Of a stretch of DNA of 64,000 nucleotides, positions 1-64,000 are shown piece by piece. The number at the start of each line of letters is the position of its first letter. Position 1 is the first letter of the stretch. This DNA is from Vicugna vicugna (Eukaryota): positions 161,008 to 225,007 of the forward strand of contig MU057951.1 in assembly GCA_013265495.1 (NCBI GenBank), in the 5' to 3' direction. The translations under genes and the position numbers were made by a program. The notes under the pieces were generated by a model. That model saw only the letters and a list, made by a program, of their open reading frames with translations. It was not told the origin of the DNA and made no database searches.

Positions 1-613
1 CCTCCTACACTGCTGGTGGGAATGCAGTTTGGTGCAGCCACTATGGAAAACAGTGTGGAGATTCCTCAAAAGACTAGGAATAGACTTACCATATGACCCA
101 GGAATCCCACTCCTGGGCTTGTACCCAGAAGGAAATCTACTTCAGGATGACACCTGCACCCCAATGTTCATAGCAGCACTATTTACAATAGCCAAAACAT
201 GGAAACAACCTAAATGTCCATCAACAGGTGACTGGATAAAGAAGAATTGGTATATTTATACAATGGAATACTACTCAGCCATAAAAACCGACAACATAAT
301 GCCATTTGCAGCAACATGGATGATCCTAGAGAATGTCATTCTAAGTGAAGTAAGCCAGAAAGAGAAAGAAAAATACCATATGAGATCACTCATATGTGGG
401 ATCTAAAAAACAAAAACAAACACAAAGAAAGCATAAATACAGGACAGAAATAGACTCATGGACAGAGAATACAGACTTGTGGTTACCGGGGCGGGGGTTA
501 GAGGGTGGGAAGTGATAGACTGAGATTTCAAAATTGTAGAATAGATAAACAAGATTACACTGTATAGCACAGGGAAATATACACAAAATGTTATGATAAA
601 TCACAGAGAAAAT
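1..613 (+). mobile_element. Young LINE-1 3' portion (ORF2 C-terminus plus partial 3' UTR), continues beyond window start
   Basis: ORF 29..406 reads as the L1 ORF2 C-terminus ([12 protein letters not shown]...MEYYSAIK...ILSEVSQ). Nearly identical to the copy at 26695-27569. 3' UTR stops at an internal A-run near 613. Confidence 0.95.
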
Positions 614-930
614 ATAAATAAATAAATAAATAAATAAATAACATAAATACAAAGCAGAAACAGACTCTTAGACATAGAATGCAAACTTTTGGTTACTGCG
701 ATGGTGCGGGGTGGGAAGGGACAGACTGAGATTTTAAAATGTAGTGTAGATAAACAAGACTGTGCTGTATAGCACAGGGAAATGTATAGATCTTGTGGTA
801 GCTCACAGTGAAAAAAAGTGACAATGAGTGTATGCATGTTCATGTATAACTGAAAAATTGTGCTCTATACTAGAATTTGACACAACATTGTTGAATGACT
901 GTTACTCAATAAAAAGGTGTTAGAAAAAAA
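614..930 (+). mobile_element. Second, more diverged LINE-1 3' UTR with (AAAT)n, AATAAA and A-tail
   Basis: Repeats the same 3' UTR motifs (gataaacaag...tgtatagcacagggaaat...gaatttgacacaacattg), then aataaa at ~908 and an A-rich tail. Confidence 0.85.
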
Positions 931-1039
931 CAAATAAAGAAACACTACACTGTTAGAAAGGTATATGCAATGTAAGTTTGAAACAGAATTATACACATTT
1001 AATAAATAAATAAATACATATTTGAAGAGTTTTTGAAAT

Positions 1040-4000
1040 AAAAAATGAATAGAACATCTAAGGAGAATGTCAACAGGAAATAGATGATTTGAACACTATA
1101 AACCAATTAAATATAACAGAGAGATTTTGAATATTCCATCTAACAACAGCAGAATACAAAACATTTTCTAGTGTACATGAAACATTCTCCAGGATAGACC
1201 AAATGTTAAGCCATGAGACAAGTCTCAATATATTAAAATATATTGAAATAATATAAAGTATTTTCTGCTATTAAAATTGATTGAAACTGAAAACAGAAGG
1301 AAAAATAACTTACCTATCTCAGGTTGGTAACAAAGTCACAATATAAAACGGGATAGATATTTAACACAACAAAAAATAAAAGAAGAGGAGGAAAAGAATG
1401 GAACTTGTATAGGTAAATGAAGATAAGATGCTGTCTTCAGAGAAAGGACTATTTTATCTAAGAGACATTATATACAAAACATATATAGAGAGTAGGAACA
1501 TAAAACATAAAAAAAGAGAAAATTACCCTCAGAAAACCACCAAGCTAAAATGGAAGATAGAAGCACAAAGAAAAAAAATTTTAGATACAGAGGAACAAGA
1601 AAAGAAAAAAATGGCAGAACTAAGTCTTTATATATCAATAATTATCCTAAATGTAAATGGACCAAATTCACATATAAAAAGACATAGATTGGCTGGCTGG
1701 ATTAAAAACCAGGATCCAACAATATGCTGCCTCCAGAATATTCATCTCGGCTCTAAAGACAAACATAGACTCAAAGTGAAGGGATGAAAGATGATACTGC
1801 AAGCAAATGGCAGCCAAAAGAAGCAGGTACTGTAGCCATATTCATATCAGACAAAGTAGACTATAAACCGAAAAGGTAACAAGAGATAATTATGAACATT
1901 ATATAATGATAAAGTGAACAAATCATGAAGAAGACATGACATAACATATATTAATATATATGCATTTAGCATAAAAGCACCAAAATATATAAAGCAATTA
2001 TTAATATCCATAAAGAGAGAAATTGATAGCAACATAATAATAATATGGAAATTTAACACCCTACTTACATTAAAGGATAGATCATCCAGACAGAAAGTCA
2101 ACAAGGAAACTGTGGCTTTGATTAGAACAGTAGATCAATTGACTGAATACATATTTACAGAACATTCTCTCCAAAAGCAGCAGAATACACATTCTTTTTA
2201 CACATGGAACATTCTCAAAGATCAATCATATGTTGGGATGCAAAACAAGTCTCAACAAATTTAAGAAGATTGAAATCATATCAAACAACTTTTTTCAATT
2301 ATAATAGCCTGAAACTAAATGTCAACTACAAGAAGAAAGCTGGAAAAAATCACAACTATCTGGAGACTGAACAACATGCTACTGAACAGCTACTGGTTTA
2401 GACAAAAAAAATCACAGGAAACATTTAAAAAATATATGAAGACAATTAAAAATGAAAATGTGAATAATAAGTAGCTCATTTGTATCTTTTGACTGTCATT
2501 TATGATTGAATTACTGCATTCTGTTGATTCTTATTTTGTGGTTAGCTTTATTCCTTTGATAACTATGTAAGTTTAAAGTGCTAAAGCTCTAAACTGTTCT
2601 TAGAAACAATGAACAGCACATGTATGTAAATTTTAAAATGGTTTTATTTCTCAATAAGTTGGACTTCCTAGAATAAACTTTGTTTACCCCAAACAATAAT
2701 AATAAAAGGAACTGAACAAAAATGTAGTAGACTATTAACATTCACTTCATATTGGCCATTAGTATCTTTCACAAAACTTTGAGATACACTGTATGTAAAA
2801 GTTATTTTATATTCCCCATCTCCTAGTGGCATGTTATTTCATATTACTAATGATATTGTCAAGAAAATGAAATGAAATTTGTCTCAAAAAAGAAACAACT
2901 TTGAATCTTCTGATGCTGTGATCATAATTATGACTTTGTTTCTGACTCTTTCCACATAGCAGAGTCCTAGGGAGTTCATTTCTTTTGAAGACTAATGCAT
3001 CCTCAGCCACTCAACTTCGTGAATCTGAGTTCTGGAGGAAAATGTCATTATACATGACTGCCTAAAATACTATAATTTAAATTTGGAAATAAAATGCTAA
3101 GATGCTGAAACTGGGATAATTTCTAATAAGAGTACCACTAAAGATAATTTCTATTTTTTCCAAACATAACATAGGGAATGGATATGGTTATACTACTGTA
3201 GAAGATGTTCTTTAATTTTAGCTAAAATTACATTACCAGAGAGATTGATATATTCATGTAATTCTCAATATAAAAATAAAGAAAATGTAATATCTATCTA
3301 AAACTACAAAAACATGAAGATATGACATGCCATAATTTATGGGATACAGCAAAAGCTGTACTAAGAAAGGAGTTTATAGCAATGCAGGTCTACCTCAAGA
3401 AACAAGATAAATCTCAATTAAACAATCTAACCTTACACCTAAAGGAAATATAAATAAAGAAGGAAATAAGCCAAAAGTTAGTGGAAAGAAGGAAGTAAAA
3501 ATCAAAGCAGAAATGAATGAAGTGGAGGTAAAATGACAGTAGAAAATATCAATGAAAGAGATAGATGATTCTTTAAAAAGTTAAACAAAATTGACCTAGA
3601 CCCACTAAGAATAAACAAAGAGAATGCTCAAATAAATAAAATCAGAAATGAAAATGTGGTTACAATTGATATCACACAAATACAAAAAATTATAAGAAGG
3701 ATAGGGATCACATTGAATCTGCAGATTGCTTTAGGTAATATGTATGAACAAATGAATACAATAAAGTTGCAAGGTATAATGTCAATAATAAAAAATATGT
3801 TGGGTTGCTATCCACTAACAATGAAATAGCAAAGGAGAAGTTAAGAAAACAAACCCAGTTTGAACTGCAAAAAAATAATAAAGTACTTAGGAATAAATTT
3901 AACTAAGGAAGTAAAGAGCCTGTATATTGAAAAGCATAAGATTTCTGAAAGAAATTGAAGACAAAAAAATGGAAAAATATTCCACCCTCATGGATTAGAA

Positions 4001-4430
4001 GAATTAACTTTGTTAAAGTACCCATATTACCTAAAGCAATCCCAATGATATTTTTCACAGAAATATAAGTAAAAAGTCTGAAATTTATGTGGAATCACAA
4101 AAGACCCCAGTCAAAGCAATCCTAAAAAGAAAAATAAAGCTGAAGTTATCACACCTCCAATTTCAAATTATTCTGCAAAACTAAAACAATTAAAACAGCA
4201 TGATATTGGCAGAAAAACAGATACACAGATCAATGGAACAAAATTGACAGCCCCAACATGAACCCATGTATACATGGACAACTAATTTATGATAAAGGAG
4301 CAATGAACATACAGTGGAGAAAGAAAAGTATCTTCAAAAAATAATATTGGGAAAACCAGACAGTCACATGCAAAATAATGTAATTAAACCACTCTTAAAC
4401 CATACACACAAATTAACTAAAATAGATTAA
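1040..4430 (+). mobile_element. Old fragmented LINE-1 ORF2 (endonuclease to post-RT), interrupted at 2461-3300 and missing most of the RT
   Basis: ORF 1428..1787 ends in EN motifs (LNVNGPNS..KRHRLAGWIK.QDPTICCLQ). L1-like sequence continues with many stops and frameshifts. Confidence 0.85.
2461..3303 (+). other. Non-L1 insert in L1 ORF2; candidate 5'-truncated retrocopy of an mRNA 3' UTR
   Basis: L1 homology breaks at 2460 and resumes at ~3305. The insert ends with AATAAA (3275-3280) and an A-rich run ~20 nt later. Degenerate flanking duplication aaaaatgaaaatgtga / aaaacatgaagatatga. Confidence 0.45.
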
Positions 4431-4679
4431 TAGTATACTTGTTTTCACCATTGATATTGAACATTATACTGAAAATCCTATCCAGATCAGTTGGAAAAGA
4501 AAAATAAATAAATAGCAACTGAATTGAAAAGTAAGTTACTTCTGTCTTAGATAACATAAACTACATATAGAAAATTTCAGTGAATCCACAAGAAATGTAC
4601 TAGAGCTGTTTAATAAATACAACAATATTGTTGACTACCACAAGTATAGCACATAAAAATCAGATTTAATATCTGAAAT

Positions 4680-5520
4680 ACATTAAAAATACTTAAATAC
4701 AACAACAAAAAGAAAAACAACCTAATTAAAATGAGCAAGTGACTTGTATAGACATTTCTTCAAAGAAGAGACATAAATAACCAATAAACACTGAAAAGAG
4801 TTCAACATTTTTAATCATTAGGAAAACACAAACAAAACTATTTAACATTTACCAAGATGGCTATCATAAAAAAAGAAAAAAAAGTGTTCATGAGGACATG
4901 GAGAATTTATAATCCTCATATATTGCTGATGGGAATGTAAAATGGTACAGCCACTATGGAAAGGTTTGGTGGTTCCTCAAATGGTTAAATGTAGAATTAC
5001 TGTATGACCTAGCTTTTCCACTCCTGGGTATATATACTCAAAAGAATTAAAAACAGGGATACCTTTATGTTGCTATTCATTGCAGCATTATTCTCAGTAA
5101 CCAAAAGGAGGAATCCAAGTGTCTATCAACAAATAAATAAAAAATGTTTGTAGGAATATTATTTACATAAACAGGACTGAAGTTCTGATATATAGATGAG
5201 TCTTATAATTATGACATTAACCAGACTGAAAAGGATAAATATTGTATGATTCTACCTACATGAAATATCTAGAATAGGAAAATTCATACAGGCAGAAAGT
5301 TTATTAGAGTTTACCAGGGGTTCAGGGGAAGAGATAATAAGGTGTTACTGCTGAATGGTTACAGAGTTTCTGTTTAAGGTGATAAAAAAAGTTTTGGAAA
5401 TGGCGAAGGCTGCCTAATTGTGTGAATGTAATTAATGCCATTTTGCACAAAAGTGCTGTGTACACAAAAATGGTAAAAATGGCAAACTATGTGATATATG
5501 TATTTTACAACAACTAAAAA
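4680..5520 (+). mobile_element. Ancient L1 3' end (L1MB-like)
   Basis: Degenerate ORF2 end plus L1MB-type 3' UTR motifs (atggttacagagtttctgttt...tgtgaatgtaattaatgcca...aaaaatggtaaaaatggcaaa). Subfamily from recall. Confidence 0.7.
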
Positions 5521-5539
5521 AACTTTTCCAAAAATAAAA

Positions 5540-6240
5540 AAGGAAGACACAGCTACACACCCAATGAAAGTCTTAAAATTAATAAAGCTGACAAAGATAT
5601 GGAGCAACTGGAACTCTCAGACTTGGCTAGTGCATGTATAAAATTGTAAAAGTACTTTGGAAAACATTGTGTCAGTGTCTTAAAAAGTTAAACATACATT
5701 TACAATACAAAATAGCCATTCAACTCCTAGATATTCACCCATAAAAAAAAATGACTACATAAATACTTGTACAAGAAGGTTCATAATTTCTTATTCTTAC
5801 AGCTTAGGTGTTCTTATACCTAGTGAAAACTTGAAACAATCTAAATATCCAATAATGGGAATGGATAAATTGTGATATATGATTTGATACTATAAAATAA
5901 AAAAGGAACAAATTACCAATATCTGCTTTAGTCTACATAAATTTGAAAAACATAAATGCTGAGTGAAAGAAGCCAGATTCAGTACTATACTATGTATGTA
6001 TGATTCCATTTACATGAGTTCTAAAACAGGCAAAATTAATCTGTGGTAAAAAAAAAAAAAAAAAGACCAGAAAAGGCACCAGAGGATGGCAGGTAATTGA
6101 TTATGACTGGAAATCAGGAAACTTTCTGAGATTATGGAAATATTGATAGTGTTACACAGGTATATGCATTTGTGGGGAGTCAGTGAATTCTACACTGAAG
6201 AGCTATGCTTTATAATATATGTAATTATACATTAATAAAA
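5540..6240 (+). mobile_element. Ancient L1 3' end (L1MC/ME-like)
   Basis: Motifs tgctgagtgaaagaagccaga, tgattccatttacatgagttctaaaacaggcaaaattaatctgtggt; ends in aataaa. Confidence 0.65.
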
Positions 6241-6293
6241 ATTATATATGATTAGCCATGTCAGGATTTGCAAACATCAAAAACACCTTTACT

Positions 6294-8242
6294 ATATTGA
6301 ATAGAAGTGGTGAGAGTGGGCATACTTTTATTGTTCTGGATTTTAGAGAGAAGGCTTTCAACTTTTCACCATCAAGTATTATGCTGGCTATAAGTTTGTC
6401 ATAAATAGCTTTTTTTATATTGAGATATGTTCCCTCCATTCCCACTTTGATTAGAGTTTTTATCATAAATGGACGTTGATTTTTACTGAATGCTTTTTCT
6501 GAATTAAGATAATCACGTGATTTTTGTCCTTTCTCTTGTTGATGTGGTTTATCATGATGATTGACTTGTGTATGTTGAACCATCCTTATGTCCCTGGGAT
6601 GGACTCAACTTGATCATGGTGTATAAACTTTTTTAAGTGTTGTTGGATTCTATTTGCTAATATTTTGTTGAGGATGTTTGCAAAGCATGAAGCTGGAAGA
6701 ATAACATCCCTAGACTTCAAACAATGCTACAAAATACAGTAATCAAAACAGCACGGTACAAAACATGGTACAAAAACAGACATAAGAATCAATGGAACAG
6801 AATAGAGATCCCAGGAATAAACCCACAAACTTTTGGTCAATTAATCTTTGACAAAGGAGGCAAGGACATACAATGGATTAAAGACAGTCTCTTCAGCAAA
6901 TGGTGTTAGGAATACTAGACAGCTGCATGTAAAGCAATGAAGTTAAAATACTACCTAACACCATACACAAAAATAAACTCAAAATGGCTTAAAGAAGTAA
7001 ATATAAGACAAGACACTATAAACCTCTTAGAAGAAAACAGAGGCAAAACATTATGTGACATAAATCTTAGCAATGTTCTCCTAAGACAGTCTACTCAGGC
7101 AATAGGAATAAGAGCAAAATTAAACAAATGGGACCTAATTAAACTTACAAGCTTTTTCACAGCAAAGGAAACCATAAATAGAACAAAAAAGACAACCTAC
7201 AGAATGTGAGAAAATATTTGCAAAAGATGAGACTAACAAGGGCTTGATTTCCAGAATATATAAACAGCTCATATGACTTAATAAGAAAAAAATAAACAAC
7301 CCAATCCAAAAATGAGCAGAAGACCTAAACAAGCAATTCTCCAATGAAGACATACAAATGGCTAATAGGCACATGAAAAAATGCTCAATATTGCTTATTA
7401 TCAGAGAAATACAAATCAAAACTACAATGAGGTATCACCTCACACCAGTCAGAATGGCCATCATTCAAAAGTCCACGAATAGTAAATGCTGGAGAGGCTG
7501 TGGAGAAAAGGGAACCCTCCTACACTGTTGGTGGGAATGTAGTTTGGTGCAGCTGTTATGGAAAATAGTATGGAGACTTCTCAAAATACTAAAAGTAGAC
7601 TTATCATATGTTCCAGCAATCTCACTCTTGGGCATATATCTAGAGAGTATTTTAATCCAAAAATATACATGAACCTCAGTGTTGATAGCAGTACTATTTA
7701 CAATAGCCAAGACATAGAAACAACCCAAATGTCCAATGACAGATGACTGGATAAAGTTGTGATATATTTGTACAATGGACTACTACTTAGACATAAAAAA
7801 TGATAAAATAATGCCATTTGCAGCATCATAGATGGATCTGGAAATTGTCATTCTAAGTGAAGTAAGCCAGAAAGAGAAAGAACAATGTCATATGATATCA
7901 CTTATATGTGGAATGTAAAAACACAAACAAACAAAAGACAAATGAGCTTATTTACAAAACAGTAGCAGACTCACAGACATAGAAAACAAACTTATAGTTA
8001 CTGGATGACTGGTGGGTGGGAAGGGATAAATTAGGACTTTGAGATTTGCAGATACTAATTCCTATGTATAAAATGGCTAAACAAGTTTACAGCACAGGGA
8101 CTGATATTCAATATCTTGTAGTAACTTATAATGAAAAAGAATATGAAAACAAATATATGTATGTGTATGTATGGCTGAACTAATTTGCTATACACCAGAA
8201 GTTGACATAACATTGAAAACTGACTATACTTCAATTAAAAAA
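6294..8242 (+). mobile_element. 5'-inverted (twin-primed) LINE-1: minus-oriented RT piece 6294-6680, plus-oriented ORF2 end, 3' UTR and A-tail from 6681
   Basis: Minus ORF 6242..6583 is RT-region L1 and plus ORFs 6724-7672 are later ORF2. TSD aaaaacacctttact (6279-6293) / aaaaacctctttact (8243-8257), 13/15 identical. Confidence 0.9.
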
Positions 8243-8260
8243 AAAAACCTCTTTACTTGC

Positions 8261-8619
8261 TGTGACTGTTAATTTGAACATGTCAACTTGACTAGGCTAA
8301 GGGAAGCCCAGATATCTCATAAAACATTATTTCTATTGTTTCAATCTATTAAAGTCCTGAATAGAACAAAGAGGAAGAGAATGGGCAAATTTGCTTTCTC
8401 TGCCTGAGATGAGAGGTCCAGCTTCTCCCTATGAGACATTGATGCACCTTGGTTTTTAGGTCTTAAAGCTTGATCTGTGGCTTACACTTCTGACACACTG
8501 GTTCTCTGAACTTTAGACTCAAACTGAATTTTACCATTAGTTTTCCTGGATCTCTAAATTGCAGATGGCAGATTATGGGACTTCTCAGCCTCCATAATCA
8601 CCTGAGACAATTCTTATAA

Positions 8620-8666
<47 letters not shown>

Positions 8667-8682
8667 ACAAACAAACAAACAA

Positions 8683-8717
<35 letters not shown>

Positions 8718-11570
8718 AGCAAGCAAGCAAACAAACAAACAAATATAGATTTTTCCCCTTGGAAATCTCTGAGAAAAATATATTTTGGTACAGACAGTAG
8801 CTATAGAAAAACAGAATTTTGAAGTTGAGTTTTCTGAAAATTTTCTGGTGTTACTAGAATTGGCTCTCTAATCTGATTAGATTCTAATAAGCTAATGAGC
8901 TAGTGTATATGATGCTTTCAAACATTTTTAGAAAACTGATTGCTCCTAATGTTTTTAACTGAATTGGTGAAAGAGAAGAATGAGTTCAGGGGTTCAAATT
9001 TCAGTTTAAGAGGCACTTAATAACCTAAGAGCTTCTACGTGTACCCTGAACATGTCCCTTATTTCCTGTAGCCACATGGCTAAAATTGTTGAAGTTTACA
9101 CATAGAACTTCATCTTGTATCAGTTAAATTACAATGGAAGTTGAACTCCCATCCTTGCAGGTTGTCTACTGTTAAAGTAATAGCATATATTGAAAATGAA
9201 TGGGGTCTTGTAAATTGGGATTGGGATATGTCAGAAGATTTTGATGAAGTAGGGGACAATGAGCCTTTAAATCTTGATGAGTTTTCATTGCCAGTGGAAG
9301 AGGCCTCCCCCTTTTCAGTGGAAGTGGCCTCCTGATCTCTAGTAGAAGGGTCATACCATTCCCTGTGGTATTGACCTCCCCACCAACAGTGGTATAAGTC
9401 TTTCTACCTCTATCTGAGGAGATTAACCCTCCATTGCCTGAGGCCTCCCTTGAGATAGTTCCCATGCAAGACAATGCTGATTTTCCTTAGGATCACCTCC
9501 ATCCTCAGTTTTGCTTCTCGATCTACAACTAGACTCAAGTTCCAGGAGGCTCCTAAAGGTGAGGTACAAATTGTGACCCATGAGGAAGTGTGCTATGCAC
9601 GACAAGAACCACTTAATTTTTCTAATTTATACAAACATAAATCATGGGGAAATATATTTGGAAAAGGGTACTATAGGTATAGGATAATGGCGGAAGAAAA
9701 ATAAAGTGGTATCAGGCCAAATTTATTGATATGGGCTCATTAAGCAGAGACAGCATTTAATGGTGAAGCTTAGGGAATTAGAAAGGGCTTTAACTGTTTG
9801 TTGGTTGGTGGGCTGAAATATGGAACAATAAATTCCCCATCATAAGTAAATTGGAAATGATCAATGGTTTAATGTAGAGGAAGAGATTCAGAGGCATAGG
9901 GAGATGAAAATGTTAGAATGGGCTTGTCATTTAAAACCTACTCACACACTACACATCCAAAGGACATCCTTTTCTCGATACTTTCAGAAGTATATCTGTG
10001 AGGAGAACCCCAACATCCTTGAAGAATTTTGTGATCACTCTTCTTTGTAGGCCAGACCTTACGCTGAGAACCACAGCTACTCAAATGGAAAACATAAATG
10101 TCACTGAGGTTATTGGATTCAGGTGATTGGATTTATGTGTTTATGTTAGGGGCCAAGTGGTAGGACTCAACTTCCAAAACCAAAGTGGACATGATTACCA
10201 TAATGAACAGCAGAAAATTTCTAGCTAGGTAAGCAAAACATAACTTGAATCAAAAACAGAGGGTCACAGGCCCTCAATCAATTCTGAGATCTGAGCCAAC
10301 AAACATACACAGATTCTCTTGAACTAAGGGGAAACTGGGTCCCCTTAAAGGAAGGACCCCAGTACACTACTGAAATTTTATATTGTTAATTTTCCTCAAA
10401 AGGACTTCCCCAAAGGAACCTCTGATCTTTTACCGGGATAATTGTATATTGAGGTAAAGGAAATAATCAGATCTTTTGAGGACTGCTGGCCACTCGCTCT
10501 GAACTGACACTGATTCCAGGAGACCCAAAACATTACTGTGGCCCTCAAGTCAGAGTTGGGGCTTATGGAGATCATATGAGCAATGGAGTTTTAGTTCAGG
10601 TCTGTTTCACAGTGGGCCCAGTGGTTCCCTGAACTCATGATTCTTTCCCCAGTTCCAGAATTTAATTATTGGAATAGACAGACTTAGCAGTGAGCAGAAT
10701 CTCCATACAGGTTTCATGACCTGTGAAGTGAGGAATAGAAATGTGGGAAAGGCTATGTAAGCAATTAGAATTGCCTTTACCTGGGAATCTAGTTAATTAA
10801 AAGGAATAGTGCATTCTTGAAAGGATTGCTAAGATTAGTGCCACTATCAAGGACTTGATATGTGCAGGAGTAGTGATACCCACCACATGCCCATTCAACT
10901 CTCATACTTGGCCTGTGCAGAAGGCAGATTTTGAAGAATGTCAGTGAATTATCATAAGCTTAAGTAGGTGATGACTCCAGTGAAGCTGGTTTACCAGATG
11001 TGGTTTCATTTGAGCAAATTAACATAATCCTTGATACTTCGTATGAAGTTTCCAATCTTACAAATGCTTTTTCCTCCATTCTTGCCCATATGGTCCATCA
11101 GAAGTAGTTTACTTTCAACTGGCAAGGCCAACAGTACACATTCATTGTCCTACCTCAACGGTATAACAACTCACCACCTCTATGTCATAATTTTGTTCAC
11201 ATGATCTTGTTTACCTTTTTCTTCCACAAAATATCACACTAACCCATTACATTAATGACATTATATTGATTGCACCTTGTGATCAAGAAGTAGCAATTTC
11301 TCTAGATTCATTAGTAAGATATTTGCATGTCAGAGGGTGGGAAATAAATCCAACTAAAATTCAGGGGTCTTCTATCTCAGAGAAATTTCTGGGGGTTGAG
11401 TCAAGCTATTTCTTCTAAAATGAAGGATACTTTGTTGCATCTGGACTTTCTATAACCAATAAAGAAGTCATGGGACTTCTTGGCCTCCATAATCACCTGA
11501 GACAATTCCTACAATGAATGAATGAATGAATTCTATTGACTTCATTTCTCTGAAGAACCCTGACTATACG
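8261..11570 (+). mobile_element. Decayed ERVL provirus (MLT2-type 5' LTR, gag, protease, partial RT, truncated 3' LTR)
   Basis: Starts TGTGA..gtcaacttgactaggctaaggga (MLT2-like). Protease-like GLLATRSELTLIP at ~10480 (from LLDTGSELT). RT motifs LPQRYNNSP (~11150) and HYINDI (11245, from YIDD). LTR segment gggacttct..gcctccataatcacctgagacaattc occurs at both ~8577 and ~11472. Confidence 0.88.
8618..8743. repeat. Compound tetranucleotide microsatellite (AAAT)n(AAAC)n(AGAC)n(AAGC)n(AAAC)n
   Basis: Directly visible. Confidence 0.98.
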
Positions 11571-12769
11571 CTAATATATCTAAATTCACGTGGTAGATAT
11601 GCATTGCTCTAACCCTTTAATGATATTTATCACATTATTTTTACTTTGTTTTGTAGTTTTATACCCATCTTATATCTTTGTTATTGGTCTGAAGGCTATT
11701 GGAATGATAAAAGATCATGTGTTATGAATTGACATGCCAGCATAACCTCTAGAAAAATGTCTTGCACAATTTAAATGTAAAATAAAATAAACAAGTAGTA
11801 ATCAAAGTAACTACAGCAGAAAGCCTGATTTGTGAGAAGCATGTATGTAGCTTTCTTTTGGGATTATTTAGATGTCTTTAAAAAGGAGCCTATATCCTTT
11901 ATGGTATGAATACTTATAAAGGAATGAAGGATGGATGTGAAAAATACGTGAAGGAAAGAAAACATGAAATCTTTTCATTTTTAAAAACCCTGAATATAGT
12001 TTTAAGCAGTCAAAAGTAAATTCAGAAACATAGGTAGAATAATCAGCCAGTTTAAATATATAACTTTATAAAAAAGATTTTGTCCAAACAATGGACAATA
12101 TAGACATTTCACATCTCATTCACATGTTTTGAGTCTGTTCAGATACAATCTAAAGGAGAAAAAAGGAAGTCATTTTACACCTACATTTACTAATTCAGCC
12201 TTTATTTCTGTGTTCTTTACTTTTAAACTCACTATCTCAAAATCTTGCCCATTACCACAACTTAACTGTCTGATCTCTACAGATAAACCATAATCCTTGA
12301 GGTATTTTCTTATATAGTTAATCAGACAAAAATATTAATCCATCTCCACGATGCCCCTAAATATTCCTTAAGTTTTTAGCTTATAAATTTCTGTCTGAAT
12401 TGCTTTTGCAACCTCTAAGCTAGAATTCTTTGACCCAATCTCTGACATTTTCGCCATATATTCAAGAATATATAGTAGAATTTTGGAAATATGGAAGCTT
12501 GAATATTCCTTCTGACTTCATCTCTTCTCAATCTCCTTATCTGAAGAAAGCCAGAAGTCAGAATTAGCAAACTGACAGAGCCAAGGCATGGATACATTAG
12601 AGATGGTGGGTTCTCCAGGAATATCAGAGAGGAAAAAGACCTATAGTCCAATGGGGCAAGAGAGACCAAGCACAAATGAGACCTTATTTGATGATAAAGG
12701 AAGTATTTTAAGTCAGATCAATTAATGAGTGATACAGGGACAATTGTCACATTTTTGCTCAAAACAGGT

Positions 12770-13250
12770 GACTTTTCATCTCACTCAGATTAAAATCCAA
12801 ATCCTTTACAGTTGTCCATAAGATTGTACATGGATCTGGCCCCTGACAAACTCTTTGATCTCATCTCCTCTCATTCTCTTTCTTGCTCACTTCCAATATG
12901 GCTACACTAGGCTGCTGTCACAAACCTCCAGGCACATTCTGTCTTAAGGCATCAGCAACATGGTTTGCACCCTCACTTTATTCAGGTGTTTATTCAAGTC
13001 ATCTGCTCTGAAAGGACTTCTTTACCACATATATAGAACAGAATGCCCCAAACCTCATGCTGTCCCTTTACTCACTCTGCTTTACTTTTTTCAAAGCAAC
13101 CATCAAAAACTGATGTATGTATAGTGTGTTGGGAGGGAGAAGATGGGACTCTGTTTCTACCCTGCATGATATAAATTGTAAGCACTATGAAAGCAAGGAC
13201 TTTGTTTCTGGCAATTTCCTCCTCCTAAAACAGTGCCATAAATATTGTTC
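12770..13250 (+). mobile_element. LINE-2 (L2a-like) 3' fragment
   Basis: ctcactcagattaaaatccaaatcctt...gatctggcccctg...tgtaagcactatgaaagcaaggactttgt resembles the L2 3' consensus. Confidence 0.7.
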
Positions 13251-13322
13251 AGTTCTGCCTCTGATTTAGTGCCAGAATATGAAAGAACTCTGATATCATC
13301 ATGAAACACTGTAAGACCTGAT

Positions 13323-13396
13323 TCTAGACTGGTAGTCTAAGAATAAGGGGATGACTGTCTCTAGACTGGTAGTCCAAGAATAAGGGGATGACTGTC
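13323..13396. repeat. 37-bp tandem duplication (2 copies, 1 mismatch)
   Basis: tctagactggtagtc(t/c)aagaataaggggatgactgtc at 13323-13359 and 13360-13396. Confidence 0.97.
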
Positions 13397-14899
13397 TCTT
13401 CCAAGTAGAATGTGAGTTTCAAGAGCATAGACTGACAGGTCAAGGTTGAGCCTCCCTTTAATTCAAAGCAAGCAGATGTGATATAGAATAATCTGAAACT
13501 TGGATCGAGTCCAAGAGTCCAGAAAGTTATGAGATAAAGGCATAATTGGTGAACACAAAATTCTACATTTATTTTTTTCTACCTTCCTCCCACTAAGACA
13601 TAGTTCCATATTTTGCTCACAACTGTATTCTTAACCTCTAAAACAGAATTAGAACCAAGGTGAAACCTTGTTCTGTCTGACTAACAAGTTGTGGGATATA
13701 CAAGGCCTAAGGGCCAGGGATATAAAGATCGTAGGTGGTTGCCTTCTGCATCCCATTAGAATATATGTTCTAAGAGAGCAGGGGTTTTATTTAGATTGTT
13801 CCACTGTTCTATCTCCAGGTTCTAGTCCAGGGTTAAGCTTCTCTCTTACTTTATGCTAAAAATCCACTGTCATTACAGAATAATATAACACTTGATTCAG
13901 GACCTGGGGCCTAGTGAGAGAGCAGGAACTAGAAAGTGTTATGTATCTAAAATGAATATACAGTTATATTTTTGTTGTCTAAAGACAAACTGTATAGTAC
14001 AGTTTATCACATAGTACACATATACCCCAATCCTTTGTTATTTATCACATTCTTTTTATGTTGTTTTGTAGAGTTTTATACCTACCATATATCTTTGTTA
14101 TTGGTGTTAAGGTTACTTGAAAGATAAAAAAAAAAGTGTTAAGGAAGCAAGTTTTTTGTTTTGTCCACTGCTATGTCCCAAACTCTTAAAATAGTGACAG
14201 GATAAAGGCCAGCTCTAATCCTGAGTGTCAGAAAGTGGGGTAACTCCAATATTATCATAGGAAAATATGCTTATTTCTGGTCTTGAGGTCAAGGGTGGGT
14301 GGTGGATATCTGCCTTGCTACATCCAGAATATAATCTCCTTGACAGCTGAATTTTTGTCTTTGTTTCAGGCAATTGCCAGTGTTGTGGCTTGGGGCAAGC
14401 CTCCCTGAGTGTAAGAAGTGGTAAAAGTACCTAGAACAGTGACTTGCATTCTAAGGTCAGTGTTATTGGTTGTTTTTGTTGTTGCAACCCATTTCTCAGT
14501 TGGAAAAAAGAATCTCTACAACAAAAAGTACAAGAAATTCCAAGTTTAGCATTCATATTGAAATTTTTTAAAAAACACAAAAATAGATACTATTAATTGT
14601 GGTTATATTTGCAGTAAATATATAAAACATAGGCAAGATTCACACCAAATTCATGATAGTGTTTGCCTCTGTGGAGGAATGAAACATTATATTGTAAATA
14701 TGCCAAAATGTTGACACTTGTTAATTTTTGGTGAAGGTAAACAAATGCTTATTATATCTTTCATACTTCTTGTATTATGTTTAATTTTTCAAAATAAATA
14801 AAATACAAAGAGAATTTAAAACAGTTATACATGATGATTTTATCACAATGTTTTCAGAATTGAACATATGTAGGACATAAACATATGCAACATGCAAAG

Positions 14900-16990
14900 A
14901 CAAAGCATCTGAATAATACAATCAAGAAGCTTGATAATAGAGAATATATGTTCCTTTTTAATAGAAAGCTTGAATAAACTACCATTGAAGAGATAAGAAA
15001 GCTGATTAAAGATCAACTATCAAAATTGTCACCAGGATTAGACTGTTTTTACAGCTCATTACTAACTAATTTTTAAAGAACAAATAATTCTAATGCCATT
15101 TAAACTATTCCATAGCACAGAAAAAGATTGAAAACTCACCAATTCATTTTTAAAGCTAGCACAATTGTAATAAAAAACTAGAAAATTACAGTTTCACTTT
15201 GGAATGTAAAGCAAATAAAATATTGGTAAATAATATACAGCAATGTATCAAATGATTATTACACCATGACCAAGTAGGATTTATTCCAGATGCACAAATT
15301 TGGTTCAACATCAAATACCTACCACTCTAATTCATTATGTCAACAAATTAAAGGGAAAAAAATCATACTATTTTATCAACAGATGCTGAAAAGACATTTG
15401 ATAAAATTCAGGAGCCACTTGTAGTAATAACACTATGTAAAACAAGAATAGAAGAAACTCCCTAAACATGTTAACATTTAATGACTATTCACTAATAACC
15501 AATGGCAAATATCATGTTAATAGGGAATACTAAAAACAATTCCATGAAAATTGAGAACCAGACAGGCATGTCTGCCATAGTCATTATTCAAAACTGTTTT
15601 GGAGAATACAGATCATGTAATAATAATTAATATAAACATCATAAGAAATAAAATTATCTCTATTTGCAGGTGAAATGATTGTATATCTAGAAAGCCTAAA
15701 ATATTTTTTTAAAAACCCAGTGCAATTTAGAGGATTTAGAAAGCTGATTAAATAGAAGAAAAAATCTGTAGTTTGTCTGTATTGCCAAAAGTACAAATGA
15801 GGAGGGGAAAAATTAAAAAAAACTCAATTAAAAATGTGACAAAAACTGTAAAAATATTTAGACATAATTTAATCAGATGTGATGGACTTATATGAAGAAA
15901 ATTACAAAGCCAAAACCAAAAGACTTTAATGATGTACCAAAATTCTTGATATTAATCATTAATAATATCATTAAAATAATCCTTTAAATAGAAATTCAGA
16001 AATGTAATACAATTCTAAGACATCACAATTTTTTAAATGTGGAAAGAAGGCTTCCAAATTTTCAATTGAAAGAACGAATGTATAGGACAGGTTATATAAA
16101 AGAAGAAAATAAAAAACTAATGAGAGGAGACTTCCTTTACCAAAGTCCAAAATTTATGTTCAGGTCAGTACAGTTAAACTGGCTCAGGAATTTGAAAATA
16201 CGTACTTTATTTAATAAATCTGATAGCATAATAGTATACGAAAAAAGATGTATAGTTGGACCTCTATCTTATATCATATACAAAAATAAATTCCTGATGG
16301 ATCAAACAGTTAAAGCTCAAAATTAATATTTTTTTAAAACAGGAAGGTAAATATCTGTATGCCTTGGAGTGGGGGTATTCAGCTGAAAAAGACAGGAAAC
16401 CAAAGCTAAAAAGGAAATAACAGTCTAACTAAAACTTAAAAAAAATCTTTAAATATATCAATAATTAAGTCAAGATTAGTTATAGAAGGGAGAAAATCAT
16501 AATATATAAGGGCTACAACTGATTACTGTGCACCATATAGTAAATATAGTTAGAATTTCTATAAATTTATAAGGAAAAGATCAAAGATTCAATAGATAAA
16601 TGAGCAAAGGATAAGCACTGGCAAATCACAAAAAGTCCAAATAGTAAAAACAAGCAAATAAAAACTCACTGAGTTTATCAATTAAAGAAACAATACTATG
16701 TAATTTTTCATCGTTCAGATTTGCACACATTAAAGAATGCTGAAAGGATGCTGGAAAATGAACCTTTTCATTTTGGATGATAATTTTGTAGTATCTCATA
16801 AAATTAAATATACACCTACCTAGTAGTCCCATTTTTGGGAAGCTATCCTATAAAAATAAAAGCACCAGTATGTATTGTAGGAGTGTTACGGTGAAAAAAG
16901 GGAAATAACTTAAAAGGCATCCACAATGGAATGGTTCATGAGTGGTACCATTTTGGTACATAAACATGTACTTGTATATGCAGCTATTAG
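14900..16990 (+). mobile_element. Ancient L1 (L1ME-like) ORF2 remnant, antisense to the presumed SPIN4 3' UTR
   Basis: Degenerate RT-region motifs (acaccatgaccaagtaggatttattccag; cagatgctgaaaagacatttgataaaattca) continuing to the ORF2 end. Confidence 0.75.
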
Positions 16991-17670
16991 AGGGAGGGAG
17001 GAATAAAAGGAGAGAAAGAGAGGGAGAAGGGAAATGTGATGTGTGATTTATTTAATAAATGTGATGGCACAATCAGGTATCCAATGTGAACAAAATGTAT
17101 AGTTGGACTTCTATCTTACACAACATACAAAAATAAATTCCAGAGAAAGATGGGGAGAGGGAGGGAGTGGGAGGGAGAGATATCTGTAGCTACTGATTAG
17201 AAAGATATGTCAAGTGAGAAAGGCAATTACAAAGAAATGATGTGGCTTGACATTTCTACAGAAACGACTACAACAGACTTTCTGTAGGAGGATGGAAGAA
17301 TATATATTATGTTCTTAACACTTGTTACCTGGGGAGAAAAAAAGGTTAAGTAAGGAAATGGCGAGGGGGGCGCCACAGTGTGTGTACACCATTCATTTTT
17401 CTTTATCTAGTTTTTCATTGTTCCAAAGTTTACAGACCCTTTTCAATCTTCTATTAGCACCTGATTTAAACTTTTGATTACAGAACAAGGTAATATCAAA
17501 GTATCAAAGCACACTTGGGGCAAAACTGTGGAACTAGTTAATGTAAGATATGGAGGCACAGTAAGTAATAACAAATTCTTTAATTTCTGACACAAAAACT
17601 GTTCTCAAAAGTTCGCATGACATATTTTGCATTTAATAGTTCCACAGCTTTTGAAAAGAACACAATTAAC

Positions 17671-18423
<753 letters not shown>

Positions 18424-18599
18424 TCAGGGCTTAAGGGGGCTTGGCAACTTTGCAACTTTCTAGATTAAGCTGACAAAAAGTCAACACTATCCAATATGAA
18501 ATCTTTTCTCGTGATCTCCGAGTCCCTGGTCAGTTCTTCCTTCCCCAAATGCAAAGCTCTCCCCAAGGCTTGGCAGAAGCTCGCTAATTCTGATTGTGG

Positions 18600-19135
18600 A
18601 CAGGGACAGCGGGGACCTCTTGACAGTATTCTCTCCCGCCCCGGAGAGGTGCCTGCATCAGTGGCAGATGCCGCAGGAGATGGCGGGCTCGCCTGTGCTG
18701 CCCCCGCCTTTCGCCCGCCCCGACTCCCAAACCCAAGTCCCCGAATTGACCACTTAGCTGTTACCGATGGTGCTGCGGCTGCGATACAGCGACGGAGAAG
18801 GGGACGACGGGAAAGGGATAGGAGGGATGGCTGCAGCGCCAAAGTCGCAGGCGGCGGCGTGTCTTTGACGAGTCCGCGCGGCCGCGGCTTCGCAATGCTG
18901 CTCTGCTCGGCCTAGCTCTGGCGCCAGGGTTTTTGCCGCTTCGGGAACCGGACCCCTCAGAGCCCGCCTGAGCCGCAGCCCCGCCCCCGCCATTCCGTCT
19001 TCCGCTCCGCCAGCTGCAGCAGGGCGGGTTCGGGCGCGCACTACGTTCCATCCACACAGTCATAGGCGCTCACTCCCTCTTTCCCTCACACGCCCCGCGA
19101 CCGCTTCCCTCAAACTCTAGCCAGATTGGCTGACT
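18600..19135 (-). promoter_or_regulatory. CpG island: SPIN4 promoter and 5' leader
   Basis: Dense CpG, GC-rich segment in an AT-rich background. GC boxes (ccccgcccccgcc ~18979, gggcgg ~19022), CCAAT on the minus strand (attgg 19125-19129), YY1-like agatggcgg ~18678. Confidence 0.88.
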
Positions 19136-19242
19136 CCCCTCCTCCTCTCTGGCCGCCTGTAGCCTGCCAACCTCCTCCACAGCCTCTCCATCTGCTTTCT
19201 ATCTTCCAGGAATTCCTTACAAAGCCTTTAAAAAATATTACA

Positions 19243-19244
<2 letters not shown>

Positions 19245-19272
<28 letters not shown>
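19245..19272. repeat. (CA)n microsatellite upstream of the SPIN4 promoter
   Basis: Directly visible. Confidence 0.97.
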
Positions 19273-19276
<4 letters not shown>

Positions 19277-20864
19277 TTTGTATATATAAATTATTTTCTT
19301 TCAGTTTAAGGATTGTAAGACCGGATATAAGAAAAAGTCCTGTACAGTCAACCATCTTGATCCAAGTTCCCCTTTATATTTTCTATCTGTTCACTCCTGG
19401 TAATGCTTTTTTAATTTTTTTTTCTGAATGTAAAACAAATGTACAGACACTTTGGAGATTTTCTGAAATTCAGTGAAACAAAAAATGAAACTAACCTTAA
19501 TCTTACCATCTAGACTTGCGACAAAATGTTAATAGTTCTGATTTCCCTCTCACTAAACCTATGCTTATATTTTACAAAATTGTGAGCAGATTTCATATCT
19601 TTATAGCTTCTTTTTTCATACATCTAGTGAATAATTTTCAAGGTTATTAAATACTCTGAAAACATGATTTTTAATGATTCCGTAATGTTCCTTTATATAG
19701 ATCATCCATTATTTATCTTAAATGGTCTATGACTGAATAAAACTAGTTTACCCTCGTAAATGGATGTAATGAGCCAGTATAAACCATATTTTCAAATAAT
19801 ATTTAATGACATGGAGATCTACATAAGAAATAAGAACAATGTATGAAAAAGTAGGATATTGAAACAAAATTGTGGCCATAATTTTGTAGAGACAGAAAAA
19901 ATGAAAAGATTTTGTGGTATGTATTTTCTGTTTTTCTGATTATAAAAGTCCTGCATGCTCATATGGAAAATCTGAAAAACAGAAAAGAAAGTGTTCTTGA
20001 TTTCACCTACTTCAAGTCACAGGACCGTTATGAAGGTTAAATGAGAATGTCTATAAATCTTTTATCCTTGTTACAAGATGACAGTAAAAACCAAAGAAGT
20101 CTAGGTCTATCATTCTCATTTCTCCAATCTTCATTGGTAAGAAAGGAAGGTCTCATATCATCATTGGGTAAAAAAAGGCCATTAATTCATCTGGAAATGT
20201 TGGAAAGCAAGGAAGAGGGTTGCAAGGTCGCAGTGCTGACTGCCTGCACATTTCATTACCTTCCAAGACAGGGACAGAAAATCCTAGTCCTCATACCACT
20301 TAATAGCTGATTCTGCAGAATATGTGCAGATCCTTCAGTTTCACATATTTCCGAGGCAAAGAATTTGGAGATGGGTTAACTCTCCAATACTATAATATAA
20401 GAAAATAATTCTAAGGAAGTAATTCCAAAGGAGCAAGAAAACTACATATATTAAAAGGTATCTGTTTAGAATGACATAGTGGTGTGTACATAGTCACACA
20501 TATATACAATCTATACACTGAAAGTCAGAAGTTATGTCTAACTCTCATGTCATTATGTTCCACAGACAATGCCCTCCAAGGAATTCCCTAAACCAAGATG
20601 TGCTGTTATTTTCACTTAGAAGAGCTATTGAAAGTGAAGACCAGCCACCAGGAACACAAATGCAAACAGGGCAAACAATTCAGGCTCTTTGGTTATACAC
20701 TTCAATGGAATTCTTGCTTACAATCCCACAAAACAGCCTGAGGAGACAAAGAATTTCTAATATCCTTTCTTCTCTAAAACTATGATTCTGATGTTTAAAT
20801 CATTATCTAACATTATGGATTCAGTGGGCCTAACTATACTAAGATATAATGCTTACTTTGTATG

Positions 20865-20970
20865 CCTACCCACTAGACTATAAACTCATTCAAGAAAAGA
20901 TTTTTATCTTGTATCTCAAGTGCCTTACAGAGAGTAGGTACTCAATAAGTATTTGTTAAATAAATAAGTA
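20865..20970 (+). mobile_element. L2 3' terminal fragment
   Basis: cccactagactataaactc...gtaggtactcaataagtatttgttaaataaataa. Confidence 0.7.
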
Positions 20971-21173
20971 AGTGGTTTCAGCTGCTCTGCTCTAATCCAA
21001 AGAAATCCTCCAAAATGAAACAAGTAGTCTTATACAAGCCTCTGAAGACTGCAGTCCTGGAGATTTAAAATCTCCCATGGCAGCTTTATCCTTTCAAAGC
21101 ACCCACACACTGATCCTGTGGATATGTGTCCATAAGTCTGAAAACAATTAGGAGAACACCATCAACTGCAACA

Positions 21174-23494
21174 TAGACATACCTCAGAGATATTGTGGGT
21201 TCAATTACAGATCACCACAATAAAGTGAATATTGCAATAAAGTGAGTCACAATTTTTTTGTTTCTCAATGCATATTAATATTGTGTTTATATTACACTAT
21301 AGTCTATTAAGTGTGCAATACAATTATGTTTAAAAATCTAAGGTATATACCTTAATTAAAAAACTTTATTGCTAAAAAATATTAACTGTCTTCTGGGCCT
21401 TTAAAAGTCACAGTCCTTTTGCTGGTAGAGGGTCTTACCACGATGTTGATGGCTGCTGACTGATCAGGGTGGTGGTTGCTGAAGGTTGAGGTAGGTGTGG
21501 CAATTTTTTTAAATAAGACAATGAAGTTTGCCACATTCATTGACTCTCCTTTCATGAACAATTTCTCTGTAGCATGCAATGCTGTTTGATAGCATTTTAC
21601 CCACAGTAGAATTTCTTTCAAAATTGGAATCAATTTTCTTAAACCCCACCAATCCTTTATCAACTAACTTTACATACTATTCTAAATCTTTTGTTGTTAT
21701 TTCAACAATCTTCATAGTATCTTCACCAAGAGTAAAATCCATCTCTAGAAACCACTTTCTTTGTTCACTCATAAAAAGCAAAACTTCATTCAAGTTTTAT
21801 GTGAGTGTACCAATTCAGTCACATCTTCAGACTCCACTTCTAATTATAATTTTCTTGCTATTTTTACTGTATTTGTAGTTACTTTCTCCACTTAAGTCTT
21901 GAACTCCTAAAATCATCCATCAACTTCTTCCAAACTCCAGTTAACATTGCTATTTTGACCTCTTCCCATGAGTTATGAACTTTCTTAATGGCATCTAGAA
22001 TGCTGATCCTCTCCAAAAGGTTTCTAATTTGCTTTGCCATGGTCTATCAGAAGAATCACTATCTATGGCAGCTAATGTATTTCTTAAATAAAAAGACTTG
22101 GGTGTCAAAATTAGTCCTTGATCCATGGGCTACATATTGATGCTATGTTAGCAGGCATGGTAACAATCTCATTGTATATATCCATCAGAGCTCTTGCATG
22201 ACCAGGTATATTGTCAGTGAGCATTAATATATTTTTAAAGGTACTTTTTTTCACCTGAGCATTAGGTCTCAACAGTGGGCTTAAAATATTCAGTAAATCA
22301 TGTTGTAAACAGATGTGCTATCATCTAGGCACTCTTGTTCCACTTATAGAGCACAGACAGAGAAATTTAATGTAATTCTTAAGGGCCCAAGAGTTTTCTG
22401 AATAGGAAATGAGCATTGGCTTCAACTTAAAGTCTTGAGCTGCATTAGCCTCTAACAAAAGAGTCAGTGTGTCCTTTAAATTTTGAAGCCAGGCATTAAG
22501 TTCTCCTCTCTAGTTATAAACATCTTAGAGGGCATCTTCTTCCAATATAAGATTGGTATGTCTACTTTGAAAATCTATTATTTAGTGTAGCCACCTTCAG
22601 TAATTATCTTAGCTAGATCTTCTGGATAGCTTACTGTAGCTTCTACATCAGCACTTGCTGCTTCATCTTGCACTTTGATGTTTTAGAGACAGCTTGTTTC
22701 CTTAAGTCTCATGAACCTACCTTTGCTAGCTTCAAATGTTTCTTCTGCACCTTCATCACCTCTCAAAGCCATCATAGAATTGGAGAAAGTTGGGGCCTTG
22801 CTCTGGATTAGGCTTTGGCTTACGGGAATGTTGTGGCTGATTTTATCTATCTAGAACACTAAAACTTTCTCAGTATAGGAAAGAAGGCTGCTTCAATTTC
22901 TTGTCATTTGTGTGTTCACTGGAGTAGTACTTTTAATTGTCTTGAATAACTTTCTCTTTCCATTTACAATGTGGCTGTTTGTCTCAAGAGGCCTACCTTT
23001 TGGCCTATCTTGGCTTTTGACTTGCCTTCCCCACTAAGTTTAATTATTTCCAGCTTTTGATTTAAAATGAGAGATGTATCTCTTCCTTTCACTTGAAAAC
23101 TTAGAAGCCATTGTAGGGTTATGAATTGGCCTATTTGATATTGTTTTGTCTCATGAAATAGGGAGACCCAAGGAGAGGGAGAGAGACAGGAGTGGTCAGT
23201 TGGCAAAGCAGTCAGAACACACACAACATTTACTAAGTTTGTCATCTTATAAGGGTGTTGCTTGTGGTGCCCCAAAACAATTACAATAATAACATCAAAG
23301 ATTACTGATGACAGATCACCATAACAGATAGAATAATAATGAAAAAAGTTTAAAATGTTGCAAGAATTACCAAATATGACACAGTAACATGAAGTGAGCA
23401 AATACGATTAGAAGAATAGCACCAAAAGACTTGCTTGACACATGGCTGCCAAAAACACAATAAATGTGAAGCACAATAAAACAAGGTATGCCTG
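21174..23494 (-). mobile_element. Near full-length Tigger1 (TcMar/pogo DNA transposon) with decayed transposase
   Basis: Terminal inverted repeats tagacatacctc (21174) / aaggtatgcctg (23494), followed by TA. Minus ORF fragments TSLILNQKLEIIKLSGEGKSKAKIGQKVGLLRQT (N-terminal HTH) and KKIATPTSTFSNHHPDQS. Confidence 0.92.
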
Positions 23495-23499
23495 TATGT

Positions 23500-23575
23500 G
23501 GATAATTATAACATTTACCCGAAAGGGTCGCTGTAAAGGTTAAACGAGAAAATGCAGGTAAATTTCTTAGCACTC
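23500..23575 (+). mobile_element. MIR SINE core fragment
   Basis: gataattataacatttacc..agggtcgctgtaaaggttaaacgagaaaatgcaggtaaa..ttagcac resembles the MIR core. Confidence 0.6.
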
Positions 23576-23879
23576 AAACTCCATACATCCTTGGTGTCAG
23601 TGAGGTCCAGTGGTAAGATAAGCCTCCACAGCCTCTTGGAGACAATGAGATGGTATGAGTCAGTACCCAATTTTCATTATGAAAGTACTGGCAGATCTAA
23701 GAAGGGAGTTAAACCTCTATCCATCCTAGCCATATGCAATGAGGCAGTGTGGGTCAGTGCTCCACTTTTGTAAAGGTAGTGCCAAGAGATCCCACAAAGA
23801 AGCTAAACATGTGGCCTCACCTGACCCTCAAGCTATGTAACAAGGGGACTATCTAATAAAGGAAAGTTAAATAGAACAG

Positions 23880-26200
23880 AGTATCATAATATCAAAAATG
23901 ACAAGGATGCAATGAAAATCAAAAGGAACAAAATCACAACTTGAATGAGACAAGACACTTATAATGCCAAAACCAAGATAAATCAAAATTAAAATTATCT
24001 GAAATAAATTTTAAAGTTATCTAAAGCATTAAAGTGGTTTAAGGCACAATTTTGTAGTATCTTGAAACAAATGGAAAAAAGTAGAAAACCTAAGCAAATA
24101 AATATAAGTAAAAACCAAATGGAAAATTCAGAATTGAAAAATGAAATAACGAAAATAAAAATCTCCTGGGATGGAATCAGTGTAAGACTGGAGATAAAAG
24201 AAGACATAGTCAACAAACTTGATGTTAGAAAAATAGAATTTACTCCATATGAACAAAAGAGAGAAAACAGATAGATAAAAAGAACAGTCTCAAGAAACTG
24301 TAAGATAATAACTAAAGAGCTAACATTTACAATTGCTTTAAGGAAAGTGAAATTCTTAGGTATAGGTCTATCAAAGTGTGTACAAGATTTGTGTACTGAA
24401 AATTTAAAATATTAATGCCAGAAATTTAATAAGATCTAAATAAACTGAGCGACACACTGTGTTCACAGATTGGAAGATTCAACATGATAAAGATGTTAAA
24501 TCTCCCTAAATTGATCTATAAGTTTAAGGCAATTTCTATGAGAATTCAAAGTTTTTCATAGAAATACACAGGATTCTTCTTAAATTTATATAGAAATGCT
24601 ACAATATCTAAAACAATTTTGAAATAGAAATATATAGTAGAAAGAATCATTCTACCTGATAGCTACATAGCTACAGTAACCAAGAAAGTGTGATGTTAAA
24701 GAAAAACAGACACATAAATCAATGACACAGAAAAGGGAATCCAGAAATTGAATTACATAAGTATGTCCAACTGATTTTTTACAGATGTTCAAAAGCAACT
24801 CAATGGTGAAAAGATAGCCTTTTCAAGAAATAGTGCTGGGGGGGTTGGACATCTCAAGGTCTGAATGCACACATATACACACAGATGCACACAAAGGATC
24901 TACACCTAAACCTCTTATCTTATTCAAAAAATAACTTGAAATGAAAAATTGACTAAAATGTAAAATTTAAAGCTATAAAAATGTTTACAGAAAACATAGG
25001 AGGGAATCTCTGGGACATAGTACCAGCTGAAGATTTCTTATTCCTCACACCAAAAGCAGGATTCCTCATGGGAACAATTGATAAATTGAACTTCATTAAT
25101 TTTTTTAAAAAGTATGCTGTATGAAAATCTCTGTTAGGAGGATGAATGGACAGGCCACATAAAGGGAGAAAATATTTGCAAATCATATATCTAAAAAAAA
25201 ACTTTGTTCTTGAAAATATAAAGAACTCTGAAAACTCAATGGTAAAATAGCCAAAAATCCAATTAGAAAATGGTGAAAGATGTGAACAAATATTCCACAA
25301 AAAGGATATACAACCAGTAAACAAGCACATGGAGAAATCATTAGCCGTTAGGAAAATATAAATTATGCCATAATAAGGTATCACTACACACTTATTAGAA
25401 TAGTTAAAATTAAAAAAGAAAAATAGTGAACATGCCAAATGCTGGCCAGGATGCAGAGAAACTGGTTCTCTCTTACACTGATGGTTGGAATGTAAAATGA
25501 TGTATCCTCTCTGTAAAAGACTTGTCAGGTTCTACAAAAATAAACATGAAATAAACATGAAATATATAACCTACAATCATACTCTTAGACATGTATCTTA
25601 GAGAAATAAAAATGTATGTTTATATAAAAACATGTGTGTGGATGATCATAGAATCTTTATTCATAATTCATAAAATCTAGAAATAAACCACATGTCCTCA
25701 AATGGGGTATGACTGAAAAAAGAAAAAACAATACATTCATAGCATGGAATACCACTCAGCAATAAAAAGGAACAAGCTATTGACATAAGTGAAATTCTGT
25801 ATTTGTATTGAAGAGAATTATGCTGAGTTTTAAAAAGTCAATCTCAAAAGTTACATATTATATTATTATTTTCACATAGCATTCTTAAAATGACAAAATT
25901 CTATTTTAACGGCTCCCGTGGATTAGGGAGCTGGGGTGGGAGGGAGGCAACTGTAGTTAAAAATGGGTGATATGAGGAATCTTTGTGACAGAACTCTTTT
26001 CATCTTGACTTCAGTGTTTGCCGCACTAGCTTACACATGTGATAAAACTGCATAGTATTAAATACACACACATGAGTTCATATATAACTGATGAAATCTC
26101 CATAAGTTTGATAACTTTATCAATGTCACCTTCCTGTTGTGATTTTTTACTATAGTAATACCAGATGTTTTCCAGTGGAGTCAGTTGGGGCAAAAAGTAC
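23880..26200 (+). mobile_element. Ancient L1 (L1MC/MD-like): ORF1 remnant, internal deletion, ORF2 3' part and 3' UTR
   Basis: ORF 24062..24274 resembles the ORF1 coiled coil (KNQMENSELKNEITKIK). Degenerate ORF2 follows; 3' UTR motif tacacatgtgataaaactgcatag. Confidence 0.75.
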
Positions 26201-26275
26201 AGAGAATTAGTCCCCCCAAATTTTTTTTAAAAGAAAAAGGTGAAACTGTAGTATATAATAGATAAGAAGTTATTA

Positions 26276-26317
26276 CATATATATATGTATATATATATGT
26301 ATATATATATATATATA
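26276..26317. repeat. (TA)n microsatellite, interrupted
   Basis: Directly visible. Confidence 0.95.
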
Positions 26318-26694
26318 AATGACAATGTGCAGAAAATTATATAATATGATAGTATTTCTTATTAATGTAAATAATAACAAATGCTATTTTATGTATAAGA
26401 AAAAATAAGTATGCAACTTTGGACAAGTCATTGAATCTCTGCTTCCATTTCATCAGACAAAAAAATAAGACAGTTGGACTAATTCATCTGTAAAGTCTTT
26501 TCTTGCTTCAAACCTCTATGGATCAATGAAAATGAAAAGCTGGAAAATAAAACTGGGTTTAGGAAATGAATTTGAGATGTCATTATCCAGTTAGCCAGAG
26601 CATGTAAATTTTTATCAGGAGAAAATGCACTAGGTAAGCTGAGAGCAAAGGGACAGAGCACTCTAAAATCAACAGATCAAGAATTTTGTTTTCT

Positions 26695-27569
26695 GGGCAG
26701 AAGACCTAAACAAGCAATTCTCCAAGGAAGACATACAAATGATCAAAAAGCACATGAAAAAATGCTCAATATCACTAATTATCAGAGAAATGCAAATCAA
26801 AACTACAATGAGGTATCACCTCACACCAGTCAGAATGGCCGTCATTCAAAAATCCAAAAATGACAAATGCTGGAGAGGCTGTGGAGAAAGGGGAACCCTC
26901 CTACACTGCTGGTGGGAATGCAGTTTGGTGCAGCCACTATGGAAAACAGTGTGGAGATTCCTCAAAAGACTAGGAATAGACTTACCATATGACCCAGGAA
27001 TCCCACTCCTGGGCTTGTATCCAGAAGGAAATCTACTTCAGGATGACACCTGCACTCCAATGTTCATAGCAGCACTATTTACAATAGCCAAAACATGGAA
27101 ACAACCTAAATGTCCATCAACAGGTGACTGGATAAAGAAGAATTGGTATATTTATACAATGGTATACTACTCAGCCATAAAAACCGACAACACAATGCCA
27201 TTTGCAGCAACATGGATGCTCCTGGAGAATGTCATTCTAAGTGAAGTAAGCCAGAAAGAGAAAGAAAAATACGATATGAGATCGCTCCTATGTGGAATCT
27301 AAAGAGTCATGGACAGAGAATACAGACTTGTGGTTACCAGAGGGGTAGAGGGTGGTTAGGGATAGACTGGGATTTCAAAATTGTAGAATAGATAAACAAG
27401 ATAACACTGTATAGCACAGGGAAATATACACAAAATGTTATAAATCACAGAGAAAAAAATGTGACAATGAGTGTGTATATGTCCATGAATGACTGAAAAA
27501 TTGTGGTGGACACTGGAATTTGACACAACATTGTAAAATGATTATAAATCAATAAAAAATGTCAAAAAA
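26695..27569 (+). mobile_element. Young 5'-truncated LINE-1 with perfect 16-bp TSD
   Basis: Open ORF2 C-terminus 26739..27302 with the Cys-rich motif [21 protein letters not shown] aagaattttgttttct at 26679-26694 and 27570-27585. Confidence 0.97.
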
Positions 27570-28005
27570 AAGAATTTTGTTTTCTCTCAGGAACTGTAGA
27601 GAGATTTGTGGTGCTGCTAAATTGCCTGTGAAAATCTAATCTTATCATGATATTTTGGCATGACTGATAGTGAGAGTTGATGAGAAGAGTGAAATTGTGA
27701 ATTGGTCAGTTCAATATACCCTGAATGAAAGCTTTGGCTTTGATTATCAATGGCATTGGTTTAGGATTTGACTATGTTGATCCAAATATCAAAGATTTCC
27801 TCTAAATACTGGATTGAAGATGGAGATCAGTGATTAAAAGTCAAATAAATTTTATGTTAATTAGATCCCTAAATATAGTTATTGATATTTTTTCTTATTT
27901 TTACAAAAATAGCTTTTTTTAAATAATCAAGGTATTATAAAAAATTGATGACCAGAGATAAAACTCCTTAACATTATGGAGAATAATAAACTGACCTAAA
28001 ATATG

Positions 28006-29100
28006 TTTTTTTTTTAAATAAGTTACAGTCAGTTTACAATGCTGTGCCAATTTCTGGTGTACAGCACAATTTTTTAGTCATACATGAATATACATATATT
28101 CATTTTCATATTTGTTTTCACCATGAGCTACTACAAGATCTTGAACATATTTCCCTCCGCTATGCAGTATAAACTTATTTGTCTATTCTATATATACCTG
28201 TCTGTATCTACAAATTTCCAACCCCCTTCGATCCTGGCAACCACAAGTTTGTATTCTATGTCTGTGAGTATGTTTCTGTTTTATATTTAAGCTCATTTGT
28301 CTTACTTATTTTTTTTAGATTCCACATATGAATGATATCACATGGTATTTTTCTTACAGTTTCAGTCTTACTTCACTTAGAATGACATTCTCTGGGGCCA
28401 ACTATGTTGCTGCAAATTGCATTATGTTGTTATTTTTATGGCTCAGTACTATTCCATTGTATAAATATACTACAACTTCCTTATCTAGTCATCTGTTGAT
28501 GGACATTTAGGTTGTTTCCATGTATTACCTATTGTAAACACTGCTGCTATGAACATTGGGGTGCATGTATCTTTTCAAATTAGAGTTCTCTATAGATATA
28601 TGCCCAGGAGTGGTGTTGCTGGATCATAAGGTAAGTCTAATTTTTATTTTTTGAGGAATCTCTGTACTGTTTTCCATAATGGCTGAACCAAACTACATTC
28701 CCACCAACAGTGTAGGAGAGTTCCTCTTTCTCCACACCTTCTCCAGCATTTATCATTTGTGGACATTTTAATGATGGCCATTCTGACTGGTGTGAGGTGA
28801 TACCTTATTGTAGTTTTGATTTGCATTTCTCTGATAATTAGTGATATTGAGCATTTTTTCATGTGCCTATTGATCATTTGTATTTCTTCCTTGGAGAATT
28901 GCTTATTTAGGTCTTCTGCCCATTTTTGGATTGGATTGTTTGTTTTCTTCTTCTTATGTCATATGAGCTGCTTATATATTCTGGAAATCAAGCCTTTATC
29001 AGTTTCATCATTTGCAAAAATTTTCTCCCATTCCATAGATTGTCATTTTGTTTTACTTATGTTTCCTTTGCTGTGCAGAAGCTTGTAAGTTTTGTTAGGT
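28006..29100 (-). mobile_element. 5'-truncated LINE-1 3' end
   Basis: T-tract at ~28006; minus ORF 28644..28877 with [18 protein letters not shown]. Confidence 0.92.
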
Positions 29101-29112
29101 ACTGTATATAAG

Positions 29113-32100
29113 TATTTTTATTGAACTATAGTCAGTTTACACTGTTGTAGCAAGTTCTGGTGTACAGCATAATGCTTCAATCATACATGAACGTACATAT
29201 ATTTGTTTTCATATTCTTTTTCACCATAAGTTACTATATGATATTGAATATAGTTTTCTGTACTATAGCATATAAATTTGAGTATCAATTTTTTATGTAT
29301 TAGTATCTCTAACTCTCAAGCTTCCAATATAATCCTTCCCACCCCTTCCCTCCTGGTAACCTTAAGTTTGTTTTCTATGTTTGTGAATCTGTTTCTGTTT
29401 GGTAAATATGTTTATTTTAAATTCCAATATAAGTGATATCATATAGTATTTTTCTTTCTCTTTTTGGCTTATAGAAGTTAAAATGACAATCTCCAGGTCC
29501 ATTAATGTGGCTGCAAGTGACATTTTTTTTTATATTTTATAGCTGAGTAGTATTGCATTATATAAAGAGCATTTTTAGATGTGCCCATTGGCCATTTGTA
29601 TATCTTTACTGGAGAATTGTTTGTAGCTCTTCTGCCCTTTTTTGGATTGTGTTTTTTTTTCATAGAAAGTAGTATGAGCTGTTTATATATTCTGGAAATT
29701 AAGCCCTTGTCAGTCTCACCTTTGCAAATATTTTCTCCCACTCTGTAGGTTGTCTTTTTGTTTTTCTTATGGTTTTCTTTGTTGTGAAAAAGCTCATAAG
29801 TTTAATTAGGTACCATTTGTTTATTTTTGCTTTTATTTCTATGTCCAGGGTAGACTGCTCTGGGAGAACATTGCTGAGATTTATGCCAGATAATATTTTG
29901 CCGAAGTTTTCTTCTAAGAGGTTTATAATTTGTTGACTTATGTTTAAGTCTTTAAGCCATTTTGAATTTGTGTGTATGTATGTGTGTGTATGGTGTGAGG
30001 GAATGTTTTAAATTCATTGATTTACATGGAGCTGTCCAGTTACTCCAACATCATTTGCTGAAGGGGCTGTCATTACTCCATTGTATGTTCTTGCCTCCTT
30101 TGTCAAAGATTAATTGATGAAATGTTTGTGGGTTCATTTCTGGACTCTCTATTCTGTTCCATTGATCCATGTGTATATCTTTGTACCAATACCATGCTGT
30201 TTTGATTACTGTATTTCTGTTGTTTTGTCAGATGTCTGGGAGGGTTAGTACTCCAGCTTCATTCTTTTTCTTCAATATTACTTTGGAATTTCCAGATCTT
30301 TTTTGATTCCATATAAATTTTGGGATTAATTGTTCTAGTCCTGTGAAAAATGTCCTAAGTAAATTGATAGTGATTGCATTAAATCTGTAGATTGATTTTG
30401 GTGGTATGGCCATTTTAATAACATTCTTCCAATCCAAGAACATGGGATACCTTTCCATTTCTTTAAATCATTTTTAGTTTCCTTAGTTAATATTTTGTTG
30501 TTCTCCACATATAAGTCTTTCACTTCCTTGGTCAGATTTATTCCTATATATTTTATTTTTTAGATGCAATCTTAAAAGTGATAGTTTCTTTACATTCCTT
30601 TTGTGATATTTCATTGTTAGTGTAAAGAAATGCAACTGGTTTCTGTATGTTAATCTTGTACCCTGCTATATTGCCAGATTCTTTTGTCAGTTTTTGTGTG
30701 GAGCCTTTAGGGTTTTCTATATATAGGATCATGCCATTCACATATAATGACAATTTTACCTCTTCTCTTCCAATTTGAATCCCTTATATTTATTTTTCTT
30801 GTCTAATTGCTATGACTAGGACTTCCAATACTGTATTGAATAGAAGAGGTGATAGTGGTCATTCTTGTCTTCTTCCAGATTTAAGCAGGAAAAATTTCGC
30901 TTTTCACTGTTGAGTATTATGTTGACTGTAGGTTTGTCGTAAGTAACTTTTGTTATATTTACATACGTTCCCTCTATACCCACTTTGGTTAATTTTTTTT
31001 TAGCAGAAATGGGTGTTGAACTTTATCAAATGCTTTTTCTGCATCTATTTAGAGGCTCATGCAATTTTTGTCCTTTCTCTTGTTGATATGGTGTATCATG
31101 TTGATTGACTTGTGGATGTTGAGCCATCCTTGTGTCTCCTGGATGAACCTAGCTTCATCATCATGTATAAATTTTGTTATGTGCTGTTGGATTCTGTTTG
31201 CTAATATTTTGTTTGGATTTTTACATCTATATTCATCAATTATATTGGCTTATATTGTTCTTTTTTTGTAGTTTCCTTGTCTGGTTTTGGTATCAGGGTG
31301 ATGGTGGCTTTATAGAATGAGTTTGGGAGTATTTCCTCTTCTTCTATCTTTTCAAAGAGTTTGAGAAAAACCAGAATGAGCTCTTCTTTGTATGTTTGAT
31401 AGAATTCTCCAGTAAAGCCATCTGATCCTGGACTTCTGTTTGCAGAGATTTTTTATTGCTGATTCTTTATCATTTCTTCTGATTGATCTATTCAAATGAT
31501 CTAATTCTTCTTGATTCAGTTTTGGTGGGCTGTATGTTTCTAGAAACTTGTCCATTTTTTCTAAGTTGTCCAATTTATTGCCATATAATTGCTCATAGTA
31601 TTCTCTTATGACATTTTGTATTTCTATGGTGTTGGTTGTAATCTTTCTATTTTAATTTCTTATTTTATTTGTGTCTTATCATTTTTATTCTTGGTGAGTC
31701 TGTCTATGGGTTTGTCAATTTTGTTTACTCTTTCAGAAAATCAGCCCTTGGTTTGATTGATTTTTTTTCTGTTGATTTCTATAAATCTCCATTTTATTTA
31801 TTTCCTCCCTGATCTTTATTATTTCTTTGCTTCTGCTTACTTTAGGTTTTGCTTGTTCTTCTTTTTCTGATTCTTATAAGTGGAAAGTTAGATTGTTTAT
31901 TTGAGATTGTTCTTCTTTTTGAGGAAGGCTTGCATCACTATGAAATTCCCTCTTTGGACAGTTTTTGCTGCAACCCATAGATTTTGTGTGGTTGTATTTT
32001 TATTGGCATTTGTCTCAAACTATTTTTTAAAAATTTCTTCTTTGATTTCATCCTCACCCTAGTTTTTTTAGTAGCATTTTTCTAGTCTCCATGCTGCCAT

Positions 32101-35100
32101 TTTCCTCTCATTTGTTTTTCTGTGGTTGAATTCTTGTTTCATAACATTGTGAACAGAGACGGTGCTTGGAATAATTTCTATCCTTTTAAATATATTGAGG
32201 CTTCTGTTGCGCCCAAGTATGTGGTCTATCCTAGAGGATGTAATTTCCTGAAAATATCAACAAAATCCAACTGTTCTATTATGTCATTTAGAATCTCAAT
32301 TGTTTTATTGATTTTCTGTCTGGAAGACTTTTCCAATGATGTTTTTGGGGTTTTTTAATCTTCTACTATTATTTTATTCCTATCAATTTCTCCCTTTATA
32401 TCTGCTAGTATTTATTTTATTTATTTAGATGTTCCCATATTGGGTGCATATATGTTAACGTGTATAATACCCTCATCTTGCACTGCTACTTTGGTCATTA
32501 TATAGCGTCTTTTTTTCTGTTTTTTATGTTCTTTGTTTTAATGTCTATTTCATCTGATGTGAGTATTGCTACTCCAACTTTCTTGTCATTTCCATTTGGA
32601 TGAAATATATTCTTCCATATTCCCGCTTTCAATCTATGACTGTTCTTCACACTAAACTGGATTTCTTGTAGGCAGCATATTGTAGGCTTTTGTTGTATTA
32701 TCCTGTCTTGCCATTCTATGTCTTTTGATTGGAGCATTTAGATCATTGACATTACAGCAATTATTGATAGATGTTTTTGTTGCCAATGTGAACTTTGTTT
32801 TCACTTGATTTGATATTTCTTCTTTGTTCCTTTCTTTTCCCTTGTGTTATTTCTTTTTGTAATTTGATAATTTTCTTTTGTATTAGGTTAGTTTCTCTTT
32901 GGTTTTTCTAACTCTATTGTATGCTTTTGATTAATTGTTTCCCTGTTTTGCAAGTATGTTTATCCCTTATGTATCTTTGCTTTGGACTGGTATTCATGTA
33001 GGCCCAAATACATCCTAATAAATAGGAAAGGGAAAAAAAAAGAAGAAAGAGAAAAAAATCTACATTTTTTTGCTCCCCAATTCCACCTTCTATGAATTTG
33101 ATGTCCTTTTTTCCTTTCTTTCTTTTTTCTTTTTCTTTACATCTGCACGTTTATTCTTTTGCAGCTCATTGTAGTTATTGCATTTCCAACCATGGTTTTC
33201 CTGTTTCTACAACCTCCTTTTTGTTTTCTATTTAGAGTAGACCTTTAATATTTCTTTTAGTATAGTTTCAGGATTTCGGACTTCATTTAGTGCTGCTTGT
33301 CTGTGAATTTCTTTTTCTCTCAACTACTCTAAAAGATAATCTTGCCAGATAGACTATTGTAGGTTGCAGCTTTTTCTCATTGAGGCCTTTAAAAAAAAAT
33401 CTTGCCACTCCTTTCTGGCCAGCAGTGCTTGGGTAGAGAAGTCAGCCAAAATCCTTATGGTGGTTCCCTTGGAACTAACAATTTTTATTTTTTCCTTGTT
33501 TCCTTTAGAATCCTTTCTTATCATTAGCTTTGTCCATCTTAATTATAATATGTCTTGGTATAGGTCTGTTTTGGTTTTTCTTGTTTGGGGCCCTCTGTGC
33601 TTCTTGTTTTTATTATTTTGTTTGTTTGTTTGTTTTTCTTGAAAGAATGCACGGGGTTTTTTATTGATTTATAATCATTTTACAATGTTGTGTCAAATTC
33701 CAGTGTACAGCACAATTTTTTAATTATACATGAACATATATATATTGTCACATTTCTTTCTCTGTAAACTACCATAAGAACCTGTATATATTTCCCTCTG
33801 CTATACAGTATAACTTTGTTTATATATTCTACTATTTTGCAATCCCAGTCTGTCTCTTCCCACCCTCTGCCCCCATGGCAACCACAAGTATGTATTCTAT
33901 ATCTATGAGTCTATTTCTTTTCTGAATTTATGCTTTTTTTTCTTTAGATTCCACATGAGTGATATCATATGGCATTCTGCTTTCTCTTTCTGGCATACTT
34001 CACTTAGAATCACATTCTCCAGGAGCATCCATGTTGTTGAAAATGGCGTTATGTTGCCGGTTTTCATGGCTGAGTAGTATTCCAATGTATAAATATACCA
34101 CTTCTTCTTTATCCAGTCATCTGTTGATGGACATTTAGGCTGTTTCCATGTCTTGGCTATTGTAAATAATGTTGCTATGAACATTGGGGTGCAGGTGTCA
34201 TCCTGAAGTAGATTTCCTTCTGGATATAAGCCCAGGAGCGGGATTCCTGGGTCATATGGGAAGTTTATTCCTAGTCTTTTGAGGAATCTCCATACTGTTT
34301 TCCAGAGTGGCTGTACCAAACTTCATTCCCACACACAGTGAAGGAGGGTACCCTTTTCTCCACAGCCTCTGCAGGACTTGTCATTTGTGGACTTTTGAAT
34401 GATGGCCATTCTGACTGGTGTGAGGTGATGCCTCATTGTAGTTTTGATTTGCATTTCTCTGACAATTAGTGATATTGAGCATTTTTTCATGTGTCTACTG
34501 ATCATTTGTATGTCTTCCTTGGAGAACTACTTGTTTAGGTCTTCTGTCCAATTTTAGATTGGGTTGTTCATTGTTTTCTTATTGAGTTGTAGAAGCTGCT
34601 TATATATTCTGGAGATCAAGCCTTTGTCGGTTTCATTTGCAAAAATTAAAAATTTTCTTACGTAGGTTGTCTTCTTGTTTTACTTATGGTTTCCTTTGCT
34701 GTGTAGAAGCTTGTAAGTTTCATTAAGTCCCATTTGTTTATTCTTGCTTTTAGTTCTTCCAGAAGAATATTTTTGAGAAATTTGTCAGATAATATTTTGC
34801 CTATACTTTCCTCTAAAAGTTTTATTGTACCTTGTCTTTTGTTTAAATCTTTGATCCATCTTGAGTTGATTTTTGTGTATGGTGTAAGGGAGTTTTCTAG
34901 CATCACTGTTTTACATGCTGCTGTCCAGTTTTCCCAACACCATTTGCTAAAGAGACTGTCTTTATTCCACTGTATATTCTTGCCACCTTTGTTGAAGATT
35001 AGCTGACAAAATTTGTGGGTTCATTTCTGTCTATTCTGTTCCATTGGTCTATATCTCTGTTTCTGTACCAATATCATTCTGTCTTGATGACTGTAGCTCT

Positions 35101-38100
35101 ATAGTATTATCTGAAGTCAGGGAGACACTCCACACTCCACACTCTTTTTTTCTCTTCAGTAATTCTTTGGCAATTCTAGGTCTTTGATATTTCCATATAA
35201 ATTTTATTATGATTTGCTTTAGTTCTGTGAAATATATCCTGGGTACTTTGATAGGGAATGCATTAAATCTATAGATTGCCTTGGGCAGTATGAGCATTTT
35301 CACAATATTGATTCTTCCAATCCAAGAGTATTGGATATGTTTCCAGGTTTTTAAAGCCTTCTTTAATTTCCATCATCAATGGTTAATAGTTTTCTGTGTA
35401 TAATTTTTTCACCTCCTTGGTTACATTTATTCTGAAGTATTTTATTAATTTGCGAGCTATTTTAAGGGGGATTGTTTCTTTACTTTCTTATTCTGTTGAT
35501 TCATCGTTAGTGTAAAGAAATGAAACTGATTTTTGAACATTAATCTTGTCACCTGCTACCTTACTGAATTCTTTAATCAGGTCTAGTAGTTGCTGTGTGG
35601 ACCTTTTAAGCTTTTGTATATGTAGTAACATGTCATTGTCATATAGTGACACTTTTACATCTTCTTTTCCAATTTGCATCCCTTTTATGTCTCTCTCTTT
35701 CCTGATTGCTGTGGATAGGACTTCCAGGAATATGTTGAATAGCAGTGGTGATAGTGGACATGCTTGTCTTGTCCCAGATTTTAGTGGGAAGCTTTTGAGT
35801 TTTTCACCATTGAGTACTATGCTGGCTGTAGGTATGTCATATATACCTTTTATGATGTTGAGGTATGTTCCTTCTATATCCACTTTGACGAGAGTTTTTA
35901 TCATAAATGGGTGTTGAATTTTACCAAATGATTTTTCTGCATCTATTGAGAGAATCATGAGATTTTTGTCCATTCTGTTGTTGATATGATGTATTACATT
36001 GATTGATTTGCATATGTTGAACCACCCTTGGGTCTCTGGGATGAACCCCACTTGGTCATGGTGTATAATCATTTTTATGTGTTGTTGGATTCTATTTGCT
36101 AATATTTTGGTGAGGATTTTGGCCTCTACGTTCATCAGAGTTATTGGCCTATAATTCTGTTTTTTGGTAGTATCTTTGCCTAGTTTTGGTATCAGGGTGA
36201 TGGTGGCTTCATAGAACGAGTCTAGGAGTATTCCCTCCTTTTCAATCGTCTGGAAGAGTTTGAGAAAGACCGATATGAGTTCTTCTTTGTATGTTTGGTA
36301 GAATTCCCTGGTGAAGCCGTCTGGTCCTGGACTTTTATTTGTAGGGAGGTTTTTAATTGCTATTTCTATTTCATTTCTAGTGATCGATTTGTTCAATTCA
36401 TCAGTTTCTTCTTGATTCAGTCTTGGTGGACAGTATGTTTCCAGAAACTTGTCTATCTCTTCTAGGTTGTCCATTTTGTTTCCATATAGTTTTTCATACT
36501 ATTCTCGTATGATATTCTGTATTTCTATTTAATTTGTTGTAATTTCTTCATTTTCCTTTCTTAATTTGCTAATTTGTGCTCTCTCATTTTTCTTCTAGTG
36601 AGTTATGCCAGAGGTTTGTCGTTTTTATTTACTTTTTCAAATACCAGCTTTTGGATTGGTTGGTTTTTTTTTTCGTCTTGTTAATCTCTATTGTGATTAT
36701 TTCCTCCCTAAACTTTATAATTTCCTTCCTTCTGCTGCCATTTGGGGCTTTTTGTTCTTCTTTTCTAATTCATTTATCTGGTGTGTTAAATTGTTTATTT
36801 GAGATTGTTCTTCTTTTTTGAGGAAGGCCTATGTAGCTTTAAACTTCCCTCTTAGCACTGCCTTTGCTGTGTCCCATAGGTTTTGAGTGGTTGTGATTTT
36901 ATTGTCTTTTGTCTCAAGGCATTTTTTAATTTCAGCTTTGATTTCCTCACTGACCCATTGTTTTTTTAATAGCATATTGTTTAGTCTCCATGCTTTCCTT
37001 TAGTTCTCCTTTGTTTCTCTGTTGTTGATTCCTAGTTTCATGGTATTGTGGTCAGTAAAGATGCTTGAGATAATTTGTATTTTCTTAAAATTGTTGAGGC
37101 TTCTTTTGTGCCCAAGTACATGATCAATCCTGGAAAATGTTCCATGTTCACCTGAAAAGAATGTATATCTTATTTTTTGGAGGTGTAATGTTCTGAAAAT
37201 ATCCACCAAATCTAATTTTTCTATTTAATTTCTCTGTTACCTTATTATTTTTCTGTTTGGAAGATCTGCCTCGTGATGTTAATGCAGTGTCAAAATCTCC
37301 AACTATGATTGTATTCCCATCAATATCCCCCTTCATCTCTGTTAGTAATTGTTTTATGTACTTAGGTGCTCCTATATTTGGTGCATATATATTAATGAGT
37401 GTAAAACCCTCATCTTGTATCACTCCTTTAATCATTATAAAATGTCCTTCTTTATCTTTCTTTATGGCCTTTGTTTTAAAGTCTGTTTTGTCTGAAATCA
37501 GTACTGCAACACCTGCTTTTTTGGCTTTTCCATTTGCATGGAATATCCTTTTCCATCCTTTCACTGTCATTCTATATGTGTCCTTTTCCCTAAAGTGGGT
37601 CTCTTGTATGAAGCGTATGGAAGGTTCTTGCTTTATTATCCAGTCTGCCACTCTAGGTCTTTTGAGTGTAGCATTTATTCCATTAACATTTACAGAAATG
37701 AATGATTGATGTGTGTTTATTGCCATTTTGAATTTATCTTTGCAGCTGATCTGGCATTTCCTCTTTGTTCCTTTCTTCTTCCTTTTGTGGTTTGGTACTT
37801 TTCCTTTGTGTTATCATGGATTTTATTTAGTTTTTGTGACTGCCTTGTAATTTTGGCTTGTGGTTACTCTTTTTTGTAAATCTATTAGCCCATTACTATA
37901 ACTGTTTTTATTAAACTGATAGTAACATGATCTCAAACCCATCCTACCAAGAAAAATTTTAAAAAAGAAAGAAAAGAACATTCTACATTTCCCTGCCTCC
38001 CTCTCCCACTCTTAATGATGTGTATATCTTCTTTTATAATTTTGTGTTTTTTTCATTTGTAATTCATGAGTTATCACCTTTCCAGTTGTGAGTTTCTCAT

Positions 38101-41100
38101 TTCTGTAGCATCCTGCTGCTTTTCTATTTAGAATAGACCTTTCAATATTTCTTTTAGCATGGGTTTAGTGTTTCTAAACTCCTGCAGCTTTTTCTTGTCT
38201 GTGAAATTCTTTATGTCTCATTGTATCCTAAAAGATAGCCATGCTATATAAAGTATTCCGGGCTGCATCTTTTTTTTCATTCAGAACTTTGAATGTATCT
38301 TGCCACTCCCTTCTGTCCTGTAGTGTTTGTGTAGAGAAATCAGCCAAGAGCTTTATGGGGGTTCCTTTGTAACTTACTTTTTGTTTTTCTCTTGCTGCCT
38401 TTAGGATCATTTGTTTATCCTTGACTCTGGCCATCTTGATTATGATATGTCTTTCTGTGTGTCTGCTTGGGTTTTTCCTGTTTGGGACACTCTGAGCTTC
38501 CTGTACTTGGATATCTGATTCCTTCTTTAAGTTTGGAACAATTTCAGTCATGATTTCTTCAAAACCTTTTCAATCCCCTTTGATCTTTCTTCCCCTTCTG
38601 GGACCCCTATTATGCGACAATTGACATGCTTTATATTATCCCATAGGTCCCTTATGCTATTTTCATTTGTTTTTATTTGTTTATCTTACAGCTGTTCTGA
38701 TTGGATGCTTTCTATTGTCCTGTCTTCTAGGTCACTAATTCCTCCTTCTGTATAATCTAGTCATCTTTGCACAGCTTTCAGATCATTCCTCATCTCAGTC
38801 AATGAGTTTACCCATTCTACTTGGCTCTTCTTTATAGCTTCAATTTCATTTTTGACATTTTTTTAATCTCTAAACACTATCTCTTTTAGTTCCTTCACCA
38901 CTTTGATCACTCCTTTTTTGAAATCTTGATCTAGTAAGGTATCAATGTCTATTTCATTCATCATTCTTTCAGGGGATTTCTCTTTTTTTTTATTGGGAAT
39001 GGTTTCTCTGCTTCTTCATCTTGCTCATATCTCTCTGGCAGTGTGGTTTGTGGAGTATCAGTTATGTATTGTGGTCCTTAAGGAGTTTATCTATCTAATG
39101 CCTATGTAGGAATAAGACTTAGGGAAAAAGAAAAAAAAGAGAGTGAGAGAGAAACAATTTTCAAAGAAGGGAGAAAAAAGGTTTGAAAACAGTGTATAAT
39201 GAATAAGTGAAGAGCAAGTTGAAGCAGAATAGCAATTGGGTTGAGACATCCTTCTAAACCCTTTGAAAAAAGGGGGGGATGAAAAGATGTATTTGAAACC
39301 TGTTTATAATCAATAACAGGACACTAAAACCCAAGAGAAATAAAAATGAATGAAGAGTAAAAATTAAGAGGGTAATAGAAAATAGAACATGTAAAAACAG
39401 AATTAAAAAATAAGAAGGGGGTCCTGTGTTCTCCTGGAGACTGTGTGCTTTCAATGTGAAGTCTTTCTATCTTTGTCCTGTTTTGGAAGCTCAGCTTGCT
39501 GTTTCCAGAGGCCCTCCATTGGCGCCTTCGTCTGTGATGTTCCCAGTGCATGTCGGCAGACAGATCGCGCCTCCTCCCAACACTGGGTTAGGTGTAGCTC
39601 TCCTTTGCTGTGGGCCGGCTGGTAACTGCCCCTCCCGATGCCGCAGTCAGATGTTGCAGACTGGCCAGGTTGGAAGGCAGGTCACGCCCCCTCTCAGCAC
39701 TGTGATCAGGGTTTGCTTTCCTGCCTGAAATGTGGGGGGCTGCCTTCCTTCTCCTAGTGCCTGTTGCTCTGCTGCTCTGTGACACTGCATGCTCCACCTC
39801 GAGTTGGCTCTCCACAGGTGGCCTCCAGGAAGCCTGAGGAACAGCCTTGTCCCTGGGCCAGAACACAGCTCCTTGTTTGTCTTGGCAGAACAAGTTCTCT
39901 GAGGGACCAGGACGGAAGGATCCTATCTGCCTCGGGTTGTAGACAAGTCTCCATCTGGCCTTTGAGGCTGCTAAGCCCTTAGGTGTGGATGCAGGTTTTG
40001 CCCCCATCCGTGCCTGGGTGCTAAGCGCCAGAGGATATGGTGGCTGTGTGTGAGCCCCGCCTCTCTTCCTCCAGAAACTTTCTGTGGGTTTTCAGAGATG
40101 GGGGTATGCACCCTTCCCCTCAGGGCACATCAGCCATGTTGTTTTACGGAGGGCCCAGGTTGTTCTGCCCTGTGCACCCACAGCCACAGCACGCAGCCTC
40201 CCAGCAGTCCCCTGGGGCAGCCTCAGTGCAGCCGCCCCCATTTTCCACCCAGTTCGGGCAGCCTGGCCATGCCCCCAGCTGCCGGCCCTCGTCTTGGGCT
40301 GGGTGTCGCAGAGACCCTCTGTGCCCTTTTAACTTAGTTCTGTCGGTCAAGGGCTGCTCTGTACAAATCCAAGCCTCGGAAGCTCCTCCTCCATCCTGCT
40401 GGCCTCTCGGTTGGAGAAGGGAGACCCAGCAATTGAGTACCAGTCTTCCTTTGCTGCTCCCTCCCCGTGGGACCTGTCTTGCTCTGCTTTGCCTTTTCTT
40501 CTTTCTTTTTTCCTTTTCTCCTACCAGATTTTCAGTGTCTCTATCTTTTGATGAAGGCGATGTTCTGTCAGAGTTCTGCAGGTGCTCTGGTTGGCTGAGT
40601 GGGTCTGTGGATGTGAGTCTTGTTGCATTTGTGGCAGAGGGTGAACTACGAGCGTCCTTCTACTCTGCCATCTTCTCTCTTCCTCCCCTCTGTGCTTCTT
40701 GTAATTGGATATTTGATTCCTTCTTTAGGTTTGGAAAGTGTTCAGTCATGATTTATTCAAGTATCTTTTCAATCCCATTTTCTCTTTCTCTTCTTTCTGG
40801 GACCCCTATTATGTGTAGGTTGGCATGCTGTATAATATCACTTAGGTCATTTATATTGCTTTGATTGATTTTTACTTGCTTTTCTGTCTGTTGTTGATTG
40901 GGTGACTTTTGCTATCCTGCCTTCTAAGTCACCTATTCATTCATCTACATTATCTAATCTGCTTTGACAGCCTTTAGCTCTGCTTGCATCTCAGCCATTG
41001 AGTTTTCTGTTTTTAATTGGCTCCTCTTTATAGTTTCTATTTCCTTTTTATAGTATTCTCTGTCTCCATTCATAGTCTTTCATATTTCCTTTATGATTTT

Positions 41101-42816
41101 ATCACTCCCTTTCATGTTTTAGTAGATTGTTGAGGTCTATCTCATTGATCATTCTTTTAGGCATCTTCTTTCATTATTTAATTGGAAGTGGTTTCTCTGC
41201 TTCTTCCTTTTACTTATATTTCTCTGAATCTATGGATTTAGATTTATAATTTATCTACTGTTGTCTTGAAGGGCTGTTTTTTTAATATTTGCTTTTATTT
41301 AAAGTGGGAACATTCCTCTGTAGACTGTGTGCATCTAATAGTTTTTTTTTGCAAGGGCTATTCTTACTCTGGATGGTTGCCAAATCATTCTTCCTTGTGT
41401 GTTGTTTTTTATCCCTTTGTTTGGGAGTGTGGTTGGTATTGTGGTGATCAGAGCCTGCCCTTATTGTTTTTGCTGAGCAAGGTCTCCTTTTTTGTTCTTT
41501 GGTTGTCACAGCCTTGACTGCAGCTAGGTCTGCTCCACTTTTGCCAGAATGGAGGCTTCTAGACCCATTCTGAGCTATAGTGTGTCATAGGCAATGTTGG
41601 ATCACTTTAGCTGGGAAGAAGGGTCTCTGAATTTATCTCTGCAGGTGATGTCCACTGGGAATTTCCCTCTCGGGTGTTGTCTGTCACTGGTTATGCATGC
41701 TCACAAGGTACTTTTTCTTGATGCTTCCTTTGCCCCTGCCTTAGCTGCCACTCACTCTGGTGTCCCCCAGGTTCTGGTCCCCTGGAACCACCAGTGCAAA
41801 TACAACAGTGTCAGGCACTAGGACCCACCATAGTGAGTCTGCAGTCACACACATGAATCTGTCATTTTCTGCACTGTCAGCACAGACACCAGCCTTGCCT
41901 CCACATATGGTACAGTACCCTGGTCTGTTGTAAGTACTGGTACTCACCCCCTATATGAGCCAGAACTCTGCTCACTACCTTTTTGTCCCAGTGGTGTGTG
42001 TCCACAAAGGGTCCAGAGAGAGTAAATACTCTTTCTTCCTGCCTGTGTCTATAAGCAAATCTCAGTCCAGCCTGTGAAGTTGCAGGGATAATGGGTATGG
42101 ATTCAGCTTTCAGCCCCACCTCCACATAGCAGCAATGGCTATAACTGAGCTACACCTCTCTTCTTGTGAGAACATACCACCAGTGTAGCCAAGTGGAGAC
42201 AAGGGCTATGGTGAGACTGTGTTGCTTTCCTCCTCCATATATACACTAGGAGTTGTGCTTTTTTATGGAGGTCCTGAGCTGTTATTTACCATACACACCT
42301 CCAGCAAGAGCTCACACCACCTTCCAGCCCCCTGAGGCTGCCTCTCTGCAGTGGACCCCAGTTCTCTACCTGGGCTCCTCACTGATCTCTGGCAGCCAGA
42401 CTTGGCTTGTCCCTGCTGGCTCATGTCTAGGGCCAGGAATGGGGACCCTTTGTGGTGGTTTCCCTTAGTTCTGTCTGCCAAGATACTGCTACTTTCTCCT
42501 CTGAGCCTCAGAAGTTCTGCTTCTGTTTCTGCTGACTTCCAGGCTGGAGAGGGTGTATCCCAGTGTGAGGGTGCCTTTCTCCTATGACAATCCCTTTCTG
42601 CAGGTCTTGCACCAATTTTTTTCTTTTTTATTATTATTTTTCTTTTTTTCTCTTACTAGACTTTATGAGAATCCTGTATTTCAAAGTAAGGGACACTCTG
42701 CCAGAGTTCAGTAGGTATTCTGTGGGATTCAATGGGTTTGCAGATATAATTCTTGGTATATTTGTGGGAAAGGACAATATATGAGTCTCTCTCCTCCAAC
42801 ATCTTGGCAGATCCCC
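29113..42816 (-). mobile_element. Older full-length LINE-1, split within ORF1 by a nested L1 (pieces 29113-33607 and 40686-42816)
   Basis: Degenerate ORF2 fragments 29502-32737. ORF1 remnant is contiguous across the 17-bp TSD. 5' end reads ggggatctgccaagatgttggagg from 42816. Confidence 0.88.
33608..40685 (-). mobile_element. Full-length (~7.1 kb) LINE-1: GC-rich 5' UTR, ORF1 (~39028-38128) and ORF2 (37726-33944), both disrupted
   Basis: 5' end gaagagagaagatggcagagtag (YY1-type gccatctt at 40667-40674). EN ORF 37148..37726; RT ORF 35488..36474 with catalytic motif decayed to YDND. Perfect TSD ccctctgtgcttcttgt at 33591-33607 and 40686-40702. Confidence 0.97.
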
Positions 42817-43529
42817 CATGACATTAATTTTAAAATATCAATTTTCTGTTGTTCTCCATTGAAACAAAGCACGGATATAATGTTAGTGAAACTTTAATTG
42901 GATGTAACTAAACTGAAAACTTCCTAAATGATCATCAAAGAGTTGTTTCCCAATCTCACAGCTGAAATATGAAACTTTTGGTGATGCTTTTTGAGAATGG
43001 AGACTGTGTAAGAGAAGGGAGACACAAGCTACTTTTGAGAAATTCAAATACACATAAAATGTAAATATAAAAGAAAAGGAAAAACAAAACAAAACAAAAC
43101 CTCACCACCCAAACATATGTCTTCCAGGAGATATGGCAATGATGTAGTTCCATATTATATAGAACTCCATGCTAGACTACCCCTAGGGAAGCAAAATTAT
43201 AACACATGTACATGCTTGGGAAAGGGACAATCTTAAAAATTAAAAAACAAAAAACAAAAAACAATTGAATGTCAGTCTTCTATTTCCTCAAAGGAATATT
43301 CTGACCAAAGAAATACCAATAAAAATACATTGGTATTTACCCCTGTTTACAGAAATTAACAGTGCTGATATTCATACCTGTCCACTAAGACATACACTTC
43401 ACCCTCAAGAACTTTTTCAAAGTCCATGGAATATCAGCTGAAAGGAGGTCTGGTTTGGAGCCAGTTTTGGGTGGAGACAAAGATCATGCCTTGAGGCAGT
43501 GGATGTCTAACTTTCAGTAGATATTAGAC

Positions 43530-43662
43530 TTTGCTGGAATGTTTGCAAAATAAGCATACTGCAAGTCCCATCTTCCAGAAACTCTAATTCAGAAGGCCAG
43601 TGATTAATTCTATAACCAAACTTGTTTCACAAGTTCCCCAGATCTTCACTTTGAGAAACAGT
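43530..43662. mobile_element. Possible MER5-like hAT fragment
   Basis: Weak resemblance (acaagttccccag...ctttgagaaacagt). Confidence 0.35.
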
Positions 43663-44445
43663 ACAATAAAACCACTTGAATCAATTTCCCTATGTTTCTG
43701 TTCCTGAAGGATTTGATGTGTAAAAATCATTTCCTTTAGCTGGAAGATTCATATTTAGCTCATATCAATCATTGAATTTAACTATTTCATATTTTCCATA
43801 TACTTAGAAAGTCATAATTATTTAATAACTAAAACCATATGTGTAGTAATAATGAGGCAACTTGGGCATTATAACTTGACATTACAACTTGGGCAATATC
43901 CTTTTATGGAAAAACACCATTCTCTTAATTTTCAATGGATTAGAATGATTTTCTTTATGATATGAACACATATCATAAAATGTTAAAAGTTGCATTTTTT
44001 AAACCGAGAGATTTAATGAACACCAAAATATGAAAGAAAAATAACAGGACATGCGATTTCTAATTCATCATCCCTCAGTCTGTCTGTACTAGAACAGCTA
44101 AACTCATCATTACCACTGTACTTAGTCACCATCTCTTTGTGTAAATTCCAAATTCTTTGCTCAGTTTATCAAGCCTAAGATAACAATCAAGCTTCTCCTT
44201 TCTTTGCCCATTCCAATGATGGCCCACTCTCTATTTCTGGTAAAGCACCCATTCATCTTTTTCTTTATAGCCCATGTCCTTATTTAAACAAGAAATTAGC
44301 AGCATCAACTTTAAACCACTCCCATTTCAGTCTCTTGGTCAACAGTATAAACTGTTGCAAAAAGTCTAGACAATGACAATGATATTGGATTTGACTTAAA
44401 GGAATCACTGGTGACTCTTACGAAAACAGAAAACTTGTACATTCA

Positions 44446-45010
44446 TTTTTTTAACATTTTTATTGATTTATAATCATTTTACAATGTTGTGTCAAATTCC
44501 AGTGTAGAGTACATTTTTCACTTATACATGAACATATATACATATTCATTGTCACATTTTTTCTCTGCGAGCTGCCATAAGATCTTGTATGTATTTCCCT
44601 GTGCTATACAGTATAATCTTGTTTATCTGTTCTACATTTTAAAATACCAGTCTATCCCTTTCCACCCCTTGCCCCTTTGGCTACCATAAGTTTGTATTCT
44701 ATGTCTATGAGTCTGTTTCTGTTTCTGTTTCTGTTTTGTATTTATTTATATATTTATTTATGTATTTATTTATTTATTTTTTAGATTCCATATATGAGCA
44801 ATCTCATATGGTATTTTTCTTTCTCTTTCTGGCTTATTTCACTTAGAATGACATGCTCCAGGAGCATCCATGTTGCTGCAAATGGCGTTATGTTGTCGGC
44901 TTTTATGGCTGAATACTATTCCATTGTAAAAATATACCACCTCTTCTTTATCCAGTCATCTGTTGATGGACATTTAGGCTGCTTCCATGTCTTGGCTATT
45001 GCAAATAGTG
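44446..45010 (-). mobile_element. 5'-truncated LINE-1 3' end with (TTTA)n after the ORF2 stop
   Basis: Minus ORF contains [23 protein letters not shown]; same 3' UTR as the other young copies. Confidence 0.93.
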
Positions 45011-45399
45011 CATTTTTAAATGGCCTTAAATTAGGAAATGTATACCAATTAGTTTGTAAACATTCCATAGAATACATTTCTATCACACTAATGGGATCAG
45101 CTAGAATGAAATCCTCCTCTGAATGAACTTGAAAAAAACAGGATAATTGTGTCAACACTCTTGACTGTTTTAAAATTGTAAACATATGACTAAAAAAAAT
45201 GTTTAGTGAAGGCTAGTCAAGTTGATCCCAAAGTTAAGCAGAACTGAGTTACCACCAAAACACACATTTTCAAAGTTCAAGCCTTTGCAGATTTCCCTGT
45301 TTTACTGAAAATGAGGCACAGCCATCCAACCCAATAGGAAATATTAGCAGTGTGGGAAGTTGTAGATTAGTAAGGCTAAAGTATTATTCTCTCATTTCT

Positions 45400-46965
45400 T
45401 TTTTAAGATTCATCTTTGTTGAGGTATAATTGACAAATAAAATTAGACATATTTAAACTGTGAAACTTGATGTTTTTATATGTGTATACATTGTGAAGTA
45501 ACCACAATCAAGCTAATTAACATATGTATCACCTCATATAGTTACTATTTTTGTGTGTGTGTGGTGAGACCACTTAAGATCTACCTGTTAGCAAATTTCA
45601 AATATACAACACAGTATCGTTAACTATAGTCACTATAGTAGATATCTAGAACTTATACATCTTGCGTAACTGACATTTTGTACACTTTGACCAACATTTC
45701 ATCATTTTTCCCAGTCCCAAACCCTGGCAACCACAATTCTACTCTGCTACTATGAGTTTGAATATTTTAGGTTCTATGTAAACCTAACATCATGCAATAT
45801 TTGTCTTTCTGTGGCTGGATTATTTCACTTACCAAAATGTCCTCCAGGTTTACCTATGTTGTCATGTGTGTCAAGATTTCAATCTTTTTTTAAGGTTGCT
45901 ACTATTCCATTTTGCATGTGTGTGTGTGTGTATGTGCCATATTTTCTTTATTCATTCATCTTTTGATAGACTCTTAGGTTGTTTCCCTATCTTGACTGAT
46001 ATGAATAATGCTGCAATGAATATGAGAGTGTAGCTATATCTTCCAGATATTTAGTTCATTTCTTTAAATATATACCCCAAAGTGGAACTGTTGGATCATG
46101 TGGTAGTTCTATTTTTAATTTTGTGGGAAACTTCCATACTAGTTTCCATAATGGCTGTACCAATTTACAGTACCACCAACAGTGTACAAGGGTTCCCTTT
46201 TCTCTATATCCTTGCTGACAAATATCTATTGTTTTTTGAAAATAGCCATTCTAACAGGAGTGCCATGCTATTTCATTGTGGTTTTAATTTGTATTTCCCA
46301 AATGAATAGTGATGTTGAGCACATTTTCATATACTTGGCCTTTTGTAGATGTTCTTTAGTGAAATGTCTGTTCGGGTCATTTGACCATATTTTATACAAG
46401 TTGTTCATTTTTTAAAATCTGAGTTATAATTTTCTTATGTGTTTTGAATATAATTTGCTTATCATATATATGGTTTGAAAATATTTTCCTCATTCTGTAG
46501 ATTGCCTTTTAATTCTATTGATTGTTTCCTTTGCTATTGAGAACTTTTTTTACTTGATGCAATCTCACTTTTCTTTTTTGCTTTCATTGCATATGATATT
46601 GGTTTCATATTTTGCAACATCGTTGCCAAGACCAATATCAGTGATCTTTTACCCTATGTTTTCTTCTAGTAATTCACTGTTTCAGGTGTTACGCTTAAGT
46701 CTGTAATCAATTTTGAGTTGATTTTTGTATATGTTGTGAGATGAGCCCATATTTCATTCTTCTGCATGTGGATATCCAGCTTTCCCAGCATCACGTGTTG
46801 AAAAGATTATCCTTTGCTCATTGTGTGTTTTGGGCGCCCTTGTTAAGGATCAGTAAGCTGTGAATAAACAAATTTATTTCTGGGCTCTATATTGTGTTCC
46901 ATTGATCTATATGTCTATTTTAACACCAACATCATACTGTTTTGATATTTGTAGTTTTGTAATTG
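45400..46965 (-). mobile_element. Old L1 3' portion (L1MA-like)
   Basis: ttgaggtataattgacaaataaaatt...gtggtgagaccacttaagatctac...agcaaatttcaaatatacaa plus degenerate ORF2. Confidence 0.8.
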
Positions 46966-48551
46966 TAACTCATTTCTTAAAACACCTTTTCATATAGGCA
47001 AAATAAAGCCTTCTAAAGATTTGAGTCAGCTTTCTTGGCTACCTTTCTTTGCCCACGTTTCTTGTCCTAAAAATGTAGAACTTTAAGTGTTTGCTAGGTT
47101 CACCTAATGGGTCAGCTACAAATTTGGACTTATTTCCAGTAAGGAGTTAAACTTCTGATTGCAAATGAGAGCTAGCAACTGATTACAAATAATTCAGTGC
47201 TGCTGTTTTCATCTCTTTAGAAGTCATTTTCCCAATCCAGCAGTTAAAAATGTCTTACTACTTTTTAATGAATTTACTTAACAACTGGCATTTGCCTATG
47301 GGGAAGTCTCTAATTGTTATCAGCTTGAAGTAATAGAGATGACCTCATTTATTTTTCCTGCTTAGCAACACAAGTCTTAGCTACTAATTAAAATAGTGTC
47401 ATAGGAAACCCTCTTCTTGTGCCATATGAGAAATGGTGGTTTATTTATATATTGTCTTCTTGTGAGAAGTTTAAAAACAATGGAAGAAATTAAAAGTTGT
47501 TAAAAATACTGAGGAAGTGATATAAAACTTTTGCAAGAAATAATTTCAGTTTGATGTTGAATATAGACAAGGATGATTTTGAGTTTTTAAATGCTCAAAT
47601 TATGGACAAAAGTTTATGAAACTGAATACTTTAACAGTGCAATATAGATAACAAAATGGCTGTGTTTGTTTGCAAAAGGGCCATATAACTTGAAATTATA
47701 GAGAAACCATGCTCATAGGAGAGTAGTTGAGAGATTTTACACAAAGTGCTCAAATAGTTGTAATGGGAACTCATTATTCTGTTTAAAGTTGGCTCTCCAA
47801 CAATACCGTGTAATCCAATTCTTTTGTTTATACCATGAGTCTAATATGTATATGATCTAAAGATCTAATAGTGTCAAGAATATGAAAGAAAGTTCAGAGG
47901 AAAAAAGAGTATTTGTATCAGCAGCAAATACTGTAGGCATAAAAATTTGTAGCACCATAATATAAAATCCACATGGATTATGCACAAATGTGACAAATTA
48001 GGAAAATGCACTGTAGCTATACTACAGGATAGTGCAGTATGTGTGTGATTTCCAACACTCTCTTTTGCCAATGTGCAGAAAGAGTAAATTCCCCTTGTTC
48101 ACATATCTTAAGCAAAGAAAAGTGAGAGAAAATTGGAAAATAGTAAGAGCTTTTCACCTGCTTCTTGCAGCCTATTGTTTCGTTTTCCCTTGATTACTAT
48201 TATTGACTTTAAATAACATGTTGCTCTGTTTAGTGTATGCCTGCCTGCTTCCTTTCAATGAAGGCTAGAACTTGAAAGTTTAGGAAATCCAAACAAAACT
48301 AAACAAAGCAAATAAATCCCTCTGCATGTATTTTGAGTGACTTAAAACTGTCACAATGCTATATAAATCAAAAATGAATCCAAAATTCTTAAAAATATTT
48401 TTTGAGCCCAGAACAGCCCTTTCAAAAATCAGGAAACTAAAGGCATTTTCTGAATTTTAAGTTAGGAATAGTTGTGACTAAAAATGTGTGTAGGGAAACA
48501 CTTTTGCATTCCTAAAAAATTAGTTATTTTCTTTTTTTAAGCATGTGTTTT

Positions 48552-48776
48552 CAAAATTTGTAGATACTGACAGGCATATGCAGAATAGATAAACAAGATT
48601 ATACTTTATAGTACAGGGAAATATATACAAGATCTTGTGGTAGCTCACAGGGAAAAAATGTGACAATGAATATATATATATATATATGTTCATGTATAAC
48701 TGAAAAATTGTGCTTTACACTGGAATTTGACACAACATTGTAAAATGACTATAATGCAATAAAAAATGTTTAAAAA
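48552..48776 (+). mobile_element. Short L1 3' UTR insertion
   Basis: L1 3' UTR motifs and A-tail. TSD aagcatgtgtttt (48539-48551) / aagaatgtgtttt (48777-48789). Confidence 0.88.
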
Positions 48777-49059
48777 AAGAATGTGTTTTAAAAGCAGCCT
48801 AGAGTTAACACAAATTAAGCCAATATTAATTTATTTGGAAATTTGGTTCATCTACTATGGCATCAAAACTGAGAAAACTTACATATGAACTTTTATATTG
48901 CTTTGAAAAAGACATTAATATGAAAGTCGATGTTCTTTTATAGTTTCACTTTGCCAACAATTATAAGAATAAGATTTTCTAAAACATGCATTCTTTGCTC
49001 TATAAAGGTGTCAAAGATGAACAAATCTAGACTAGTTAAAATGGTAAGGACAGATTATT

Positions 49060-50325
49060 TCCAGTTTTATTATGATATAATTGACATAAAGCACTATACA
49101 AATTTAAGGTGTAGAACATAATGACTTGACTTTCATATATCATGAAATGATTATCACAATAAGTTTAGTTAACATCCACCATCTCTATAGATACAAAAAA
49201 AAAGAAAGTTAAGAAAAAATGTTTTTTTCTTGTGATGAGAATTCTTGGAATCTACTCTCTTAACAACTTTCAAATATCACGTACAGCACTGTTAACTATA
49301 GGCATCATGTTGTACATTACATCCTAAGTACTTATTTATCTTATAACTGGAAGTTTGTGCCTTTTGATAATATTTATCCAATTCCTACACCCCTCATTGC
49401 CGCATTCTGTTAACCACAAACCTGATCTATTTTTCTATGAATTCATACCTATGACACATACATTCATCTGTAAATGAACACTTAAGTTATTTCCACATCT
49501 TGGCTATTACAAATAATGCTGTTATGAACATGGAGGTGCAGATATCTCTTTGACATTGTGATTTTATTTCCTTCAGATATATTCCCAGAAGTGGAATAGC
49601 TGGATAATATGGCAGTCTTATTTTTTAATTTTTTTAAAAAACCTCGATACTATTTTCCATTATGACTATACCAATTTATAATTCCACTCACAGTGCACTA
49701 GAATTTCCTGTTCTCCACATACTTGCCAGGATTTATTATTTTCTTTTTTAATGATAGTCATTTTAACAGAAGAGAGGGTATATCTCATTGTGACTTTTAT
49801 TTGTGTTTCCCTAATTATCATTGATGTTGAACACCTTTCATGTGTCTATTGGCCATTTATATATTTTCTTTTGAAGATATGTCTATTCAGGTTCTTTGCC
49901 TGTTGTTTAGGTGATTTATTTATTTATTTTTGCTATTGATTTGTATGAGTTATTTATATGTTTAGAATATTAAGCCCTTATCAGATACATGCTTTGCAAA
50001 AGTTTTCTTATTTCATAGGTTGTCTTGCATTTTATTGAAAATATATTTTGCTGTTCAGAAGCTTTTTACTGTGATGTGGTCCCATGTGTTTATTTTTTAC
50101 TTTGTTGCTTGTGCTTTAAGAGTTATTTCAAAAAAAAATCACTGCCAGGACCCATATCAAGGAAATTTTTCTTCTGTTTTCATCTACAATTTGTATGGTT
50201 TCCTACCTTATATTTAAAGCTTTAGTCCATTTCAAGTTAATTTTTGTGACTGATATAAGATAGAGGCATAGTTTTATTTTCTACAGTGAGTATACAATTT
50301 TCCCAGCACCATTTATATGATGCTG
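49060..50325 (-). mobile_element. Old L1 3' portion with an internal deletion
   Basis: gatataattgacata...aagtttagttaacatcca 3' UTR plus degenerate ORF2 end. Confidence 0.8.
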
Positions 50326-50369
50326 TCTTTTAAATTATGAATATAGTATTGCAATAAATAAAAGATTTC

Positions 50370-50881
50370 ACTGTGAACTAAACAACTTTAATTTGTACAG
50401 AGGTAACAGGGTATTTTTAAAGGAGAGGGGAAATAGGAAGGGGGTTGAGAAGAGGCTTAATAGAGGCAGGAAAATTTAAAATTTCATAGAAGAAAATAAA
50501 GGAGTGTGTTGGTCCATGTGAAATCTACTTGGACGTGTTAACTGGTGCTTATTGAAGTTAGACTCCTACCCTCATACACAGATTTGTAGACAGGTCTTCC
50601 ATCTTAAGGCGATGGCTGGAAAAACAGAATATTCTGTTGGAAGCTTATTGTTTTCTCAAGTAGGCACTTTAAGAAGGACTAGAGTCATCTTAGAGATGTC
50701 ACTTTGAGCTGTTAGAGACTTGAGCTGTATATATATTGTATATACATTATATATATTAATATTATATATATATATCTATATATATATATATTCAAGTTTT
50801 ATAGACCAAGCTTGTGGTTTAGTTGAGAAGAGGGCTTAGAAGAGCCTGGGTAAGGTTTGTTTAAAGAAGGGATTTTTGTCA
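50370..50881 (-). mobile_element. ERV1 solo-LTR-like element (MER67/MER31 group)
   Basis: Minus strand begins tgacaaaaatcccttctttaaacaaaccttacccaggctcttctaagccctcttctcaacta, related to the LTR start at 59063. Family from recall. Confidence 0.55.
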
Positions 50882-50994
50882 AAGCTCTTGTAGGTAAATA
50901 TATATTTCATATGAATAGCTTTTACACCAGCAAGCTTACTTCAATTTGGTAAATTACTTCAAGTGATTGACATTCCCTTGTGCCTTAGCTTTTA

Positions 50995-51410
50995 TGGGGA
51001 CTGAGCATTAAACCAAACAGAGTCCTTGCTCTCAAGGAGCTCATATTCTAGTGAAGGAGCAGGCTGGCAAGCAAATAAATAAGTAAATATATAATGTAAT
51101 ATCAGATTATAATAAGTATGAAAAATATGGGGGTAAGGGAAAACAGAAATATGTGATGTGAGTAGTCAATATTACAAAGGAGAGTAAAAATTACATTTGA
51201 AATGAATGGAGCCTGTCATAGGAAGATCTGGTGGAAATGCATCCCAGGTGATTAGAACAGTGAATGCAGAAGCTCTGAAGCTGGTATGAACTTGGTGTTT
51301 TAGACAACAGAAAGGCCAGACTGGTTGGAATAAACTGAGCAAGAGGAAGGACATTATAACCTATAATCTGGAGCAATCAAGCACCAGATCATAGAGGGCC
51401 TTGTAGGCTT
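50995..51410 (-). mobile_element. LINE-2 (L2a-like) fragment
   Basis: gtccttgctctcaaggagctcatattctagtg...ccagatcatagagggccttgtaggc. Confidence 0.75.
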
Positions 51411-52103
51411 GTCCATGTGTGTCAAATGAAATAAACCCACACACAACACATATGTCAAATTAATCCATACTGACAACCAAGATTTGTTGTCTGAGATGAT
51501 GGACATGAGGGAGTCCATCCTCCCACATGGTGGTTTGATATGAAACTTTGTTCAGTATTAAATCACAACAAATTGATCCACTCGGATTATCTCTCTTAGG
51601 GAGGTGAACTCAGGAAATACAGAATAACAGACAATGAGCTATGTATATACTACGGACAATAATGAACTGTTGTAACTCTCATTCTTAAGAAAGCATAGTC
51701 TTAGAACAATTTTAGCCCAAGTTGACTAAATGGCTGTTAAAATGTTTGCAAGACAGATTAGTTTTCTGGGTAGTTTAACAATAAATCCTTTTCACTGAAG
51801 GTAATCTGGGAAATCATATGTATGCTTTGTGATTTTAAATGGCCTAAAACTAGCCACCTCTTATGGTTTACTAGTCCTCTATTCTTTATTTTATGTGTAT
51901 ATGCTTCTTTGTTATTTATTAAGATAAAAATTATGGTCTCCAAGACTTTCAATTTCTTTCTGTTTGCCCAATATAATGCTTTGATTAGGCAGCTGCAGAA
52001 GTCTGGCGGAAATGAGACCTCCAGCAGATTTAAAGTTCCTTTGTATTATCAAATAGACTATAAATAAAAAGATAGGTGAGTAGTTAATTACCTTAGAAAT
52101 CTT

Positions 52104-52183
52104 GTGCTGAACACTGGAATTTGACACAACATTGTAAAATGATTATAAATCAATAAAAAAATGTTTAAAAAAAGGAAAAAAAA
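52104..52183 (+). mobile_element. 80-bp extremely 5'-truncated young L1
   Basis: Terminal L1 3' UTR (acactggaatttgacacaacattgtaaaatgattataaatcaataaa) plus A-tail. TSD agaaatctt at 52095-52103 and 52184-52192. Confidence 0.95.
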
Positions 52184-52309
52184 AGAAATCTTCCCAGGCG
52201 ATGAATATCAAATGACTGAAGTAAGAGCAGTTTTAATTGATCTGAAAGAATTTTGATATAAGCCAGAGGTAGTATTCTGAAAGTATTTCAAAGAAGGAAC
52301 AGTGGCTCT

Positions 52310-52560
52310 CTGGGACCCGCAAGTTCTTTGGAAGGAGAGTGCGAACGACAGAGTGGGCAAGCTCCGAGGGGGTATGGATGTAGAGGGGGAGAGAGAGAGA
52401 GAGAGCAGACAGTGTTGGCTGTGGCGGCAGCGCTGGGGAAAAGTGGTTTCCGCCCAGAGCAACACGGAGGGGAGCTTGAGATCACGACTTACCACATTAA
52501 GCACTCTACTAAGTACCGCCCACTTGGCGAGGACTTCTGTCTCCTGGGCGAATCTTGTCA
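52310..52560. promoter_or_regulatory. Small CpG-enriched non-repeat segment; candidate promoter or first exon
   Basis: 12 CpGs in ~240 bp, two ccgccc boxes (~52450, ~52526), a (GA)n tract, and a minus-strand donor TG|GTAAGT at 52492. Confidence 0.4.
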
Positions 52561-52683
52561 AGCAAGCTGGGATCTATGATTGGAAAGGTGACCAAGTCCA
52601 AAGAGGAGAAAGATGCTTCTAAGGATAAGGAAATTCATGACTTGGAAAGAAAAAAATGATTTCATTAAGATAATGTAACTGCT

Positions 52684-55600
52684 GAGACGAGGCTAAGACA
52701 GTGGAGAAGTAGGATCCCATAGCTCACCTTCTCCCACAGATACACCAAGACTCACATCCAAAGACTTACTCAGCCAACCAGAGCACCTGCAGAACTCCGA
52801 CAGAATATTGTCCCCTTCAAGAGACAAAGACACCAAGAATCTGTTTTATTACTACATAGGCACTAGATAGATAAATAAATGAACTCCTTTAAGGACCACA
52901 ATAGATAACTGATACTCCATATGCCACAGTGCCAGAGAGATATGAGCAAGAAGAAGAAGCAGAAAAACCATTCCCAATTAAAAGAACAAGAGAAATCCCC
53001 TAAAAGAATGATCAATGAAATAGACATCAATAGCTTACTTCATCAAGGTGTCCAAAAAGGATTGATCAAAGTATTGAAGGAACTAAAAGAGATAGTGTTT
53101 AGAGATATAAAATGTCAAAAATGAAATCGAAGCTCTAAAGAAGAGCCAAGTAGAACTGGTGAACTTACTGGCTGAGAAGAGAACGGATATAAAGGCTATG
53201 CAAAGCAGACTAGAAAATGCAGAGGAACAAATCAGTGACCTAGAAGACAGGATAACAGGAAGCACCCAATCAGAACAACTGCAAGATAAACAAATAAAAA
53301 CAAATGAAAGCAAAATAAGGGACCTATAGGATGCTATAAAGCATGCCAATCTTTGCATAATAGGGGTCCCAGAAGGGGAAGAAAGATCAAAGGGGATTGA
53401 AAAGGTTTTTGAAGAAATCATGACTGAAAATTTCCCAAAATTAAAGAAGGAATCAGATATTCAAGTACAGGGAGTTCAAAGGGTCCCAAACAGGAAGAAC
53501 CCAAACAGACCCACACCAAGACATATCATAATCAAGATGGCCAGAATCAAGGATAAACAAATGATCCTAAAGGCAGCAAGAGAAAAGCAAAGAGTGAGTT
53601 ACAAGGGAATTCCCATAAGGCTCTCAGCTGATTTCTCTACACAAACACTACAGGACAGAAGGGAGTGCAAGATATATTCAAAGTATGAATGAAAAAAAGA
53701 TGCAGCCTAGGATACTTGACACAGCAAGGCTATCCTTTAGGATAGAAGGAGAGATAAAGAATTTCACACACAAGCAAAAACTTAAAGAGTTTACCAACAA
53801 TAATCCATGCTAAAAGAAATATTGAAAGGGCTATTCTAAATATAAAAGCAGCAGGATGTTACAGAAATCAGATACTCACAACTGGAAAGGTGATAACTCA
53901 AGAATTACAAATAAAATAAACACAAAATTGTAAAAGAAGACATACACATCATTAAGAGTGGGAGAGGGAAGCAAGAGAATATAGAGTATTTTTTTTCTTT
54001 CTTTTTAAAATATTTTCTTTTTGGTAGGATGGTTTCGAGATATAGTAATGGGCTAATAGACTCACAGAAAAGGGTAACCAAAAACCAAAAACTCACAGGG
54101 GAGTCACAAAAACTAAAGTCCATGATAATACAAAGGATAATTGCCAAACCACAAAAGGAAGAAGAAAGGAACAAAGAGGAAATAACAAATCAACTGCAAA
54201 GGGAAATTCAAAATGGCAATAAACACACATCAATCATTAATTACTGTAAATGTTAATGGACTAAAGGCTCCAGTCAAAAGACATAGAGTGGCAGACTGGA
54301 TAATAAAGCAAGAACCTTCAATATGCTGCATACAAGAGACCTGCTTTAGGGAGAAGGACATATATAGATTGAGAGTGAAAGGATGGAAAAGAATATTCCA
54401 TGCAAATGGAAAAGCCAAAAAAGCAGGTGTTGCAGTTGATTTCAGACAAAACAGACTTTAAAGCAAAGGCCATAAAGAAAGATAAAAAGGACATTTTATA
54501 ATGATTAAAGGAGTGACACAAGATGAGGATATTACACACATTAATATATATACACCCAATATCGGAACACCTAAGTATATAAAACAATAACAAACAGAGA
54601 TAAAGGGGGATATTGATGGGGATACAATCATAGTTGGAGATTTTAACACTGCATTAACATCACTAGACAGATCTTCTAGTCTGAAAATAAATAAGGCAAC
54701 AGAGAAACTAAATAATACAATAGAAAAATGAGATTTGGTGGATATTTTCAGAGCATCACACCCCAAAAAAGAGGATATACAGTTTTTTCAAGTGCACATG
54801 GAACATTTTCAAAGATTGATCATGTACTTCGGCAGAAAAGAAATCTCAACAATTTTAAGAAGATAGAAATTATCTCAAGCATCTTTACTGACCACAATGC
54901 CATGAAACTAGAAATCAACAACAGAGAAACAAAGGAGAAAAAAAGGAAAGCATAGAGATTAAACAATATGCTATTAAAAAAAAACAATGGGACAATGAAG
55001 AAATCAAAGCTGAAATTAAAAAACACCTTGAGACAAATGAAAATGGAAGTACAATCACACAAAATTTATGGGACACAGCAAAGGCAGTGCTTAGAGGGAA
55101 GTTTATAGCGATACAGGCCTTCCTCAAAAAGGAAGAACAATCTCAAATAAACAATTTAACCCACCAGCTGAAAGACTAGAAAAAGAAGAAAAAACCCCAA
55201 AAGGCAGCAGAAGGAAGGAAATTATAAAGATTAGGGAGGAAATAAATTAAATTGAGATTAAAAAAAATTTAAAAATCAATCAAACGAAAAGGTATTTTTT
55301 TAAAAAAAGTAAATAAAATCGACAAGCCTCTTGCCAAACTCACAAAGAAGAAAAAAGAGAGAGCATAAATTAGCAAAATGAGAGAGGAAAATGGAGAAAT
55401 TACAACAAATAAAATAGAAATACAGAATATCATACTAGAGTAGTATGAAAAACTATATGGAAACAAACTGTATAACCTAGAGGAGATGGACAAGTTTCTG
55501 CAAACATACTGTCTACCAAGACTGAATAAAGAATAAACTGACCACTTGAACATATCAATCACTAGAAATGAAATCGAAATAGCAATTAAAAACCTCCCTA

Positions 55601-57475
55601 CAAATAAAAGTCCAGGACCAGATGGCTTCAACAGTGAATTCTACCAAACATACAAAGAAGAACTCATACCAGTCCTTTTCATACTATTCCAGAAGATTGA
55701 AAAGGAAGGCATACTCCCAAACTCATTCTATGAAGCCACCATCACCCTGATACCAAAACCAGGCAAAGACACTACCAAAGAAGAGAATTATAGGCCAATA
55801 ACTCTAATGAACATAGACACCAAAATACTCACCAAAATATTAGCAAATAGAATCCACCAACACATAAAAAAGATTATACATTATGACCAAGTGGGATTCA
55901 TCCCAGGGACACAAGGATGGTTCAACATATGGAAATCAAACAATGTCATACATCACATCAACAAGAGAAAGGACAAAAATCACATGATCATCTCAATAGA
56001 TGCAGAAAAGGCATTTGATAAAATCAACACCCATTTATGATAAAAATTCTCAGCAAAGTGGGTATAGAGGGAACAAATCTCAACATCAGAAAAGCTGTAT
56101 GTGACAAACCTACAGCCAGCACAGTACTCAATGGTGAAAAACTCAAAAGCTTCCCACTAAAATCTGGGACAAGACAAGGATGCCCACTATCACCACTGTT
56201 ATTCAATATATTCCTGGAAGTGCTAGGCACAGCAATCAGGCAAGAGAAAGAAATAAAATGTCATCCAAATTGGAAAAGAAGAGAGAAAACTGTCACTATA
56301 TGCCGACATGTTCCTATATATAGAAAACCCTACAAGGTCCACACAAAAACTACTAGAGCTGATCCAAGAATTCAGCATGGTAGCAGGTTACAAGATTAAC
56401 GTTCAAAAATCAGTTGCATTTGTTTACACTATGAATCAACAGAAAAAGAAAGTAAAGAAACAATCCCCTTTGAAATAGCACCCAAAGTAATAAAATATCT
56501 AGGAATATATCTAAACAAGGAAGTGAAAGAATTATACACAGAAAACTATAAACCCATTGAAGAAGGAAATTAAAGAAGACTTTAAAAAATGGAAAGATAT
56601 CCCATGCTCTTGGAATGGAAGAATCAATATTTTAAAATGGTCACACTGCCCAAGGCAATCTATAGTTTTAATGCAATCCCTATGAAATTAACCAGGGCAT
56701 ATTTCACAGAACTAGAACAAATCATAATAAAACTTATATGGAACCATCAAAGACCTAGAATTGCCAAAGCATTAGTGAAGAGAAAGGAAATAGGCTGGAG
56801 GAATAACTCTCCCAGACTTCAGACAATACTGTAGCGTCACCGTCATCAAGACAGCATGATATTTGTACAAAAACAGACTTATACACCAAGGGAACAGAGT
56901 AGAGAGCCCAACTTCTGGTCAACTAATCTTTGACAAAGGATGCAAGAATATACAATGGAATAAAGACAGTCTCTTTAGCAAATGATGTTGGGAAAACTGG
57001 AGAGCAGTATGTAAATCAGTGAAGCTAGAACACTCCCTTACACCATACACAAACATAAACTGAAATTGGTCAAAGACTTAAACATAAGACAATATACAAT
57101 AAACCTCCTAGAAGAAAATATAGGCAAAATATTATCTGACATACATCTCAAGAATGTTCTCTTTGATAAGTCTTCTCAAGCTATAGAAATTAAAGCAAGA
57201 ATAAACAAATGGGACCTAGTTAAACATACAAGCTTCTGCACAGCAAAGGAAACCATAAGTAAAACAAAAAGACAACCTACGGAATGGGAGAAAATTTTTG
57301 CAAATGAAACCAACAAAGGCTTGATCTCCAGAATATATAAGCAGCTCATGTGACTTAATAAGAAACAAACAAATAATCCAATCCAAAAATGGGCAAAAGA
57401 CTTAAACAAGCAATTCTCCAAGGAAGACATACAAATGATCAATAGGCACATGAAAAAATGCTCAATATCACTAAT
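52684..57475 (+). mobile_element. LINE-1 with retained 5' end, spliced-out 5' UTR segment, disrupted ORF1/ORF2 and missing 3' end
   Basis: 5' sequence is homologous to 40685-40525, then jumps to sequence homologous to 39117 onward. ORF1 ATG ~52941, ORF2 ATG 54213 (MAINTHQSLITVNVNG). Homology stops at ~57475 with no A-tail. Confidence 0.95.
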
Positions 57476-57558
57476 TTAAATTTAAAATGCACATGTGACT
57501 AATACATATATATGTACATATGTGCATATCTAGATCTAGATAATGAACATTTTTTTTA

Positions 57559-58042
57559 TGTTGACTGAAATAAATGCACAACCTAAAATCTGAGGGTTAT
57601 GTTTTATTTGGTGGACAATTCTGAGTACTTGATCCTGGGATAAAAGCCTCTCAGATTGCTCTTAGGGACTGCTCCAATGAAGTAGGTGAGGAGCTGGGAT
57701 ATATAGGAGTTTTACAACAAAGGACAGGTAGTTGGAACTTTAAAATTCACTTATTAACTAAAGAAAACCAGGTATCTCAAGTAAAAGAATTTAGAGCTTT
57801 TCTATATATGGGAGGTAGCAAACATTTGGGCTCATTGAATTCATTTCTTTGACAAGCATCTAGCTATCTAGGGCCAGTATCCTGTCTTTTCTTATTCTCA
57901 GTCCCCTCAGAGTGCACCATTGTGAGTGGATGAAGAGGCCAGGCTGCTGGCTTGTCTTCACTAGGGGGTGACGGCAGCCACTGACAACTTGATGGCTTCA
58001 GCATCCTTTGTTTACTGATACGGTTTGCAGTTTTTTTTCACA
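57559..58042 (-). mobile_element. ERV1 solo LTR (MER41-like, cetartiodactyl type)
   Basis: TG...CA termini and 484 bp long. Minus-strand TATA-like (~57700) and AATAAA (57603-57608). Flanks ttta/atta. Family from recall. Confidence 0.7.
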
Positions 58043-58616
58043 ATTATAAGATAAAATATGAATTAGAGGGTATAAGAACAAAACCAAGGAAAACAGGGAT
58101 AAGATTTGGAATCTGGAAAATCAACAGGAAACATTAATTTACCAGATACAGCATAGTGTTCAATGAAATGTTTCCTTCTCTATCTTCATGGTTAGTTTTA
58201 ATGGCTTCCAAGAATGTGAAATGGGTTTCTCAAACTTAAGAATGGTTTTATATGACTGATTTTCAGCTCTTGCTAGTAGTTTCCTTTGAAACTTAAAACA
58301 AATGTTAAACAAGCATGTTTCTGTCTATTATCACTCCAACTATGCAAAAACAGTAGCAAAAAGAGTAGATTGAAAAATCTCAAGTGGCAATAATGATTAC
58401 TGCAGGCTTTAAAGTGTGGAAGAGTAGAAGGATGAGAGTCACTGGGAGGTCAACAAATCTTTAACCACACACTTAACTTCCTGCACCTCTTTTAAAAAAC
58501 AAGGAAGAAGACCAAATATTTTTAAAAAGGTAAAAAGAAAAATTTAAAAATTAGTCCATAGAAGTCATATTTTATGCAAACAGAAATACCTCTTAATTAA
58601 ATGTTTGCTTATATCC

Positions 58617-58769
58617 AATGGAGTGCTGGTAAACCAGCTCTTTAGGGGGAGAAAAGTCCTGATTTGTTATTTGCTCACTTCCATGGCATAACTACTCCCA
58701 CCTTGGCTGATTTTAAATAGTTTAGCAGTCAAATTCCTAAATATTAACAATTATCTGTCCAGACCACTG
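58617..58769. mobile_element. MER63-like hAT DNA transposon fragment
   Basis: gtgctggtaaaccagctct...cctgatttgt...tactcccaccttggctgattt resembles the MER63 end; terminates in ccactg. Confidence 0.6.
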
Positions 58770-59062
58770 ACAATCACTAGACTAGTTCGGATCTCAAGAG
58801 GTACAAGTATGAGTGTGTGTGTTTGTGTGTGTGTAGCGGAAGAGGTACTTGTCCTCCATGAATGAGCTGCTTCATTGCTTCACTTCTTTAGATCTATTTT
58901 TCTTCTCATGCATATGTTATGTATTTGAAATTAGAAAGCAAGAAACACAAAATTATAATAAGCCATATTTAACAGATGATAAATGTTCTACCCTTTCAGC
59001 CTCAAAACCCTAAATGGGAAATTAGGGTAATTTTTTGTTTTTATAAATTATTGGAATAATTG

Positions 59063-62000
59063 TGACAAAGATTTTTTCTTTTACAAACTTTAGACAGGCT
59101 CCTCTAAATTCTCTTTTAAACTAGGCCTCCTATTTGAGCATTGTCTTTGGCCTGCCTAACCTAGTTGCTAGAAGAATCCTGCTAGTTTAGTTTAGTGAAA
59201 GTCTCCACCCTTGGCATTTAATCACCTTCAATATATGATTAAATTCCTCATCCCCCGTATCTCCATTCGTGATTCTGAATCCTAAACCAGAGCTCCAGGA
59301 AACAGTCCCTCCAATCACAATAAAGATAGATTTTGATTTCTAAGATTCTGAGTATACACTCTGAATCTACATTAGAATTTCAGTCTTCTATGTTTGAGAT
59401 GTAAGTATTTCTTGGGCTGGAAGTTCTTCCTGCCTCCTTGTTGTGAGTGGGGATTCACTGACTCCTAGACTGGAAATTTTTTGCTGGCTCTATGTGAAGA
59501 TTCCTTATTCTTTCTATTTGATTATGCTTCTCCCCTGAAAATTTCTGTCAATTGAAATATCCTTTCTTGAAACCCTTAAGACTACATTCCACCACTACAG
59601 CAGTAACTCGGTTCACTTCTTTGCTTGATGGTAGGATTTTATTTAAGGGCAATTTGAGACCTTATTTTTTCTTTCTTTGAAAATTAAGATCTCCCCAATG
59701 CAGCTACTATAAGACCTCTCCCTATCACCTCCCCTCCTCCTTCCTCTTTTTAATCTCTTTTGATCTCCCCTTCAGGCCCCTTGAATTCTTTCATATGTCC
59801 CCCTTCAAACTCTTACCTCCTCTATCTTTGTCTATCCCTGCCAGACTTTTCCCTTTCCACTTCAACCTCTCAATTTCTTGCACTCTAGTCCCTTTGCCAA
59901 TTATCAGGGACTCTCAAGGTTTTCAGGGAGACCCAAACCAACTGAATATCATGATGAAATAAATATTACAATCTGCTCTGTAAATAAAATGTTCATTAAA
60001 AAGAATTAGTCTAGTCCTCAGATTGACGGTAACCTTCACTTGTTCCATCTGCTAGAAACACAGTTCAGATAAAAATATAAAGTGGAGCAAAGATGAGAGC
60101 CAACTATTTGATATAAACTAGTTAGTTTTGTATTCTTATCCTTGTCTGACTAATGGCTAAAATTTTAGAATGAAAGAAACTATAAGATCTCCATTTACAT
60201 TTGTCTGTATAGAAATAACTAAATTATATGTAATATTATTATTCTTCTGGATGGTATTACCAAGTGAATTCATAATATCTTATAAAGGAGCTCTTCTTAT
60301 TGGCTTAGAGATATAAATAAGCACTTCCAAGAATTAAATATTCCTAAAATTCCTAGAAATATGAAAACTAACACAAATGTTTTTCAAGTTGACATAATAT
60401 AGGGATATTTTTGGCAAAAAATATTAGTTCGGTATTATTGGTTTAATAAAATGGATTATCTACTGAATTATCAACATTAAGCATAATTAAAACCTACATT
60501 TTTATTGTAGTTGGGTTTAATAGTGAAATAAGGTAATATATCAAGATATTTAAGATCATAAAAATTATAGATCTAACCTAAGAACAAATGCACAAGTAAA
60601 GGTGCTGTTAAAATGAATTACTTCATGCATGTCAAGCACAGCCACCAAACAACAACAATAAGAACAAAGAAACTTTATTTTACTTAAATTTTTTAGGGGA
60701 TTTTCAATACTTGCCTTACATGTACTACAAAAATAGTTAAAAGGGAAATAATTTGAGATAGTGGCTACCTCTGTATATGACTGCTTAAAAGTGGTTTTCA
60801 AAATACCTTTGTCAACTTGTAACCTTAAATTTATGCTAAGTTAAATAATAGATATTTATTAAATATCTAGGTCATTTCTAAGTAAGATACAACATTGAAG
60901 TTTTCAAAAGTTTAAGTTTATATAATTTTGGCTTATTTTTACATGGGAGAAAAAGGCTAAATATACTTGAATGTGTTAATAAACAAGTTCTATTTGCATT
61001 CTGAGTAATTGTACTATGAGGAAACATACACCTATATAATTGTGAGCTAGTGTACTCACAAAATTTACTAGTCTTCTACAGAATTCTGGTATGTGACAGA
61101 CAATTCAAATTTGTCTACTTCCTGTTTTCTCTCTAAAAAAAGTTACTAGTGGTTAAAAATTGTAATCAATATATGAAAACAAAACTAGTAGATATAATGA
61201 GAGTGAAAGGGAACACATATGCATGCAAAGTATGCAATGAAAGTAAGATGTGCTTTTGATAATGAAGCACATACATGGTATAAATAATTTTAAAGGAAAA
61301 GGAGAGATATTTCATCCAAATGTGACTGTTTTTTTCTGGAATGAGAAAGAGGGAAATACAGAACAAAAACTGAATTTATATAAAAAATCATAGAATGTTT
61401 GTGGAAAAGGAATCTTATGTTACATGATCAAAGATAGCAAATGTTGGATGGGCTTAATAATAATGTGTTTCCTGAAATGAACTTTAATAATAACAGTACA
61501 CGGACTCAAAACTGGAGTTTGTTTTTCTCTTTTTTAAAAGAACAATGTCTTCTTGGATTAGTGGTCTGCTCTTTAATAAATTATAAGTGGTTTCTAATTA
61601 CTTTTTTAAGAAGTCTGCATAGGAAACCAATATTTTGTGTCTTACCAGAATGACTTCCTGAAGTTTATGTTAACCTTTATGAAATCCTTAATTATTTGAC
61701 AGGATGGACTCTTTTCACTTTTTTAAAAGACTTAAGGTGTTTTACAACAATTTTATCTCCTACAGTTACTTTTGAATTATTTTGTTGTCACTTTGTTTAA
61801 ACATAGTCAAGTATAGTTTCATAATAACTTAAGATCTTATGTAGTCAAATGTTAGAAACCTTTTTTCAAAACATTTTGACAAGTTTTTATATTTTCCTCT
61901 CCAAAATTATATCTTAAATGAAATCCTGATTTCTGCCATTCCTAGACTTCCCCAAGCTCCCCTGGAAAACCTCAAAGAATTTGTTACTTTGCAGTCAAAC

Positions 62001-63560
62001 TGTAATAATTCTACTTAATAAAACTGAAAAAAGAGAACTAAAAAGGAGACCAGGTATATAAAAAAGGAAGTAAAACATATAAATATTGAACAGGAAGAAA
62101 TAAAACTACCATTATTCACATATTTAAAATGTATAATTCATATATAGTGAATTCCGCAAATCTTAATTATACCATTCAGGAAATTTTACTGAATGTATAT
62201 CAAGACACAGAACATTTATACTAACCCAGAAAGTGCCTTTATGCACCTTTACCATCATTCCTCCACCTTCTCTCCCAGCAGAAGCAGCCACTAATCTGAC
62301 TTCTATCACTAAAAGATAGTCTTGCCTACTTTAGAATTTCATATAAATGGAATAATTCAGAATCTCCTTTTATTTAGTTGATTGGTTTCTTTCACTAAGC
62401 ATTTTTTTGAGATTGATCCATGTTGTTACATGGGTCTGTAGAGTGCTCCTTTTTATTACTTAGTATTTGATTGTATGAATATACCACAACATATGTACCC
62501 AGTATCCTGATAATGGACACTTGATTTGTGTCCAGCTTTGGGCTACAATGAATAAAGCTGCTATGAACATTTGTGTACAAGGCTTTTTGTGAACAGATAT
62601 TTTGGTTTATCTTTGGTAAAGAACTAGAAATAAAATTATTGTGTTATAATATATTGTGTGTTTACATTTTTAAGAAATTTCTAAACAGTTTTCCAAAGTT
62701 GTATCATTTTACACTCTCATCAGCAATGTGTGAGAGTTTCAGTTGCTCCATATTCTCACTAGTCTTTGAGGTTATATGTATGTTTAATTTATGGTAGGTG
62801 AGTTTTGATATTTCATAATTTTATTTGTGTTGCACTGATGACCAGTAATATTAAGTATATTTTCATGTGAAAAAAATAATTTGCTATTTTATCTTGTAAA
62901 AATAGAGATGTCAAAATAATTAAATTTATTTGATATGATGAATTCCATGAAAAATGTGGCTGAATAAGAAAAGATGATTAACTTACCCTGAGGTATATTT
63001 GTTTGAGTAAATATTAGTAATATAAATATTTCAGAAATTTCATGAAGTTCACAGAAATGTGTCAACATATGCAATGTCCATGATACGTGCTATCATAGTC
63101 CCACTTGTTATTTTAAAATGTTGTATGACACAGAAATAATCAAATTTCCTTGTTAATTCTGCTATTATTGAATAAATTCTCATCAGATCTTTAACCATGA
63201 TTGTTTTATGTCTTCCATCATACTCAGGTAGTTAAAGTTTTACTCTGATTCTTCTTGGAAAGTATTTACAATCAGCTCTAGGCCAGAGTGCTTCCTCTTC
63301 AACAAAAAGGAACTATCTCAGAGACCCAAGGAAAGGACTATGACAGGCACTTTGGGGTACAGGCATCTGATAGGATTGCTTAAATAACAGTGGTACCATA
63401 CCATTGGACTGAATAAGGATTTCTAGTACTCTAGGGAAGAAATTTATGGGTTCATTCAACTGTTAATCCAGAATCAAGCAGAAAAAAGAATTACATAGGC
63501 TTAAATGAACTTATGAAGAATTATTATTTTTATGGCTTTTTGTTTAAAACATTGTTGGTT
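59063..63560 (+). mobile_element. MER31/MER4-group ERV1: partial LTR plus AT-rich non-coding internal region, interrupted by L1 pieces at ~61990-62860
   Basis: tgacaaagatt...aaactttagacaggctcctct...aagaatcctgctag...aaattcctcatcccc LTR start. Internal motifs such as atggctaaaattttagaatgaaag. Recall only; boundaries uncertain. Confidence 0.55.
62120..62860 (-). mobile_element. Ancient L1 3' end
   Basis: ttttagaatttcatataaatggaat...gaataaagctgctatgaacatttgtgtacaag. Confidence 0.75.
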
Positions 63561-63567
63561 CTTGGAA

Positions 63568-64000
63568 TGAAGACCTAAACAAGAAATTATCCAAGGAAGA
63601 AATACAAATGAGCAATCTGCACATGAAAAAATGCTCAAAATCACTAATTATCAGAGAAATGCAAATCAAAACTACAGGGAGTTACCACCTCATACCAGTC
63701 AGAATGGCCATCATTCAAAAGTCCACAAATGACAAATGCTAGAGAAGATGTGGAGAAAAGGGAACCCTCCTACACTGCTGTTGGGAATGCATTTTGGTGC
63801 AGCCACTATGGAAAACAGTGTGGAGATTCCTCAAAATACTAGGAATAGACTTACCATATGACCCAGTAATCCCATTCCTGGGCATTTATCCAGAAGGGAC
63901 CCTACTTCAAAAAGACACCTGCACCCCAATGTTCATAGCAGCACTATTTACAATAGTCAAGATATGGAAACAGCCTAAATGTCCATCAAGAGATGGCTGG
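63568..64000 (+). mobile_element. LINE-1 ORF2 3' portion running off the window end
   Basis: Homologous to 26700-27130 (gaagacctaaacaag...cctcctacactgctg). Confidence 0.93.

What the first reader, a model, noticed from the sequence alone, without database searches (positions are those of the whole stretch)
52684..52960. Spliced, retrotransposed L1 (SpIRE-like): 5' UTR deletion matches a GT..AG intron in the sister full-length copy
Seen: this copy reads ...caccaagaatctg|ttttattactacataggcactagatag (junction 52843/52844). The full-length minus-strand copy reads ...cactgaaaatctg|GTAGGAG at 40525/40524 and, 1407 nt later, tctctttttttttctttttccctaAG|tcttattcctacataggcattagatag at 39118/39117. The missing piece therefore starts with GT and ends with a long polypyrimidine tract plus AG. 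The older L1 subfamily has a donor-like tcta|GTAAGA at the equivalent place (42656-42651). Known: spliced integrated retrotransposed elements are described for primate L1 5' UTRs; they lose most of the internal promoter but keep the ORFs. Inference: this lineage's L1 has its own 5' UTR intron, and the spliced RNA was competent for retrotransposition. I do not know of a description for this lineage.
Basis: partly seen in the sequence, partly recalled or inferred. Interest (0 to 1): 0.8.

Follow-up and report, generated by a model that had tools for sequence, protein, structure and literature searches.

The report
Retrotransposed spliced L1 copies (SpIREs)
This L1 jumping-gene copy lacks exactly a GT...AG-bounded piece of its leader, as do dozens of independent copies in this mammal's genome, so it was most likely copied back from spliced L1 RNA, a process already known from human L1.

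Summary
The copy at 52684 joins ...aatctg to ttttattac... at 52843|52844. The minus-strand full-length copy carries 1407 extra bases there, starting GT (40524) and ending AG (39118).

The scar recurs: 21 exact junction matches in the 2.03-Gb genome against 0 for the control, and 7 more among ORF1 relatives. The copies have unique flanks and start at the normal L1 5' end. Target-site duplications and poly(A) were seen in 8 of 12 checked.

Long copies of the same subfamily supply the exact precursor (...aaaaatctg|gtaggag ... ttttttaag|ttttattcc). Short and long copies interleave on an ORF1 tree.

The same donor is also joined to two other 5'UTR sites, each behind a pyrimidine run plus AG (17 and 4 copies). 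The subfamily that uses the distal site has lost the proximal AG.

This is the human SpIRE pattern in another L1 leader, whose likeness to the human one I did not test. It is unusually frequent: about 19% of one subfamily against about 2% in human.

RNA evidence was not obtained. The window's long copy is a cousin subfamily, not the parent. This scan had already reported the same scar at a sister copy (e1-8043532).

The parts
52684..52843 (+). Exon 1 of the spliced copy: the first 160 bases of the L1 5'UTR, from the normal L1 5' end to the donor point
   Evidence: It aligns to 40648-40525 of the long copy, and its 5' end is in register with all other short and long copies.
52843..52844 (+). 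Splice scar (aatctg|ttttattac)
   Evidence: The same junction is at 21 loci, and 7 more were found among ORF1 relatives.
52844..52941 (+). Exon 2 part of the 5'UTR, up to the ORF1 ATG at 52942-52944
52942..57476 (+). Decayed ORF1-ORF2 body of the spliced copy. The alignment to the long copy stops at 57476 and the 3' end is not resolved.
   Evidence: No target-site duplication was found for this copy.
40525..40686 (-). Exon 1 of the unspliced subfamily-B copy (5' start 40686, last exon base 40525)
39118..40524 (-). The 1407-base stretch missing from spliced copies. It starts gtaggag (40524) and ends with a T-rich tract plus ccctaag (39118).
   Evidence: Its first ~390 bases are homologous to the older L1 5'UTR.
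39891..39908 (-). Proximal acceptor site ggtccctcag|agaacttg (AG at 39900-39899). It is intact in this copy and used by junction-2 copies elsewhere in the genome.
39026..39117 (-). Exon 2 part of the 5'UTR of the long copy, with the ORF1 ATG at 39028-39026
42650..42663 (-). Donor-like aagtcta|gtaagag at the equivalent place in an older L1 5'UTR (5' start about 42817)

Best explanation
The element at 52684 is one of at least 27 independent full-length L1 insertions that lack exactly the stretch between a conserved GT and an AG behind a pyrimidine tract in the 5'UTR, and it was most likely made by reverse transcription of a spliced L1 RNA (a SpIRE).

Shown by the calls:
- The precise scar.
- Its recurrence at loci with unique flanks.
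- The normal L1 5' end, target-site duplications and poly(A).
- Exact unspliced precursors in the same subfamily.
- One donor joined to three different AG sites.
- Loss of the proximal AG in the subfamily that uses the distal site.

Inferred:
- The spliceosome removed the piece from L1 RNA transcribed from long source elements.
- The spliced RNA kept both ORFs and was inserted by target-primed reverse transcription.
- This happened repeatedly while the subfamily was active, not from one short master.
- Loss of the proximal acceptor (cag to cgc/cac) redirected splicing to the distal acceptor at the end of the T-rich tract. This would explain why about 1 in 5 copies of that subfamily are spliced.
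For: Junction and recurrence:
- The junction 23-mer is found 21 times; the reversed control 0 times.
- Of the 30 nearest ORF1 relatives of one short copy, 11 are short (7 of them new) and 19 are long.
- All aligned short copies (27) and long copies (14, plus 1 empty row) start at the same L1 5' end, with unrelated flanks.
- Target-site duplication plus poly(A) is seen in 8 of 12 short copies examined.

Precursors:
- Long copies of the same subfamily read ...caaaaatctg|gtaggagaaagg. The donor string was found in the own 5'UTR of 15 of 19.
- They also read ...ttttttaag|ttttattcctacatagg, in 19 of 19.
- The skipped stretch is 1461-2485 bases in 13 copies measured. 23-24 of the 25 bases before AAG are pyrimidines.

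Short versus long copies:
- On the ORF1 tree of 60 rows, short and long interleave: 17 changes against a shuffled mean of 20. Starred branches force at least 2 origins.
- An AU test rejects a single short clade, p 0.022.
- No site separates 23 short from 19 long copies in about 1.1 kb (lowest p 0.07 over 706 columns).
- Exon-1 markers, which were not used for the tree, show short copies in both intermediate and A states.

One donor, three acceptors:
- Exon-1 end followed by a non-G gave 49 hits: 14 distal junction, 17 junction 2, 4 junction 3, 3 mutated donors and 11 singles. The control gave 5.
- In unspliced copies, junction 2 sits behind ...tccttccatcctggtccctcAG, 377 to 656 bases after the donor, mostly about 620. 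AG is present in 19 of 21 copies found.
- Junction 3 sits behind ...cttggtcttccccgAG, 458 to 718 bases after the donor, about 705-718 in 3 of 4. AG is present in 4 of 4.
- Junction-2 and junction-3 copies have unique flanks. They share their 5'-end variants with unspliced copies.

Direction and subfamily differences:
- The older L1 5'UTR aligns across the donor into the skipped stretch (61.6% over 562 bases, E 4e-38). The long form is therefore ancestral.
- Subfamily A long copies have GC or AC, not AG, at the proximal site (0 of 14 found, 15 examined).
- Census with the same 20 exon-2 bases: 83 unspliced against 20 spliced.
- The other subfamily has 244 unspliced and 0 with the distal junction. 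Fisher p 7e-12.
Against: - No spliced RNA was seen. Any RNA with the distal junction could also come from transcribed genomic copies.
- The core donor and distal acceptor look just as good in the subfamily with 0 of 244 distal junctions. Splice-site strength alone therefore does not explain the 19%. My explanation (proximal AG lost) is an inference.
- The star-like tree has little resolution: 41 of 57 inner branches are open. The AU p of 0.022 is modest.
- The window copy and its sister share 10 private substitutions that no other copy has. This fits a short source element as well as a lost long one.
- The donor matches only part of the usual consensus (recalled). MaxEntScan was not available.
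- The window copy itself shows no clear target-site duplication.
Confidence: 0.8

Rival explanations
1. A short-leader master lineage. One or a few spliced copies kept enough promoter in the first 160 bases to be transcribed from the normal start. They then produced most of the short copies themselves, so the short copies are a sub-lineage and not repeated splicing products.
For: - The spliced share is about 19% or 11 of 30, far above the human 2% (PMC5860796, passages).
- There are 0 distal junctions among 244 in a subfamily with equally good core sites.
- All short copies start at the normal L1 5' end with no 5' transduction.
- The pair L002/L003 shares 10 private substitutions found in no other copy.
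Against: - Short copies lie on both sides of two branches with at least 95% support, together with long copies.
- An AU test rejects one clade, p 0.022.
- No site in 1.1 kb is private to short copies.
- Exon-1 markers change in step in short and long copies.
- Loss of the proximal AG offers another reason for the subfamily difference.
- End-branch lengths of short and long copies are alike.
Confidence: 0.15
2. A DNA-level deletion or a reverse-transcriptase template jump, unrelated to splicing, that happened to fall at GT and AG and was then amplified.
For: One base (G) of microhomology lies at the junction. GT..AG is only one of two equally good placements of the gap.
Against: Three different junction classes all start at the same donor. 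Each ends directly behind AG with a pyrimidine run. The junction is identical to the base in at least 27 insertions from at least two subfamily states. Random jumps would scatter, and the 11 single hits are close to the control level of 5.
Confidence: 0.03
3. The short leader is ancestral, and the long form arose by insertion of about 1.4 kb of new 5'UTR.
For: With only 14 long copies of another subfamily sampled, the first tree showed short copies as a grade below a long clade.
Against: An older L1 5'UTR is homologous across the donor into the skipped stretch. With subfamily-matched long copies added, the grade dissolves.
Confidence: 0.01

Closest known systems
Human SpIREs (SpIRE97/622, 97/790, 97/976; Larson et al. 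2018, PMC5860796: abstract and passages read)
   Same: These are full-length L1 insertions with target-site duplications and poly(A). They lack an intra-5'UTR piece bounded by a donor and an acceptor of the L1 RNA. One donor near the 5' end is shared by several acceptors, and the donor is conserved across subfamilies. A change in the 5'UTR creates a new SpIRE class.
   Different: - The leader here has a different layout; I did not compare the two leaders.
- The donor lies about 160 bases in. The skipped piece is 0.6-2.5 kb and, for the distal class, ends at a long T-rich tract.
- The share is about 19% of one subfamily against 131 of 6,609 (about 2%) in human.
- No RT-PCR or promoter data exist here.
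- No 5'UTR/ORF1 class was seen. Junctions that begin with G were not searched.
Spliced L1 RNAs and processed L1 copies reported by Belancio and colleagues (cited in PMC5860796; not read here, recalled)
   Same: L1 RNA carries working splice sites, and spliced forms can be found integrated in the genome.
   Different: As far as I recall, those reports concern human and mouse L1. I did not check them.
RAP1GDS1/L1PA2 SpIRE that regained activity through a host promoter (10.1101/2025.02.02.635956, passages read)
   Same: It shows that a spliced L1 copy can serve as a source again. This is the question raised by the L002/L003 pair.
   Different: In that case the progeny carry host exons at the 5' end. 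Here all short copies start at the normal L1 5' end.

Membership tests
SpIRE (spliced integrated retrotransposed element of L1) | An internal gap whose ends coincide with GT and AG splice signals in unspliced L1 of the same kind | tested here: met
   This holds for all three junction classes.
SpIRE (spliced integrated retrotransposed element of L1) | Marks of L1 retrotransposition: target-site duplication, poly(A) tail and an otherwise full-length element | tested here: met
   8 of 12 short copies examined have a duplication plus poly(A). Of the other four, 2 are unclear, 1 runs into N and 1 has another insert; normal 5' ends. The endonuclease target motif was not scored.
SpIRE (spliced integrated retrotransposed element of L1) | Many independent insertions with the same scar | tested here: met
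   at least 27 loci with unrelated flanks; no flank homology between the two closest copies apart from a 93-base repeat.
SpIRE (spliced integrated retrotransposed element of L1) | The spliced L1 RNA exists in cells | tested here: inconclusive
   contigs of RNA runs cover the 5'UTR, but among the 15 joints shown per call none lies at the donor. 15 and 16 more joints were not shown. Contigs drop rare forms. The one raw-read run laid nothing.
SpIRE (spliced integrated retrotransposed element of L1) | Weakened promoter, so that copies are dead on arrival | not testable with these tools
   This needs a reporter assay. The L002/L003 pair leaves the point open.

The most novel reading that the evidence does not exclude
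In this L1 lineage spliced copies are not all dead ends. The first 160 bases of the leader hold a working promoter, and at least one spliced copy (the source of the window copy and its sister 99 kb away) was copied again. A short-leader L1 would then have competed for a time with its long-leader parent and reached a fifth of the subfamily.
Probability: 0.15. Interest if true: 0.7.

Novelty: new member of a known kind. Interest (0 to 1): 0.5.

Why it matters
- It would show that retrotransposition of spliced L1 RNA is not limited to the primate L1 leader. It recurs in another L1 5'UTR with the same layout: one conserved donor near the 5' end and several acceptors.
- It gives a natural experiment. 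A two-base loss of the proximal acceptor goes with a switch to a distal acceptor and a roughly ten-fold higher share of spliced copies.
- This bears on why L1 keeps a costly donor site and on how 5'UTR turnover shapes L1 fitness.
- For annotation, these copies should not be counted as a separate L1 subfamily or as full-length promoter-bearing elements.

Tried and rejected
RNA evidence
- I laid one raw-read RNA run and three RNA-seq contig sets on the window's long 5'UTR. I laid four contig sets on a long copy of the other subfamily (after three 'machine busy' answers).
- The raw run laid nothing. The contigs showed no joint at the donor among those listed. Contigs cannot show rare isoforms, so this says nothing either way.
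- Depth differences between exon 1 and the middle of the skipped stretch were not interpreted.

First tree
- The first tree used long copies picked by an acceptor pattern from another subfamily. It wrongly suggested that the short form was basal. I replaced it with a sample chosen by ORF1 likeness.

Distal junction in the other subfamily
- A search for the distal junction in the other subfamily found none.

Target-site duplication of the window copy
- None was found in 56000-62000 or beyond the window. The element's alignment stops at 57476, and the L1 piece at 63562-64000 repeats the same L1 segment. Its 3' end is unresolved.

Host lineage
- The protein atlas gave only 'Chordata', so the lineage is left unnamed.

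Splice-site scores
- MaxEntScan scores were not computed because no tool was available.

Literature
- Two searches listed no SpIRE census outside human. Most hits were the surname Spires. I read only titles and abstract starts, so this is not proof of absence.

Errors
- Two scripts with a faulty regex returned nothing; one search fixed this.
- One call failed on word format and one on term length.

Full report
**1. Observation**

- The plus-strand L1 copy starts at 52684 and reads ...caccaagaatctg|ttttattactacatagg at 52843|52844. Its ORF1 ATG is at 52942.
- The minus-strand full-length copy starts at 40686 and reads ...gaaaatctg|gtaggag at 40525|40524.
- 1407 bases further on, that copy reads ...ctttttccctaag|tcttattcctacatagg at 39118|39117.
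- BLAST aligns the short copy to both sides of this stretch and to nothing inside it.
- One G fits either side, so GT..AG is one of two equally good placements.
- The older L1 further up the minus strand (5' start about 42817) reads tcta|gtaaga at 42657|42656.

**2. Which form is ancestral**

The older L1 5'UTR aligns to the long copy from 40674 to 40137. This is 61.6% identity over 562 bases (E 4e-38), and it runs across the donor point and about 390 bases into the skipped stretch. The long leader is therefore the older state, and the short leader is a deletion derivative.

**3. Recurrence and independence**

The window lies in a 2.03-Gb genome, G000.
- The junction 23-mer (two degenerate places) matches 21 loci. 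The reversed control matches 0.
- I took 801 bases of the ORF1 region of one short copy and fetched its 30 best relatives (3352 candidates, 40 scored).
- Of these 30, 11 have the short leader. Four were already known, and seven were new because of point changes in the 23-mer. The other 19 have a long leader.
- All aligned copies begin at the same L1 5' end (...ggccaagatggcggagtag...), preceded by unrelated DNA. These were 27 short copies and 14 long copies; one further long row was empty.
- For 12 short copies I fetched the expected 3' end. Eight show a poly(A) tail followed by a repeat of the 5' flank, 11-16 bases long in the clear cases. Two are unclear, the window copy among them. One runs into N, and one has another insert.
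- These are therefore separate retrotransposition events of RNAs that had the normal 5' end.

**4. The true precursor**

The window's long copy is only 82-87% identical to the short copies, and it carries different exon-1 markers.
- The 19 long copies found through ORF1 likeness are the matching subfamily, here called A.
- After fetching their upstream DNA, all 19 reach the L1 5' end or come within about 30 bases of it.
- The donor string ...caaaaatctg|gtaggagaaagg was found in the own 5'UTR of 15 of the 19.
- All 19 read ...ttttttaag|ttttattcctacatagg at the other end.
- Exon 1 and exon 2 of the short copies are the same, letter for letter, as these flanks.
- In subfamily A the skipped piece is 1461-2485 bases in 13 copies measured. 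23-24 of the 25 bases before AAG are pyrimidines.
- The T-rich module is repeated two or three times in these copies.

**5. One subfamily or repeated events?**

I built an ORF1 tree of 60 rows: 27 short and 33 long. I left out four duplicate loci, one copy broken just after the junction, and one short locus.
- Short and long copies interleave: 17 changes of state against a shuffled mean of 20. Branches with at least 95% support force at least two origins.
- An AU test rejects a tree with all short copies together (delta lnL 73, p 0.022).
- Among 23 short and 19 long copies of the main clade, no column of about 1.1 kb separates the two forms. The lowest Fisher p is 0.07 over 706 variable columns.
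- Exon-1 markers were not used for the tree. They show short copies both in an intermediate state (acatcgc/acatcat) and in the A state (acactgt), as do long copies.
- This speaks for repeated production of short copies from an evolving long lineage.
- The tree is star-like, with 41 of 57 inner branches unresolved, so a few short-lived short sources cannot be excluded.

**6. One donor, three acceptors**

I asked for the exon-1 end (gacrccaaaaatctg) followed by anything but G. There were 49 hits; the control gave 5.

| Class | Hits |
|---|---|
| Distal junction | 14 |
| Junction 2 (agaacttgctcc...) | 17 |
| Junction 3 (cccacccgcgg...) | 4 |
| Unspliced copies with a mutated donor G | 3 |
| Single hits | 11 |

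- In unspliced copies of the other large subfamily (C, exon-1 marker gataaag), junction 2 lies 377 to 656 bases after the donor, mostly about 620, directly behind ...tccttccatcctggtccctcAG. The site was found in 21 of 30 donor loci, and 19 of the 21 have AG.
- Junction 3 lies 458 to 718 bases after the donor, about 705-718 in 3 of the 4 copies found, directly behind ...cttggtcttccccgAG or ...ccccaAG. AG is present in 4 of 4.
- Nine junction-2 and four junction-3 copies that I fetched have unrelated flanks.
- Each class shares its variant of the L1 5' end with unspliced copies.
- So three different gaps all start at one GT and each ends at an AG behind a pyrimidine run. Splicing predicts this; deletion or template jumping does not.
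- It mirrors human SpIRE97/622, 97/790 and 97/976, which share one donor (PMC5860796, passages).

**7. Why the distal site in subfamily A only**

I used the same 20 exon-2 bases for each count.

| Subfamily | Unspliced | Distal junction |
|---|---|---|
| A | 83 | 20 (19%) |
| C | 244 | 0 |

- Fisher's test on these counts gives p 7e-12.
- The donor and the distal acceptor look alike in both subfamilies.
- At the proximal site, however, subfamily A reads cctcgc|aaagttc or cctcac. AG is present in 0 of 14 copies found, out of 15 examined.
- Subfamily C and the window's long copy keep ccctcag|agaacttg.
- My inference is that loss of the proximal AG sent splicing to the distal AG.
- The high share may reflect efficient use of that site or a better yield from an RNA with a 259-base leader. 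This is not tested.
- In human, 131 of 6,609 full-length L1PA1-6 copies (about 2%) are SpIREs (PMC5860796, passage).

**8. RNA**

One run search and two lays gave no joint at the donor. Seven of the eight run-lays were contigs, which drop rare forms, and the raw-read run laid nothing. This leaves the RNA step inferred.

**9. Comparison and novelty**

- All sequence-level features that define a SpIRE are met.
- The two functional ones, spliced RNA in cells and a weak promoter, are open.
- Two literature searches (listings only) showed no census outside human. I recall earlier work on human and mouse L1 splicing but did not read it.
- This scan had already reported the same scar at the sister copy 45.7 kb before the window (e1-8043532); my results agree with it and extend it.
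- A note on a spliced mini-L1 family in this genome (e1-7855650) prompted the donor census. I did not test that note itself.

**10. Open point**

The window copy and its sister share 10 private substitutions, and two marker patterns find only these two in the genome. Their flanks are unrelated. Either one spliced copy was copied again, or both came from a source that is no longer in the assembly.

**Verdict**

This is a real and well-supported feature: a new member of a known kind, with an unusually high frequency and a clear acceptor switch.

Noticed in passing
window 52684-57476 (L003) and G000:C1115:~109700-115292 (L002): The window's spliced copy and another spliced copy 99 kb away on the same contig lie in opposite orientation. 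They share 10 private substitutions in 1.1 kb. Two marker patterns find only these two copies in the genome. Their flanks are unrelated. They may be parent and offspring, or two offspring of a lost source.
   Followed up: partly
loci L068-L096 with L097-L115 (subfamily A long copies): The T-rich module just before ORF1 is tandemly repeated two or three times in this subfamily's 5'UTR, which stretches the skipped piece to 1.5-2.5 kb.
   Followed up: partly
loci L038, L045, L049, L052, L053, L056: These L1 copies have the same donor 23-mer, but their 5'UTR lacks the T-rich module and the first ~50-80 bases of exon 2 relative to the window's long copy. They are a further leader variant.
   Followed up: no
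window 40687-41272 and 40686 downwards, minus strand: The long copy is nested inside the ORF1 of the older L1 whose 5'UTR starts near 42817.
   Followed up: no
window 40037-40864, plus strand: A 275-codon open frame runs antisense through the GC-rich part of the long copy's 5'UTR and beyond its 5' end. It is probably a by-product of base composition.
   Followed up: no
window 57403-57476 and 63562-63649: Both stretches match the same segment of L1 (34551-34464 of the long copy), with about 6 kb of other DNA between them. The short copy's 3' part is therefore rearranged, or a second L1 fragment lies there.
   Followed up: partly
loci L039-L066 and L130-L142: Many L1 loci carrying the subfamily-C leader markers hold long runs of N, which are either assembly gaps or withheld stretches. 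This limits any census of that subfamily.
   Followed up: no
L055:1340-3023 in runs X1 and X3: Summed contig depth is tens of times higher over exon 1 and over the T-rich tract and exon 2 than over the middle of the skipped stretch. By the tool's own caveats this cannot be interpreted.
   Followed up: no
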